DNA from: Candidatus Woesearchaeota archaeon
GTDB lineage: Archaea; Nanobdellota; Nanobdellia; Woesearchaeales; GW2011-AR4
NCBI GenBank assembly: GCA_002688775.1
Contig: NZDH01000017.1
Span: forward strand, 1-62,559
Reading direction: 5' to 3'
DNA length: 62,559 nt
In this document: positions 1 to 62,559 of the stretch, piece after piece
Position numbering within the stretch: the first letter of the stretch is position 1
Layout: the number at the start of each line of letters is the position of its first letter
The notes under the pieces: generated by a model
Told to the model about the DNA's origin: nothing
The model's input: the letters and a program-made list of their open reading frames with translations, nothing else
The model's database searches: none
Translations under genes and position numbers: made by a program

Positions 1-318
1 ATCCTCATCCAGTTCTTTGTAGACATGTAGAGTCACTTCAACTCTATTCTCTGGATTAGCTGCTAGATATTTCACTATGGCTTCGTATCTATGATTTCCA
101 TCTATCAACCTGAACTTCCCGTTATCCTTATTTACGACGAAAGAAGAATCAAAGTGTTTGTTGTTTATTAGGCCATCAAAGATTGAATTAACGGTGCTCT
201 TTGCTATGTTTCTCCTATTGGTGAGGATTTCAAATTTTCCACTACGGATATCCCCATCCGTTATTTGATATTTCTGGGTTATGTACCCAACTCTTAATAC
301 TTGTTTTTGTCTTGTCAT
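1..318 (-). CDS. ParB/Sulfiredoxin-like (DGQHR-like) N-terminal domain protein, partial (runs off window)
   Basis: Manual translation MTRQKQVLRVGY...FVVNKDNGKFRLIDGNHRYEAI...; LIDGNHR motif; GGAGG RBS upstream; not in the ORF track. Confidence 0.7.
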   Translation of the reverse strand, partial: MTRQKQVLRVGYITQKYQITDGDIRSGKFEILTNRRNIAKSTVNSIFDGLINNKHFDSSFVVNKDNGKFRLIDGNHRYEAIVKYLAANPENRVEVTLHVYKELDED

Positions 319-510
319 TTTTTCCTCCAGGGGATTTTTTATGCCCTTAGGCGTTTATGTTACCCCGAATATAAGTTAGAAAGAGTAGCTTATTTATATA
401 TTTATCTGTTTATATGCTTCATAAACAATAAATTATCATTTTATGTGTACTATAACTTAGGAAACTGTCATTTATAATCTTTTTTTTAAACTAATTTGAA
501 ACTATAAACA

Positions 511-646
511 TAGAACTCCTCCCTAAAGTAAAAACTTAGGAGAACGTAGTGAACCATATAATCTACCGAGATTATGTGAAAGTGCCTCTCAGTTAAGATT
601 TACGGCGTGAGCCTCTCTATAGGTGTCTAAAAAAGTGAATATAACA
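511..646 (-). repeat. Structured non-coding element, copy L (candidate mobile-element end)
   Basis: Homologous to 62356-62541: TGTTA start, CCGTAAATCTT (11/11), GGTTCACTWCGTTCTCCYAARTTTT (22/25), GGAGTTCTA. Confidence 0.75.
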
Positions 647-667
647 CAGTTATGGCGAACTTTTTGT

Positions 668-934
668 TTATTCCATCTTCAAAAATTCATCAATATACTT
701 CATTATTTGATCTTTTTTCTCCAGATTAATAGAAACCTGTTTTCCATAACTTGTTTTTTTCAGGTACAGGATGTTTTCCTTTATCAGTTCGTGAGACATT
801 TCTTTTGCTTGTCCTTTCAAATCCGGTGGGAAGCCTTTTGGTAGGTTGTCTAAAGCAGTATGACTATGCTCAAACTTGCCTTTACGGGTTAATTTATGGA
901 GTATTTTACCTTTAATCTGTTCATCTGTCCACAC
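668..934 (-). CDS. Small hypothetical protein, possibly winged-helix; divergent partner of 999-1328
   Basis: 88-aa ORF, GTG start with GGTGG RBS. Confidence 0.7.
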   Translation of the reverse strand: MWTDEQIKGKILHKLTRKGKFEHSHTALDNLPKGFPPDLKGQAKEMSHELIKENILYLKKTSYGKQVSINLEKKDQIMKYIDEFLKME

Positions 935-935
935 A

Positions 936-957
936 AAAGTCCACCAAAATAGACTTT
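936..957. promoter_or_regulatory. Putative operator palindrome between divergent genes
   Basis: AAAGTCCA-N6-TAGACTTT imperfect inverted repeat overlapping the RBS of 668-934. Confidence 0.5.
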
Positions 958-998
958 GAATGACAAGATTTATATACTTTTGCTTTTAATTAAGTGTT

Positions 999-1328
999 AT
1001 GGGAGAAAAATCATTACTAGTAAGGTTAACTGGAGAAATGCCTTTATTTAAGATAATTGACTTTCTATTAGACAATAAAGGCATGGATTTCAGCAAGTTA
1101 GACATTTCAAAAGGCGCAGACATATCAAGGGCCTCTTTATTCAATTATTGGGAAGAGATAGAAAAGCACGGAATTGTAAAAGTAACAAGGAGTTTTGGTA
1201 AAACAAAACTATACACATTAAACACTAAAAATCCAGTCGCGCAAAAAATAATTGAATTGGAAAAAACCCTTATTGCCGAAGCAATGAATAACACCGGTAA
1301 AAGGAAAGAAATAGTTCTAAAACATTAA
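999..1328 (+). CDS. Winged-helix transcriptional regulator
   Basis: KIIDFLL...SKLDISKGADISRASLFNYW...GIVKVTRSFGKTKLYTLN wHTH pattern. Confidence 0.8.
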   Translation: MGEKSLLVRLTGEMPLFKIIDFLLDNKGMDFSKLDISKGADISRASLFNYWEEIEKHGIVKVTRSFGKTKLYTLNTKNPVAQKIIELEKTLIAEAMNNTGKRKEIVLKH

Positions 1329-1403
1329 ATTCTCACAATCTTTTAAATAACTCAATCCTCAAAGCAGAATTAAGCTACTCCTTATGCAAAAATCCATAAA
1401 CTT

Positions 1404-4118
1404 CTAAGATTCTTTCAAACTCTCTAGAACACTGCCCAATTTATCCAAATTAGAACCAATACCTTCCCAATCACCTTTACGCATTGATTCTTCAATGTCA
1501 TTGTAATAGTCCTGCGCAGATTCGATAAGCTCTTTTGCAGATTTTTCCACTCCTTTTTCAGCAACAACTATTCTCTTGGATTTTCCAAACAAAACTTCAA
1601 GTGCTTCACCTAAATTCTCTTCCATCACAACATTGATACCATCAGATACCAAAACTCGTTTTAGCTCCGGTAATTGGCCGGTTTCTGCTTCTATGTAAAG
1701 TGGTTCTATGTAAAGAATGCTGTCCATTATTGGTATTACAAGCAGATTCCCCCTTGTAACCCGTGAGCCTTGCTGGCTCCACAAAGTAAGCTGCTGTGAA
1801 ATCTCTGAATCCTGGTCGATCCTTGCTTCAATCTGGAGGGGACCATAAACCAGCTTGTCTTTTGGAAATTTATATACTACAAGTTTTCCATAATCGTCCC
1901 CATCAGACCGTGCAGCCATCCATGCCACCATGTTGTCTTTCTTTATTGGGGAGAAAGAGGTCATCAGCACAAATTCTTCCTTATTCTCACCGGGAAGTTT
2001 CATGATTATATAATAAGGATCTACCTTAACTTTTCGCCCGACACCGTAAACTTCACTCGGAATTTGCCAGGCATCTTCCTTATTGTAAAAGACCTTGACA
2101 TCTTCCATGTGATATGTGCTGTAAATATGGGTCTGTATATTGAATAAGTCTACTGGATACCTTATGTGCTTTCTCAAACCTTCCGGCATGCTGCTTATCT
2201 TCTTAAACTTGTTAGGGAATATTTTAGCATAGGTATCCATTAAAGGACCAGAAGTATCAGTAATATAGTAAGTTACCTTGCCGTCATAAGCATCAACAAC
2301 AATTTTTAAGGAGTTCCTTATATAATTTATATTGCTAAGCTTCTCAGAATAAGGAAAGTTTCCTGAAATAGTGTATGCATCCGCAATCCATACCAGACGG
2401 CCGTTGTAGATTACCACATAAGGATCGCTGTCCAAACTGATAAATGGCGTGATTTTTGATATTCTCTCAATAATATCCCTGTCAAACATTATTTTAGTCT
2501 CTTGTGTTATATCAGAAGACAATAAGATTTTAACGTCTGCAAACTTTATGGCCATTGACAATTTTTTCAGGAAAGTATCCAGCAAAATACCCCCCTTTCC
2601 ATCATAATTGATATATTCATTTGTATTCCCTTTGGGAAAATCAAACTCTTTGGTTTTTGTGTTGACCAGCACGAAATCATTGTCTGTTTCTCCATAATAT
2701 ACTCGTGGTTTCGAAATTTTCAAACCCACCTCATCAGTAGCATACTTTGGTGGGATGTCCTGGATAAGATAGTCAGGCAAGCCTTGCTTTGTGACCTTGT
2801 TAACAGGGCTCATCACCACTCCAAAACCATGAGTGTATACCATGTGCAGGTTTACCCAGGTTTTTGCATTCTCAGTTATCTGGTTTTGGTCCAATTCTCT
2901 TGGAGCTAACATTACTTGAGTATATTTTCCATCAATTTCATACCTGTCAATGTCTATGCCCGCCAGGTCATAATACAGCCTTATCTCCTGCGTTTGCTTG
3001 TATGTTTTAGTTAACGGCCTCCAATCCAGTATTCTTATATTATCTATGGTTTCAGAAGCTGTGCCCAGGATTGCAGAAGTCAGTTTTTCATCGGCAGAAA
3101 AATCTTTCTCCTCAACATTTTCCAGGCCATAAGCTATCCTGGTAAATCGTATGTTGTCCTCAATATAAGGCTTTTCAAGGTTTATCTCATTAGGCGAGAC
3201 TTTCAGGGACTGCACAATACCAGGAATTATAGTTGGCCCGACAAATCCAAACAAAATGTAAATGAATACAACATAAAACAAGATGTGCCTTTTTCTTAAT
3301 TTTCTTGATAAATAAAATACCCAGACCAGAAGCGCTATTGCCACAACAACGGCCAGCACCATCAGGATCTTGATTATTGGCAGATACGCAACAACATCAG
3401 AGTAACCAGCCCCTACAACAATTCCTTGTTGGGAGTACATTATTGAAAATCTTGAAAGATAATGTTTACCGGCCACCAATATAAAAAATATCGAAGATAA
3501 TATCCCCAGGTGTGCTATTGCTTTGGTCTTTGACAACAATATCTTGAAATCGAATACTGGCCTGGCAGTCGTTGCGGAATCCAGCGGGTTTGGTTTAATA
3601 AATTCCTGCTTAACAAATTGGCCAAAATATGATTTTAGATAGTCTAACAGGACTAGGATTATCGTGAGAACAACACAGCTCATCAAAAAACCCAGGATAA
3701 ATGAATAAAAAGGAAGTGTAAATATATAGAACGACACATCTTTTGCAAAAATTGGATCAGTTAAATTAAATGGTGTTTGCTTAAGATACTGAAGAATCTT
3801 AAACCATCCTGAAGAGACAACAAGACCAACCAATACAGATATTATTAAAGTGATGTACAGCTTAAATTTGAAAGGAAACTTGTCTTTCCCGGTGATTTTT
3901 GATGATATCCATAGATTAATGATAGCAAACAAAAAGAATATAAAAAATGCTGCAGCAAACAAGTTAATTTTAGAAAACAGGCTTATTAAAAAAATCTCCT
4001 TAAAACCAAGTGCATCAAACCATAAGAAATTAGTATATATCCTGGCTAAACTGGTTATAGAGAATATCAGCAGGATTATAACAGTCAAACCAAATCTTAG
4101 CATCCAATTCTTTCTCAT
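1404..4118 (-). CDS. UPF0182 family membrane protein
   Basis: N-terminal TM helices, DPIFAKDVSFYIFTLPF, YTHGFG, DAYT..FPYS, NYIRNSLK, RGNLLVIP motifs. Confidence 0.9.
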   Translation of the reverse strand: MRKNWMLRFGLTVIILLIFSITSLARIYTNFLWFDALGFKEIFLISLFSKINLFAAAFFIFFLFAIINLWISSKITGKDKFPFKFKLYITLIISVLVGLVVSSGWFKILQYLKQTPFNLTDPIFAKDVSFYIFTLPFYSFILGFLMSCVVLTIILVLLDYLKSYFGQFVKQEFIKPNPLDSATTARPVFDFKILLSKTKAIAHLGILSSIFFILVAGKHYLSRFSIMYSQQGIVVGAGYSDVVAYLPIIKILMVLAVVVAIALLVWVFYLSRKLRKRHILFYVVFIYILFGFVGPTIIPGIVQSLKVSPNEINLEKPYIEDNIRFTRIAYGLENVEEKDFSADEKLTSAILGTASETIDNIRILDWRPLTKTYKQTQEIRLYYDLAGIDIDRYEIDGKYTQVMLAPRELDQNQITENAKTWVNLHMVYTHGFGVVMSPVNKVTKQGLPDYLIQDIPPKYATDEVGLKISKPRVYYGETDNDFVLVNTKTKEFDFPKGNTNEYINYDGKGGILLDTFLKKLSMAIKFADVKILLSSDITQETKIMFDRDIIERISKITPFISLDSDPYVVIYNGRLVWIADAYTISGNFPYSEKLSNINYIRNSLKIVVDAYDGKVTYYITDTSGPLMDTYAKIFPNKFKKISSMPEGLRKHIRYPVDLFNIQTHIYSTYHMEDVKVFYNKEDAWQIPSEVYGVGRKVKVDPYYIIMKLPGENKEEFVLMTSFSPIKKDNMVAWMAARSDGDDYGKLVVYKFPKDKLVYGPLQIEARIDQDSEISQQLTLWSQQGSRVTRGNLLVIPIMDSILYIEPLYIEAETGQLPELKRVLVSDGINVVMEENLGEALEVLFGKSKRIVVAEKGVEKSAKELIESAQDYYNDIEESMRKGDWEGIGSNLDKLGSVLESLKES

Positions 4119-4162
4119 AATATCTGGATATTTGAGGTAGTTTTTAAATCTTTATAAGTAAC

Positions 4163-4717
4163 CTACTCCTTTATCCTTATGCAAGTATCGCAGAATTGAG
4201 AGATTTCTGAAATAGTTTTCTTGTCCGTATCTTCAACTACACTATAAATGATGGATTTAACATTCCATGCCCTGGCCTTTCCGCTAAGGCTGTGTATAAA
4301 TTGAATTACATTCTTCTCACTGTTGTATAGCATTAGTGTAGTTAGCGAGTCTAATATAAGCACTTTATCATTGCCTTTAGGTATGCTTTCAAGAGCATGT
4401 CCGATAGCGATAGAAATATTAGTAAGTGATTGCGGCTGGCAAAAAAGACTTTTGCTTGTTCCATGCATTTCCGTCCTCCCGGCTACAGGTGTTGCACAAT
4501 CAATAAAGAACATCTTATCAGTTTTGATGTTGTTTCTTTCCAATATCTTGGTTACAGTCATATAGGGTTTGGTAAAAGTTGTGTACACAAATACTGGTTT
4601 TTTTGTGTCGGAAATGTACTTTAAAACTTGAAAATTTGTCTGCTACACTAATTCGCTTGGAACAACAATAAATACCAGATCATTATTTTTTATTGACTCT
4701 AAGTCTAGTTTTACCAA
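4163..4717 (-). pseudogene. KaiC/RecA-superfamily ATPase-like protein with an in-frame TAG at codon 25
   Basis: TTG start at 4717 after GGTGA RBS; MVKLDLESIKNNDLVFIVVPSELV*QTNFQV... in frame with ORF 4163-4588; LILDSLTTLMLYN motif. Confidence 0.6.
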
Positions 4718-4739
4718 AATTTCACCCGGTTTAGATTAA

Positions 4740-5168
4740 TTATACAGATTTAATGCCTTTCTTGAATTTGTCAAGGGCAAGTGCCTGTCTTTGCTTCACA
4801 AAATACTTAATCATATCACTTTGGGTTATGATTCCGACAAGCTTTTTCCCCTTCATGACAGCCAATCTTTTGATGTTGTTCTTTTCCATTACAGCATCCG
4901 CATAATAGATATCCGCGTCAGGGCTGATTGATTTCAAAGGCGAACTCATGATTTCTTTTACATTTATTATGCAGCAATTTAAATTATTAGCCACACCCTC
5001 CCAGGCCACATCTCTCTCAGTGACAATTCCAACAGGATTTTTACCCTTTAGGACAATTAAGCACCCAATCTTTTTCTTGCGCATAGTTCTCGCAACAGAT
5101 TGTATAGTATCCTTAACATCACAGGTCACGACCTTTTTTACCATTATTCTTTGGACTGCATAAACCAT
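4740..5168 (-). CDS. CBS-domain pair protein
   Basis: Two CBS repeats (IGCLIV..PVGIVTERD; IKRLAV..LVGIITQSD). Confidence 0.9.
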   Translation of the reverse strand: MVYAVQRIMVKKVVTCDVKDTIQSVARTMRKKKIGCLIVLKGKNPVGIVTERDVAWEGVANNLNCCIINVKEIMSSPLKSISPDADIYYADAVMEKNNIKRLAVMKGKKLVGIITQSDMIKYFVKQRQALALDKFKKGIKSV

Positions 5169-5254
5169 GGATATATTAAATTAATAAGTACTTTAAATAA
5201 ATGTCGTTTTTAGTCTGCACAACCTTTAAATAATTCCATTGTAAACTCTTTTCT

Positions 5255-6145
5255 ATGGACGAAGAAACCAAGCAAAACTACATCAAAGCAGGAAGGATCT
5301 CTGCAGAAGTATTGGAATTTGGAAAATCTTTGATAAAGAAGGGCAATTCAATTCTTGATTCAACTGAAAAGATTGAAAAGAAGATCTTTGAGTTAGGTGG
5401 AAAGCCTGCATTTCCTGTTCAGTTTTCCTGCGATCAAATTGCTGCGCATTTCTGCGTTGAAGATGATGACAAAACAGTATTTGATGAGCAAGTTATAAGC
5501 TTGGACTTAGGAGTTCACATTAATGGAGCAATCGGTGACACTGCATATACAATAGATTTATCAGGAAAATACGCTGATTTAGTCAAAGCAGCGCAAAAAG
5601 CCCTTGAAGAAGCATTAAAAATAGTGGATGTTGGGACTGAACTAGGTCAAATTGGAAAAGTTATCAATGACACAATCTCAGGTTACGGCTTTAATCCTGT
5701 AAGAAACCTTTCAGGCCACGGTCTGGATCTGTATAACATACATACAAAACCGACAATCCCGAATTTTGACACAGGAGACAAGACAACTTTAAAAAAAGAC
5801 ATGACTTTTGCAGTTGAACCGTTCGCAACAACCGGCTCAGGAGTTGTTGGAGAAAAAGGCCTGCCAACTGTATTCATGATGAAAAACAGGAAGCCTGTCA
5901 GAAGCCCTATAACAAGAGAAATCTTAAAGCAAATAGATACATATGAAAACTTGCCATTTGCAAAAAGATGGCTAACCCAAAGATTTGGAGCAAAAACAAA
6001 CTTTGCAATAAAAGAATTAACCCAATTGGAAATTATCCATAATTACCCTCCTTTAGTTGAGGTTAACAATGGCATTGTATCGCAGGCAGAACATTCTGTT
6101 TTGATTGATGGTGAAGGGGAAGTTACAATATTAACAAAATTATGA
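5255..6145 (+). CDS. map: Methionine aminopeptidase type II
   Basis: PAFP, AAHF, LDLGVHINGAIGDTA, NLSGHGL, FAVEPFAT, SQAEHS. Confidence 0.95.
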   Translation: MDEETKQNYIKAGRISAEVLEFGKSLIKKGNSILDSTEKIEKKIFELGGKPAFPVQFSCDQIAAHFCVEDDDKTVFDEQVISLDLGVHINGAIGDTAYTIDLSGKYADLVKAAQKALEEALKIVDVGTELGQIGKVINDTISGYGFNPVRNLSGHGLDLYNIHTKPTIPNFDTGDKTTLKKDMTFAVEPFATTGSGVVGEKGLPTVFMMKNRKPVRSPITREILKQIDTYENLPFAKRWLTQRFGAKTNFAIKELTQLEIIHNYPPLVEVNNGIVSQAEHSVLIDGEGEVTILTKL

Positions 6146-7408
6146 TTTTAATTTTTTTATAACATCATCAATACTCATTAACTCTTCCTTCCCGCTCTTC
6201 ATGTCCCTTAACTTCAGTTTATTATCTTCCAGTTCTTTTTTTCCGACAAAAACAACGTATGGAATGCCTAAAGAATTAGCAAACTCAAGATTCTTGCTAG
6301 GACCCCTATCCATAGAATCAATATCTGTATTTATTCCAGCATCTCTTAATTTTTGAGCTATTTTCATGCTTTCGTCTAATGTCTTGATCGGAATGACATA
6401 AATTTTTGTATTGGTTTTCTGCTTATTTTTTTGTTTAATGGCATCGTAGATCCTGTCAACACCAAAGCTGACACCGACTGCCGGAAAATTTCCTTTGCCT
6501 AAGAATGCTCCAATCATGTTGTCATATCTTCCGCCGGCGCAGACAGAACTTTTTACATTGCTATTTTTGATGAACGTTTCAGCAACAGTCCCTGTGTAAT
6601 AAGACAATCCTCTTGCTAAAGAAACATCAAAATCAGCTTCAAAGTTTATATTTTTCAGGAATTTCAATAATTGCTGTATCTCCTCCAAACCTTCAGATTC
6701 TTTTATCATATTCTTTATTTGCGCTATTTTTTCTTCATTATTCCCCTTTATGTTCAGGATATCGATTATCTTGCCGATTGTTTTGTCGTCTATATCTTGT
6801 TTTTTCAATTCACCTTTGACAACATCGATGCCCATTTTCTCTAATTTATCAATCGAAAGGATTACAGCTTCTTGTTTGTTTTTTTCAATACCGCAATAGT
6901 CAAGAACATCATTAAGCAATTTCCTGTTGTTTACTTTGATAACAACATCAAGATTCAGTTTTTTAAAAGCAGAATAAATCAAGGCCATTATTTCAGCATC
7001 AGCAGACATTGAAGATGAGCCGACAACATCAACATCGCATTGGGTGAACTGCCTGTATCTAGAAGAACCTACAGGGCCATCCCTGAAAACTTCCCCAATT
7101 TGGTAACGCTTGAAAGGCATCTTCATTGCAGGATTCATGCCAACAAATCTGCACATTGGAACTGTTAAATCATATCTTAACCCAAGTTCTCTATCTCCTT
7201 GATCTTTCAACCTAAATGTTTCCTTCAAAATCTCATTGCCGCCGGCATATTTCGAAGACAAAACATCATATTTCTCAAGCAAAGGCGTTTCCAAAGGAGC
7301 ATAACCATACAGTTCAAACACTTCTTTCAGAGTATTAACTATCTTATCCTTGGCAATCTTCTCTTCAGGTGCAATATCCCTTGTTCCTTTTGGTAGTTGT
7401 AAGTCCAT
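6140..7408 (-). CDS. hisS: Histidyl-tRNA synthetase
   Basis: PKGTRD, LRYDLTVP, RYRQFTQCDVD, LARGLSYYTG, AGGRYD. Confidence 0.97.
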   Translation of the reverse strand: MDLQLPKGTRDIAPEEKIAKDKIVNTLKEVFELYGYAPLETPLLEKYDVLSSKYAGGNEILKETFRLKDQGDRELGLRYDLTVPMCRFVGMNPAMKMPFKRYQIGEVFRDGPVGSSRYRQFTQCDVDVVGSSSMSADAEIMALIYSAFKKLNLDVVIKVNNRKLLNDVLDYCGIEKNKQEAVILSIDKLEKMGIDVVKGELKKQDIDDKTIGKIIDILNIKGNNEEKIAQIKNMIKESEGLEEIQQLLKFLKNINFEADFDVSLARGLSYYTGTVAETFIKNSNVKSSVCAGGRYDNMIGAFLGKGNFPAVGVSFGVDRIYDAIKQKNKQKTNTKIYVIPIKTLDESMKIAQKLRDAGINTDIDSMDRGPSKNLEFANSLGIPYVVFVGKKELEDNKLKLRDMKSGKEELMSIDDVIKKLKS

Positions 7409-7416
7409 TTTGAGTT

Positions 7417-8346
7417 CTATTTGGATTTTGGATTATTTCTATAATTTTGCCAATATAATTCATTCCATACTATCGGCATTCTTGAAAGTATTTGAAGCTG
7501 TTTTTCAATAGGGAGTTGAAGCCATTCTCTCCAATGATATCTTGAAATGTCTTTAGGCCAAGCATCCGAAATGCCCCCTTTCCCAAACTGATTATCTCTG
7601 CTCAGCTGATTCCAATGCCCCGACATCTGATCAGGATGTTGCCTATAGAAAAATAAAGGGTTTGGAAGGTGAGATGCTTCTCCATTATCTCCAAGTTCTG
7701 CTACATGTCTTAATTTTTTATCGCGATTGGATGTTTTTAAGTCGATTGGGATTCCTGCTAAAAATACATCAGTTAGTACAAGGGCATTCCCTGGGATGTA
7801 ATTAGTATTTTTTTTAGGATTTGGATCGAAATAAGTTTCCCTGGTAAATTCCCGTGCAACTCCTTTTGCAAATATTCTGCCTTCTTTGTCTATTAAAAGA
7901 TTATCAGAGTAAACCATAACTACATTGGGATTTTGTGAATTTTTTATGGTCATATGGTTAAACAGGTTATCAACAAATAGTGGATAGATATTATCGTCAG
8001 CATCAGCAACAAATGTAAATTTGCTTCTTTCTTTATTGATATATGGTTTTCCAGCTTCTATTGCCTTATTTTTACCCCCTTGGGGAGTAGAATGAACAAT
8101 AAACTGTTCAAATACCCAACCATATTGAGTTTGTAATTCCTTTAAAATATCTAATTCACCTGGATTGCTTCCATCATCTACAACAATAAGTTCAAGGTTA
8201 CCTCTTTGTAAAAAAGTTTGCATAGCTATGTTTTCAACTGCTTCACTTACATAATCTCCGGCATTGTGATCTGGCATTACAATAGACACTAATGGTCTTC
8301 CTCCAGATGCTTCAACTCTTGTATCGATACTTGGCATTTTTATCAA
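7417..8346 (-). CDS. Glycosyltransferase family 2
   Basis: PLVSIVMP, ELIVVDDGS, DADD motif, LFFYRQH. Confidence 0.8.
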   Translation of the reverse strand: MIKMPSIDTRVEASGGRPLVSIVMPDHNAGDYVSEAVENIAMQTFLQRGNLELIVVDDGSNPGELDILKELQTQYGWVFEQFIVHSTPQGGKNKAIEAGKPYINKERSKFTFVADADDNIYPLFVDNLFNHMTIKNSQNPNVVMVYSDNLLIDKEGRIFAKGVAREFTRETYFDPNPKKNTNYIPGNALVLTDVFLAGIPIDLKTSNRDKKLRHVAELGDNGEASHLPNPLFFYRQHPDQMSGHWNQLSRDNQFGKGGISDAWPKDISRYHWREWLQLPIEKQLQILSRMPIVWNELYWQNYRNNPKSK

Positions 8347-8435
8347 TGAATATACTTAAATTTAGAGTACTTAGAAAAATAATCCTATTTAAAAAAGTTT
8401 GTAATAGAATTGCATCCAAAGTGTATAATCTAGTC

Positions 8436-9041
8436 TTAGCTACCTTTCTTCGCCCTATACCTTCCTCTTTTTTCAACTACTTCCAGTCTTTTAAGTGTCT
8501 CACTTGCCATATTTGCCTCTTTCCTGTAAGCGTCAAGTGCAATTTTAATGCATTTTTCCCAGATTTTGTAGTGTTTTGACTCCAACGCTTCCTTCAAAAG
8601 ATGCAGATCAACAGCTTTATCCTCCGCTTTATCAGAGAAAAACGACAACCCAAAGTCAATGAAGTAGATTTCTTTGTTTAAGATCATATTAGAAGTTGTT
8701 AAATCCCCGTGAATTATTGAATTATTATGCAGAATTGCAACTTTCTTTCCTATTTCAACAGCTAATTTTTTATAGTTTTTATCCAAAACATCTTTTACTA
8801 ATTTTCCATCAATTTTTTCTATAACTAAATTCTCTTTTCCATCATTTTTTAGCAATTTTGGAGAAGGAAAATTGATGTTTGCTAATTTTTGCAGCACTTT
8901 TGCTTCTCTTCTTGTCCTGAAACCTCTTAATTTGTCATCAATCTCTTTGATCCTATAGGTTTTTTTGAATCTGTTCTTCTGTATTCTACTATCTACCAAA
9001 AATAGTTTTGCTTCTGCTCCTTGGGCTAAAAGTTTTTTCAT
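8436..9041 (-). CDS. bud32: KEOPS kinase Bud32
   Basis: Probable start MKKLLAQGAEA; RTRREAK, IIHGDLTTSN, IDFGL, EDKAVDL. Confidence 0.93.
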   Translation of the reverse strand: MKKLLAQGAEAKLFLVDSRIQKNRFKKTYRIKEIDDKLRGFRTRREAKVLQKLANINFPSPKLLKNDGKENLVIEKIDGKLVKDVLDKNYKKLAVEIGKKVAILHNNSIIHGDLTTSNMILNKEIYFIDFGLSFFSDKAEDKAVDLHLLKEALESKHYKIWEKCIKIALDAYRKEANMASETLKRLEVVEKRGRYRAKKGS

Positions 9042-9078
9042 TAAAAGATGAAATATATTTTTATTTAAAAATATATGG

Positions 9079-9810
9079 TTATCGTTTTGCTGTCCTCCAA
9101 AGTATATCAAAATTCTTCCTATAACTTTTTGCAATAATCTTGTTTCTAATTAGAATACACAAAGGATCATCTTCTAAAAGTAAAATTGCTACATTATCTC
9201 CATATACTCTATGCGCTGTTGGAGAATAAAATGGATTAGGAAGAAACCTAACATCAACTAAAGGGTTTTTTGTGTATGTCATCCCTCTAGAGTCTTCAGG
9301 ATAAATCAGTTTTGCGTGAATTTTCTTGTCTTTTCTGCTATTCACGTAATGGACAAAATAATATCTAAGAAGAGATTCTATTCTTCGTTCAGGTCCCCAT
9401 CCAACATAATCTTTTCCTGTGTTCAATATATCCTCAAAGACTGTTTTCAGGCCTTGTTTTCCCTTGAAATACTGCACTTCGTGCTTCGTATAAAATTTTG
9501 TTTCTTGCAGCCTTTTTAGATCAGGAAGTATGGTTTTTAGCTGATCTTCCCTTTCTTTAACAAGTGAAAGCAATTTGTTAGGATCAACAGCCTCAAAATA
9601 GGTCTTATTCTGGAATGTTGTAACTGAAACTAAACCTTTTTTATGAAGCCTTTGCAAGCAGCTATAAACGGAAGTTCTATGCATGTTGGTTATTTTGGTA
9701 ATATTCTTTGCAATAGTTGAACCGGTCTTAAGAAGCTCAATATAAACAATTGATTCGTTTCTTGTCAATCCAATCTCTTGGAGTATATGAATACTAGGTA
9801 TCTTCAGCAT
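9079..9810 (-). CDS. TrmB-family transcriptional regulator
   Basis: LQEIGLTRNESIVYIELL, HRTSVYSCLQRLHKKGLV, PLD-like effector domain (VYGDNVAI). Confidence 0.88.
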   Translation of the reverse strand: MLKIPSIHILQEIGLTRNESIVYIELLKTGSTIAKNITKITNMHRTSVYSCLQRLHKKGLVSVTTFQNKTYFEAVDPNKLLSLVKEREDQLKTILPDLKRLQETKFYTKHEVQYFKGKQGLKTVFEDILNTGKDYVGWGPERRIESLLRYYFVHYVNSRKDKKIHAKLIYPEDSRGMTYTKNPLVDVRFLPNPFYSPTAHRVYGDNVAILLLEDDPLCILIRNKIIAKSYRKNFDILWRTAKR

Positions 9811-9841
9811 TACATTTATACAAATACATCTGCTATATAAA

Positions 9842-9863
9842 TGTTGTCATGTTTGTGACAACA
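9842..9863. promoter_or_regulatory. Putative TrmB operator
   Basis: Perfect inverted repeat TGTTGTCA-N6-TGACAACA between divergent genes, flanked by TATA-like boxes. Confidence 0.6.
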
Positions 9864-9901
9864 AATATTTATATATGAATTATCAGAATTATAAGATATA
9901 A

Positions 9902-10174
9902 GTGGAGGAATTAAAAATGACTTATAGTATAGCTCATGTGGTTGATAGTACATATCAAAGAATGAATAATACACCCTATATGTTAAGATTTGGATCTCTA
10001 CACAGACAACATGCTAGGGAGTTTATAGATGCTCTTGAGGAACTATTTAGTCGTGCTCCTTATGAAATGGGCGGCAAATACACTCATAAACAATTGATCA
10101 TTATGAGAGAAGAAGCATTAGCAATTATAGATGGAAGTTCAGCTCCACCACGAGGTCATATTCTTCGTGATTAA
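9902..10174 (+). CDS. Hypothetical protein
   Basis: ORF with GGAGG RBS before an internal ATG; no recognised motif. Confidence 0.55.
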   Translation: MEELKMTYSIAHVVDSTYQRMNNTPYMLRFGSLHRQHAREFIDALEELFSRAPYEMGGKYTHKQLIIMREEALAIIDGSSAPPRGHILRD

Positions 10175-10206
10175 TTTTTTTAAATATTAAGTTCTTATAA
10201 CTTTTA

Positions 10207-10322
10207 TAGCCCCGGGCAGATTCGAACTGCCGCCTGAGCCTTTCTTCTTAATTTGCATTAAGCCAGAGGGCTCCATCCTTGACCGCTAGATTCCGCGAGA
10301 TTTATCATCCCTCGACGGGGCT
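10207..10322 (-). tRNA. tRNA-Gln(CUG) with two introns (10/11: 10291-10312; 37/38: 10242-10262)
   Basis: Spliced AGCCCCG TC GTCT AGCGGTCAA GGAT G GAGCC CT CTG GA GGCTC AGGC GGCAG TTCGAAT CTGCC CGGGGCT A; A1:U72; BHB-like motifs at both introns. Confidence 0.9.
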
Positions 10323-11035
10323 GTCGAAGCGGGGCAATAGTTGAGAAAATGTGTTAGTTTATTAGCTTTTTCCCCTATGAAACCGATTTTTTGATAGAAT
10401 AAGTTTGCTTGCCTATGACCATTAAGGTATACTCCATAAAGTGGGTTACCGATTTTTCTATTCCAAACAGATATTCTTGGGTTAAACCCAAGTTTATGAA
10501 GTGATTTTTCTATATCAACAATGAATTTTAACGTTGCTGAATTCACACCAATTCTTGGATAATTTTTATCTATGACAAATGTTCCATCAGTTGAGAATGC
10601 ACCAGATAAAAAAGGCGGAATTAATTCCTCAGAGTCCATTACACTTTGTGGCATTTTTAATCTTCCAATTTTTTCTCCATCTGGAAACCCATATGTTCTA
10701 TTTAATAATTCATATATAACTCTGCTGTTAAAATAAGCCTCTACTTTTGTTTTTCTATCATGTAATCTTGGTTTAATGGAGAAGACTTTATGGATTAGAC
10801 TTGTATAACAGTTGATCAATTGGAGGTCACAACCCACCATGCCAATTCTCCAACTGAAATTCCTTTTTGCAACTTTTCTACTTACCAACCAACCATCTCC
10901 CCATAGAATTCCTAAAATTAAAGCCAAATTTTTATCCAATTTTGGGAGTCTAATCCTATGTCCAGAGCCCTTGATATAACAGTAGCCATTAGTAAATTTT
11001 AGTCCGGTTGCCAATTTCATATTTTCACTTATCAT
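10286..11035 (-). CDS. Free-standing LAGLIDADG homing endonuclease (intein/DOD-type, two motifs)
   Basis: LALILGILWGDG and FLSGAFSTDG motifs; ATG at 11035 lies 9 nt after GGAGG; stop lies inside tRNA-Gln. Confidence 0.85.
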   Translation of the reverse strand: MISENMKLATGLKFTNGYCYIKGSGHRIRLPKLDKNLALILGILWGDGWLVSRKVAKRNFSWRIGMVGCDLQLINCYTSLIHKVFSIKPRLHDRKTKVEAYFNSRVIYELLNRTYGFPDGEKIGRLKMPQSVMDSEELIPPFLSGAFSTDGTFVIDKNYPRIGVNSATLKFIVDIEKSLHKLGFNPRISVWNRKIGNPLYGVYLNGHRQANLFYQKIGFIGEKANKLTHFLNYCPASTAPSRDDKSRGI

Positions 11036-11205
11036 TTTAATCAACCTCCAAAGTTTTTTGTTTTTACAAAGACTTTGGAATTACTAGAGAAAGAGAATGT
11101 TAAGCGAAACTGCGTAAAAGGATTTTGGTGAAAACCAAAAAACTTAATTTGGAAGTTTTGTGTATTCTCTTTTTCAGTTTTCAGAAGTAGAATGAGTTTA
11201 AATAG

Positions 11206-11226
11206 TTCACGTGTCCATGTCCAGTG
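11206..11226 (-). promoter_or_regulatory. 21-bp motif abutting a TATA box (copy 1)
   Basis: CACTGGACATGGACACGTGAA then CTATTTAAA; 19/21 identical to 35777-35797. Confidence 0.6.
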
Positions 11227-11312
11227 GGTAGTGCCCTTTGAGAATAGGTGCACCATACATGGTTGAACAGCGAACTGTTAAGAAATAGTAAAACTAGGTT
11301 TGTTTTTATACT

Positions 11313-12032
11313 TTATTGCTTCTTTTCTTCAACTTCAGCCTTAGCTTGAGGCTTTTCCTCAACTTTATCTTTCTCTTCTTCAGGCTTTTCTTCAGTCTTA
11401 GATTCTGTTTCAGGGGTTTTTTCTTGTTGAGATGCTTCTTCGGTCTTTGCTTCTTCAGAGGTGTTTTCCCTTTTTTCAATGCCCAAATACCTTATTTCGC
11501 AGACTTTGACAGGGTATATCTTAGTCAAATGACCCCTTAAGGTAGACTGGATCTTGTGAGTTATTAGATCATTAAGAATTTCATCGTATTTTTTGCTTTC
11601 TATTGCTTTAGTAACGAAAGAGACGATGTTGTGCCTTAGTTTTGCAGCAACTGAACCTTTTACATCCGCTTTGGAAATGACCAAAGGCTTGACTCTTAAG
11701 TGAACCTTATCAGATGTCTCACAGCTAAAGGAAATGTCCATCTTCTCGCTGTTTCTTCTTACAAATCTCTTGACAGAGGAAGGTATGATCTGATAGCCGA
11801 TTATTTTTGTTTTTCCTTTGTCTCCTTCAACACTGACAACCTCAAAATGAATGTTGACATTCTGTCTTTTCATTTCATTAGTCAAGTTCATCAGATTATG
11901 GCTTAGTCTTTTTCCAAGCATTGCTTTAGGATCATCCACTAAAGTTTCACCCAGAATGACATTATTAAACTGCGGCGGTGCAATTAACTGAAACCATTGT
12001 TTCTTCTTTAACTTTGTAACCTGTTCTGGCAT
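11313..12032 (-). CDS. rps3ae: 30S ribosomal protein S3Ae (eS1)
   Basis: KKQWFQLIAP..F...LGET, KIYPVKVCEIR, acidic tail; probable start MPEQ. Confidence 0.88.
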   Translation of the reverse strand: MPEQVTKLKKKQWFQLIAPPQFNNVILGETLVDDPKAMLGKRLSHNLMNLTNEMKRQNVNIHFEVVSVEGDKGKTKIIGYQIIPSSVKRFVRRNSEKMDISFSCETSDKVHLRVKPLVISKADVKGSVAAKLRHNIVSFVTKAIESKKYDEILNDLITHKIQSTLRGHLTKIYPVKVCEIRYLGIEKRENTSEEAKTEEASQQEKTPETESKTEEKPEEEKDKVEEKPQAKAEVEEKKQ

Positions 12033-12211
12033 TTTATCAAATAATTGGAAATGTAGACAATTTATAAAGGTTATGGTAGGCAATATATGTAGTACTCGCC
12101 CAAATGTGGCGAGGTTCTGAATGTTTACATATCAATAGATGCCGAGCGCATTGGCGAGGCCAAGATATGATAAGGATTGAAAATGCTAATGAAGAAATTT
12201 AATAAAACTAA

Positions 12212-15093
<2,882 letters not shown>

Positions 15094-15298
15094 TTTAAGC
15101 TTAGTTTTATGGCTAACTTCTGATGTTTTTGACAATTGAAAAATTGTTATTTCTCGTCTATAAAATAGCCCTTAAATCTATAATTTATAATGCACTTTTC
15201 TATTTAAAACTTTCGTTCCTAGAAGGGCTTTTTAAGCTCTAAAAAGGCAGAATTTGGAGGAATTAAAGTCTAGCATGAAACGATTTGCTGAAAATTCA

Positions 15299-15592
15299 TC
15301 ACTCAAACAACTTATCAATTCCCAGCTTCTTAGAAACGGTCTTGAAGTCTTCTTTTGCTTTTGATGAAAATTTTGAAACAAACGGACCTGTAAAATCTTT
15401 CACGACAGTTATGCTCTGTGGCACCCCCATGAAATAAGCAGATGACTTGACAACAGTATAGCCTTTACCAATCAAATTTTTAGTTAATTTTTCAACAAGA
15501 AATGGGACTTCATTTACGGCTCTAGGGATATCATTAAAATTGTCTATTTTTAAAACCTTAAGATTTAAATCAAACTGCTGATGTAGTTTCAT
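15299..15592 (-). CDS. Hypothetical protein
   Basis: 97-aa ORF in an apparent operon with two small ORFs. Confidence 0.6.
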   Translation of the reverse strand: MKLHQQFDLNLKVLKIDNFNDIPRAVNEVPFLVEKLTKNLIGKGYTVVKSSAYFMGVPQSITVVKDFTGPFVSKFSSKAKEDFKTVSKKLGIDKLFE

Positions 15593-15600
15593 TCATATCC

Positions 15601-15741
15601 CTAATAGTTATCAAGATAACTATATCTTTCCCCTAATTCTTCGTTGTTTAATAATCTTTCGCAATCTCTACATAAATAAGGGTCATTGATACCGCTTTTT
15701 AGAATAATTCCCCCGCAACTAGTGCAGTTATGCCTTACCAT
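15601..15741 (-). CDS. Small zinc-ribbon protein (46 aa)
   Basis: MVRHNCTSCGGIILKSGINDPYLCRDCERLL...; two CxxC; GGTGGTG RBS; not in the ORF track. Confidence 0.7.
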   Translation of the reverse strand: MVRHNCTSCGGIILKSGINDPYLCRDCERLLNNEELGERYSYLDNY

Positions 15742-15755
15742 TTTCACCACCTTTT

Positions 15756-15908
15756 TTAAATCGCGTCCTCATAACCATTCATAAATGCATCTTCCATCGG
15801 GCTTAATTCATCATCATCCAACAATGATTCTCTAACGTCTCTAGAATATATACTTATATCATCATCACTTTCTTTTTCTTCATCGTATATCTTCTTTTTT
15901 GGAAGCAT
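15756..15908 (-). CDS. Small acidic protein (50 aa)
   Basis: MLPKKKIYDEE...LLDDDELSPMEDAFMNGYEDAI; GGAGGTGG RBS. Confidence 0.7.
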   Translation of the reverse strand: MLPKKKIYDEEKESDDDISIYSRDVRESLLDDDELSPMEDAFMNGYEDAI

Positions 15909-16097
15909 ATTACCACCTCCCGAATATCTTAAACTGTCTTAAGCTCAATATAAATAATTATGCTATATAACATATATAATATATAAAAAAAGTCCCATCC
16001 ATATACCATAATATATTACCCAATATCTATTATTTTTAATAATAATCTTTATATACTCCTAAATATTACAATTGTTAAAATTTTCTTACCTGAAGGG

Positions 16098-17099
16098 GTG
16101 GTCAAGATTGATGTTAGGAAGCTCATAAGCTTTGGTAAGGGTTCATACATTGTATCAATGCCAAAAAGCTGGATTGAAAAAAACAATTTAAAAAAGGGTG
16201 ATTTAATATCGGTAAGTGATGATGGCTTCGAACTAATTCTAAAGGCAAATCAAGAAGAAAAAAAATCAGATCCAAAGGAAATAGATATTGACTCTAAAGG
16301 CAAGGATATGGAAGTGCTTAAAGCAGAGATTGTATCTTCTTACTTAAACAACTATGACACTATAAATATTCAATTTGACAATAACAACAATGAAGCCCCT
16401 AAGATAAAAGAGATATTGAGAAATCTTTCCGGATTGGAAATAATGGAGCAGACCTCTTCAAGAATTTCTGCAAAAAACTTGATAAATATTAATGAAATCT
16501 CCATTGGCAATATAATAAGAAGGATGGATATAATAACAAGAGCGATGATTGAGGACGCAATCTTGTGCTTAACAGGCCAATGCAGTGATGACAGCATCCA
16601 TCACAGGGATATTGATGTCAACAGACTTTATTTTCTAGGTTCAAGGGTTATAAAAAATGCAATGATCAATCCGAGAGTTGCAAAATCGCTTGGAAAAGAT
16701 CCGTGGCAATTACACAGCGAGACTCTTATGATCTTAAGATTGGAAAGGATAGCTGACAGCCAAAAAAGAATTTCAAGATATTTATCAAAATTAAGCTTGG
16801 ATAAAACATCTATAAATGACTTAAACAAGATATACATCAGCATGAGTGAAGCTTACAATGATGTTATGAAATCATATTACAATCAAGATAAGGGTCTGGC
16901 ATTAAATATAGAAGTAACGAACAAAGACCGGACAATTTCATGTGATAAGTTTCTTGAAAAATTCACACTCACGCACTCTAATTCCAAAAGCAAAAGTATA
17001 CACTCCAGCCACGTAATAATTGCCAAAATAATTGAAAATCTAAAGTCAACTTCTGTTGAGATAAGAAACATAGCAAGGACTGTGCTTTGTTGTGAGTGA
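16098..17099 (+). CDS. AbrB-PhoU fusion regulator (archaeal phosphate-uptake regulator type)
   Basis: RKLISFGKGSYIVSMPKSW AbrB domain; DVNRLYF, LERIAD PhoU motifs. Confidence 0.85.
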   Translation: MVKIDVRKLISFGKGSYIVSMPKSWIEKNNLKKGDLISVSDDGFELILKANQEEKKSDPKEIDIDSKGKDMEVLKAEIVSSYLNNYDTINIQFDNNNNEAPKIKEILRNLSGLEIMEQTSSRISAKNLININEISIGNIIRRMDIITRAMIEDAILCLTGQCSDDSIHHRDIDVNRLYFLGSRVIKNAMINPRVAKSLGKDPWQLHSETLMILRLERIADSQKRISRYLSKLSLDKTSINDLNKIYISMSEAYNDVMKSYYNQDKGLALNIEVTNKDRTISCDKFLEKFTLTHSNSKSKSIHSSHVIIAKIIENLKSTSVEIRNIARTVLCCE

Positions 17100-18203
17100 C
17101 TAGTATCCTTCAAAAACAATCTTTTTATTATTTTCTTCTAAAACAGTCACTGTTTTTTTGCTTTCCCTTAATTCACCAACAATTGAAGCATCTTTTGTTA
17201 TATCCAGAATATCATCGGCATTTTCCTTTTTACAGACAACAAAGAAACCCATACCCATGTTGAAAGTAGTGTACATCTGCTCATCTGTGAATTGGGATTC
17301 TTCCTGCATCAGTTCGAAAATCTGCTGAGGCTTGACAGCCTTATTGATTCTAAATTCTACTTTTTCTCTGATTCTGTTCAGATTCTTTAAGCCATAACCT
17401 GTATTATTGATTCCAGTCACATCAAATTTCTTTGATATATTTGCCATCGCTTCGACATAGATTTTAGTCGGCTCTAAGAGCAGTTTTCCCAAAGTTGAGC
17501 CATCAATCTTATCATGCAATGAAAACCTGCCATTATATTTCTGCCTGAAATTGTCTCTTGTCTCAAAATCGCCGGTTAGAAGGTGGTATCTTAGGTCAGT
17601 ATACCCATTGCAGTGAGGTCCGGAGCTTTTTAGCGCAATAATTTTATCTCCCGGCTTGGCTTTATGTCTTGCAAACTTGTTTTTCTCTATAAAACCTATC
17701 ATTGACCCCATCAGTTCAAACCCATAGCCCTCTTTCGGGGAGCTTAACAATTCATTTATGGATGCCGTCTCGCCTTTTCCGAAATTTATTTTGATTGAAT
17801 TTTTTAAAATGTTGGAGGCATTGCATTGCTCCAATCCTTTTGACATCCCTTTTGCTATATCTCCTGTCAATGCTTCTTCCTGGATCTTGTTCTGGCACAT
17901 GATTGCATCCATGAACAAGAAAGGGCTAACAGAACCCAAAGTTGCAAGGTCATTCGCGCAAACAGCAACACAATCTGTCCCGATTGTATCGTATTTATCC
18001 ATAATCTCTGCGATAATTCCCTTTGTTCCGACACCGTCAATAGTTGAAGCAATATAATGCTTAGGAAAAACCCCATCATTCTCATAAAGCTCAGCAAACA
18101 TCCCTTTGCTTTCCTTCAGCATATTTTGTTTTAGAGAACTAGGAATTGCTTTTTTAATGGCTTCAACCGCTTTTGCTTCAATCTCCTGATAGCTTGGTTT
18201 CAT
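17100..18203 (-). CDS. purM: AIR synthase
   Basis: DGVGTK, DCVAVCANDL, GETA, LKSSGPHCNGYT, LLEPTKIY, TFNMGMG. Confidence 0.92.
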   Translation of the reverse strand: MKPSYQEIEAKAVEAIKKAIPSSLKQNMLKESKGMFAELYENDGVFPKHYIASTIDGVGTKGIIAEIMDKYDTIGTDCVAVCANDLATLGSVSPFLFMDAIMCQNKIQEEALTGDIAKGMSKGLEQCNASNILKNSIKINFGKGETASINELLSSPKEGYGFELMGSMIGFIEKNKFARHKAKPGDKIIALKSSGPHCNGYTDLRYHLLTGDFETRDNFRQKYNGRFSLHDKIDGSTLGKLLLEPTKIYVEAMANISKKFDVTGINNTGYGLKNLNRIREKVEFRINKAVKPQQIFELMQEESQFTDEQMYTTFNMGMGFFVVCKKENADDILDITKDASIVGELRESKKTVTVLEENNKKIVFEGY

Positions 18204-18246
18204 AAGAAATGAGTAAAAATTAATGTTTATAAAGGTTGTTGGTTTT

Positions 18247-18669
18247 TTATTTTTCAGGTCTTATCTCAACACGATGGCGTTCTGGTATATATCTACAAGC
18301 ATATGATCCATTAGGAACAGCAGGTATGGAACTACTTCCTCCAAATGTACCTGCATCACCTATTAATAAGAGTCCAGTATCAATCGGTACTCTGAACAAA
18401 AACCCATTGCCGTCTCTACTGTCCCTGTCAGAATCTACAATGGTTATTAGATCTCTTCTTTGATATACATTAAAATCCATTTCTCTTGTTCGATAATAAA
18501 TTGCGCCATTAGGCAACATCACAACACTACCATTAGACGCATCATCTTTAATATCGTCTAAACACTCTAAAATTTCATCAGAAAATGTCATATCACTAGG
18601 ATTTCCTACTATTAAACTTCCAGACTTAACTTCAAATTTCCTTTTACCTGTCAATGTAAAACGTTCCAT
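18247..18669 (-). CDS. Hypothetical protein
   Basis: 140-aa ORF co-oriented between dedA and purM. Confidence 0.55.
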   Translation of the reverse strand: MERFTLTGKRKFEVKSGSLIVGNPSDMTFSDEILECLDDIKDDASNGSVVMLPNGAIYYRTREMDFNVYQRRDLITIVDSDRDSRDGNGFLFRVPIDTGLLLIGDAGTFGGSSSIPAVPNGSYACRYIPERHRVEIRPEK

Positions 18670-18677
18670 ATTCTTTG

Positions 18678-19343
18678 TTACTTAATTTTCTTTTTCTTAT
18701 GCTTCCAATACTCAACAATCATTGGCACAAATGAAAGAATAATGATTACAATTATTACAATCTCAAAGTTTTCTCTTACAATTGGGATGTTTCCGAAGAA
18801 AAACCCACCAAATAACAGCAAAGTGACCCATAAAAAAGCGCCAAATACATTATAGAATAGGAATTTAGGATATTTCATGCTGCCAACGCCGGCAACAAAA
18901 GGCGCAAAAGTCCTTACAATAGGGACAAATCTTGCAATGACAATCGTTTTTGCGCCATATTTTTCATAGAAACCTTCTGTCTTGTCAAGATATTCTTTCT
19001 TGAAGACTTTGCTGTCTTTTTTCTTGAATACTTTAGGTCCAATATATTTTCCAATTGAATAATTGACAGAATCCCCTATTATTGCAGCTGCAAGAAGCAC
19101 AACATACGCTAAATAGACATTTAAGGAGCCTATCGCTGCAAAAGTACCGACTGCAAAAAGCAATGAATCTCCGGGCAGAAAAGGAGTTACAACCAAGCCG
19201 GTTTCTAAAAAAACAATCAGGAACAGCAAAACATAAGTCCAGACACCGAAGTTTTGGATTATAACACTAAGATGTTCATCAAGGCGCAAAATAAAATCAG
19301 TAAATAACCTGAATAATTCAGTTAAACTATTAATAAATCCCAT
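18678..19343 (-). CDS. dedA: DedA family membrane protein
   Basis: FLETGL..PFLPGDSLLF, ARFVPIVRTFAPFVAG. Confidence 0.93.
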   Translation of the reverse strand: MGFINSLTELFRLFTDFILRLDEHLSVIIQNFGVWTYVLLFLIVFLETGLVVTPFLPGDSLLFAVGTFAAIGSLNVYLAYVVLLAAAIIGDSVNYSIGKYIGPKVFKKKDSKVFKKEYLDKTEGFYEKYGAKTIVIARFVPIVRTFAPFVAGVGSMKYPKFLFYNVFGAFLWVTLLLFGGFFFGNIPIVRENFEIVIIVIIILSFVPMIVEYWKHKKKKIK

Positions 19344-19348
19344 TCTTC

Positions 19349-20122
19349 TTAAGTGCCCATCGAATTATAACCGGCGTCAACGTAAATCACTTGCCCTGTT
19401 ATCGCTGTTGACATATCGCTGCACAGGAATAAAGCGCAATCAGCAACTTCATCAGCTGTGATGTTTCTCTTTAAAGGTGCTTTTGCAACGTAATTCAACA
19501 GCATGTCAGCGAAACTTGCGATGCCGGAAGCAGCCAAAGTTGCAATCGGGCCTGCTGAAATCGCATTGACTCTTATTTGTCGTTCACCAAGATCACTTGC
19601 TATATACCTTACACTGGATTCAAGAGCTGCCTTTGCAACACCCATTATATTATAGCCAGGAGTTGCTCGGACGCTTCCAAGATAAGTCATCGCAATGATC
19701 GAACCGCCGTCGTTCATCATTGGAGATGTTCTTCTTGTCAATTCTGCCAAAGAATAAGAACTTACTTCATGAGCAACTTGGTAGCCTCTTCTGTTGACTT
19801 CAATATATTTGCCTTGCAAGTGCTCTCTTTTGGCAAAAGCAATGCTGTGTATTAAAAAATCAACCTTTCCAAATTCTTTTTGAACTTTTGCAAAGAACGA
19901 ATCAAGCAATTCGTCACTGACAACATCACATTTCTCATAGATAGGATCGTTTAAGTCTTTCATCAAAGGCATAAACAATGGCTCTACCCTTTCCTGATAT
20001 GCAGCTGCTATCCTGCATCCTGCATCATTAAGCCTTTTGGCAATATGCCATGCTATGCTCTTGTCATTAGCAATTCCGAAAACAATTGCCTTTTTCCCTT
20101 TCAAATCGATTGAAACACCCAT
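19349..20122 (-). CDS. fabI: Enoyl-ACP reductase (bacterial FabI type)
   Basis: GIANDKSIAW, HSIAFA, YNIMGVAKAALE, RVNAISAGPIATLAA; GGAGG before MGVS start. Confidence 0.93.
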   Translation of the reverse strand: MGVSIDLKGKKAIVFGIANDKSIAWHIAKRLNDAGCRIAAAYQERVEPLFMPLMKDLNDPIYEKCDVVSDELLDSFFAKVQKEFGKVDFLIHSIAFAKREHLQGKYIEVNRRGYQVAHEVSSYSLAELTRRTSPMMNDGGSIIAMTYLGSVRATPGYNIMGVAKAALESSVRYIASDLGERQIRVNAISAGPIATLAASGIASFADMLLNYVAKAPLKRNITADEVADCALFLCSDMSTAITGQVIYVDAGYNSMGT

Positions 20123-20229
20123 ATTATTAGACCTCCACAATATTAATCTTCTTAGTGTACGTTTCAGAAATAATCGTGATTTATAAATCTTGCTAAGAAG
20201 CCTGAATTTGAATGGAAGTTTTTGCATTT

Positions 20230-20808
20230 TTACCCATACCCATAAAAATTGAACCTGTTAGACTCGCACATTATACCTATAATTGCATCTTCGTTTATAT
20301 CCCTAACAAACCTGTAACCCCTGACATCATGGACTGATAAAAAGCAGCTTTTGAATGGATGGCTATGTAAAGAAATTATTGCATCTTGTTCGCATGGTTC
20401 TGCCGAAACACTGGAGAATGTTTGTGAAAAAATCTTAGGAATTTCAATTTTTTCTACATGATAATTATTGTCTTGTTTATTGCCAATCAAACACGCTTTA
20501 AATTCATGTTCTTGATTATCTAAATATATGCCTAACAATTCATCATAAGTATTATTCTCAAAGATAATTTTTTGATTATTTTTTAAAATAATCACATTAT
20601 CATCAACTTCGTAGCTATTCAATTGTCCGGCTATTATTCTGAATATACTATATCTAGGTAAAACATAAGAAATAATAAGAAATACCATGACTAATGAAAT
20701 GATAACTATGGAGGATTTCTTTATTATTTTGGAAAATTTGCTTTCCGGAGGTATATCCTGGGAATCGGAAAAATCGTCAGGTATTATGTTATCGTCCGCT
20801 TTGTCCAT
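20230..20808 (-). CDS. Membrane-anchored JAB/MPN-like metalloprotease
   Basis: N-terminal TM helix; E(FKAC)...HSHP-x6-S-x2-D JAMM motif. Confidence 0.6.
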   Translation of the reverse strand: MDKADDNIIPDDFSDSQDIPPESKFSKIIKKSSIVIISLVMVFLIISYVLPRYSIFRIIAGQLNSYEVDDNVIILKNNQKIIFENNTYDELLGIYLDNQEHEFKACLIGNKQDNNYHVEKIEIPKIFSQTFSSVSAEPCEQDAIISLHSHPFKSCFLSVHDVRGYRFVRDINEDAIIGIMCESNRFNFYGYG

Positions 20809-20859
20809 AGTATTGAATAGATTGATTGATATTTAAAAGTTTGTTATAGAGAACTAACC

Positions 20860-21153
20860 TTATTTCACAATATTTGTGCCAAATCCCAACAACATTTGAG
20901 ACAAATCCTTTCCCTTTTGACTCAACGTATAAAAAACCCTTCTTGGATTATCAACCATGATCTTTTCAACCAGACCCAGAGCTTCAAGCAATTTCAATTT
21001 TTTGGAAAGCGCCCTTGAAGTAACTCTCAAATGCTTCTTGATTTCAGAAAAATTTGTCCTTTCATAAAATAGAAGAAAAACAAGCAAAGGAACTACCCAT
21101 TTCTTGCCTAATTCTTCCATAATTTCAAACAGTACATTGTAACTTTCGAGCAT
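20860..21153 (-). CDS. HxlR-family wHTH regulator
   Basis: LGKKWVVPLL, FSEIKKHL.VTSRALSKKLKLLE, YTLSQKG. Confidence 0.88.
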   Translation of the reverse strand: MLESYNVLFEIMEELGKKWVVPLLVFLLFYERTNFSEIKKHLRVTSRALSKKLKLLEALGLVEKIMVDNPRRVFYTLSQKGKDLSQMLLGFGTNIVK

Positions 21154-21209
21154 TTTCTATGAGTAAAAAGCGCAAATTTTATATAAAGTTTTCGATTAGC
21201 ATAGGAGAA

Positions 21210-23150
21210 ATGAAAATTTTTTTTGCGAGCCAATCTTTTTATCCGCATATTGGCGGTGTATCGACCTACCTGCTTAATCTAGCTAGAGGCCTGATCAAAA
21301 GAGGGCATGAAGTAATTGAAGTACATTTAAGGCCTCCAAACGAGCCAAGCGAAGAAACAGTCAAAGGCATAAAAGTTTTTAGAATTCCAAAAGAGCCATT
21401 AAACGAGGAATTGCTAAAGGGTTACAGCAATTTCAAGGAAAGAATTTACAAAGAATGTCATGGTGAAGGGGAACTATTCCAAAAAGAACCATTGATGACA
21501 TTTGGATATGATGATTATGATCAAATCAATTTGCTCATAGGTAAACAAATTGAGGAACTTCTTGAAGAAAATCCAACTGAAGTTGTTGATATTCATGATT
21601 TCCAGCTTCTTCTTATCCATAGAAATATACCAAGAGGGATTCCTATTTTACTGAGATGGCACATCCCGTTCATAGACTCTATTTCTAACCATTTAAAGGA
21701 ATTTCTGATCAAGAATATGAAGGAATTTGATATGGTTGTTTTTTCAAGCCAAGAATATGCAGAATCTGCGATAAAAGCTGGTCTGCCTGCTCATAAAACT
21801 GCAATTATTTACCCTCTTGCAAACACCGCCTTATTCAAGCCAAAAAGAGTCGGAAACAGGATAAGGGATAAGTATAATGTCCCAAGAGACTATAAACTCA
21901 TCATCTGCGTGCAAAGAATTGACCCAAAAAGCGGCCATATACAACTGATAAAAGCACTGCCAAAAATAATTGAAAAATATCCCAAAGTCAAGCTTATGTT
22001 TGTAGGCGGCAAATCATTGACAAGCAAAATCTCGCAGGAAAGGGCAAAATATGAAAATGAAGTGTATGATCTTATAAAAAACCTTAATCTGGAAAACAAT
22101 ATAATCTTTACAGGCAGCATCGATTATGAAAAAGTCCCCTTGTATTACAATTCTGCTGATATAGCTGCATTAACATCCAAAAATGAAGGTTTTGGACTTG
22201 CTGTGACAGAAGCAATGGCATGCGGAAAGCCAATTATTGGCACAAATGTGACGGGGATTGCGTTGCAGGTTGAAGACGGGGTAAATGGATATCTTGTAGG
22301 AGTGGGCGATCACGAAAAAACAGCAGAAAAAATCTTGCAGCTTTTAACAAATGACGAACTTAGATTAAAGATGGGCAAAGAAAGCTTAAGAATTGTAAAA
22401 TCTAAATTTGACATTTCAAAGGGAATTGACAAGCATTATCAACTCTATAGGAATCTTATCAAGGAAAAAAGCGACTGGCGGTTGGAAAGAATTAAGCTGG
22501 AAGATGTATCGGCAATAATAACGGATTTTGACCGAACAATAACGGATGAACCTGGAGTAGTTAATGAAATGATCTTGAAAGAGCTTGACTCATTAAACAA
22601 GCCCCTTATTTTAGTGACGGGAAGGTCAATAGACTATGTCAAAAATTTTTACAAGAAATACCCTATCTGGGACTGCATAATAGCAGAAAATGGCACTTAC
22701 ATTTATTTTCCCAACAACCAGCTTAGCTGGAAATTCACTTCAGACAAGTTAGAGGAAGCAAAACGAATTTTGACTAATAATAAGTTTCCAGCAAATATTG
22801 TAGATGGATTAATAAGCGTCTCAAAATTGCTGGAACCAAGATTAATGGAAGTCCTAGCTGACATAAAAGATCAGCTTGGATTTAAGACAAATGTTGATGA
22901 AGTCATGATAATTCCAGTTGGCATTGACAAGGGCGTAAGCGTGAAACTTGTATTGAATTACATGGGAATTAATCCAAAAAACACAATAATAATGGGAGAT
23001 GGAGAAAACGACATAGATTTATTCACCACCCCTGGCTATAAAATAGCTGTGGCAAATGCAGCTGATCGCCTGAAGATGCTTGCAGATGAAGTGACAAAAA
23101 AGCCATCCACAAAAGGTGTTATAGAAGTTATAGAAAAGTTAAGGATGTAA
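21210..23150 (+). CDS. GT4 glycosyltransferase fused to a HAD-IIB phosphatase
   Basis: GGV, EGFGLAVTEAMACGKP; C-terminal DFDRT, VTGR, DKG, GDGEND. Confidence 0.85.
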   Translation: MKIFFASQSFYPHIGGVSTYLLNLARGLIKRGHEVIEVHLRPPNEPSEETVKGIKVFRIPKEPLNEELLKGYSNFKERIYKECHGEGELFQKEPLMTFGYDDYDQINLLIGKQIEELLEENPTEVVDIHDFQLLLIHRNIPRGIPILLRWHIPFIDSISNHLKEFLIKNMKEFDMVVFSSQEYAESAIKAGLPAHKTAIIYPLANTALFKPKRVGNRIRDKYNVPRDYKLIICVQRIDPKSGHIQLIKALPKIIEKYPKVKLMFVGGKSLTSKISQERAKYENEVYDLIKNLNLENNIIFTGSIDYEKVPLYYNSADIAALTSKNEGFGLAVTEAMACGKPIIGTNVTGIALQVEDGVNGYLVGVGDHEKTAEKILQLLTNDELRLKMGKESLRIVKSKFDISKGIDKHYQLYRNLIKEKSDWRLERIKLEDVSAIITDFDRTITDEPGVVNEMILKELDSLNKPLILVTGRSIDYVKNFYKKYPIWDCIIAENGTYIYFPNNQLSWKFTSDKLEEAKRILTNNKFPANIVDGLISVSKLLEPRLMEVLADIKDQLGFKTNVDEVMIIPVGIDKGVSVKLVLNYMGINPKNTIIMGDGENDIDLFTTPGYKIAVANAADRLKMLADEVTKKPSTKGVIEVIEKLRM

Positions 23151-23193
23151 TCATAAGCTTTTTATAGGACTTATTTGATACTACAAGAATAAA

Positions 23194-24267
23194 ATGGGAG
23201 TAATAACAGATTACATTAATAAATATCTAAGTGCAGGTATTTTGGGCAGTATTGGGGCAGAATACCTGACATTCCTTGGAGTTTTTATAGCATCATTGAT
23301 TGTTTTGAAGATATTTAAGATTTATATCATTTCTTACCTAAAAAAGCTTGCCAGAAAAAGCAAGACAAAGCTTGACGATATTACCATTAGCTTTATTGAC
23401 AAAATTAAGTGGAAATCTTATGTTGTTATTGCCTTCATTATATCATCAAAGACACTTACTTTGCATGCGTTAGTTGACAAAGTGTTGAATTATGTTCTTT
23501 TAATCACTGTGGTATACTTAGGTGTTAAATTCTTAGGTGAAATCATAAATCATTATACTGAAAAGCAAATCCAAAGGGCATTAAAAGGTAACGAAGATGA
23601 AGACACGACATTAATTTCAGTTTTAGGCAGAATGGCCTACGCTATAGTCTGGATTTTGGCTTTTCTGTTATTATTATCTAACTTTGGCATCAATATAACT
23701 TCTTTAATTGCCGGTCTTGGAATCGGAGGCATAGCCATTGCTTTTGCTCTGCAAAGCATCCTGCAGGACCTGTTCAGTTCATTTACCATATACTTTGACA
23801 AGCCGTTCAAAAAAGGTGATTTCATAATAATAGGCTCTGACATGGGTGTAATCAAACATATTGGCATAAAAAGCACCAGAGTACAGACATTACAGGGGCA
23901 AGAGCTAGTAGTTTCTAACAGGGAATTGACCAGTACCAGGATCAATAACTACAAAAAGATGCAGAAACGAAGGATTTTGTTCAATTTTGGCGTTGAATAT
24001 GGCACAAGTACAAAGAAATTAAAGGCTATCAACACAATTGTAAGGGATGTGTTCAAGAACATTAAATTGGCAACTTTAGACAGAGTGCATTTTAAGGATT
24101 TTGGGGACTTTAGCCTTAATTATGAAGTTGTATATTATTTAAATACAAACGATTATAATAAATACATGGACACTCAAGAGCAGATAAATCTTGGAATCAA
24201 AGACAGATTTGAAAAGCAGGGCATAGAAATGGCATTCCCAACACAAACGATTCATGTCAAGAAATAG
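23194..24267 (+). CDS. mscS: Small-conductance mechanosensitive channel
   Basis: SLIAGLGIGGIAIAFALQ, DKPFKKGD, GIEMAFPT. Confidence 0.92.
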   Translation: MGVITDYINKYLSAGILGSIGAEYLTFLGVFIASLIVLKIFKIYIISYLKKLARKSKTKLDDITISFIDKIKWKSYVVIAFIISSKTLTLHALVDKVLNYVLLITVVYLGVKFLGEIINHYTEKQIQRALKGNEDEDTTLISVLGRMAYAIVWILAFLLLLSNFGINITSLIAGLGIGGIAIAFALQSILQDLFSSFTIYFDKPFKKGDFIIIGSDMGVIKHIGIKSTRVQTLQGQELVVSNRELTSTRINNYKKMQKRRILFNFGVEYGTSTKKLKAINTIVRDVFKNIKLATLDRVHFKDFGDFSLNYEVVYYLNTNDYNKYMDTQEQINLGIKDRFEKQGIEMAFPTQTIHVKK

Positions 24268-24338
24268 ATTTGCAGTTTTCTTTCAGTAAATGTTTTTTTT
24301 GCAATAAATTTTTATATAAGCTATATTCTTACAAAATT

Positions 24339-25208
24339 ATGCCAAGAATATTCTTTGATAAGGAAAAAATCCTTAAAGCCAGCGATATATCGCATAAAAA
24401 GGAAATCAGGAAAAATTTCCCGAAAATATTCTTTGATCCTGAGCATTTTGAAGCTTACGAAAAAATATTCTCTGATGTGGACATAATAGACGTGCACACC
24501 CATATAGGCCATGACAAAGACGGACATACCTTGGATGAGCAAAATTTCGTCAAAAAAATGAGGCAGGCTAAGATAAACCGTGCCATTGTGTTCCCTCTGA
24601 ACGAGCCGCTACGCCATAACTTCACAAAATCGAATGAGCGTGTCTTTAGATTTCATAAACAGTATCCTGACAGGATAATCCCTTTTTTCAGGCTAAAACC
24701 AAAATCAAAATGGGAAAAAGAATACGGGAGGAGGATAGCGCAGGGCTTTAAGGGCATTAAATTGCATCCAAGAAGCCAAAAGTTTGGAATTGCTTCACAT
24801 CCAGCTATGAGAGTTTATGAAAGGGCACAAGATGATGGCTTGCCAATACTTATCCATACCGGCTTTGGAATCGAAAACGTGGCAACTGATATCAAAAAAG
24901 TTGTTAAAACATTTCCAAAATTAAAATTGATATTAGGACATAGCGCTTTTGTAGATCTTGAAAATACAGCAAAATCTGTAGGGAAACGTGAGAATGTCTT
25001 ATTTGATACTTCAACAGTCGGAATCTTTGATTTATTGAAGCTAATAACAACCGTGGATTACAGAAAAATTGTTTTTGGCTCAGATGTTCCTTATTACGAT
25101 TTTGACGTTGCACTAGAGATGCTGGTTGATACTGCAATAATATGCAACAAAAATCCAAACCATATCAGAGCAATACTAGGCGGAAATTTATCAAAGTGGT
25201 TTAAATGA
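24339..25208 (+). CDS. Amidohydrolase_2 family metal-dependent hydrolase
   Basis: IIDVHTH, GIKLHP, ILIHTG, ILGH, FGSDVP. Confidence 0.85.
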   Translation: MPRIFFDKEKILKASDISHKKEIRKNFPKIFFDPEHFEAYEKIFSDVDIIDVHTHIGHDKDGHTLDEQNFVKKMRQAKINRAIVFPLNEPLRHNFTKSNERVFRFHKQYPDRIIPFFRLKPKSKWEKEYGRRIAQGFKGIKLHPRSQKFGIASHPAMRVYERAQDDGLPILIHTGFGIENVATDIKKVVKTFPKLKLILGHSAFVDLENTAKSVGKRENVLFDTSTVGIFDLLKLITTVDYRKIVFGSDVPYYDFDVALEMLVDTAIICNKNPNHIRAILGGNLSKWFK

Positions 25209-25663
25209 AAATAACCAAACATCTGGATGCTATAGGACTTTCGCATATTAAAAAAATTAGAATGCCTGAAGGCCTGGATACATTAGGATTCGCCAACTTC
25301 ACAAAATTGTTGGATTATATCATGCCTGAAAAGGAAAGAAGGCAAAGCGAGATCATCATCAGCTATATCAGAATTTACACACATTTAAACACTTCATTCA
25401 ACTTATTGAACAAACAAACCTGCAGAAGAGCGATTGAATATCTTTCAATGACCAAAAAAATCATAAAAAACACAAGTTTCAGAGAAGAAAAACCTTACTT
25501 TAGAAGACTTTTGAGGATTCTAAATTTTGTCATAAGAAATAAAAAATCAATCATCTCAGACATAAAAAAGGACGAAACATCCGACCCTTACCACGTCAAA
25601 ACATCAGTTTTACTGGCGCAGAATATATGCATCCTAAGAATTTTGAAGATAAATAAGCACTAA
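25205..25663 (+). CDS. Hypothetical protein
   Basis: Start overlaps the upstream stop (translational coupling). Confidence 0.6.
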   Translation: MKITKHLDAIGLSHIKKIRMPEGLDTLGFANFTKLLDYIMPEKERRQSEIIISYIRIYTHLNTSFNLLNKQTCRRAIEYLSMTKKIIKNTSFREEKPYFRRLLRILNFVIRNKKSIISDIKKDETSDPYHVKTSVLLAQNICILRILKINKH

Positions 25664-25667
25664 TTCC

Positions 25668-26927
25668 CTACCTTATCAGCATTCTCTTCAATTCTCTTGC
25701 AGCTTTGATGACATCATCTGCAACGGATGTTGTATAAGTATCTATAATATGTAAATTATCATAAAGTTGTCTTGTGATTAAAAAATTCTTCCTGATATGT
25801 TCTCTTGCGTTAATACCCATCCTTTCTCTCAGCTTGTCATTTTTAATCAGCTTGACGCACCAATCAGATGCTTCTGTTGAATTATCAATCAACGCGCCTG
25901 TTTTTTTTGGAATTACCTGAAGCGGAATTCCCCCTGCTTTTGTTGCAACAACAGGGGTTCCTTTCCATAAGGCCTCTGTAACAACCAACCCAAAACCTTC
26001 TCTTTTTGAATTTTGAATTACAACATGAGATTCGCTTTGCAGGGCATTAACAAGCAGGTCATCCTTGTTTGTTATTATATGGACATCTTTCATTTTTTCG
26101 GCTTGTTTAACGACTTTGCTGTAGATTTTAGGGCCTTCTGGATCATCAGAAGCCATATCCCCCATTAGAACCAGTTGTGCATCAATTTTTGCTCTGACTT
26201 TCTTGAATATTTGGATAACACCTAATGGGTTCTTCCATTTGTCGAATCTGGAAACTTGAGTAATTATCGGTTTATTTAATGATATTCCTTCTTTTGAAAT
26301 TAATTTCTTGGCAAAACTATTAGAAATCTTTTTGTTTTTCATAGACAATGGGTCAATCGACGGCGGAACAATGATTTGCGGAATATGGAGGTCCCTTTTA
26401 AGATATTTTTTCATTGAAAAAACAGCACCATCATATTGCTTGGCAAAATCTTTTAAAAAAGACCATACTTTCTTGTTTGCATGATTGATTTCCAAATGAC
26501 CTCTCCAAATCCAAGGCTGCTTTTTTCTAACATTAAATTTTATCAAACCAAGAGGCTGGGGATCATGGATAAAAACCAAATCATGCTCGCGAAAATGATG
26601 CATTAAGGAATTTCTTTCAAGCTCATCAAGATAAATCCTTTTATCTTTTTCTGTAAAGCTGACTTTCTCGCCCTGCAAACCATTATGGAATTTTTTGGTA
26701 ACATCAAAAAATGAGTGGGTTCCTTTCAAAAGCCGCCAATCAGTTTTTATACCGAGCCTGTTCATCAAGACTACCATGCTGTTTAAAATCTCAGCAACTC
26801 CGCCTCCGGAATAAGTAGAATTAACATTGACAACGTGCTTGTCTTCTAGCTTTACAGCTAAATCCTTGATCTTTTCTATCACCTCTTTTCCAACAAACTG
26901 CTCGTAATCCTCTATCTTAGGAAGCAT
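25668..26927 (-). CDS. treT: Trehalose synthase, glycosyl-transferring (TreT-like)
   Basis: VNSTYSGGGVAEIL, IHDPQP, QVSRFDKWK, DDPEG, EGFGLVVTEALWKG. Confidence 0.88.
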   Translation of the reverse strand: MLPKIEDYEQFVGKEVIEKIKDLAVKLEDKHVVNVNSTYSGGGVAEILNSMVVLMNRLGIKTDWRLLKGTHSFFDVTKKFHNGLQGEKVSFTEKDKRIYLDELERNSLMHHFREHDLVFIHDPQPLGLIKFNVRKKQPWIWRGHLEINHANKKVWSFLKDFAKQYDGAVFSMKKYLKRDLHIPQIIVPPSIDPLSMKNKKISNSFAKKLISKEGISLNKPIITQVSRFDKWKNPLGVIQIFKKVRAKIDAQLVLMGDMASDDPEGPKIYSKVVKQAEKMKDVHIITNKDDLLVNALQSESHVVIQNSKREGFGLVVTEALWKGTPVVATKAGGIPLQVIPKKTGALIDNSTEASDWCVKLIKNDKLRERMGINAREHIRKNFLITRQLYDNLHIIDTYTTSVADDVIKAARELKRMLIR

Positions 26928-26976
26928 AAGCGAAAAATATAAGAAAGGATATATATACTTTTTTATATTGGATTGG

Positions 26977-26996
26977 TAGTATACAGCTGTATACTA
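26977..26996. promoter_or_regulatory. Perfect 20-bp palindrome in the divergent treT/GCS2 promoter region
   Basis: TAGTATACAGCTGTATACTA. Confidence 0.6.
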
Positions 26997-27013
26997 ATAA
27001 TTATATAAAATTA

Positions 27014-28363
27014 TTGCAGTACTTAATACCTATGCCGCAGCAAAAAAGAACACTAAAGAGATCTATGACTGGGTTTGAGGTAGAGTTATTTACAATCAAT
27101 AGAAAAGGAATGATGGTCGATATGGCTGACAAGCTATTGAAAAAAGCAAGAAGTGATAAAAATTTGGCTGTCAAAGAAGAAATTGGGCTTAATCAGATAG
27201 AGATAGCATGTCTACCCAATGAAAAAATTCCTAACGCCATGGACAATCTTTTGAAAGAGGTTGAATATCTGGTCTCTATTGCTGAAAAAGAAGACACGCT
27301 TCTGTGCCCTTTGGGAAATTATCCAGGCAAGATCAATCCCGATATGCGAAGTACTCCGAAGTATGATATTAAAAGAGATATTATAGGAAAAGAGAGGTAC
27401 AAAATAGAGGCAAGAGCCATCGGTTTTCATAGCCATTACACATTGCCAAGGGGAATATTTGATTTTGAGCTTAGGGTTCTAAAGCTGCTTGTTAAATCCA
27501 AGATTAAAGACAGTTTTGTAAACAGCTATAATTTTCTGATTGCTGCTGATCCTGCTTTGACCTGTTTCATGCAATCTTCTCCTTTTTATCAGGGAAAACA
27601 TATCGGAAAGGATTCCAGGATGATAATGTACAGGGGAGGGCCACACTTAAACAACAAAAGCGGGCTTTATGCAAATTTTGAGGAATTTGGCGGATTGCCG
27701 CCATACAAGGCAACAGCCCTTGACATAATGGACATCATAACAACGAGATTTGAAAAATGGAAATCTTACATAAAGGCTTTGGGCCTTAATATCAAAGTAC
27801 TGTCCACTTATGGGTCTATCTTGTATACAACTTGGGCTCCAATAAGAGTGACTCCGCATGGAACGCTAGAACAAAGAGGCATGGACATGAACCACCCAAT
27901 ATACATAGCTGGGATTGGTACAATCATAAAGCATTTATTAAAAAAAATGCAGGAGGAATTTTATACTGTTGTCCCATCGGAAATTGGCATAAAGGAGCCG
28001 TTCAAAGTTGAAGGTGACACTATTTACATCCCGCCTTACCCTTATGTAAGAAACGAATTGCAAAAACTTTCTGCCTACAAAGGGTTGGATAGTCCTATAA
28101 TACTTGACTATTGCAAACGATTTTTAAAGCTTGCGAGCTCCACCATGCCAAAGGATCGCTTAAAATTGATTGAACCGTTTAAAGAAATGATAAATAAGAA
28201 AAAAACTGTTTCTGATGAGATCCTGGACTTTGCCAAAAAAAGGGGATTTAGGAAAAATAGTGAATTGTCAAACAAGCTTGCTGCAGAGATTGCATTAAAC
28301 CACTCAGAAAGGCTTTTTAGGGAGATTATATTCACAAGAAATCTTATTAAGGATATGAACTGA
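27014..28363 (+). CDS. Glutamate-cysteine ligase family 2 (carboxylate-amine ligase)
   Basis: TGFEVELF, QIEI, GFHSH, SSPFYQG, HGTLEQRGMD; start may be 27032. Confidence 0.7.
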   Translation: MQYLIPMPQQKRTLKRSMTGFEVELFTINRKGMMVDMADKLLKKARSDKNLAVKEEIGLNQIEIACLPNEKIPNAMDNLLKEVEYLVSIAEKEDTLLCPLGNYPGKINPDMRSTPKYDIKRDIIGKERYKIEARAIGFHSHYTLPRGIFDFELRVLKLLVKSKIKDSFVNSYNFLIAADPALTCFMQSSPFYQGKHIGKDSRMIMYRGGPHLNNKSGLYANFEEFGGLPPYKATALDIMDIITTRFEKWKSYIKALGLNIKVLSTYGSILYTTWAPIRVTPHGTLEQRGMDMNHPIYIAGIGTIIKHLLKKMQEEFYTVVPSEIGIKEPFKVEGDTIYIPPYPYVRNELQKLSAYKGLDSPIILDYCKRFLKLASSTMPKDRLKLIEPFKEMINKKKTVSDEILDFAKKRGFRKNSELSNKLAAEIALNHSERLFREIIFTRNLIKDMN

Positions 28364-28401
28364 TAAAAAGATTTAAATACAATTTATATAATTAACATGT
28401 T

Positions 28402-28719
28402 ATGCCTAAAAAGAAGAAGTCTGAAGTCAAGGATATCCTGAATAAGTATGTTCAGGATTTTCTATCGTTCTTATTAGTGACTCTTGAAGAAGGAACTGGC
28501 AGTTTATTCAAAAAATTCAGCAATTTGTTGAGTTTTAAGAGAAGGCTTCAGCATACTGTAGTAGCCTTGGTTATTTTGATTGCGGCTCTTGGCATAATTT
28601 TTTACGGGCTTGGATTGTTTTTGGAATCATTCTTCCCAAAATTAAGGCCCGGAATAATGCATATCTTGATTGGAGTTGTATTCATTTTGATTGCTTTAGC
28701 CTACAAGAAATACTATTAG
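28402..28719 (+). CDS. Small two-TM membrane protein
   Basis: Two C-terminal hydrophobic helices. Confidence 0.65.
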   Translation: MPKKKKSEVKDILNKYVQDFLSFLLVTLEEGTGSLFKKFSNLLSFKRRLQHTVVALVILIAALGIIFYGLGLFLESFFPKLRPGIMHILIGVVFILIALAYKKYY

Positions 28720-28720
28720 A

Positions 28721-29788
28721 ATGGCAGAAAGTCAAGGATATAGTCATATCGTGCACTTTTTCATATTTGCCCTAGCTATTTTCTTGTTTTTCAAGATAGT
28801 TGAGCCTTTGATTACAATTTTCCTGACGAGCATCATAATAACATATATCTCCTACCCCATCTATAAGGGCCTTAAAAAAAGGATACCTCATCAATTCACA
28901 TCGATCATTTTAACCATACTAGTTATCTTAATAATTCTTCTGCTGCCGTTTTCTTATCTGGTATTCCAGATTACACAGGAAAGCTTCCAGTTTTATGATT
29001 CGTTGAAAGGCAACATAGAAAAAGGCGCCTTATTCGGCTTCACTTGCAAAAGTGCTGATTCCACGGTTTGTCTTATGATAAACAAGGCAGAAGAAATCAG
29101 CGCCACTAGCCTTTCTGGAATTGGAGCAGACAAATACATACAAAAAGTTTTGTCCCGGATGGTTGAAGTAACCACAAACTACTTAGTCAAGATTCCTCAA
29201 GCTATCATTGGAATGGCACTGGCATTGTTTATTTCCTATTTTCTGTTTAGAGATGGCGAGAAGATAATGCAAAAAGTAACAAATTGGTTGCCTTTCAACA
29301 AGAAAAATGTAGACAAGCTTGTTGATCAATTCAAAAGGATAACCTATACCATTGTTTTCGCGCAATTGTTTGTTGCATTGATCCAGGGCATTATCGGAAT
29401 TATCGGATTCCTCATCTTTGGATTGCCCCTCGCAATTTTTTGGGGTGTAGTTATGGCCTTCTTCGCTTTAGTTCCGACAGTAGGGACGGCAGTCATATGG
29501 ATCCCTGCCTCGCTATTTTTAGTGATAACGGGGTTGCTTTCCGGCGATTACCTGACTGTCGGAAAAGGCATAGGATTGTTCGCTTATGGAATACTGGTAG
29601 TAAGTACAATAGATAATTTATTAAGGGTAAAAATAATACATTCAAAAGCCCAGGTGCACCCAATCATAGTGATTGTCGGTGTAATAGGTGGTGTCAATCT
29701 GTTTGGCGTAATAGGCTTGTTTTTGGGTCCGATTTTGCTTTCATTGCTATTGACATATTTCGGAAGTTTTAAAGACAGGTTTATGTGA
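28721..29788 (+). CDS. AI-2E family transporter
   Basis: YFLFRDG, FALVPTVGTAVIWIP, IDNLLR, GLFLGPILL. Confidence 0.9.
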   Translation: MAESQGYSHIVHFFIFALAIFLFFKIVEPLITIFLTSIIITYISYPIYKGLKKRIPHQFTSIILTILVILIILLLPFSYLVFQITQESFQFYDSLKGNIEKGALFGFTCKSADSTVCLMINKAEEISATSLSGIGADKYIQKVLSRMVEVTTNYLVKIPQAIIGMALALFISYFLFRDGEKIMQKVTNWLPFNKKNVDKLVDQFKRITYTIVFAQLFVALIQGIIGIIGFLIFGLPLAIFWGVVMAFFALVPTVGTAVIWIPASLFLVITGLLSGDYLTVGKGIGLFAYGILVVSTIDNLLRVKIIHSKAQVHPIIVIVGVIGGVNLFGVIGLFLGPILLSLLLTYFGSFKDRFM

Positions 29789-29857
29789 AGAAATGTAAAA
29801 AACCACCCGTCAGCGAAGTAGGGCTTAAGTTGAAATTGGATAAGCGGAGGTGAAACC

Positions 29858-30028
29858 ATGAAGAGGATAAAAAGAAATGTAAAAAAGGCTGTAAAAAGGG
29901 GCAGGAAACTGATCAAAAAAGTCTGGAAAGACCCAATGACCAGGGAGTATGTCTCACAGCAGAAAAGACTTGCAAAATCAACATTAAGAAAAGCGATCAA
30001 AAGGGCTAAGAAAAGGGTTAAGTTGTGA
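29858..30028 (+). CDS. Small, highly basic protein (56 aa)
   Basis: MKRIKRNVKKAVKRGRKLIKKVWKDPMTREY...; GGAGGTGA RBS; not in the ORF track. Confidence 0.7.
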   Translation: MKRIKRNVKKAVKRGRKLIKKVWKDPMTREYVSQQKRLAKSTLRKAIKRAKKRVKL

Positions 30029-30030
30029 TA

Positions 30031-31701
30031 TTATAATAAATTAAACTCCCTTTTCCACTTTTCACAGACCATTTCAGTCTTCTTAGCGGCAATTCCAATG
30101 TATTTCTCAGGTTTATTTATGATTTCAATCTGTTTTTTATTCAGTTTATTCAGATAAGGATGTATTGTCCTGTCTTTTTTAACCAACTCTATCAACGATT
30201 TCTTAGTCAATTGTGATTTCAAGGTCATTTCTCTTACATATTCATGCGCATCAGGATGTCCATTGGCAGCAAGTAAGATATAAAGCGGCTCTGCAACAAT
30301 CATTTGCTTGTTCAGATCAAAATTTCTTTGCATATTCGCTTTGTCAACTGCCAAGCTAGACATCACTTTATCCAATCTGGCAACAGAGACATAAAATCCA
30401 GCCAGGATTTCAGGAATAAATCTCATCGATGCAGAATTTGTCAAATCTCTTTGATGTTCTGAAATCTGGTCCATGTACATGGTCATCATTCTTGGCATTA
30501 TGGCTTTCCACATGCTTTTTACATTCTCAAAATTAATAGGGTTTCGTTTCTGCGGCATTGTCGATGAGCCAACTTGTTTTGCCTCAAAGAACTCGCCGAC
30601 TTCGCCAATTTCATTTCTTTGCAAATGCCGCATATCATCTGCCAAATTAGCGATTACACCAAAGGCAGAAACAACACTGTTAAGATAAGCGACAAAATAC
30701 TCTGATTCAACAATCTGTGTTGATATTGGCGATGCTTTCAAACCAAGCTCTTCCATGACTTCTTTTTCAAATTTAACTGGCTCATTGAAGAATAAAGAAG
30801 ATGCGTTATAAGCGCCAACAGCCCCTGACATTTTTCCCCTTAGATTATTGGAAGTTTTTCTTATCCTGGCAATAGAATGCCCAAATCTGCTTACATACTG
30901 GGCGATAGCAAAGCCAAATGTGATTGGCTCAGCATGCTGTCCGTGTGTTCTTCCTATCTGGATTGTATTTTTCTCCCTTAAAGCAAGATCAATCAGCGTT
31001 TTTTGAAATTTTAACAGCCCAGGAACAAGTATATTTTCAGTAAATTCCTTGTACCTCAACGCATCTGCTGTTGCAATGATATCGTAGCTTGTGGATGTAA
31101 AATGAACAAATGGTTTTGCTTCTTCACTTACCCTGTCCCTTATTGAGTTGGCCAGCGCCCTCATATTGTGCTTTATCCTGTCTTCTTCTACATAGACCTG
31201 CTCTGGAGTTACCTGCCTGCATGCTTTCTTTACTTCATCAGCTATTTTTTTAGAGCATACTTTATTTTTTGCAAGAACATTCGTAAGGGCAGATTCAACT
31301 TTAAGCGCATACTTGACAAAACCTGCTTCTGACAGATACGGCTGCAGTTTCTCAAAAATACCCTTATTTCTTCCGTAATACCTGAAATCAAGAGGGCTTA
31401 TCGCATGAAAAAGATTGATATTTTCAGAAACCATGCTTGGATCGACAGCTTTGTCGGCATTGACTATCTGGACTACCTGCCTCGCCAATTCATTTTGAAG
31501 ATTCAGGACAATGACTTTCCTGTTTTTCTCATTCACTTCCCTGACAATATCATTATTCTTGAAAATCCTGATGCATGCATGGACTTTGGCAGGAGAGCAC
31601 TTGATCCTGTCAGCAATCTCCCTTATGTGTAGTTTTTCCTTAGATAGAAGTTCAATTATCTGGATGTTTATCTTGGTGAAGATATTGGACAATTCGTTCA
31701 T
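30031..31701 (-). CDS. purB: Adenylosuccinate lyase with an N-terminal winged-helix domain
   Basis: LHIREIADRIKCSPAKVH HTH, then AISPLDFRY, GRTHGQHA, GSSTMPQKRNP. Confidence 0.9.
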   Translation of the reverse strand: MNELSNIFTKINIQIIELLSKEKLHIREIADRIKCSPAKVHACIRIFKNNDIVREVNEKNRKVIVLNLQNELARQVVQIVNADKAVDPSMVSENINLFHAISPLDFRYYGRNKGIFEKLQPYLSEAGFVKYALKVESALTNVLAKNKVCSKKIADEVKKACRQVTPEQVYVEEDRIKHNMRALANSIRDRVSEEAKPFVHFTSTSYDIIATADALRYKEFTENILVPGLLKFQKTLIDLALREKNTIQIGRTHGQHAEPITFGFAIAQYVSRFGHSIARIRKTSNNLRGKMSGAVGAYNASSLFFNEPVKFEKEVMEELGLKASPISTQIVESEYFVAYLNSVVSAFGVIANLADDMRHLQRNEIGEVGEFFEAKQVGSSTMPQKRNPINFENVKSMWKAIMPRMMTMYMDQISEHQRDLTNSASMRFIPEILAGFYVSVARLDKVMSSLAVDKANMQRNFDLNKQMIVAEPLYILLAANGHPDAHEYVREMTLKSQLTKKSLIELVKKDRTIHPYLNKLNKKQIEIINKPEKYIGIAAKKTEMVCEKWKREFNLL

Positions 31702-31769
31702 TTTACCCACCTTGTAGAAATCGTTCATTATTTATAAACCTTTCTATATTTTCAGGAAAATCGTTCATT
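31694..31769 (-). promoter_or_regulatory. Three AATGAACGA direct repeats around the purB promoter and start
   Basis: Copies at 31694-31702, 31721-31729 and 31761-31769 flanking GAAAGGTTTATAAATA. Confidence 0.55.
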
Positions 31770-31771
31770 AT

Positions 31772-32515
31772 TTAAACATTAACCTTCATCTTATCACTAG
31801 CAAGAACAATTTTTCCATCAAAAGTCTTCCTGCACTGCTTTACAATGTCAGTTTTCAGCACTTCCGGATAGAAATGAGTCAAGATAAGCACCTTAACATT
31901 GGCCTTTGATGCTATTTTGCCAGCCAAAGAAGGCGTCAGATGTCCTTCTACTTTATTGGGAAACGAGCACTCTATCAGCAGAACATCGGCATTTTCAGCA
32001 GCCTTGATTGTTTCACTGCAATATTCGGAATCGCTGGCATATACACAGGATTTTCCTTTATGCTCGAACCTGTAAGCAATGCTTTTGGTTGTGCTGCTGT
32101 GCTTTATTTGATTAGTTGTAACATTCACATTCCCTATCTTGATCTTTGAATTTTTTAATTCTTTAATATTTATGCCAAATGGGGATTTTGGCTTTTGTAG
32201 TAGTTTATTGTTCAATATCCTAAAATATTTTTTAAAGCCTTTAGGCCCGTAAAGATTCAGTGCCTTTTTCCTTTTGCCGCCATAATTATTGCCCCATATG
32301 ATGGCGCCTAAGTCATTGATGTGGTCATTATGAAGATGTGTATAAAATATATGACCTATATCAAACAGATTAAATTTTAACTCAAGCAATCTTCTGGTAA
32401 TTCCCGCACCACTGTCAAGCAAAAATTTTTTGCCATCAGCTTCAAGCATATATCCTGAATTGTTTCTCTCCAACAATGGTGCAGCAGTCCCACTCCCCAA
32501 TATTGTTAGCTTCAT
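31772..32515 (-). CDS. MBL-fold hydrolase (RNase Z-like)
   Basis: LGSG, LLDSGAG, THLHNDH, LILTHFYP. Confidence 0.85.
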   Translation of the reverse strand: MKLTILGSGTAAPLLERNNSGYMLEADGKKFLLDSGAGITRRLLELKFNLFDIGHIFYTHLHNDHINDLGAIIWGNNYGGKRKKALNLYGPKGFKKYFRILNNKLLQKPKSPFGINIKELKNSKIKIGNVNVTTNQIKHSSTTKSIAYRFEHKGKSCVYASDSEYCSETIKAAENADVLLIECSFPNKVEGHLTPSLAGKIASKANVKVLILTHFYPEVLKTDIVKQCRKTFDGKIVLASDKMKVNV

Positions 32516-33267
32516 TTCAAGCGTTTAAGCAATTCTTTGTGCAATTTACCATTAGACATGACAAATTCCTCATGCTGCGGCATTGTATTTCTACCATTCA
32601 AATCTGTTATCTTACCGCCAGCTTCTTCAACAATCAGGAAACCGGCAGCAATATCCCATTCATTTGTTGATATGATAACATAGCCATCACTGTTTCCGCA
32701 TGAAACAAGCAAAAGGCCGTATATCGCAGAGCCTAAATTCCGTACATCAATCCTTTCATCAGTCAAATTCTGGAGGAAATTTAATTTTTTCTGTCTTTTT
32801 CTGTATCCGTAATCAACAACTATCAATGAATGCTCAAAAGTTTTTTTGTTCGATACATGCACCTTTTTGCCGTTAAGGAAGGCCCCCTTGCCTTTCTCAG
32901 CAACAACAGTCTGCCTCAATATAGGAAAATGCAAAACTCCGACAATAGGCTTATCCTTATACTCCAATGCAATAGAAGTGCCAAATAAAGGTATTTCGTG
33001 AATAAAATTATGAGTTCCGTCTAAAGGGTCCAATACCCATTTGTAATCTGATTTGTTATCTTCAAAACCAGTTTCTTCAGAAAGAATGCTGTGATCAGGA
33101 AAATTTTTCTTGATTGTATCGATGATTGCCTTGTTTGCTTCTATATCTGCCTTTGATACAAAAGTCTTGTCAGATTTTTTCATAACATTCGGCTTTTTGC
33201 CGTAATATTTCAATAACACTTTTCCTGCTTTTCTGGCTGCCAGCAAGGCTGTAGATTTAAAATTCAT
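32512..33267 (-). CDS. Inositol monophosphatase / FBPase family
   Basis: ILSEE, WVLDPLDGTHNF, WDIAAG. Confidence 0.92.
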   Translation of the reverse strand: MNFKSTALLAARKAGKVLLKYYGKKPNVMKKSDKTFVSKADIEANKAIIDTIKKNFPDHSILSEETGFEDNKSDYKWVLDPLDGTHNFIHEIPLFGTSIALEYKDKPIVGVLHFPILRQTVVAEKGKGAFLNGKKVHVSNKKTFEHSLIVVDYGYRKRQKKLNFLQNLTDERIDVRNLGSAIYGLLLVSCGNSDGYVIISTNEWDIAAGFLIVEEAGGKITDLNGRNTMPQHEEFVMSNGKLHKELLKRLK

Positions 33268-33311
33268 AGAAAAAATAGCGTAGAACTATTATTAAAAGGT
33301 TTGGATTTAAA

Positions 33312-34436
33312 TTATACTTCACTAACAAAAAAAGAATGATATTGAATTCGACCTTCATGTCCCAGATGCCTAATCGCTGCTTTGCTTGCTCTCTGTACAA
33401 GTGTAGTCATATTTAAATCAACCTGCCTTTGAGCTCTTTCTAAATATTGTCTTGCAAAATCACCTAAAAAAGTATCGCCAGCTCCGCTTGTTTTTCCAAA
33501 TCTCGATTTTATAGATGTACCCACTCTCCTGCCATGTTCTTCGGTCAGCCCAGTTCTATATATTTTAGTGCCATCATATGAATACAATACACCCCCGGAA
33601 CCAAGTGTTACAATCAAGGGATGGCCATTACTCAAACTATCAGCTCTTATTTGCCTCATGTGCTCCAAAGCAACATTTCGCAAACCCGCTTTATCAAACT
33701 CCATTGGATTGTATCCATTAATCCTTACCAAGTCCTCATATCCGAATAAAGTTACCCCAGCGGGTAAAACCCTTTCATAAACAAAATCTTTGTCCAAAGA
33801 AGGGGTTACCATGAAGAATACCGGAATGTTTCTTCTTTGTGCACTTTGTAATAGAGCCTCGACAAAATCTTCATCTTTAGCGCCGTTAACGATAAGACCG
33901 TCTGACTGTTCAATGACATCATCTATTACGGCTCTATGTTCATCCAGCAATTGTTTTCTCGGAAGTCGCGGGCCTTTTAAGATAATCTTGTCATGATGGC
34001 CACCTATAACCGCATTGACAGGGGATGGTCTATAACCAAAGAAGTGGTGTAGGATCTCAGAATCATCTAGGTGATGGGTTATTACTGGATCATTTTGTGA
34101 CATATCTAATATAGTTATTCTAACATCAGAATCAAAATCTGATCTGGCAATTAAGGACACTGCAGTATTTATGTTTCCCCCTCCTGGTTTCAGTTGAAAT
34201 TTTAAGCCTCTTATATAATCTTCCATGCCCCTTTGATAAGAACTTGCATCTAACATTACAGTATGTTTGTAGCCGTGTGTTATAGGACCGTCTTCAACTA
34301 TAAAATCTCTGAAAAAACTGCCGGAAGTAACTGTTACCGAATCTGGCAGTTCAATTTCCACTATTCCTTCAAGATCAGCATCTAATGCTGCGTTGCCTGC
34401 CACAGTCATATTTAGTTTTAATCCTTCTTCAGTCAT
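33312..34436 (-). CDS. PfkB-family carbohydrate kinase (divergent)
   Basis: PGGGNINTA, VTLGSGG, TSGAGDTF. Confidence 0.75.
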   Translation of the reverse strand: MTEEGLKLNMTVAGNAALDADLEGIVEIELPDSVTVTSGSFFRDFIVEDGPITHGYKHTVMLDASSYQRGMEDYIRGLKFQLKPGGGNINTAVSLIARSDFDSDVRITILDMSQNDPVITHHLDDSEILHHFFGYRPSPVNAVIGGHHDKIILKGPRLPRKQLLDEHRAVIDDVIEQSDGLIVNGAKDEDFVEALLQSAQRRNIPVFFMVTPSLDKDFVYERVLPAGVTLFGYEDLVRINGYNPMEFDKAGLRNVALEHMRQIRADSLSNGHPLIVTLGSGGVLYSYDGTKIYRTGLTEEHGRRVGTSIKSRFGKTSGAGDTFLGDFARQYLERAQRQVDLNMTTLVQRASKAAIRHLGHEGRIQYHSFFVSEV

Positions 34437-34513
34437 TTATATTTCTCCAAATGTAGTATTTTCTACAGGTATTTTGAAAGTATTTTATAACTTTCGGTAA
34501 TTGTCTCTTAAAG

Positions 34514-35479
34514 TCAGAAATACTGTGAATTCTTCAAATTCCCCTCAATCCTCTTCAGAACATCTTCATTCTTTGCTTCAAACTGTTTTCCAGTTATCAT
34601 TTCATAAGCGGTAATGTACCTTTTTGCAGCTTCAATTTTGACTTCATCAGGTATTTGTGGAATTTCTCCTTCGCCTATGAATCCTTTTTCAGCTAACCAT
34701 TGCCTTACATACTCCTTGTCAAGCTTTTTAGGTCCTTGATTTTTTGAGAATAATTCTTCATAAGTATCCTTGATCCAGAATCTTGAAGAATCCGGTGTAT
34801 GGATTTCATCAATCAGGACAAGCTCACCATCAAGCTCGCCAAATTCATACTTTGTATCAACTAATATCAAATTATTTTTTGCAATAAATTCATTTCCAAA
34901 ATTGTAAAGGGCTAATGCGGCTTTTTCCATCTGCCTGTACATTTTCTCTTCAACTAACCCTTGTTTAATTATTTCATCCCCAGAAATAGATTCGTCATGG
35001 GCACCATGCCCTGCCTTTGTTGTTGGCGTTATGATTGGTTTTTCAAATTTCTGATGCTTTTTCAGACCTTCTGGAAGAATGTTTCCGCAAAAATTCCTGA
35101 CACCTTTTTCATAATTATACCATGCAGAAGTTTTTGTGACGCCGGTTATATAACCCCTTACAACCATCTCAACCGGCAGCAATTTGCATTGCTTTACAAC
35201 CATTACATTTGGATCCGGAACATTAATAATGTGGTTTTTTACAATATCTTTAGTTTGCTCAAACCAAAAAGCAGCTGTCTGGTTAAGAACCTGCCCCTTG
35301 AATGGAATTGTACAAAGAACCTTGTCAAAAGCAGAAATCCTGTCTGTTGTTATTATGGTTCTTTTTCCATCTAAAATATAGTTATCCCTGACTTTGCCCT
35401 CGTATTTCTTGCCAATGTTGAAATTGGTTTTATCCAACATATGGTTTAGTTGGGTTTTTAGGATTTGGTCTGATAGCAT
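34514..35479 (-). CDS. purC: SAICAR synthase
   Basis: GKVRD, TDRISAFD, VDTKYEFG, DEIHTPDSSRFW. Confidence 0.96.
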   Translation of the reverse strand: MLSDQILKTQLNHMLDKTNFNIGKKYEGKVRDNYILDGKRTIITTDRISAFDKVLCTIPFKGQVLNQTAAFWFEQTKDIVKNHIINVPDPNVMVVKQCKLLPVEMVVRGYITGVTKTSAWYNYEKGVRNFCGNILPEGLKKHQKFEKPIITPTTKAGHGAHDESISGDEIIKQGLVEEKMYRQMEKAALALYNFGNEFIAKNNLILVDTKYEFGELDGELVLIDEIHTPDSSRFWIKDTYEELFSKNQGPKKLDKEYVRQWLAEKGFIGEGEIPQIPDEVKIEAAKRYITAYEMITGKQFEAKNEDVLKRIEGNLKNSQYF

Positions 35480-35535
35480 CTTAAATTTAGAATAAATGCT
35501 AGGTTTTTAAAGTTTTTTCTTTATGCCAGAATAAG

Positions 35536-35654
35536 CGCCGCGGCTGGGATTTCCACCCAGAAAGGACGCATAGTCTTCCTGAAATTTGAACCCAGAAGCT
35601 CTTGCGAGCAGGAGGTTCTGAAACTCCCGGAATACCAGATTATCCTACCGCGGC
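35536..35654 (-). tRNA. Type II tRNA, anticodon CAG, serine-like body (G73), T-loop intron 35550-35584
   Basis: GCCGCGG TA GGAT AATCTGGTA TTCC G GGAGT TT CAG AA CCTCC T GCTC GCAA GAGC TT CTGGG TTCAAA[35 nt]T CCCAG CCGCGGC G. Confidence 0.8.
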
Positions 35655-35693
35655 ATAGCAAAGTTTAAATACTTAATAGCCCTTCATAGTAGT

Positions 35694-35732
35694 GAGGTTC
35701 TGAAGCTCTTTGAATACCGGTTATCTTACCGG
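35694..35732 (-). repeat. Degenerate copy of the 5' half of the adjacent tRNA
   Basis: CCGGTAAGATAACCGGTATTCAAAGAGCTTCAGAACCTC vs GCGGTAGGATAATCTGGTATTCCGGGAGTTTCAGAACCTC; no T arm follows. Confidence 0.7.
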
Positions 35733-35776
35733 TTTTATTTTTCTTTTAATTCTGTAAGAAGACTTACTTTATATAC

Positions 35777-35797
35777 TTCACACGTCCATGTCCAGTG
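35777..35797 (-). promoter_or_regulatory. 21-bp motif abutting a TATA box (copy 2)
   Basis: CACTGGACATGGACGTGTGAA then GTATATAAA. Confidence 0.6.
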
Positions 35798-35854
35798 TCC
35801 ATTGCTACTAAGAAGTATAGTTTTTAGAATATAAATCAGAAAAAATTTTCCAAA

Positions 35855-36622
35855 TTATTTATTCGCTCCCAAAACTTTCTTTCCGATCTCTCTTCTGTAC
35901 ATTGTCAAAAATTCTTCAAAACTGTTGTCAATGTTCATTATCTCAACAGCAGCAACTGCTGCGTTAACACCATTATTAGTTCCAACCCACAATCCATGAT
36001 CACTGTGTTTTAAGAAGTTCAAAGCAGATTCTGCTTTGTCATCATCTTCTTTCAACAAAGGACAATATATGATCAATCCATTCTTTTTCTCAATCGGCTC
36101 ATCAAAATGAGTAAATTCTATATTAACTGTGTTTTTGTTCGGTTTATCAGAAAAAGTGTATGGCGCATTTAATGATTTCAGGATTTCAACTGCTTTTTTA
36201 ACTGCCTTGTTGTCTTTATCGCCGATTATTGTAACACTTTCGTATTTTTTCATCATTTTGGCGCAGTTTTGAGCAGCGATTTCGCCTTTGTTTACTCCGA
36301 CAGCCAAAACAGGGACTCCAGGCGGCATCTGGGCAACTGAAAGCAATGCATCTAATCCCTGATAACTGCCTTCACAAGGAACTCCAATCACAGGTTTCAT
36401 AATTCTTGCAGCAACAACACCTGGAAGATGAGCTGCTAAACCAGCTCCTGCAATAACAACAGCGTAATCATTCTTCAAAGTTTGATCAACATCGTCTGGA
36501 GTCTTATGCGCAGAACTAACTCTCAAGTCAAAATCAACTTTTAATTTTTTTAGGTTTTCAGCTATTTCATTGTATACTTTCTCATCTGATTTTGAGCCGA
36601 ATATTACTAACGCTTTGTTCAT
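35855..36622 (-). CDS. purE: PurE with a degenerate second PurE-like domain
   Basis: GSKSD, SAHKTP, AGAGLAAHLPG, PVIGVP, QMPPGVPV; C-terminal LWVGTNNGVNAA echo. Confidence 0.88.
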   Translation of the reverse strand: MNKALVIFGSKSDEKVYNEIAENLKKLKVDFDLRVSSAHKTPDDVDQTLKNDYAVVIAGAGLAAHLPGVVAARIMKPVIGVPCEGSYQGLDALLSVAQMPPGVPVLAVGVNKGEIAAQNCAKMMKKYESVTIIGDKDNKAVKKAVEILKSLNAPYTFSDKPNKNTVNIEFTHFDEPIEKKNGLIIYCPLLKEDDDKAESALNFLKHSDHGLWVGTNNGVNAAVAAVEIMNIDNSFEEFLTMYRREIGKKVLGANK

Positions 36623-36630
36623 TTTCCCAC

Positions 36631-37083
36631 CTACAATATAGTATATTCCTGATAATGCTCACTCACTAATAACTCTTTCGCTGCTTTTTCAGCGATTTTT
36701 TTTGCTTCTTTCTCGTCAGCGTCTATGTTAAGGCTCCACAGAACTGACTTTTCAACTCTTTTGATGTTTTCAAACCCAAGTCTGTTTTTTAATGTTGCTA
36801 AAATGCCGCTTCCATCATTTAAATTTCTTACTAATATTTTAACATAGTTATTGTTTGGAATTGAAAAATCATATGAATGCTTGTTGGCATTGACTAAAAT
36901 ATCGACTTTGCATATTTTATTCTTAAACTCTTCTAAATCATCTTCAACAGAAAACTTGTAATAACTTGATCTTGTAACATCTTTTATTTTACTGAATCCT
37001 AGTTTCTGCAAAGTCTGCAGCGCAGTGATAGCTGTAGTATCAGGAACTTTCAGGCTTACGATCATGTCTACTGTTTTTGTCAT
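36631..37083 (-). CDS. purS: Tandem (double-domain) PurS
   Basis: Two PurS-like halves (LQKLGF..ILVN; LKNRLGF..LLVS); position in the pur operon. Confidence 0.7.
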   Translation of the reverse strand: MTKTVDMIVSLKVPDTTAITALQTLQKLGFSKIKDVTRSSYYKFSVEDDLEEFKNKICKVDILVNANKHSYDFSIPNNNYVKILVRNLNDGSGILATLKNRLGFENIKRVEKSVLWSLNIDADEKEAKKIAEKAAKELLVSEHYQEYTIL

Positions 37084-37084
37084 T

Positions 37085-37365
37085 TTATACCATACCGAGG
37101 ATTCTTTTCATATAAGGAGCCACATGAACCCTATAGTCCTCTATATCTACTGGATCGTACCCTCTTGATTCACATCCCCGTAAAATTGCATTAAATCTCT
37201 TTACAAGTGTTCTCAGTCTTTGTCCATCTTGTGTGAATTTCATTTGACTTAATAAGGTGTCAAGCTCAATATTGTCCTATCAGGGATTAGTGATGATTCG
37301 AAAGGCATCTCTGGCAGACCATCAAAGATAGTGCCATGTTGAAGTCTTTCTTCAATGGAATCCAT
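37085..37365 (-). pseudogene. Frameshifted hypothetical gene (~93 aa)
   Basis: MDSIEERLQHG...SLIPD, then one base short near 37277, continuing DNIELDTLL...RILGMV*. Confidence 0.5.
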
Positions 37366-37396
37366 TAAATCATAAATTTTTATCACCTAAATGATT

Positions 37397-37666
37397 TTAA
37401 TCTGTCCTATTGCCATAAATTTCTTGAGCTTTCGGATGTTGCTGCAAGCATGAAGACAAATCCATGAGTCTTTGCTTAGCTTCAGCATCATTGACATCCA
37501 TAGTATAATATTCCCTAACTACCAGTCTATATTCAGCTGCCAAGTCTCTAACTCCTCGCACGTCATGAGATTCCCTGATTCGTTCCAATAATGTTTCAAG
37601 ACGCTTAACAGCATCAATCGGAAATTTTTGGCTGCCAGGTGGTTGCGAATCATCAATTAATGCCAT
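37397..37666 (-). CDS. Hypothetical protein
   Basis: 89-aa ORF abutting the purQ stop. Confidence 0.6.
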   Translation of the reverse strand: MALIDDSQPPGSQKFPIDAVKRLETLLERIRESHDVRGVRDLAAEYRLVVREYYTMDVNDAEAKQRLMDLSSCLQQHPKAQEIYGNRTD

Positions 37667-38482
37667 TTATGTTATCTCCTCCTCAATATACTTCCTCATT
37701 GATTTAAAGATTTGCATAGCCGGTGCAAAACTGTTCATTGCAGCAATATTCCCAGCAGATTTGTTTCTCAATTCTACAATATCTGGTAACTGCCTGACAA
37801 AAGATGCTCTTTCAGGATGTGGCATTATGGCCATTACATTTCCCTTTTTGTTGCATATTGCAGCGATATTATTCATTGCGCCATTGGGATTTGTAGGAAA
37901 TTTCGATTCTGTTTTTCCATCTTTTGTTGAAAATTTGAATACAATCTGCTTGTTTTTTGCCAATTTATCGATCAATTCCTTATCATTTGTTATGTATCTC
38001 CCTTCACCATGGGCAATAGGCATAGGAATTACTTCATTTTGTTCAGTAAACTTAGTAAAAGCACATCCATTAGTTTCTTCTGGGCCTTTCACATGAATCC
38101 AGGCGCAGTAATATCCGCTCACAAAAGGATTGATATTTGGAGCAAGAGACATCTCGGCTTTTTTCTTCAATCCAGGAACCATTCCATACTCAACAAGAGC
38201 TTGTGCCCCATTGCAGATCCCCAGAACAGGCTTGCCATTTTCAGCTTCCTTGTTTATAGTGTTAAAAACGGGATCTTTTGAAGCGATAACACCAGCTCTG
38301 ATTCTGTCTTCATAAGCCCAGCCGCCGGGAATTACAAAACCGTCGAATTTCTCAACATTTTTTCTCTCATTCCATCTCACAATCTTCCCATCCATTCCGC
38401 TTGCTAAGACAGCTTTTAGCGATTCCTCTTCGCAATTATTGCCTGGAAAATATATGACTGCAACGTTAGGTTTTTTGGGCAT
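37667..38482 (-). CDS. purQ: FGAM synthase glutaminase subunit
   Basis: FPGNNC, PGGWAYED, LGICNG, IAHGEG, NPNG, MPHPER. Confidence 0.95.
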   Translation of the reverse strand: MPKKPNVAVIYFPGNNCEEESLKAVLASGMDGKIVRWNERKNVEKFDGFVIPGGWAYEDRIRAGVIASKDPVFNTINKEAENGKPVLGICNGAQALVEYGMVPGLKKKAEMSLAPNINPFVSGYYCAWIHVKGPEETNGCAFTKFTEQNEVIPMPIAHGEGRYITNDKELIDKLAKNKQIVFKFSTKDGKTESKFPTNPNGAMNNIAAICNKKGNVMAIMPHPERASFVRQLPDIVELRNKSAGNIAAMNSFAPAMQIFKSMRKYIEEEIT

Positions 38483-38483
38483 T

Positions 38484-40835
38484 TTATTCCAACGCCTCCA
38501 CAAATCCCATTGTCCATGCTTCCTTCAGCTTATCGACATGCAAATCAATTATTTTCTTGTTGTTTTTATTGAAAATAAGCTTTGTTCCGTCTGTTTTTCC
38601 TAATTCAACCAAATCAATCTTGTAAAACTTAAACAAAGTCTTCAATCTTGACAAATTTTGATTATCAACTTCAAAAACAAAGCCAGAGCTTTCTGAAAAC
38701 AATGCTTTGTCAGTTCTTAAATCTGTGAAATCCAAATTAATCTCAGCTCCAATTCGACCATCGGCATCTCCACCTAAAATCATTTCTGAAATTGTTGTTG
38801 CCAACCCACCATCTGAAACATCATGGCAGGATAAAAGCAGATTGCTGTCGATTGCATCAACAACAGCAGAGGTCATATTGCGTTCACTTTCAAAATCAAT
38901 TATAGGGACTATTGCTCCAATTTCATCATTAACATCGTAATATACAGAACCCCCTAATTCGTCTTTTCTTTTTCCGATTAAGAATAAAGTGCTTCCTTCT
39001 TTCTTGATTTTCATTGTTATGGCTTTGCTGTAATCCTTCAAAACACCTACACAGGCAATCACCGGGCTTGGATCAACTGCTTTCCCAGATGAGGATTCAT
39101 TATAGAAACTGACATTGCCAGATATAAAAGGCATAGGGAATTTCGTTCCTTTATATCGTAAATGCTTTGCAGCATCTGCAATGCCCCTTACGCCTTCATA
39201 AAAATCATAAAATGCCTCCTGATTTTCAGGATTTCCGTAATTCAAACAGTCTGTCAAAGCACTTGGCGTTGCGCCAACGGCAGCTACATTTCGCATGCTT
39301 TCTGCAACAGCATTTACAGCCCCCCAATATGGATCAATTCTGCAATATCTTGGATTGCAGTCCGTCTTTAATGCAACTCCGTAAGAACTGTTATCAACTT
39401 TCAATACACCTGCATCTGCATAGCCGCTTGAGATGACTGCATTTCCCATGACAGAAGTATCATAATGCTTGTATGCTTTTGCTTTGCTTGCAACATTTGG
39501 GTGTCTTAAGACAGAAAGCAGGGCTTTATTGCAATCTTTAGGCTCTTTCAAAATCGGCTCTTTAAAATCACGCCTTGGTGCTTCCTTAATTCTTTCATGC
39601 CTTATCCCCTCCGTGATTGCGTTGATTGGAACATTGCATACAATCTGATTATTATGTCTCAATACATAATCTTGTTCTGCCGTAACTTTGCCGATTACAA
39701 ATGCGCCTGCCCCTAAGCTGATATTTGGCAGTTCAAAATCTTTATTATATATCTTTAACAACGTTTTTGTAAAATCACTTGGACAAATCCAGGTAAATCT
39801 TTCCTGAGTTTCAGAATTTGCGATTATATAAGGTGGTAAATCTTTCATAGAAACATTTACTTTGCTTAGATCAATCTCCGCTCCAAAATCACTGCTAGAG
39901 CAGACTTCTGATGTGCTGCACATAATCCCACCAGCACCCATGTCCTTAAACCCAAGCTTAATTCCTTGCTTTCTTGCTTCTTCGAAAACAGCGTAAGTTG
40001 CCCTGATTAACACATTCTTTAGAAAAGGATCAGGAACTTGGACTGCGCCTCTGTTGCTTTCCCGGTCTTTTTCATCCAAGATTAATGATGCAAAAGCAGC
40101 GCCTCCAAAACCGGAATTATCAGTTGCTTTTCCAACAATTATTATATCGTAACCTTCTGCACTTTCAGGTGCAAAGCTGTGAATTATGTCTTTTTCTTTG
40201 ACAATTCCTAGGCAGACAACATTAACCAGGCAATTTTCATCAAAAGAATCATTAAAATAAACATCACCGCCAATGTTTGGAATGCCGACTGCATCTCCAT
40301 AGCCAGCAATGCCGTTAATCACTTCATTTGCTACGTATTTGACTCTGTTCTTGTCCTTGCCATTTGGATTTCCAAATCTTAAAGGATCTGCTGTCGCAAT
40401 TATCTTTGCCCCCATGCAAAGAACATCTCTCAGAATTCCACCAACACCAGTTGCAGCACCTTCATAAGGAACAACCTGGCTTGGATGATTATGGCTTTCA
40501 TGGCTCACAACAATTCCGTATCTTTCACCATCAATATAGCCTAATTCCACAATTCCTGAATCCTCAACAGGACCAAGAATGACATTTGGTGCTTTTGTTG
40601 GCAATAATTCTTTCAAGATGCTTCTGCTGCTTTTGTATGAGCTATGCTCGCTCCATTGAGTGTTGAAAATATAAAGCTCAGTCAAGGTTGGATTTCTGCC
40701 AATCAGTTCAACAACCCTTTTTGCCTCAAAAACACTTAGAGAAACAGCATTTTTTCTTAAAAACCCTGACAATTCCCGGTCAGACATTGCTTTTATATCT
40801 ACTAAGTCAACTTCAACCCCACCCATTTTCTCCAC
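38484..40835 (-). CDS. purL: FGAM synthase subunit PurL
   Basis: WSEHSSYKS, ESHNHPS, GAATGVGG, DMGAGG, SETQER, ISGNVSFYN. Confidence 0.96.
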   Translation of the reverse strand: MEKMGGVEVDLVDIKAMSDRELSGFLRKNAVSLSVFEAKRVVELIGRNPTLTELYIFNTQWSEHSSYKSSRSILKELLPTKAPNVILGPVEDSGIVELGYIDGERYGIVVSHESHNHPSQVVPYEGAATGVGGILRDVLCMGAKIIATADPLRFGNPNGKDKNRVKYVANEVINGIAGYGDAVGIPNIGGDVYFNDSFDENCLVNVVCLGIVKEKDIIHSFAPESAEGYDIIIVGKATDNSGFGGAAFASLILDEKDRESNRGAVQVPDPFLKNVLIRATYAVFEEARKQGIKLGFKDMGAGGIMCSTSEVCSSSDFGAEIDLSKVNVSMKDLPPYIIANSETQERFTWICPSDFTKTLLKIYNKDFELPNISLGAGAFVIGKVTAEQDYVLRHNNQIVCNVPINAITEGIRHERIKEAPRRDFKEPILKEPKDCNKALLSVLRHPNVASKAKAYKHYDTSVMGNAVISSGYADAGVLKVDNSSYGVALKTDCNPRYCRIDPYWGAVNAVAESMRNVAAVGATPSALTDCLNYGNPENQEAFYDFYEGVRGIADAAKHLRYKGTKFPMPFISGNVSFYNESSSGKAVDPSPVIACVGVLKDYSKAITMKIKKEGSTLFLIGKRKDELGGSVYYDVNDEIGAIVPIIDFESERNMTSAVVDAIDSNLLLSCHDVSDGGLATTISEMILGGDADGRIGAEINLDFTDLRTDKALFSESSGFVFEVDNQNLSRLKTLFKFYKIDLVELGKTDGTKLIFNKNNKKIIDLHVDKLKEAWTMGFVEALE

Positions 40836-40879
40836 AATATAAAGTGTAGGTGGCTGATATATATAGGTTGCGGTGATTT

Positions 40880-42070
40880 TTAAATACCTCTCCCAACCAA
40901 ATAAATAGACCCAGCCACAACAACCAAATCTTTTTTACCAGCAATTTTCTCAGCATAACTTAATGCTTTTTTAGGATCTTCTATTATTTCTGCCTTTGTT
41001 TTTTTATTTATTTTCCTAAACATATTCAATAAATTTTTAGGTTCAGAAGCACGCTTGTTATCTGCTTTTGTAAAAATCATCGCTGAAACAAGCGGATTTA
41101 TTGTTTTTAGCATTGTTTTGATGTCTTTATCCTTCAAAATTCCAACAACAAATATAAAATTCCTGATTTTTCTTTTTTTCCTGGTGATTGACAATTCTTT
41201 CTTCAAAACTTCAAAACTAGGGGGATTATGAGCGCAATCAACTAAAACATTGGTGGCAATAAACTGCAATCTTCCGGCAATTTGTGTTTTTTTAATTCCA
41301 GATATTATTTTTTTATTTTTTAATTTTATTAAACCAGTATTATTTAAAACATTTAATGCAGTTATTGCAACACTTGCATTTTCCTGCTGAAAATTGCCGT
41401 TAATGTACTTAAAAGCTATTTTTTTGGACTTTTTTGCTAAAATAACCTTAGAATTTCTTTCTTTTGCAATGTTTTTAATGATTTGAAGAGCTTTGCCCTG
41501 GGCATCTGTCACAACCGGCACTTTATTTTTAATAATTCCTGCTTTTTCATAAGCAACTTTCTCAATCTTATTGCCCAGCATATCAGTATGTTCAAGCGCG
41601 ATGTTAGTTATGACAGAAATCAAAGGGTTTACCACATTGGTAGCGTCAAGCCTCCCCCCCAATCCAACCTCCAAAACAGCAAAATCCACTTTTTTATCAT
41701 CAAAATAGAGCAAAGCCATGGCAGTTGTTATCTCAAAAAAACTCTGGTTTGTGATAAAAGGCTTGACTTTCAGAAAATATTCAGCAATTTCTTTGTCGGT
41801 TATGAATTTGTCATTAATCCTAATCCTTTCATTGAATTTTTTAAGGTGAGGGCTTGTATAGATTCCAACCTTGTATCCGGATTCTTTCAGGGCAGAAAAC
41901 ATCATTGCACAGACACTGCCCTTGCCATTAGTGCCGGCAACGTGTATACATTTCAGATATTTCTCCGGGCTGCCGATCTTATCAAGCATTTCCTGTATAT
42001 TATGGAGCCCCAGTTTTATATTTGGGCTCTCCAGGCTGTACAGATACTCCAAAATTTCCTTATTATCCAT
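40880..42070 (-). CDS. folC: Folylpolyglutamate synthase / dihydrofolate synthase
   Basis: HVAGTNGKGS, YTSPHL, LEVGLGGRLDATN, DCAHNP, AGSIYLVG; probable start MDNKE. Confidence 0.93.
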   Translation of the reverse strand: MDNKEILEYLYSLESPNIKLGLHNIQEMLDKIGSPEKYLKCIHVAGTNGKGSVCAMMFSALKESGYKVGIYTSPHLKKFNERIRINDKFITDKEIAEYFLKVKPFITNQSFFEITTAMALLYFDDKKVDFAVLEVGLGGRLDATNVVNPLISVITNIALEHTDMLGNKIEKVAYEKAGIIKNKVPVVTDAQGKALQIIKNIAKERNSKVILAKKSKKIAFKYINGNFQQENASVAITALNVLNNTGLIKLKNKKIISGIKKTQIAGRLQFIATNVLVDCAHNPPSFEVLKKELSITRKKRKIRNFIFVVGILKDKDIKTMLKTINPLVSAMIFTKADNKRASEPKNLLNMFRKINKKTKAEIIEDPKKALSYAEKIAGKKDLVVVAGSIYLVGRGI

Positions 42071-42148
42071 AATAAGTGCAAATTCTAGCAAATTAATAAA
42101 GGTTATTAAAACAATAAATATAAAAATACTTAAATAAAGCAAATCAAA

Positions 42149-43195
42149 ATGCAATATGTCAAAAAAGAGTATAAAAGATTCAATAAAACCAGCTATCGTT
42201 CTTTTATTTTAGGCGGCGATATAGGCGGCACAAACACTAATTTAGGCATTTTTGGAGTTAAAAATAAATCACCAACGCTTCTGCTCTCGTTTCACTTCAA
42301 AAGTAAAGAACTAAAAGGCCTGCATGAAGCGATAAATATGGTATTAAAGTACATGCAAGGATATAGGATAAGCATAACAAAGGCAAGCATTGGCGCTGCA
42401 GGAGTTTTATCAACAAAAAAGGAATTAATTACTGTGACCAATTTGAAATGGCATGTAAACAAAAAATCCCTGATCAAAAAAACAAAACTAAAAAAAATCA
42501 TCTTATTAAATGATTTTGAAGCAATAGGGTATGGTGTAAACACCCTTTCTAAAAAAGATGTTAAAATAGTAAAAAAAGCCAAAAAAATCCCAAAAGCGCC
42601 GATAGTTGTGATTGGGGCAGGGACTGGATTTGGAAAAACGACTTTATTCTACAATGATCAGCACAAATCATATATTCCAATGCCTTCAGAAGGAGGCCAT
42701 ATTGATTTTGCGCCTAAAAACAAGGATGAATTAGGACTGGCCAACTTCATCAAAAAATATAGGAGAATAAAGCAAAGCATTAGCTATCAACAGGTATTGT
42801 CAGGAAGCGGCTTAGAGAATATATATGTGTATTTGAGAAAAAGATTCAATAAAACTAAGTACACAAAAGAAATAGATAAATCAGCTAACAAAGCTATGTT
42901 AATCTCAAAGTATAGGAAAGTTGACAGGACATGCAAAGCTGTCTTTGAAATATTCAAGAAATTTTATGGAACTGCTGCAAAAGACTATGCTGTCGATGCA
43001 CTGTCCTATGGCGGAATATACATTTCAGGAGGCATCGCAGCCAAAAATAATGACATCTTTGATAAGACTTTTATCAAAAATTTTTACGACAGCCCGCAGA
43101 TGAAAGAAGTTGTATTGAAAACTCCAGTTTATGTTATACTGGATTACAATATAGGACTGCTCGGAGCAGGCTTTGCAGGAGCCAGATTTTTATAG
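42149..43195 (+). CDS. glk: Glucokinase (E. coli Glk type)
   Basis: GDIGGTN, LLNDFEA, GAGTGFG, PSEGGH, GGIYISGGIA. Confidence 0.9.
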   Translation: MQYVKKEYKRFNKTSYRSFILGGDIGGTNTNLGIFGVKNKSPTLLLSFHFKSKELKGLHEAINMVLKYMQGYRISITKASIGAAGVLSTKKELITVTNLKWHVNKKSLIKKTKLKKIILLNDFEAIGYGVNTLSKKDVKIVKKAKKIPKAPIVVIGAGTGFGKTTLFYNDQHKSYIPMPSEGGHIDFAPKNKDELGLANFIKKYRRIKQSISYQQVLSGSGLENIYVYLRKRFNKTKYTKEIDKSANKAMLISKYRKVDRTCKAVFEIFKKFYGTAAKDYAVDALSYGGIYISGGIAAKNNDIFDKTFIKNFYDSPQMKEVVLKTPVYVILDYNIGLLGAGFAGARFL

Positions 43196-43238
43196 TTAAA
43201 TGTTAAGTTTAAATACAGACTAATTTTAATCAAAAAAA

Positions 43239-44747
43239 ATGACAGAACATCATTGCATCTTTGCGATATTCGGGGCAACAGGCGACTTGACAAACAGGAA
43301 ATTGCTTCCTGCGCTGTACTATCTTGAACAGGAAAGGCAGTTAAAAGAAGATTTCAGGATTGTCTGCATTGCAAGAAAAGACAAGACTCATGAGCAGTAT
43401 AGAAAAGAAGCGACAGAATCAATAAGAAGATTTTCAAGAATAAAGGTCCAGGGTGAAGTTTTAAAAAAGCTTGCTTCACGAATTTACTATCAAAAAGTTG
43501 AATTCTCGGATTTAGAAGATTACAATAGATTAAAAAAATTTGTAGAAAAAATTTCAGGCCAAAGCTGTGTAAATTGTGAAAGAATTTTTTACCTTGCTGT
43601 ACCAGCTTCTTTTTTCAGCATGATTGTGGATAATCTCAGAACTGTAAAACTGGCGGAAAGGGACCATAAAAAGCAGGCATACAACAGGATCATGTTTGAA
43701 AAGCCATTTGGGTCTGACCTTAAATCCGCAAAAGAACTAAACAATTCTGTAACCAAAGTTTTTGATGAAGAGCAGATTTACAGGATAGACCATTACATGG
43801 CAAAGGAGTTAGTGCAAAATCTGCTGGTTTTAAGGTTCGCAAACAGTATTTTTGAGCCTTTGTGGAACAAGGAGTACATTGACCACATACAAATAACAGT
43901 GGCAGAAACACTCGGTGTTGAAGCAAGAGCGAATTATTATGAAAAAGCAGGCGCAATACGCGATGTAATGCAAAACCACATGATGCAGCTGCTTAGTTTA
44001 GTGGGAATGGAAGCCCCAAAAAGCATGGATGCCGATGATGTAAAGGATAAAAAAGTCAAAGTTCTGAAGTCATTGCCAAAGTTAACTGAAAAAAACATAA
44101 AAAAAGTATCAGTTATTGGGCAATATGGCAACGGTGCAATAGGCAATGATAAAGTTGCAGCTTACAATAAAGAAAAAGGTGTTGACAAAAATTCAAAGGC
44201 CGAGACTTATGTCGCTCTGAAGCTTGAGATAAACAACAAGATGTGGAAAGGCGTTCCTTTTTACCTAAGGACAGGAAAAAGATTAAAGGACAGGTCTACT
44301 GAAATAATTATAGTGTATCATAAAGTTCCTTTTAAATTGTTTTCAAAATCAGATCCTGAGAAAAACATGATGATAATAAGAGTGCAGCCTTATGAAGGGA
44401 TAACTTTGCAGTTCAATGCAAAAGTTCCTGGCAAAAAAGTCATAATCGACAATGTAAACATGGATTTCTGCCACGAATGCAAATTCGGTCCTAACAGTCC
44501 TGAAGCTTATGAAAGACTGCTTTACGATGTCATGATCGGCGACCAGACACTGTTCACAAGATGGGATGAAGTAGAAAACGCATGGAAAATCTTTGACGTC
44601 TTGATTAACGCTCACAAAAACTCAAAGCCATCAAAATACGAATCAGGATCCTGGGGCCCAAAACAAGCAGACAAACTCATTGAAAAAGATGGAAGGGAAT
44701 GGGTTCATCCGCAAAGGCCAAGTTACGCTGATCAGCTGGGAAAATAA
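43239..44747 (+). CDS. zwf: Glucose-6-phosphate 1-dehydrogenase
   Basis: FGATGDL, EKPFG, YRIDHY, RDVMQNH, GVPFYLRTGK. Confidence 0.96.
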   Translation: MTEHHCIFAIFGATGDLTNRKLLPALYYLEQERQLKEDFRIVCIARKDKTHEQYRKEATESIRRFSRIKVQGEVLKKLASRIYYQKVEFSDLEDYNRLKKFVEKISGQSCVNCERIFYLAVPASFFSMIVDNLRTVKLAERDHKKQAYNRIMFEKPFGSDLKSAKELNNSVTKVFDEEQIYRIDHYMAKELVQNLLVLRFANSIFEPLWNKEYIDHIQITVAETLGVEARANYYEKAGAIRDVMQNHMMQLLSLVGMEAPKSMDADDVKDKKVKVLKSLPKLTEKNIKKVSVIGQYGNGAIGNDKVAAYNKEKGVDKNSKAETYVALKLEINNKMWKGVPFYLRTGKRLKDRSTEIIIVYHKVPFKLFSKSDPEKNMMIIRVQPYEGITLQFNAKVPGKKVIIDNVNMDFCHECKFGPNSPEAYERLLYDVMIGDQTLFTRWDEVENAWKIFDVLINAHKNSKPSKYESGSWGPKQADKLIEKDGREWVHPQRPSYADQLGK

Positions 44748-44753
44748 AATCCA

Positions 44754-45080
44754 TCATCTACTCACAACACTTTGGTACACTTTAGACAATTCTGCATACT
44801 GTTGCTTTATTTGGGGGTTTGAATTAAGATATTGTGTCCATTGGCTGCAACATTTCTTATCGCTATGACTAAATATTTCTTTCCCATTGACCATTCCTTC
44901 TAAGCTTTTCTGCTGAAACCTCATTATTGGCCCGCCACATTCCCTGCATGGGACAATTTCTACACCACCATCATGCATTTGCCCATTGGATTTAATAGTA
45001 ACCTCGCCAGCATCCTTTCCAAACAAGGTCTTGTAAGACTTAAAGTTTAATTTTAGTTCATTTCCTGCCATTTTATTCAC
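44754..45080 (-). CDS. Hypothetical protein with CxxC
   Basis: CRECGG ... KCC. Confidence 0.55.
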   Translation of the reverse strand: MNKMAGNELKLNFKSYKTLFGKDAGEVTIKSNGQMHDGGVEIVPCRECGGPIMRFQQKSLEGMVNGKEIFSHSDKKCCSQWTQYLNSNPQIKQQYAELSKVYQSVVSR

Positions 45081-45233
45081 CTTGGATTATTACACGTATA
45101 ACCGTTTTAAATAATATTTCGTTTAGTAGTCAAATTCTTTATTTAACCCTTTAAGATAACTTTATTTTATAAAAACGTATTGAACTGGAGATATTAGGTT
45201 AAATATGGGGAAAAAATTTTGGAGGTGATTAAA

Positions 45234-45341
45234 ATGGTGAGTTATGAGAAAACTTCTACAGAAGCCTATTATGAAGACTTCTTAGGCAGATTCAGGCTTG
45301 GGGATGACTCAGACCTGATGGCTGAATTTGAAGACAAATGA
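45234..45341 (+). CDS. Small acidic peptide (35 aa)
   Basis: GGAGGTGA RBS; MVSYEKTSTEAYYEDFLGRFRLGDDSDLMAEFEDK; T-tract downstream. Confidence 0.55.
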   Translation: MVSYEKTSTEAYYEDFLGRFRLGDDSDLMAEFEDK

Positions 45342-45420
45342 AAAAAGCGGGTTCTTAGTTTTTTTGCATCCATACAAAAAACAAAAGTTATTAATATGGC
45401 AATTTTTATTCTTAGTTCAA

Positions 45421-46035
45421 ATGAAAATCTACGATCTATCGCCGGAAATATCAGAGCAGATGGCAGTTTACAAGAACAAATCAGAGAAAAGGCCAAAAAT
45501 AAAGGTGACAAGAACCCTGAAGGAAGGTACAAACGAGTCAAAGCTTGATATTGAATTGCATACCGGCTCTCATGTGGATGCCCCATACCATACTTTGAAA
45601 TTCGGGAATACAATTGAAAAATTAAGCCTGGACAAATTTATGGGAAATTCAATTGTACTGGATCTTACTAAAGTAAAAGACTCCATCAGGCAAAGCAATT
45701 TAAGCAAATTAAGAATCAAGAAAAATGACATTGTATTGTTAAAAACCAAAAACAATCCAGATAAAAATTTCAATCCGGATTTCACCTATCTTCATAAAAG
45801 CGGTGCAGCTTATCTTGCTTCAAAAAAAATAAAGGCAGTTGGTATTGATTCGTTAGGAATTGAACGAAACGATCCAAGCCATGAAACACACAACATATTG
45901 CTGAGAAAAAACATCCCGATATTTGAAGGCCTTGACTTAAGCAAAGTAAAGCAGGGAAATTATTTCTTCCACGGATTGCCGCTGAAAATCAAGAATGGCG
46001 ATGCTAGTCCGGTTAGGGCTGTGCTCGTCCGCTAG
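45421..46035 (+). CDS. Cyclase-family (KynB-like) metal hydrolase
   Basis: MKIYDLS, HTGSHVDAPYH, VGIDSL, IFEGL, DASPVRA. Confidence 0.9.
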   Translation: MKIYDLSPEISEQMAVYKNKSEKRPKIKVTRTLKEGTNESKLDIELHTGSHVDAPYHTLKFGNTIEKLSLDKFMGNSIVLDLTKVKDSIRQSNLSKLRIKKNDIVLLKTKNNPDKNFNPDFTYLHKSGAAYLASKKIKAVGIDSLGIERNDPSHETHNILLRKNIPIFEGLDLSKVKQGNYFFHGLPLKIKNGDASPVRAVLVR

Positions 46036-46459
46036 AATAAACAAATCTTGTATATTCTGCAAGCCTCCCCTCAAAATCATAATTTGCCCTGACCATTCCC
46101 ACAGCATCATTGCGACCTTGCACTAGCAAATCAAGTACTGGAACTGCTTTAACTTGGTCTATTGCATGAAACCTTTTTAGTAATTTGGGTTTATCACGGC
46201 ATATATTCCCTAATAAATTTATTGCGTGGTCTAATTCGTCTAAAGAGTCCCCTGTAACATACATAGTCTCTTGGTCAATTTCTACAATAGCAGCAAATCC
46301 GGAATCCCATATTTCCCTAGGGATATGGCCATGAAAATCTATATGGCGCGTTCTATGAGATCTTCCTTGATATGAAGGTGCACTTCCTCTTCCAATTCGT
46401 CCGTGAGGTGTATTTGCCATACACCATAAGACCATTTGCCCATTTAAAAAACTTTCCAT
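46013..46459 (-). CDS. Hypothetical protein
   Basis: 148-aa ORF, no recognised motif. Confidence 0.5.
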   Translation of the reverse strand: MESFLNGQMVLWCMANTPHGRIGRGSAPSYQGRSHRTRHIDFHGHIPREIWDSGFAAIVEIDQETMYVTGDSLDELDHAINLLGNICRDKPKLLKRFHAIDQVKAVPVLDLLVQGRNDAVGMVRANYDFEGRLAEYTRFVYSSGRAQP

Positions 46460-46545
46460 TTTTAACTACTTTAAAGAAACAACAAGATTTAAAACAATAA
46501 TTATTTAAACATAAAATAAATCAAAAATTCTCAGAGGTGTAATGA

Positions 46546-46767
46546 ATGGCTAGTAAAAATGTTAAGAAAAATGTATCAGCAGCAAAAAAGAAGTTAAGGG
46601 CTGAATTTAAGAGATCAAGGGCAAAGTTAATCAAATCTGAAAAGGAAGTTGCTCGTTTTATTGAGAAAAATCCCGGGAAAGCAATTACAATTGCAGCAGG
46701 GATTGGAGCGACAATTGCAGCAGGCATAGCAGCAGCCGTGATAAAACACAAAAAGAAAGGAAGATAA
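46546..46767 (+). CDS. YqjD/ElaB-like tail-anchored basic protein
   Basis: FIEKNPGKAITIAAGIG followed by a TM helix and basic tail. Confidence 0.6.
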   Translation: MASKNVKKNVSAAKKKLRAEFKRSRAKLIKSEKEVARFIEKNPGKAITIAAGIGATIAAGIAAAVIKHKKKGR

Positions 46768-46773
46768 TTTTCA

Positions 46774-47664
46774 ATGAAAATCGGATTTATCGGCTTGGGA
46801 AGAATGGGTTTCTTCATGGTCGAAAGACTATTGCAGCACAAGATAGAAGTCGTTGCGCACAACCGAAGTCCGGAAAAAGTTGATGAGATTGCAAAAAAAG
46901 GGGCAATTCCAGCCCATAGTGTTGACGAATTGCTTCAAAAACTTGAAGGCAGAAAAATAATCTGGCTCATGCTACCGGCAGGCAAGGCAACTGATGAAGT
47001 GATGAAAAAAATTCTTCCAAAATTAAGCAAAAACGACATTTTAATTGATGGCGCTAATGATTTCTACGGCAATGCTGAAAGGCACAGCAAGGAATGCAGC
47101 AAATATGGTGTTAATTTCTTTGATTGCGGAGTTTCTGGAGGAATATGGGGCTTGAAAAACGGCTACACATTAATGGTAGGCGGCCCAAAAGATTTGTTTA
47201 AGGAAATAGAACCACTTTGCAAGGCTTTGTCTCCAAAAGAAAGTTATGGTTATTTCGGAGAAGCTGGTGCTGGTCACTTTGTAAAAAGCGTGCACAACAT
47301 TGTTGAGTATGTTTATCTTCAGGGAATTGCCGAAGGCGTAGAAATATTAAGCAAGTTCAAGCAGGAAATTGACATCAACAAAGCAGTCCATATCTGGCGT
47401 CCTGCTTCTGTTGTAAGAAGCTGGCTCATGGATCTGACAGATAATGCACTTGGCAGTCCTGATTTCAAGGACATATTGCCTGTAAATAACAGCGTTACAA
47501 TCAACGAGCTTCGCGAGACTTCAAAATCAGTAAACGCTTATGCTCCTGCTTTTGAAATTGCAGCAAACATCAGGGAAGACAAAAGCGATAAGTTTGTTCT
47601 TGGCAAAAGGACAATAGCCGCTGTCCGAAACCAATTCGGCGGCCATAAAGTTGAGAAGAAATAA
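46774..47664 (+). CDS. gnd: 6-phosphogluconate dehydrogenase, short (GntZ/YqeC-like) form
   Basis: IGLGRMG, WLMLPAG, DCGVSGG, GAGHFVKSVHN, RNQFGGH. Confidence 0.92.
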   Translation: MKIGFIGLGRMGFFMVERLLQHKIEVVAHNRSPEKVDEIAKKGAIPAHSVDELLQKLEGRKIIWLMLPAGKATDEVMKKILPKLSKNDILIDGANDFYGNAERHSKECSKYGVNFFDCGVSGGIWGLKNGYTLMVGGPKDLFKEIEPLCKALSPKESYGYFGEAGAGHFVKSVHNIVEYVYLQGIAEGVEILSKFKQEIDINKAVHIWRPASVVRSWLMDLTDNALGSPDFKDILPVNNSVTINELRETSKSVNAYAPAFEIAANIREDKSDKFVLGKRTIAAVRNQFGGHKVEKK

Positions 47665-47684
47665 AAACTAAGGAGGGTAACAAA

Positions 47685-47882
47685 ATGAAAAGCTTGAAAT
47701 GCAGTGATTTGGGAGCGTCTGATTGCACCTTTGAGGCAACAGGCGAGTCAGATGAAGAAATTATCCAAAAGATGTTTGCTCATGCAGCAGAAGTCCACAA
47801 GGACAAGCTCGCAGGCATGACAGACGAACAAAAGAAAGTCATGATGGACAAGATGGGTGAATTGCTTAGTAAGCAGGAGTGA
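47685..47882 (+). CDS. DUF1059-like small metal-binding protein
   Basis: LKCSDLG..C.FEA.GE..EEI....HA...H. Confidence 0.8.
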   Translation: MKSLKCSDLGASDCTFEATGESDEEIIQKMFAHAAEVHKDKLAGMTDEQKKVMMDKMGELLSKQE

Positions 47883-47897
47883 TTTTTTTGGTTTTTA

Positions 47898-49526
47898 TTA
47901 CATAAATCTATTTACAAGGAATTCGCCTAATTGTTCGCTAATTGCATCTATTGAGAATAATTCTTGGCTGCGCATTGAAATATTACGTTGGGTCTCAAGT
48001 CTTATGTTCAAATCTCCTCGAGCATCTTCTCTAATGAAGGATGTAACTAGCTCTGCAAGTGATGTTTCAGTGTCCTTTAGAGTTTCACTCCCACTATGAA
48101 ACCCATTATTATTCACATAATGGCGAGCACTCAATGCCACATAACTTCGGGGATCAAATGTTGATATGGGTATAATGTGGCCAAAACCAAGCTGTGAACA
48201 TACTTGTTCAAGTGGTGGTGTTTGAGAGACAATCGGAATGGAACCTAATGAGCAACCTTCATTTAGTGCATTAGCAAAGACTTCTGCAATACTAAGGAAC
48301 AGATGATAATCTGATCCTGATAACAATTTTGCAATATCCGCATGATCTAAATGATTCCCGACAATGGTTACTCGCATTGGAAAAGTGCTTGATAGCTCTT
48401 CAGCTCTCTTGGAGTAAGATTCTCTCTCAGAATCTGATACATATGCACTGTTTCCCACCAATATTAGTTGTGTCTCAGGATTGTCTTCAAGAACTCTAAA
48501 AGCAGATTCAAGCACAGCAAATGAACATTTTTGGTAATTGTCTACACGATTTATGCTGGTCAGGAGAATCTTCGAAGAATCTTCATGCAGCCCATACCTT
48601 GCTTGTAAAGCAAGTTTATTTTTCATTTTAAAAGCACGAAAATCGTCGATCGAAAATGATCTTAGCTGAGTCCATGGCTGGCCCCTTAATGCTGCACTTG
48701 AGCGTGGGTCAAAATCCGACATTACTGGTTGATGTAATTGAATTACATTTCCCCCTCTTTGTCGCATTAGGAACATCTCTCGAATTGGTTTGTAGACTTG
48801 GTCGGGGATTCTTGGATCATATGACCCGGGATCTCCATAAAGAGCACCCATACCAGGACCACAAATTATTGCATCTGCATCACGATATGCACATTCATTT
48901 ATATTGATTCCATCTATATTGCCGGGGGGTAACATTGAGTCTGGCAAGTGACTCCCATCAATAAAGGGCATAAGGATTGATCCGTTTCGATATAAAATTC
49001 TAAATTGATTTTGGGCGATTTTCGAGAGACGTGAGACATTAATTGCAGTTGGTGAATTCATTGCCATTACAAGGTCTCTTTGCTGAGGTGAAGCATCTGT
49101 TAATTCAGAAGGGGTTTTAGCTATTTTTCTTGATAAGTAGGAAGCTATTGCTTCTGAAAGTCTTAAATTATAATATCTTAAAGGGTGCTTTGGTGGTGTG
49201 TCAAGTGCTTCATCATTATGAAGCCCTATATAATCTATGCCTTGGTTGGATCCAAATTGAAGTCTAAATACACGAACTGAAAATGCCCTTGCTGGCTCAA
49301 AAGGATCCTGTATTACAAGAGGTTCCTGCTCTTCAACTATGTTATCCTTTAATGCTGTAAGTTGATCATGATTAATATAGCTTAAGACCGAGGTACCATA
49401 TCCTATTTGGTTAAGCATTCTTGCAGAGATTGTCGAAGAGGTTGCCATTCCTGCCACTGCACCAATCTCTTGGGATTGTGTTGTTATGATTATTGCATTT
49501 CTTCTATATGTCTGTAATCCATTCAT
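47898..49526 (-). CDS. Divergent GT-B glycosyltransferase (GT4/GT5-like)
   Basis: SINRVDNYQK, LILVGN, EVFANALNEGCSLGSIPIVS. Confidence 0.65.
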   Translation of the reverse strand: MNGLQTYRRNAIIITTQSQEIGAVAGMATSSTISARMLNQIGYGTSVLSYINHDQLTALKDNIVEEQEPLVIQDPFEPARAFSVRVFRLQFGSNQGIDYIGLHNDEALDTPPKHPLRYYNLRLSEAIASYLSRKIAKTPSELTDASPQQRDLVMAMNSPTAINVSRLSKIAQNQFRILYRNGSILMPFIDGSHLPDSMLPPGNIDGININECAYRDADAIICGPGMGALYGDPGSYDPRIPDQVYKPIREMFLMRQRGGNVIQLHQPVMSDFDPRSSAALRGQPWTQLRSFSIDDFRAFKMKNKLALQARYGLHEDSSKILLTSINRVDNYQKCSFAVLESAFRVLEDNPETQLILVGNSAYVSDSERESYSKRAEELSSTFPMRVTIVGNHLDHADIAKLLSGSDYHLFLSIAEVFANALNEGCSLGSIPIVSQTPPLEQVCSQLGFGHIIPISTFDPRSYVALSARHYVNNNGFHSGSETLKDTETSLAELVTSFIREDARGDLNIRLETQRNISMRSQELFSIDAISEQLGEFLVNRFM

Positions 49527-49761
49527 AATAACCCCTCCTGATATTGTAGCCCGAGCAACCTCCTTTCACTTATACTAGGGTCTGGTTGGAAATCTTGCAT
49601 CTCTATTCCCAAAAAAATCTCTAGCAAGAATTATTGGTTTACCACAATATCCTCCAAAATCGACGAATTTCATTTTCGTAAACCATCCGCAACTATTGCC
49701 CTATATCTCATTGATCCAGGAAAACCAGATTTTTCTACACCAGTTAAGTATCCAAAATCAA

Positions 49762-50561
49762 TTAGATCGCCGTACTGTGGTGCGGGCAGTTGAATCCAAT
49801 TTTTTCTATTGTGGTAAGTGTATGTGAAAATAGTGATCCTGCACTCCCTAAACAATGCTTGCATGCATCCAGAGGAGTATCCCTACTCAGAAAATCACGT
49901 ATTTGTTGGGGCGTAGTTTTAGGATCAAGTAATGATACTCCCTCTGTTTTCACTTCTGGCTGGACACGGGGGATAAATAAGGATTGAGGGCAAAGATATA
50001 AAATTCCTTCATCTAAGGTATAGCATTTCCAATTATGAGCAACTTCACAAGCTTTAAACACCCTTTCAGTTAGAGCTTCATCAGCACTGGGATTTTGTGA
50101 AAATGTCTCGCGAAATTGTGGATAACTTGCAACTCTAAGTGCGATTTGATTTTCTTCTGCAATTTCTCGAAAAAGTTGGATTTTCTCTTCTGATAACTTC
50201 GCCTGACCATATAAAGATACATATACTTCATCAACATTTTTCCAAACATCGCCAGTTATTCTAGATACAGGCAATCCGTTTGTGACAACACGAACATGCT
50301 TGCTAATTCCGCTATTAGCACAAGCTTCCACCACATCAGCCAAATCAGGGTGGAGTAGCGGCTCTCCACCGATTAGACATAAAGTTCCAATGGATATTAA
50401 GTCTGAAGATTGTTCTAGTTCATGAGATAATTTTTCTGCATCAACAAAATGCTTGTCCATAACTGGTGAGAGCACCCTTTACAAGTTAAGTTGCAATGGT
50501 AGACTATATTAACTTCAACTTCATCAAGGTGAACTTTTTCTTTTTGGTGTTCCTGATTCAT
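49762..50561 (-). pseudogene. Radical SAM protein, frameshifted just after CxxxCxxC
   Basis: MNQEH...HCNLTCKGCSH in one frame; GGEPLLHP, VTNG, CKHC in another. Confidence 0.75.
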
Positions 50562-50815
50562 TTTTCTGTATAGGGGTTGGTGGATGAATCAACCCAGTTA
50601 TTTTAAATTGACGGGTTAAAATTATTTCTGCACCAGATCGTTAATTACTTTTAAGTAAGTAATAATTATTTTTAAGTTTTTCTATTCTAAATGCTATTTC
50701 AATAAAAAGGACCAAAACAAAACGTCTCTCTCACCCTTCGGAACAAACCCAAACCTTTATATAGACCCAATACTTACCTTTTCTTACTATTTTTAATAAC
50801 GTGGAGGAAAACTAA

Positions 50816-52453
50816 ATGGCTAACCAAGTACAACCGATATTCATACTGCCAGAAGGCACACAGAGAAGCGTTGGTAGAGACGCTCAGAGAAATAACATAA
50901 TGGCTGCAAAGGCAGTTGCAGAAACAGTCAGAACCACATTAGGTCCAAAGGGGATGGATAAGATGATTGTTGATTCTTTAGGCGATGTTACTGTTACAAA
51001 TGATGGTGTCACAATTCTTGAAGAGATGCAGATTGAGCATCCATCAGCAAAGATGATTGTTGAAGTTGCAAAAACCCAGGAATCCGAAGTGGGAGATGGA
51101 ACAACAACAGCTGTTGTGATTGCAGGCGAATTGATGAAAAACGCAGAATCACTTCTTGACCAGGATGTTCATTCAGCAGTTATAGCAAGAGGATACAGGT
51201 TGGCAGCTGACAAGGCATTGGAAGTTCTGGATAATATGTCAGAAAAGATCACTCCAAAAGATGAAAATATTCTAAAACAGATTGCAATGACTGCAATGAC
51301 GGGCAAAGGCGCAGAATATGCAAAGGAAAAATTAAGCGAACTGGCAGTCAAATCAGTAAAATTGATTGCTGAAGATAACAATTCAGTTGACATGGACAAC
51401 ATAAAGATAGAAAAAAGAACAGGAGGCTCAGTTGAAGATTCTGAATTAATCAAGGGAATTGTGTTTGACAAAGAAAAGGTGCATGCATCAATGCCAAGAC
51501 TTGTCAAAAACGCAAAAATAGCATTGGTTGACAAGGAGATTGAAATAAAGAAAACAGAAGTTGATGCAAAGATAGAGATTACTTCTCCGGATCAACTGCA
51601 GGCATTCCTTGACCAAGAAGAAAAGATGCTGAAAGACATGGTTGAAAAGATTTCAGCTTCAGGCGCAAGTGTTTTAATCTGCCAAAAAGGGATTGATGAT
51701 GTTGCCCAGCACTTCCTTGCAAAAAAAGGAATCTATGCTGTAAGAAGAGTTTCTGATTCAGACATGAAAAAGATTTCAAAGGCAACAAGCGGAAATGTTG
51801 TAAGTAACTTACACGATCTCAAAAAGAATGACTTGGGATCAGCAGGCACTGTTGAAGAAAGAAAATTTGGAGATGATGAATTTACATTCATAACAGAATG
51901 CAAAAACCCAAAAGCAGTTACAATTTTAGTAAGAGGCGGAACAGAGCATGTCACAAATGAAATTGAAAGGGCCTTAACAGATGCTGTTGGCGATGTTTCA
52001 GCTGCAATAAAGGAAGGAAAAGTAGTTGCAGGCGCAGGAGCACCGGAAGTTGAGCTTTCAATTGCATTGAGAAAATACGCAGAGTCATTAAGCGGAAGAG
52101 AACAACTAGCTGTTCATGCTTTTGCAAACTCAATGGAAATAATTCCAAGGACTTTGATTGAAAACGCCGGACTTGATCCGATTGACATAATGACAGACTT
52201 GAAAGCAGCTCATGCAAAAAAGCAGAGATGGGCTGGCGTTGACGTATTCACAGGAAAGATTACAGATTCATGGAAGAAAGGCGTTCTTGAACCGCTAAAA
52301 ATCAAGACGCAGGCAATAAGCTCAGCTTCAGAAGTTGCAGTAATGATCTTGAGAATCGATGATGTAATCGCTTCTGCAGGCTCAAAGGACAAAGGACCTG
52401 CAATGCCGCCGGACATGGGCGGAATGGGTGGCATGCCTGGAATGGGTATGTAA
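50816..52453 (+). CDS. ths: Thermosome (group II chaperonin) subunit
   Basis: [27 protein letters not shown] tail. Confidence 0.97.
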
Positions 52454-52509
52454 TTTTTTTATTTTTCTAAGTTATTGTTATATTTCGAGGCGAAAATTTC
52501 TTGACACTA

Positions 52510-52691
52510 AAAAGTTTCAACAAGGGTGAAAACTGAGTGCAGAGGGAAAATCCGTTACGAAGTGTCGAAAATCAAAGATTTTCGAGCATGATCGGAAATG
52601 CAAAGCATTTACCGACATTCGGATTTTTCCTTTGCGAATAGGATTTTGACAAACAAAATCCGTGTTTGAGCCCATTGTTGTTGAAATTTTT
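52510..52691. repeat. Multibranched palindromic intergenic element (MITE/REP-like or ncRNA)
   Basis: Nested inverted repeats: AAAAGTTTCAACAA/TTGTTGAAATTTTT, GCAGAGGGAAAATCCG/CGGATTTTTCCTTTGC, TCGAAAATC/GATTTTCGA, AAATGC/GCATTT, GGATTTTG/CAAAATCC. Confidence 0.7.
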
Positions 52692-52751
52692 ACATAATTT
52701 GCTAACCAAAACATTTAAATTACCTTAACAATCAACTTCGCACTATATAAA

Positions 52752-53168
52752 ATGTGGGAAATTAACAGGCACATAAGGGAAAAGGAAAAAGTAATTTACG
52801 AGGGAACGCCTGAATATGTTAGCTATTTTTGGCTGTTTGTTATAGCCTTAGTCTTGATATTCACTATAATCGTGCCATTGCTGATTATTCTATTTGTATT
52901 TCTCACCAAGATGTCGACAAAATATGTCATCACAGACAAAAGAGTCGGAACAAGACGCGGTATCGTGACAGAAGACTTCAAGTCAGCTACATTCAAGTTC
53001 ATAACTGCCACTCAAGTCAGGCAGGGAATTATAGGCAGGCTGTTCAATTACGGAAGCGTGATCATTGACACAGCAGGCACCGGGATTGGAGTCAGCACCA
53101 TATGGGGCGGTGTTAAGGATCCAATCAAGGTAAAGAACATGATAGAAAAAAAGATTGATCATAACTAA
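52752..53168 (+). CDS. Membrane protein with a bacterial PH (bPH_2) domain
   Basis: TM hairpin, YVITDKRV, QGIIGRLFNYGSV. Confidence 0.8.
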   Translation: MWEINRHIREKEKVIYEGTPEYVSYFWLFVIALVLIFTIIVPLLIILFVFLTKMSTKYVITDKRVGTRRGIVTEDFKSATFKFITATQVRQGIIGRLFNYGSVIIDTAGTGIGVSTIWGGVKDPIKVKNMIEKKIDHN

Positions 53169-53169
53169 A

Positions 53170-54159
53170 CTATCTTTCCCATTCAACAACAATATCATCA
53201 GTCCTTTCATAAGGATGAATGTCAATATCTTTCTCTTTTTTATTCTGCTGCAGAATGCCAAGCCAACCTATCATCAAGCCATTATCAACTAAAACTTCAT
53301 TCGGCGGAACAAAGAATTTAGCACCTCTCTCCCGGCACATTATCCTGCACATTTCCTGAAGTCTCTTGTTGCATGCAACCCCGCCACCTAAAACTAATTC
53401 TTCTTTGCCGCAATGCGCCATTGCTCTTTCTGAAACTTCAACAAGCATTGCAAAGATTGTTTCCTGCAATGAATGCGCCAAATCTTCTTTTGAAAATTTT
53501 CCAGAATCAAATTTTTGTTTTAAATTTGTCAAAATACCTGAAAAGCTTACATCCATTCCCTTTACAACATAAGGCAATTCTATATATTTTGATCCGTTCA
53601 AAGCTATTTTCTCGATTTTCGGTCCGCCTGGAAACCCTAATCCAATGTATCTTGCAAAATGGTCGATGAAATTTCCAACACCCTGGTCTAAAGTTTCTCC
53701 AAAAACACGATATTTGCCGCCGTCATAGGCAATGACTTGCGTATTTGCTCCAGAAGCATACAATAAAACAGGATCTTTTGCTTTTGTCATCAGTTTTCCG
53801 ATTTCAAGATGAGCAATGCAGTGATTGACACCAACTAACGGAACATTAATTTCCTTAGAAAGCTCTTTTGCTTTTCTCATCCCAACCAATAAGCATGGTG
53901 CAATTCCTGGTCCTTGTGAAAAAGAAACCATATCAATGTCTTTTAATTTTAAATTCGCAATGTTTAATGCTTTTTGAATCACTTTATCCTTGACATTTTC
54001 ATGGTGTTTTTTTGCCTCTGTAGGATGGATGCCGCCTTTTTCTGTTGTATACGCATCCGTAACATTGGCATATATTTTTCCTTTACTGTCAATTATCCCG
54101 CAACCGAATGTATGCGCTGTTGATTCTATTCCTAGGCATATTAGATTATTTTTCCTCAT
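53170..54159 (-). CDS. kae1: tRNA t6A synthase Kae1
   Basis: LGIESTAHT, VNHCIAH, SGANTQ, GETLD, VDNGLMI. Confidence 0.96.
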   Translation of the reverse strand: MRKNNLICLGIESTAHTFGCGIIDSKGKIYANVTDAYTTEKGGIHPTEAKKHHENVKDKVIQKALNIANLKLKDIDMVSFSQGPGIAPCLLVGMRKAKELSKEINVPLVGVNHCIAHLEIGKLMTKAKDPVLLYASGANTQVIAYDGGKYRVFGETLDQGVGNFIDHFARYIGLGFPGGPKIEKIALNGSKYIELPYVVKGMDVSFSGILTNLKQKFDSGKFSKEDLAHSLQETIFAMLVEVSERAMAHCGKEELVLGGGVACNKRLQEMCRIMCRERGAKFFVPPNEVLVDNGLMIGWLGILQQNKKEKDIDIHPYERTDDIVVEWER

Positions 54160-54553
54160 TTCTGAATTTAGTAAAGAATTTCTTTTTTATCTCAAATCTT
54201 GATTCAATATTTTCCATAAAGCCAAAGAGCTTGGCCATTAGTTTGTCTAATTTTCCAAACAATAACTTATATTCTCCTTTTGTAATGTAGTTTAGGTCCT
54301 TAGACATAGATAATAGGACATCAATTTCTTTTGCAGAACCATATGCATAACTCAAGAAATTAAGAAACTCACGAGGAGATTTTTTAACACTTCCTTCTGC
54401 GATATTTAATGGAATTGAAGTTGCAGCCCGCCTCATCTGGGATATAATGTTATCTTTTTCCTTTTCAGGAAATCTGTCAAGCAATCGGCTAATTTCTAAT
54501 GAAAGTTCATAACTTAATTTGAATATTTCCATATTTTTATAATTTCTCGACAT
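54146..54553 (-). CDS. Four-helix bundle protein (23S rRNA IVP / bAvd-like family)
   Basis: FPEKE, SQMRRAATSIPLNIAEG, FLSYAYGSAKE. Confidence 0.88.
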   Translation of the reverse strand: MSRNYKNMEIFKLSYELSLEISRLLDRFPEKEKDNIISQMRRAATSIPLNIAEGSVKKSPREFLNFLSYAYGSAKEIDVLLSMSKDLNYITKGEYKLLFGKLDKLMAKLFGFMENIESRFEIKKKFFTKFRNEEK

Positions 54554-54694
54554 AAAAATCAAAGATGCCGGTGTTCATAAATAGTTTTCTATTTAGAGCT
54601 GGGTTCAGAACAATAGAGCTAAGACTACCAGTTAATGGAATTAAAAATAAGAAAAAATAAAATGAAAACCATGCATAGGCTTTTGAATTATGAA

Positions 54695-57600
<2,906 letters not shown>

Positions 57601-57862
57601 TTTTATTAGCTTTATTGTGCTAATGACAAAAGCCTATGCATGGTTTCATGAATTTCAACCTTTACCGTCCTGAGCGATCAGTCTTTGCCTCAGGAAGGCA
57701 CTTCATTAATTTTTTTATTATTCAAAGATGCCTGAGCATCTTCAACGATTAATGACGATGAATTGTTTGATTTTATTTTTTGAATAATTATTTTTTTATG
57801 ATTGATTTTTATTTTTTAATGTTTGAATTTTTTATTGTACTTTCTCTTTTGCTAAATATAAA

Positions 57863-57983
57863 TGGACCCGTCGGGACTTTCATCTTAAACCCGTGAGTTA
57901 AATTTTGAACCCGAAGCCTCTGCCTTTCATTGAAATACAAAACTTCGTGCAAGGGCAGCGCTCTGCGGTTGAGCTACGGGCCC
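57863..57983 (-). tRNA. tRNA-Ala(UGC) in the rRNA spacer with two introns (37/38: 57926-57947; 59/60: 57877-57903)
   Basis: GGGCCCG/CGGGTCC acceptor with G3:U70, CTGCC CT TGC A..A GGCAG, TTCA/TGAA BHB in the T loop. Confidence 0.9.
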
Positions 57984-58075
57984 AATTGTGTATGAATATT
58001 ATCAATTTTTTAAGTTGATAATTTTCGAATTTTATTCAATAATATTTATGATAATCTATGATTATAAAAAATAAA

Positions 58076-59672
<1,597 letters not shown>

Positions 59673-60040
59673 TATAATTGAATCATGGATTTTTAAATCC
59701 TTGATTAGCCGTTATTTATTTTAATGATCCTGAATATATAGTCGCTTCGTCACTAATTGGGCTGAAACTTAATTCCTACAAGTACTTAATGCACACATTA
59801 AGCACAAATTCATGTCTGTAATTAAAAAATTTCACAGCATGACACATCAACCTTCAATATGTTGCTTAGAATTTGAATATCTAAAAATATTGAACTGGAG
59901 GCGATGTATTAAAAAGTAAAAACGCTGCTGTTTATAAAGGTTTCTTTGATTTTAGAATAAAAAGTGCTTAATTTCTTTGTAAAGTTCAAATAAAATTTTT
60001 AAAGAAACCTTTTTAAAAATCTAAAATATTTTCTCCAAGA

Positions 60041-62407
60041 ATGCAAAATGGTAGATCAATAATACTGGTTCTAGTCATATTAGCTAGCTCCATATTGTTT
60101 GTCAGTGCTGATTGGGAAACTTATCAGAGAGATTTGCAAAATACCGGTGTTTCAAACGGCACAGGAGACTTCGTTAATCGGTCAATTATCAATATCACTA
60201 ATTCCAGCTTCGGCATGGATTACCAGCCACTTATAGCAGATATTGACAACAATGGAAAGAATGAAATTATCATTTTCTCAAACAGTTCTTTAAAAATTCT
60301 TAATAGCACCCTGGATTTGATTGATGAGAATACTGTTGGAGATTTACTGGGGCAGCCAACATTATTTAATTTTGATTCGGACTCATTACTGGAAGTAATG
60401 TTTATTTCAAATATTTCTTCCACGCATTATTTTCTTGCTTATGAATACAATAACTCTAATTTCATACAAGAGTTCAATTTTACTGTAACAAATGGCGGCG
60501 AGGGAAGTGGAATAAAGTGCTTAAATCTTAATGGAACTAATTCATGCGTATTCAAAGATAATTCAAATTACGTCCACATAGTAAATATGGGCTCAGAAAC
60601 AAATATTTCCTATAATACGTCTATGCTAACCAACACGAAGGATACAGTTCCTGCCATAGCTGATATTGATGCTGATGGCAATGTTGAAGCTGTTTTCTGG
60701 CAGCCAAGTACTGATGGGAATAATTATGGTCTTTTGGCATTTGATTTAAATAACAGAAGCACCGATTGGAATGTTGATTTTTTGTTCAAGGCCTTTAGCA
60801 CAAATTTTGTCTTGAAAGGTCATCCTGTTCTTGTTGATTTGAATAATGATGGTAAATTAGAGATTGCAGCCAGCGTTTTTTATGATGATTCAAGCAATGT
60901 TGATTCAAGAACTGACTGGTTTACTGAATTGTTTGTCTATAACAGCAGCGGCAACAAGTCATTTTCCAAATGCGAGGAAAGTGCCGCTTCTAACTGCAAT
61001 GATGTCACCAGCGGCTCCACCAGGTGGGAAGGGACAAATCCATTTGTCCTGAATGTAAATGATAGTGGTACTGATGATATTTGTTTTATTAAAGATAAAA
61101 AAGTAAGTGGTCTTTTTACAAACATGACTATCAATTGCTACAATTATTCTGGCAATTTGATTTTGGATTCGGAAATATTGCCATCTACTGATACTGTAAA
61201 AACAGCAACAGTTGCAGATATGAACAATGATAGTGAAAAGGAAATTCTGACTGAAAATTATATTTATGCTCAAAACGGATCTCCTATTTTTTCATATGGA
61301 TTTAATTTCAATTTCGCAATACCTGCAGACGTTGACGTAAATAATGTTTTGGATTTAATCTTATCAAAAGAAGGACAAACTAAAATATTCAAAGAAGATA
61401 TAAGTACAACACAAGAAACTTTATTGGAAAAATATGCTCCTATCTTATACTTTCATCCCGATGAACAATTTTTCCCCACAACAATTGAGGCTATGTTGAA
61501 CGAAAGTGATTTGAAAGAAAATGACCCAATTTTAGATGATTTGATACAGGAAATGCCAGTATCAGTAGAAAATCTGTCTGCATCTGGTGTTACAGATGAA
61601 TATTTTTTAGATATGAGGAATGCTAGTGGTGGTTTGGCAATATTTACACTTCCTAACTCCAGTAGGTTTTTCAAATATAATAATAATGTATATGGTAGGC
61701 AATTTGAACCTAACGAAAATTATATAGTAATTCAATATTGGTTTTTCTATCCATACAATAATTGGAGAAATAATCACGAAGGAGATTGGGAAATGATACA
61801 AATTATTTTGAATAAAAGTATAAACGAACCCCAGCTAGCAACGTACTCATATCATCATGATGCTGAAACAGTTAATTGGACTCAAATAGAAAAGTTTGAT
61901 AGTTCACACCCAAAAGTGTTTACAGCACAAGGTGGGCATGCAAGCTATTGGAATACTTCAGAAAGAAGATATAATGGGTTTTTAGAGAATTTATCCAATG
62001 GTGGTCCAGTATTATTTCCACAAAATAATTACACTTTAAACATAATCAACGATAATACTAGTTGGGTTGATTATCTTGGAATTTGGGGAGAAAAAAATAG
62101 TATTCTAGGAACATCTGGTCCACAGAGTCCAGCTAACTTAAGTTACGGGGATCAGCCAAACAGATGGAACAACCCTATAGAATTTGCTGAAGATGCAAAA
62201 CCATCACAAACAATCGCAAACACAGGAAGTCCAGTTAACCTACATGCTTATGACGTTGAAGGAAACCATGTGGGACTAAACGAATCAGGGGGGATAGAAG
62301 CAGAAATTCCTGGAACTTACTTATACATTTCTTCAAACGATAGTTCAGAATTAATTGTTAAATCCAATATTTTAATCACCTTAGCAGGTACGCTGACGCT
62401 TCCGTAA
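60041..62407 (+). CDS. Secreted FG-GAP/VCBS-repeat protein with a Vps62-like domain, possibly 3'-truncated
   Basis: Signal peptide; repeated ADIDNNGKNE/DLNNDGKLE; KYAPILYFH, QYWFFYPYN, HEGDWE, SPVNLHAYD. Confidence 0.75.
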   Translation: MQNGRSIILVLVILASSILFVSADWETYQRDLQNTGVSNGTGDFVNRSIINITNSSFGMDYQPLIADIDNNGKNEIIIFSNSSLKILNSTLDLIDENTVGDLLGQPTLFNFDSDSLLEVMFISNISSTHYFLAYEYNNSNFIQEFNFTVTNGGEGSGIKCLNLNGTNSCVFKDNSNYVHIVNMGSETNISYNTSMLTNTKDTVPAIADIDADGNVEAVFWQPSTDGNNYGLLAFDLNNRSTDWNVDFLFKAFSTNFVLKGHPVLVDLNNDGKLEIAASVFYDDSSNVDSRTDWFTELFVYNSSGNKSFSKCEESAASNCNDVTSGSTRWEGTNPFVLNVNDSGTDDICFIKDKKVSGLFTNMTINCYNYSGNLILDSEILPSTDTVKTATVADMNNDSEKEILTENYIYAQNGSPIFSYGFNFNFAIPADVDVNNVLDLILSKEGQTKIFKEDISTTQETLLEKYAPILYFHPDEQFFPTTIEAMLNESDLKENDPILDDLIQEMPVSVENLSASGVTDEYFLDMRNASGGLAIFTLPNSSRFFKYNNNVYGRQFEPNENYIVIQYWFFYPYNNWRNNHEGDWEMIQIILNKSINEPQLATYSYHHDAETVNWTQIEKFDSSHPKVFTAQGGHASYWNTSERRYNGFLENLSNGGPVLFPQNNYTLNIINDNTSWVDYLGIWGEKNSILGTSGPQSPANLSYGDQPNRWNNPIEFAEDAKPSQTIANTGSPVNLHAYDVEGNHVGLNESGGIEAEIPGTYLYISSNDSSELIVKSNILITLAGTLTLP

Positions 62408-62541
62408 ATCTTGTGCATTGACACCTTCGCATAGACGACAAAAACAAAAAAGAGGAAATTGAAACTTCCTATAACATTGTCTATGCGGTTCACTTCGTTC
62501 TCCCAAATTTTCGCTAACATAAACTAAACGGGGGAGTTCTA
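62356..62541 (+). repeat. Structured non-coding element, copy R
   Basis: Homologous to 511-646 (minus strand); CGCATAGAC/GTCTATGCG stem. Confidence 0.75.
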
Positions 62542-62559
62542 AACTAAATAAAAACGAGA

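Follow-up and report, generated by a model that had tools for sequence, protein, structure and literature searches.

Comparative analysis suggests that the two ends of contig C7, an archaeal contig of 62,559 bp that was analyzed whole and is called the window here, carry copies of an element that is probably the boundary module of mobile gene cassettes or islands in DPANN archaea, apparently moved by Xer-type (XerA-family) tyrosine recombinases. This reading draws on the composite build of the module, a crossover inside its palindrome, the polarity of its flanks, its arrangement in same-strand arrays and its linkage to genes for XerA-like recombinases. Members of the DPANN archaea, whose genomes are very small, live on other cells, and the gain and loss of their accessory and defense genes are poorly understood. 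The family to which the two copies belong is a widespread and apparently undescribed DNA module of this group.

The element and its copies in the window

The parent MAG of the window (G000; archaeal, 1.04 Mb in 19 contigs, completeness 73%) contains redundant contigs. An Rfam scan of the window placed a 16S-tRNA-23S operon on it, and two RNA-library contigs cover window positions 999-1153 only; no RNA library is listed as holding the element itself, which bears neither way on its expression. The element is present as two diverged copies, minus 664..513 (left) and plus 62343..62539 (right), with 71% identity in the aligned window (Table 1). Both face outward, and each contig end lies within or just beyond a copy; on the right, the contig terminates 20 nt past the G-rich block. 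The sequence-only reading from which this work started had placed an outward-facing pair of copies at both window ends. The pair is confirmed by sequence and alignment; the window being the whole contig, the ends in question are those of the contig. On recounting, the 25-mers quoted there match at 19 of 25 positions. The copies have CCGTAAATCTT, GGTTCACTNCGTTCTCCYAARTTTT and GGAGTTCTA in common, as had been stated, the CATA...TAT stem with unequal loops is real (4 nt on the left, ~42 nt on the right), and the left copy does lead into a ParB-like gene. A secreted-type ORF of 788 aa takes its final 17 codons from the first 50 nt of the right copy. Pairwise blastn of the left against the right copy aligns the 25-nt core alone (E 0.04-0.05), which is weak by itself, so that the evidence from the family decides that the copies are more than chance.

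Table 1. Features of the two element copies and of their flanking genes, by position in the window
Feature	Positions	Strand	Details
S1 core, left copy	629..664	minus	Left arm AAAAGTTCGCCATAAC 664-649, spacer TGT 648-646, right arm GTTATATTCACTTTTTT 645-629; from the sequence and comparison with C11, X2, X3, G023 and G051
Folded body, 5' half, left copy	595..628	minus	Small hairpin CCT..AGG, then a second hairpin that presents the conserved loop CCGTAAATCTT at 605-595
Main hairpin H3, left copy	554..579	minus	5' strand 579-569, loop CGGT 568-565, 3' strand 564-554
Pyrimidine-rich conserved tail GGTTCACTACGTTCTCCTAAG, then T-tract, left copy	530..555	minus	Core motif of at least 80 loci
G-rich block AGGGAGGAGTTC, left copy	513..524	minus	Able to pair with CTCCT of the tail, leaving the T-tract in the loop
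First cargo gene, ParB-like (DGNHR motif) protein	1..318	minus	Truncated by the contig end; full length 316 aa on L243
Upstream flanking gene, 88 aa, without family	668..934	minus	Common to C11; invariant side of the junction
S1 core, right copy	62343..62376	plus	GTTA 62357-62360, right arm GTTAAATCCAATATTTTAA; the left-arm-like AGTTCAGAATTAAT lies within the 3' end of the 788-aa ORF
Folded body and tail, right copy	62377..62511	plus	Loop CCGTAAATCTT 62402-62412; H3 of the long-loop form, ~62425-62488; tail and T-tract 62487-62511; stop codon of the 788-aa ORF (62405-62407) inside the CCGTAAATC block
G-rich block CGGGGGAGTTC, right copy	62529..62539	plus	Also in L165 and L227

Each unit consists of a dif-like palindromic core, S1, and a directly adjoining body of 150-200 nt that can fold on one strand. 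S1 has the form AAAAGTTCG..WAAC-N3-4-GTTAW..., with arms of 13-16 bp (AAAAGTTCG..WAAC and GTTAW..GAACTTTT) around 3-4 nt; the alternative parse of the sequence-only reading has arms of 11 bp and a center of 5-6 nt. Broader relatives have AACTTCKCWTAAT-N6-7 as the left arm ahead of GTTA. A possible likeness of the inner arms of S1 to bacterial dif is not used as evidence here. S1 is followed by one or two small hairpins of subtype-specific sequence, with a CCGWAAAT block kept across subtypes; the putative helices of this 5' half are likewise subtype-specific. The main hairpin, H3, repeats the words of the S1 arm in its stem (CTTCGCATAA / TTATRCGG). Its short form, as in the left copy, has a 4-nt loop; its long form, found in the right copy and most relatives, has a loop of 40-50 nt that includes a conserved YATAACA and an inner hairpin with a CUUCG-type loop and conserved bulges. 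Nearly all copies then have the tail GGTTCRCTTCGYTCTCCYAAR and a T-tract, and a G-run ~15-25 nt beyond can pair with CTCC of the tail, a pairing in which changes in L054, L083 and L067 look compensatory by eye. From S1 through the G-run the element measures ~150 nt (short form) to ~260 nt, and in many copies a TTTATATA-type promoter of the next gene lies 3' of it.

The covariance-model and BLASTN checks that had been proposed both brought out a family. DNA searches in relatives located the core in several genomes, and a covariance model (R1, built from 10 copies and spanning H3 and the tail) gave 53 matches at E<=0.01 in 30 of the 43 genomes of the genus, with 1-4 per genome, 9 of the 53 being the model's own seeds. 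The 25-nt core motif occurs at no fewer than 80 loci in species-representative genomes, in MAGs labeled as five DPANN groups (Woesearchaeota, Pacearchaeota, Nanoarchaeota, Aenigmatarchaeota and Nanohalarchaeota); a few further bins are labeled CPR bacteria or Bacteroidetes and may be misbinned. Applied to the core-motif loci, R1 gave 83 matches in 75 loci. Copies of the same type are 91-95% identical across species, at non-syntenic places, and a search of IMG/VR viral contigs with the core motif returned no matches.

A match to a known Rfam family had been named as an outcome that would speak against a mobile-element end. Neither copy belongs to an Rfam family (window searched at the gathering threshold, both copies at E<=10); in the window Rfam finds rRNAs and one tRNA only, and over the two copies the best matches have E 0.3-5, with scores nowhere near the gathering thresholds. 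Other parts of the genome hold 5S rRNA and RNase P RNA, above their cut-offs, and SRP RNA, slightly under its cut-off (89.7 vs 96.5 bits), and the element is therefore none of these. ARAGORN reports no tRNA either for the window or for 11 loci, but since it also misses the intron-bearing tRNA that Rfam detects, this negative weighs little. A protein-coding element is ruled out, as the short ORFs over the copies are unconserved and the copies differ by indels of 10-40 nt. Judged from motifs only, a group II intron, a tRNA-like RNA and a C/D or H/ACA RNA are without support.

The structure of the element is visible through comparative analysis only; single-sequence folds of the two copies are of unremarkable stability (z -1.5 and -1.1). 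In 82 distinct sequences, aligned by a fit to the R1 model, which favors pairing, 94.3% of H3 cells are standard pairs, compared with 70.0% after shuffling and 27-43% with a slid partner. Seven of the 10 pairs have changed on both sides, and double-change cells number 157, against 43 +/- 5.4 in shuffles. MAFFT/RNAalifold independently recovered the same helix from 28 full-length copies, with 8 of 11 pairs compensatory (6 of 9 in another comparison). H3 is all that the consensus fold of the whole element recovers, because the 5' modules vary by subtype. A basal U.G pair of H3 is retained in 73 of 77 sequences and one G.U pair in 41. On the opposite strand both would be mismatches, and the H3 fold is therefore a property of the element strand as single-stranded nucleic acid, RNA or DNA.

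Exchange of DNA at the palindromic core

Natural variants indicate that S1 is a crossover site, with exchange at or next to GTTA. Window positions 631-7436 are 99.9% identical to C11, a contig of the same MAG, and the identity ends at GTTA (window 645-642). Past GTTA, C11 reads AATGAACTTTT, so that the left arm and this continuation together make up a palindrome. Directly behind it comes a convergent aCPSF1-like gene of 630 aa, entered from its 3' end, and then a proteasome-beta-like gene (ORFs read by eye). C11 is hence the empty site, and C7 the one with an insertion. The empty form, which the sequence-only reading had suggested looking for at position 646, also occurs on contigs of two other studies or metagenomes (X2 and X3), in which the loose ends before 631 are the C11 continuation, letter for letter. 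One X3 contig, of 111 nt, carries the same element as far as 645 and a different left arm beyond that point, which makes a third left context. The junction of the 88-aa gene with the element is found on contig C7 only, the X2 and X3 contigs stopping at 550 or 577 or diverging at 645. The left copy marks the junction of an island inserted at S1, a site with the 88-aa gene on one side and the aCPSF1 gene on the other. The right copy heads a second unit, which continues beyond the contig end; the 788-aa ORF that overlaps this copy has no orthologue in 42 genomes of the genus, and hence there is no empty site for it.

Homology starting exactly at GTTA is also seen between the right copy and L165 and L227 (from GTTAAAT onward) and between L061 and L174. 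Most same-type pairs in the genus have the entire palindrome in common, from AAAAGTTCG. The earlier claim that homology stops sharply at TGTTA thus holds for the two window copies and for three plus three independent contexts; it does not extend to most relatives, in which the conserved unit begins ~18 nt before TGTTA, at AAAAGTTCG, the left arm of the palindrome. Of the junction described there as resembling a tyrosine-recombinase site, a dif-like palindrome at which natural variants differ has been retained, whereas the likeness to attC is lost on arm order, size and type of recombinase.

The region 3' of aCPSF1 was compared at 26 places. A bare palindromic S1 stands there in G000 (on C11), G023 and G051, S1 with a complete element in G014, a degenerate element in G043 and an element ~100 nt further on in G013; in G011, G019 and G002 the left arm is followed by other sequence. 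Neither S1 nor element is found at the remaining 17 places. Behind orthologues of the 88-aa gene S1 is present at 2 of the 8 places examined, and on account of this rarity it is not an ancient fixed site there. Bare S1 lies between convergent genes, with A- and T-tracts flanking a hairpin. The GTTA box has the variants GTTAGGC, GTTATAT, GTTAAAT and GTTTGCC.

Recombinases, cargo and arrays

Searching 125 loci (640 kb) by tblastn, we found 13 XerA-like genes, 10 of which diverge from the nearest element, being upstream of it and on the other strand; 9 of these are 101-666 nt from H3. At L218 and L209 an array of two elements starts with such a gene. The seven recombinases tested are 260-288 aa long and have recomb_XerA_Arch as their best NCBIfam match (7/7, above the cut-off in 3/7); the integron-integrase model TIGR02249 gives the same seven 188-229 bits, with a cut-off of 265, and matches them in two stretches. 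G000 has two XerA-like genes. The one on C3 has a long dif-like palindrome immediately upstream, and the one on C18, ~0.7 kb from a contig end, is 61% identical to an element-adjacent one. A recombinase gene is nearby for only ~10 of the ~136 model matches, a number that includes seeds and some duplicate loci. Gene adjacency makes the XerA-like recombinase the candidate enzyme for S1.

The flanks of the element are polar, with restriction-modification and defense genes often downstream and housekeeping genes mostly upstream. We tallied, for each side, the 25 most frequent Pfam families in 166 neighboring ORFs (81 downstream, 85 upstream). Among these families, the downstream ORFs show N6_N4_Mtase (7), D12 methylase (2), AIPR (2) and ResIII (2), along with Tsp45I, type I R subunit, Z1, DUF4420, DUF4238 and Mrr, and the upstream ORFs mainly housekeeping functions (aminoacyl-tRNA synthetases, RadA, GatB, PPDK), along with integrase (3) and N6_N4_Mtase (2). 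In some units the downstream genes are of housekeeping type, such as the ABC-transporter operon of L227. Neighboring genes occur on either strand of the element, which is thus a unit of its own and not a UTR. The variable, restriction-modification-rich DNA downstream and the XerA-like genes beside first copies support the proposal that the element is the conserved end of a mobile-element family.

Extension of the contig, proposed as a way to an integrase or transposase and to the opposite end, brought 5.5 kb more of the left island, on the independent metagenome contig L243; the opposite end was not reached. The left island exceeds 6 kb and encodes two ParB-like proteins, a Dam methylase and an N4/N6 methylase. 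On L243 its cargo comprises the 316-aa ParB-like protein, which has weak GmrSD_N and DndB matches (E ~0.002, below cut-offs), a ParB_N protein, a D12 Dam methylase, three ORFs without family and an N6_N4 methylase. L243 stops inside this cargo, leaving the far end and second junction of the island unrecovered, and it also ends inside the element.

Of 14 pairs of adjacent copies on one contig, 13 have both members on the same strand; only G048:C25 differs. In the loci examined, array spacing is 1.5-7.7 kb, and the next S1 bounds each unit. One full unit, in G021, appears to encode a Z1 and a DUF4420 protein (both in the Pfam tally) and an ATPase, a C5-methylase and a Vsr-like protein (called by motif reading). 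H3 lies within 250 nt of an end in 22 of the 34 small contigs analyzed whole, compared with 4.2 expected; by our own count, most of these breaks fall on the S1 side. The 34 small contigs have no terminal overlaps, and thus give no sign of circles.

Interpretation and comparison with known systems

We infer a cycle in which a cassette would circularize and its S1, joined to the body, would recombine with another S1 through a XerA-family enzyme. Possible partners are a bare chromosomal S1, the S1 next to a xerA-like gene and the S1 with which a resident cassette begins. Crossover at or next to GTTA would yield same-strand arrays, akin to those of an integron or of Xer-dependent elements, with cargo genes after the body under their own promoters. 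The folded body would be an accessory part of the site that gives direction or control, either as single-stranded DNA or as a transcript. Several observations pull against this cassette reading. Compensatory changes and a conserved U.G pair typify structural RNA, and a duplex protein-binding arm needs neither; the invariant T-tract resembles an archaeal terminator; and an S1 center of 3-4 nt (5-6 nt with 11-bp arms) and several sites per genome are unlike canonical dif. Neither an excised circle nor a second junction of the left island was found. Few copies adjoin a recombinase gene, some cargo is of housekeeping type, one pair is on opposite strands (G048:C25) and IMG/VR gave no match.

In the main rival reading, the RNA-like traits could instead mean that the element is an independent small non-coding RNA gene of ~110-190 nt, with a promoter in the A/T-rich S1 and the T-tract as terminator, whose paralogous copies are landing sites for islands (as tRNA and tmRNA genes are) or regulators of neighboring defense genes. 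Such a gene would account for an H3 that is 94.3% paired, with 7 of 10 pairs compensatory and U.G and G.U pairs mismatched on the other strand, for long loops with an inner hairpin, a CUUCG-type loop and conserved bulges, and for the T-tract that nearly all copies have behind the tail. Its standing as a unit of its own amid neighbors on either strand, with the canonical TATA-type promoter of the next gene downstream of it, would fit as well. Nevertheless we consider it rather unlikely. A canonical BRE/TATA at a fixed distance is absent, the GTTA box is variable, and the tail pairs with a G-run past the T-tract. An RNA gene alone leaves unexplained the crossover at GTTA, the bare palindromes, the divergent XerA-like genes and the same-strand arrays, and the identity of 91-95% between same-type copies at non-syntenic places in different species also argues against it. 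It could be compatible with the cassette reading if the body is transcribed, as an RNA made from the site.

A passive intergenic feature, that is, a bidirectional terminator or insulator, or a leader of downstream restriction-modification genes, with flanks that vary merely through defense-island turnover, strikes us as very improbable. The bare S1 between convergent genes, with A- and T-tracts around a hairpin, and the T-tract behind the tail look the part, but a 25-nt core kept across five DPANN groups and a 200-nt body of several hairpins far exceed the needs of a terminator, a separate promoter past the element serves the next gene, which in many loci is on the other strand, and the breakpoints are exact. 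Of still slighter probability is the end of a single-strand transposon or a gene-less derivative (IS200/IS605-type or REP-like), in which a Y1/HUH transposase would read subterminal hairpins and cut by the fixed short target TGTTA. Strand-specific hairpins and a sharp boundary beside a conserved pentanucleotide would be expected of it; however, the copies within a genome are diverged (71%) and few, unlike the bursts of MITEs, the boundary is the center of a palindrome with XerA-like genes adjoining, and no opposite end was found. Both an IS200/IS605-type end and a MITE were rejected on the 1-4 diverged copies per genome; neither Y1 transposase (TnpA) nor TnpB appears in the tally of the 25 commonest Pfam families for the 166 neighboring ORFs.

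More tentatively, and with less confidence than in the cassette reading itself, we suggest that DPANN archaea, and possibly some ultra-small bacteria, may share an integron-like system of gene capture run by XerA-family recombinases. The site would then be more than a duplex core: its conserved module of 150-200 nt, folded and single-stranded (a small RNA or DNA), would direct or license exchange, as a structured nucleic-acid cofactor for a tyrosine recombinase, and the system may be the main trade route of these reduced genomes for restriction-modification and other defense genes. A site-specific cassette system with the type of recombinase that resolves the cell's own chromosomes would be an archaeal counterpart of integrons and of the dif modules of Acinetobacter, and would also account for the breaking of DPANN metagenome assemblies at elements. 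The R1 model and the 25-nt core would be a sequence handle with which the mobile gene pool of DPANN archaea can be charted, and a strand-specific fold beside the core makes testable the long-standing question whether Xer-type recombinases use structured single-stranded partners beyond filamentous phages and integrons.

Acinetobacter plasmids carry dif modules bounded by pdif sites and moved by XerC/XerD (PMC6449649, PMC13141974). As in those plasmids, several dif-like sites per replicon bound accessory modules that are shuffled between contexts, with no dedicated transposase and a housekeeping Xer-type recombinase. The present host differs in being archaeal, with a single XerA-type recombinase that is often a paralogue beside the array; our sites keep one orientation and do not alternate, each has a folded body of 150-200 nt that pdif sites are not known to have, and the cargo is mostly restriction-modification and defense genes. 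IMEX integrate at a dif-like site, form tandem arrays and leave hybrid dif-like sites at both junctions; such a mobile segment has dif-like sites on either side, and other strains have the empty site. Here, the empty site and one junction were observed and units in arrays are bounded by the next S1, the second junction of the window island being the part not recovered. Unlike IMEX, we saw no phage or conjugation genes, and there are many small cassettes at several chromosomal places. CTX-phi, with a folded single strand as its attachment site, sets a precedent for a strand-specific fold by a Xer core; in our element, by contrast, the folded part adjoins a complete duplex palindrome and does not create the site.

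The top strand of attC reads 5'-RYYYAAC (R'') ... GTTRRRY (R')-3', paired when folded. Such sites measure ~57-141 nt and lie at the 3' end of a single-ORF cassette, and IntI has an additional domain near patch III. The box order agrees with that in PMC9668308. Integrons with canonical attC, and IntI with the extra domain, are reported from archaeal MAGs by Ghaly et al. (2022, PMC9668308). Like integrons as described there, the element has a recombinase gene that diverges from a same-strand cassette array (10/13 genes; 13/14 pairs), structured sites in which shape is conserved over sequence, with a central loop of variable length, and a crossover at a GTT. Yet the long-form H3 stem, GTTAAAT ... 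ATTTAAC (GTTRRRY...RYYYAAC), is the inverse of attC on both strands. The site is mostly >200 nt (~150 to ~260 nt over both forms) and heads units of 1.5-7.7 kb, whose cassettes hold one to several genes, on either strand and with their own promoters. The recombinases, of 260-288 aa and XerA-like, all fall below the TIGR02249 cut-off (7/7), match that model in two pieces and have recomb_XerA_Arch as their best family.

A core of ~30 bp for Xer with a long conserved non-coding stretch on one side only, needed there for control of the reaction, recalls cer/psi; cer is a 280-bp region of Xer core and accessory sequences (PMC5357621). The accessory DNA of cer/psi binds PepA with ArgR or ArcA as duplex and is not known to show base-pair covariation, and those sites resolve multimers without gene capture. 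Archaeal dif has an 11-6-11 layout and is single-copy near the terminus (Cortez et al. 2010, PMC2958812; review PMC8371274). S1 resembles it in being an imperfect inverted repeat, which in the case of dif is bound by a single XerA; some genomes have xerA and dif adjacent, and conserved dif flanks have been noted in Thermococcales. S1 differs in occurring several times per genome, in its shorter center and in bordering variable genes. Compared with the Xer/dif layout of ~11-bp arms and a center of 6-8 bp, the arm symmetry is present and the S1 center is shorter than canonical. A canonical single dif does not fit 1-4 element-linked S1 per genome and a further dif-like palindrome by xerA on C3. 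The literature searched held no published description of this arrangement; supplementary site lists (e.g., of PMC9668308) may hold relevant entries. The element works like a hybrid of dif modules, IMEX, integrons, cer/psi and archaeal XerA/dif, and is neither attC nor a canonical dif.

Copies and flanks of the element

A third, degenerate copy of the element was found on another contig of the MAG (G000), where the tail and G-run are retained and the 5' half has decayed. The DNA immediately 5' of S1, the dif-like palindromic core, is also conserved in many broader relatives (loci L230, L192, L240, L196, L209, L211 and L168). Reading towards S1, a tail-like sequence ending in CTCCCAAATT comes first and a small hairpin, its loop of TTCG type, second; in some cases GTGGGTTGCCTCA follows before the left arm of S1. 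Two possible readings of this upstream DNA are that it forms the second arm of an intact attachment site, or that a preceding unit ends there.

Directly upstream of the gene for a XerA-like tyrosine recombinase (C3:15049-15915) lies a long palindrome with arms TATATAAATGTTCGC and GCGAACATTTATATA, which contains an S1-like word, AACTTCTTTTAAT...TAGGCGAAC. This palindrome, next to xerA, may be the chromosome's own dif site. A Cys-rich ORF lies immediately upstream of it on the opposite strand. On the same contig, a stretch lacking long ORFs and carrying repeated CTCACTTT words is flanked on one side by a paralogue (49% identical) of the 88-aa gene found upstream of the left copy, and on the other by the xerA region.

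Features in the window and on other contigs of the MAG
Feature	Location	Strand	Remarks
tRNA, 121 nt	window 57863-57983	minus	Rfam, 44 bits; between 16S and 23S genes
Secreted-type protein, 788 aa	window 60041-62407	plus	FG-GAP_3, Vps62 and NPP1 matches
Long palindrome	G000:C3:15008-15075		directly upstream of xerA-like gene
Stretch of ~750 bp without long ORF	G000:C3:12950-13700		repeated words
Third element copy, degenerate	G000:C1:49392-49498	plus	covariance model R1 (hairpin H3 and tail), 31 bits, E 0.0035

Strain variation and other window features

The MAG contains redundant contig pairs, with G000:C11:13883-7078 matching window 631-7436 (contig C7). Over C7/C11, C1/C17, C2/C18 and C8/C9, the redundant stretches span 6.8, 15.3, 33.1 and 2.0 kb and are 99.5-99.98% identical. 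Co-assembly of strain variants is the probable cause, so that both the genome size and the copy counts of the MAG are inflated. A second spot that differs between strains, window 7436-8436, begins just past the start of a histidyl-tRNA synthetase-like gene; here C7 carries a 309-aa glycosyltransferase-like ORF and C11 ~7 kb of other DNA, before the two converge again at 8436. No S1-like site was seen at the breakpoints of this spot.

The 788-aa ORF, which adjoins the rRNA operon, is itself accessory DNA; no orthologue was found in 42 genomes of the genus. ARAGORN predicted no tRNA across the whole window, including the one called by Rfam, which is presumably intron-bearing given its length. 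The start of a 109-aa winged-helix-like ORF, at window 999-1153, is matched by a pair of RNA-library contigs, both 159 nt long and derived from a single sample; they cover no other part of window 1-3000.

Element on contigs binned as bacteria

Some of the copies listed in the core-motif search lie on contigs assigned to bacterial bins (L172, L196, L203, L223, L228 and L226), labelled as CPR (Gracilibacteria, Uhrbacteria, Staskawiczbacteria, Buchananbacteria and Falkowbacteria) and Bacteroidetes. These occurrences reflect either misbinning or spread across domains. At L223, the TATA box is archaeal-looking and the neighbourhood is of Dcm/Vsr type.

Follow-up and report, generated by a model that had tools for sequence, protein, structure and literature searches.

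The window analysed here (the whole stretch of 62,559 nt, which is contig C7 of the Woesearchaeales genome G000: 1.04 Mb, 19 contigs, 36% G+C, 72.8% complete) carries on its minus strand an interrupted tRNA gene whose spliced product is an 84-nt class II tRNA with the anticodon CAG (Table 1). The gene sits within a row of purine-synthesis genes (with PurS and a glutamine amidotransferase further upstream of the purE-type gene) and not in a mobile element. All features that a preliminary description of the locus had listed were recovered: the acceptor stem GCCGCGG/CCGCGGC, the discriminator G73 (position 35536, with CCA not encoded), a 15-nt variable region folding into a 4-bp stem with a 4-nt GCAA loop, the CAG anticodon followed by A37, and a U31-C39 mismatch in the anticodon stem. 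In its spliced form the tRNA displays the complete class II cloverleaf (7-bp acceptor stem, D arm, 7-nt anticodon loop with U33, long variable arm and TTCRA T loop), and its exon 1 is the top match in G000 (87.9 bits) of the exon-1 covariance model R1.

The T-loop intron, which had been said to keep its bulge-helix-bulge (BHB) motif (here taken as a 4-bp helix with a 3-nt bulge on either side), was recovered at junction 70 by a strict hBHBh' search that asked for a central helix of 4 bp, an outer helix of 3 bp or more and an inner helix of 2 bp or more. A genome-wide scan for BHB splicing generated 78,691 trial splices in G000, from which 44 junction-spanning tRNAs were called by ARAGORN, the window locus being among them. 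The in silico spliced form is called tRNA-Leu(cag) by ARAGORN, and the unspliced gene gave neither an ARAGORN call nor an Rfam match; its detection depended on the BHB scan. An EndA-type splicing endonuclease gene is present in the same genome (EndA domain, 97 bits).

The degenerate copy that had been reported upstream of the gene is likewise real: it corresponds to tRNA positions 5-43, is also matched by nhmmer (E 0.25) and contains TTCAGAACCTC. An exact 43-nt duplicate of the 5' part was seen in the relative G046 (locus L168), 79 nt upstream of its gene. Contigs from DNA runs of three studies (2014, 2020 and 2023; three runs, each of which may be the source sample, though not all three can be) carry positions 35400-35800 with 0 differences, and a base-call error is therefore excluded. 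As to RNA, no run was listed over positions 33500-37500, and the one metatranscriptome searched gave no contig at the locus. The locus is a genuine archaeal tRNA gene interrupted by an intron, and the class II tRNA that it encodes looks functional.

Table 1. Features of the tRNA locus in the window, and related tRNA genes elsewhere in genome G000.
Feature	Position	Strand	Basis or remark
SAICAR synthetase (purC-type), downstream neighbour	34514..35479	-	PF01259, 240 bits
Whole tRNA gene, pre-tRNA of 119 nt	35536..35654	-	read directly from the sequence
Exon 2, 14 nt: position 60, T stem 3' strand, acceptor 3' strand, G73	35536..35549	-	
Intron, 35 nt, between T-loop positions 59 and 60, hBHBh' splice motif	35550..35584	-	strict BHB criteria
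Exon 1, 70 nt, tRNA positions 1-59: acceptor 5' strand, D arm, anticodon arm, variable arm, T stem 5' strand, T-loop TTCAAA	35585..35654	-	gapless alignment with 28 relatives
Anticodon CAG (CTG on the plus strand), with U33 and A37 on either side	35618..35620	-	
Degenerate partial copy of tRNA positions 5-43, upstream of the gene	35694..35731	-	82% identity, E 0.0013
AIR carboxylase (purE-type), upstream neighbour	35855..36622	-	PF00731, 150 bits
Serine-bodied sister gene, anticodon GAG	C3:39690-39804		
Canonical tRNA-Leu(GAG), with anticodon-stem intron	C3:176221-176328		anticodon settled by intron-less or ARAGORN-callable orthologues
Canonical tRNA-Leu(CAA)	C6:42240-42424		by eye, from intron-bearing genus orthologues with a CTCAAG loop (L091-L093), compared with intron-less Leu(CAA) of other families (L145, L149)
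Canonical tRNA-Leu(UAA)	C8:31645-31766		G000 gene read by eye; UAA called by ARAGORN for relatives in G006 (L269)
Canonical tRNA-Leu(UAG)	C9:4498-4641		anticodon settled by intron-less or ARAGORN-callable orthologues

A serine-type body with a leucine anticodon

Outside the anticodon arm, the window tRNA aligns almost base for base with the true tRNA-Ser(UGA) of G095 and G105 (acceptor strand, D arm, variable-arm layout and T stem are common to them), and the combination of G73 with a 15-nt variable region (4-bp stem, 4-nt loop) recurs in the true tRNA-Ser of G000, G013, G095 and G105. When identities were computed with the 7-nt anticodon loop masked, the mean value for the window tRNA was highest with 28 relatives from its genus (0.82), followed by 16 true tRNA-Ser (0.73) and 18 order-level relatives (0.69), and lowest with 7 canonical tRNA-Leu (0.41). 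A maximum-likelihood tree of 70 rows (sequences with no readable 3' end, with an intron in the variable arm or with a mature length outside 82-88 nt were left out) split off the canonical tRNA-Leu with 99% SH-aLRT and placed the window tRNA with the serine tRNAs. Its relatives, which we label 'type 2' (serine-bodied tRNAs of Woesearchaeales whose anticodons belong to the column of the code with U in the middle), are intermixed with true tRNA-Ser in a clade whose inner resolution is poor. The serine-type body of the preliminary description is thus borne out by both the comparison and the tree.

Measured against the hallmarks of tRNA-Ser, the window tRNA has G73, the serine variable-arm geometry and the closest body, and lacks a serine anticodon (NGA or GCU). 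With canonical archaeal tRNA-Leu it shares the class II architecture and the leucine anticodon, but it has none of the three marks that occur in every canonical tRNA-Leu seen in the order, namely A73, G37 and a T(T/A)AGT variable loop. G73 in the tRNA-Leu of relatives, raised earlier as a point that would weaken the serine-type reading, was not encountered, the ordinary tRNA-Leu of relatives carrying A73. The SerRS enzymes known do not read the anticodon arm. According to PMC9976931, A73 is decisive for every LeuRS studied, and in E. coli and H. volcanii the G73 of tRNA-Ser acts as an antideterminant towards LeuRS. The marks of the order's canonical tRNA-Leu are those described in the literature for recognition by archaeal LeuRS. 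Judged from its sequence, the window tRNA is a serine tRNA body everywhere except in the anticodon arm, and the body-based rules all predict serine as its amino acid.

An old tRNA family of the order

What the preliminary description did not contain is that the window tRNA is one of a large conserved family, some of whose members carry isoleucine, valine or phenylalanine anticodons, and which stands beside the canonical tRNA-Leu set. The sister gene of G000 (anticodon GAG) has the acceptor stem, T arm, G73, A37, 31-39 mismatch and 59/60 intron in common with the window tRNA. By blastn the family was detected in 29 of 43 genomes of the genus. In a separate search, 18 out of 24 genus genomes had it, as against none of the 16 other families of the order. 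We parsed 30 genes from 20 genus genomes (1 to 4 per genome, and up to 6 genes were read in G085), whose anticodons are GAG (9), CAG (6), AAG (6), GAT (5), GAC (2), GAA (1) and TAG (1). All 30 thus belong to the hydrophobic U-middle column and to nothing else (leucine CAG, GAG, AAG or UAG in 22; isoleucine GAU, valine GAC or phenylalanine GAA in the other 8). U33 and A37 are present in 30/30 and A35 is invariant; G73 occurs in 29/30 (the exception being a GAG gene of G024 with A73), and every gene has the 59/60 intron, at a length of 20-84 nt. Positions 31 and 39 are unpaired in 21 genes and keep their pair in 9. Among the 15 genus genomes that have type 2 GAG or AAG, each possesses one or the other, never both.

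The exon-1 alignment (29 sequences) carries the mark of maintained structure, with 90.4% of helix cells paired and compensatory changes in 11 of 13 pairs. In 500 shuffles, neither the observed number of paired cells nor the covariation score was reached (0/500 for each), and the count of compensated pairs was reached by 6/500. Identical anticodon arms were found on differing type 2 bodies, and one body may carry different arms with compensated stems (AAG versus GAC in G006), which leads us to regard the anticodon classes as old and maintained and not as fresh mutations. Between type 2 paralogues there is almost no change in the acceptor stem or the T arm, whereas both vary in true tRNA-Ser.

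Since model R1 does not distinguish type 2 from true tRNA-Ser and picks up both, it has a match in 151/151 genomes of the order. Beyond the genus we relied on reading by eye (the 30 top-scoring R1 loci plus 20 regions chosen from genomes with many matches, so that the order-level sample is a biased one), which gave 23 further serine-like G73 genes in 11 genomes (one belongs to a different genus within the same family, the other 10 to different families), with the anticodons CAG, GAG, GAT, GAC or GAA (C33 stands in two of these genes, and one anticodon reading, L234, is ambiguous). The same reading produced 27 genes with proper serine anticodons, and G73 was found in all order-level type 2 genes whose 3' end was read. 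On this comparative evidence the window tRNA is a member of an old, conserved, multi-copy Woesearchaeales family that is additional to the canonical tRNAs for the same codons. Our literature search found no description of an archaeal family of serine-bodied tRNAs with anticodons for hydrophobic codons, and to that extent the type 2 family is previously undescribed in Archaea.

Canonical tRNAs and synthetases in the same genomes

G000 harbours four class II tRNA-Leu genes (Table 1) with A73, G37 and the T(T/A)AGT variable loop, all of them intron-rich. A brute-force multi-intron solver returned ambiguous anticodons for such genes, and intron-less orthologues decided between them; the canonical Leu(GAG) gene is called Met by ARAGORN. 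Two canonical tRNA-Leu body types were found in 39/43 and 40/43 genus genomes. ARAGORN called a canonical GAG at 7 of the 29 genus loci scanned, and in an alignment of 8 relatives we recognised the TTGAGG loop by eye in five more canonical GAG loci. Canonical GAG coexists with type 2 GAG or AAG in G006, G021, G001 and G018, a canonical class I tRNA-Ile(GAU) with type 2 GAU in G006 and G007, and a canonical Val(GAC) with type 2 GAC in G006; a canonical twin of the very same anticodon accompanies type 2 GAG in G000, G021, G001 and G018. As the family duplicates canonical decoders in this way, it is not needed for reading these codons. We had considered that type 2 GAG and CAG were the only decoders of CUY and CUG and hence carried leucine, and we dropped this idea on finding the canonical A73/G37 tRNA-Leu(GAG). 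An intron-rich canonical tRNA-Phe likely lies on C18 near position 38,330 (regex scans for canonical tRNA-Phe and for leucine variable loops were too noisy for counts).

The separate canonical tRNA-Leu(CAG) that the preliminary description had proposed to look for was found neither in G000 (72.8% complete), where canonical UAA, CAA, UAG and GAG are present, nor in the genus loci sampled; one exists in another family (G028). A canonical UAG anticodon can read CUG by wobble.

One SerRS and one LeuRS were found in G000 and in each of the 5/5 other genomes searched, and none of these six genomes yielded a second LeuRS or SerRS that could serve the type 2 family. The SerRS of G000 is single and full-length (503 bits). 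Archaeal LeuRS enzymes grip the variable arm with their C-terminal domain. By score, the LeuRS of G000 is of the bacterial type (TIGR00396, 983 bits against a cut-off of 548; archaeal model, 279 bits against a cut-off of 648), its residues 7-578 matching the T. thermophilus LeuRS and its residues 523-901 the C-terminal half of the P. horikoshii enzyme (1WZ2, residues 595-966, E 2e-63). Going by these matches it is an unusual bacterial/archaeal hybrid, of a type shared by two genomes from other families (G039 and G030). Its close homologues carry the names Candidatus Woesearchaeota archaeon or Nanoarchaeota archaeon in their source records.

CUG remains a leucine codon

In CTG-clade yeasts CUG has been reassigned to serine, and we asked what the codon stands for in G000 by aligning 102 of its long ORFs with a 400-kb portion of G039, which belongs to another family; the median identity was 41%, and 34,389 codons were aligned. 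The fraction aligned to leucine in G039 was 49.8% for CTT, 44.3% for CTC, 46.3% for CTA, 52.4% for CTG, 46.3% for TTA and 48.6% for TTG. In counts, this amounts to 270/515 for CTG, 352/719 for CTY and 781/1647 (about 47%) for TTR, and neither CTG nor CTY is depleted at leucine-aligned sites relative to TTR (one-sided Fisher p 0.98 and 0.77). Serine plus threonine made up 1.9-4.8% of the partners over all six leucine codons (CTG 3.3% of 515), and the partner codons of CTG in G039 (TTR 129, CTN 141, serine codons 9) follow the pattern of TTA and TTG. Furthermore, the composition of G000 is ordinary under the standard code (Leu 9.26%, Ser 6.42%), with CTG at 13.3 per 1000 codons, more frequent than CTA (7.7). 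On these alignment and composition data CUG is therefore a leucine codon. The earlier statement that CTG still sits at conserved leucine positions thus holds when checked genome-wide instead of in the three proteins named for it.

A reassignment of CUG (or CUN) to serine, as in the CTG-clade yeasts, would have in its favour the serine-type body of the CAG and GAG tRNAs and nothing else. We give it practically no credence, since CTG stays at leucine positions with the partners just listed, leucine and serine contents are normal under the standard code, and canonical tRNA-Leu(UAG) and (GAG) are present. In the available text of a 2026 screen of archaeal assemblies, moreover, CTG-to-Ser signals are put down to contamination, with no genuine CTG change (10.64898/2026.04.02.715157). 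CUG is not reassigned in G000, and a serine code of the table 12 type is refuted at the level of codon constraint. Of the two parts of the preliminary interpretation, the serine-type body stands and any shift in the meaning of CUG falls to the codon alignments.

Charging and role of the type 2 tRNAs

The explanation we rank first, with a confidence somewhat short of even, is that the window tRNA is supernumerary and charged by SerRS, and that it inserts serine at CUG at most at a low level or conditionally. The gene would be transcribed, the EndA-type endonuclease would remove the 59/60 intron at the BHB motif, CCA would be added to the spliced tRNA, and the single, anticodon-blind SerRS would charge it with serine. 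The resulting Ser-tRNA(CAG) would then compete on the ribosome with the canonical Leu-tRNA(UAG) at CUG. As CUG serves as a normal leucine codon, this competition could only be weak or conditional. With positions 31 and 39 usually left unpaired, the anticodon stem is shortened to 4 bp, and this may keep decoding weak or alter it. For yeast, the accessible part of PMC6827378 describes tRNA-Ser with a foreign anticodon as lethal unless weakened by second-site changes, stem shortening included, and the frequent loss of the 31-39 pair may be relevant to how type 2 tRNAs are tolerated. All three conserved local leucine marks (A73, G37, T(T/A)AGT) are absent from type 2; together with G73, the serine-type variable arm, the serine body and the precedent of the nematode nev-tRNAs, whose charge is set by the body, this is why serylation is put first. 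Several observations speak against it. A serine at a buried hydrophobic position does damage, but CTG and CTY are not kept away from leucine-aligned sites relative to TTR. Charging by SerRS would predict anticodons for codons of polar or small residues, whereas all 30 genus genes belong to the hydrophobic column; one genus member (the GAG gene of G024) has A73; and long multi-copy conservation in 1-Mb genomes implies a benefit that serylation leaves unexplained. Moreover, CAG is the only leucine anticodon absent from canonical bodies in the genus sample, so that the window tRNA could fill a real decoding slot. The hydrophobic-column anticodons, the lack of a codon-usage footprint and the missing canonical CAG fit a hydrophobic cargo better.

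It is such a cargo that the window tRNA would carry if it were a genuine tRNA-Leu(CAG), with type 2 tRNAs being charged according to their anticodons by the hybrid LeuRS or by class I synthetases that take their cue from the anticodon arm; a serine-derived scaffold would then have been recruited for hydrophobic amino acids, and SerRS kept off by a putative antideterminant. As the main rival it deserves to be kept in view, though we consider it unlikely. It would account for the predominance of leucine anticodons, the isoleucine, valine and phenylalanine anticodons of the remainder and the invariant A35, for the non-redundant CAG on a type 2 body, for a CTG that is frequent and stands at leucine-aligned positions at least as often as TTR, and for the mutual exclusion of GAG and AAG; the single A73 and the unusual make-up of the LeuRS agree with it as well. 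Against it weigh the missing leucine marks, which are conserved in all canonical tRNA-Leu of the order, and the blocking effect of G73 on LeuRS in the systems covered by the available part of PMC9976931. The anticodon arm, the very part that known SerRS leave unread, is all that sets type 2 apart from true tRNA-Ser; the hybrid type of LeuRS is also found in other families; and type 2 GAG, GAU and GAC are redundant with canonical tRNAs. We see a modest chance for an extension of serylation to the family, a parallel serine-bodied set for the U column (leucine, isoleucine, valine, phenylalanine) that would take on serine and serve hydrophobic-to-serine decoding in a programmed or conditional way: it might keep ribosomes moving when branched-chain or aromatic amino acids supplied by a host run short, and the 4-bp anticodon stem and the obligatory T-loop intron might tune its activity. 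A role outside ordinary decoding (as a Ser-tRNA that gives up its amino acid to another pathway, or as an uncharged tRNA-like regulator or anticodon-nuclease decoy whose loop is read by a protein) strikes us as improbable. Its supernumerary status beside the canonical decoders, the copy numbers and anticodon sets that differ between genomes, the nearly fixed acceptor stem and T arm (unlike true tRNA-Ser) and the absent codon-usage footprint would suit it, but in a donor tRNA charged by an anticodon-blind enzyme nothing would hold U33, A35 and A37 invariant or confine the anticodons to one codon column, and no partner gene was found, the neighbours of the window gene being purine-synthesis genes. 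A decaying, functionless duplicate of a serine tRNA gene is disfavoured and carries very little weight with us. The degenerate copy adjoining the gene, the mismatch that weakens the anticodon stem and the fruitless RNA search of the locus might suggest decay, but the full cloverleaf is kept in the 30 genus genes and the 23 genes from outside, compensatory change exceeds what shuffling yields, anticodon arms are maintained on different bodies and the BHB intron is intact.

Comparison with known systems and significance

Tentatively serylated as we take it to be, the window tRNA joins what are, to our knowledge, few natural cases of a mismatch between body and anticodon (CTG-clade yeasts, nematode nev-tRNAs, some bacteria and human variants). 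The tRNA-Ser(CAG) of the Candida CTG clade is alike in its serine class II body, G73, CAG anticodon and a SerRS that ignores the anticodon. It differs in that CUG is reassigned in the yeasts (PMC2246281), whereas here CTG is a normal leucine codon served by canonical tRNA-Leu decoders; the archaeal tRNA furthermore has A37, a 59/60 intron, and sisters with isoleucine, valine and phenylalanine anticodons. The nev-tRNAs, according to the portion of PMC3333845 at hand, carry anticodons mismatched to the body, which decides the charge, and they resemble type 2 in being class II, lineage-specific and coexistent with canonical tRNAs. They derive, however, from tRNA-Leu and have glycine or isoleucine anticodons, whereas type 2 is nested in tRNA-Ser, confined to the U column and archaeal.

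The yeast SUP17 tRNA-Ser variants (PMC6827378, in the part cited above) and the human tRNA-Ser-AGA G35A (PMC12993449, in its available part) likewise combine a serine body with a foreign anticodon, the former being tolerated only with weakening second-site changes and the latter illustrating that G35A is a one-step route from a serine to a phenylalanine or leucine anticodon. Unlike these engineered alleles or rare polymorphisms, type 2 is a conserved and diversified family across an archaeal order. As for the shortened stem, the text available of PMC13092985 describes a tRNA-Trp(CCA) having an anticodon stem of 4 bp in eukaryotes and bacteria, whose decoding is widened to a near-cognate codon. 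The likeness lies in the loss of the 31-39 pair; the difference is that 9 of the 30 genus type 2 members keep that pair, and that the other molecule is a tRNA-Trp of eukaryotes and bacteria.

On the practical side, standard tRNA finders miss the type 2 genes, and annotation by anticodon alone would label them tRNA-Leu, tRNA-Ile, tRNA-Val or tRNA-Phe. Genetic-code change and regulated mistranslation both start from tRNAs whose body and anticodon are at odds, and in Woesearchaeales the mismatch is old, conserved, multi-copy and restricted to one column of the code, alongside canonical tRNAs in very small genomes of the symbiont type. If LeuRS, IleRS or ValRS charge the type 2 tRNAs, the identity rules (A73 for leucine, G73 against LeuRS) would fail in this lineage; if SerRS charges them, an archaeal lineage would tolerate, or exploit, serine at hydrophobic codons.

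Leucyl-tRNA synthetase and atypical anticodons

The sole leucyl-tRNA synthetase (LeuRS) of the genome (G000) is, judged by its sequence matches, a hybrid of bacterial and archaeal types: residues 7-578 match a bacterial LeuRS (1H3N, E 2e-244; TIGR00396 score 983 bits), while an archaeal LeuRS aligns, through its C-terminal half, with residues 523-901 (1WZ2, E 2e-63). A LeuRS of equal bacterial-type score and length was recovered in all five of the other genomes searched, two of which belong to other families. As regards the serine-bodied tRNAs with Leu, Ile, Val or Phe anticodons (type 2 family), six members carry A34 (anticodon AAG), a nucleotide that is rare at this position in archaeal tRNAs, and AAG and GAG members were found together in no genome among those parsed. 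A third serine-like class II gene of G000 (acceptor GCCGGGG, G73, T-loop intron, variable arm of 22 nt) has the anticodon UAA followed by G37, within an anticodon arm almost identical to that of the canonical tRNA-Leu(UAA). Identical stretches, tRNA genes among them, are present on two contigs each (contig ends, C2/C18, C1/C17 and C8/C9); the G000 assembly therefore contains redundant pieces, and its copy numbers have to be read with caution.

Upstream regions of the family genes

In two genomes, the complete tRNA gene is preceded at a short distance by a partial 5' copy of itself, which runs from position 1 or 5 to position 43; that of G046 (locus L168) is exact, that of the window degenerate. 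Such copies may have arisen by tandem duplication or may be left over from an integration event at the tRNA. Family members furthermore have in common a TATTTAAA box upstream of the mature 5' end, which also precedes the GAG sister gene of G000 (C3:39690) and occurs in L168. With distances of 10-17 nt (both G000 genes) and 7-14 nt (L168), the box is probably too near the mature 5' end for a usual TATA box at archaeal promoter spacing.

Positions of the features described (C, contigs of G000; L, loci of related genomes)
Feature	Location	Strand	Remark
rRNA operon	window 54678-59672	-
Intron-containing tRNA, 121 nt	window 57863-57983		rRNA operon spacer
Partial tRNA copy	window 35694-35731		upstream of window's tRNA gene
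TATTTAAA box	window 35664-35671		upstream of window's tRNA gene
LeuRS	C3:180357-183065 (L063:58-2763)
Third serine-like gene	C18:3689-3804	+	duplicate at C2:35187
AAG family genes	L172 (G006), L039 (G007), L035 (G010), L175 (G042), L168 (G046), L165 (G050)
Intron-containing tRNA, predicted anticodon TAT (Ile, AUA)	G000 C4:9983-10125; G006 L248		ARAGORN calls
tRNA genes with non-canonical introns	C6:42240-42424, C10:40429-40589, C4:14005-14173, C18 near 38,330; relatives L069, L091

A possible insertion in the rRNA and introns in tRNA genes

The small-subunit rRNA gene of the window's operon yields a match of 1595 nt, exceeding the model of 1478 positions, which suggests that the gene carries an insertion. 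Up to three introns per tRNA gene were observed at non-canonical sites (D loop, 30/31, 37/38 and 59/60), and several of them share a hairpin (core GAGCC-GAAA-GGC) between GATGA-like boxes, an arrangement that recalls a C/D-box element or a k-turn.
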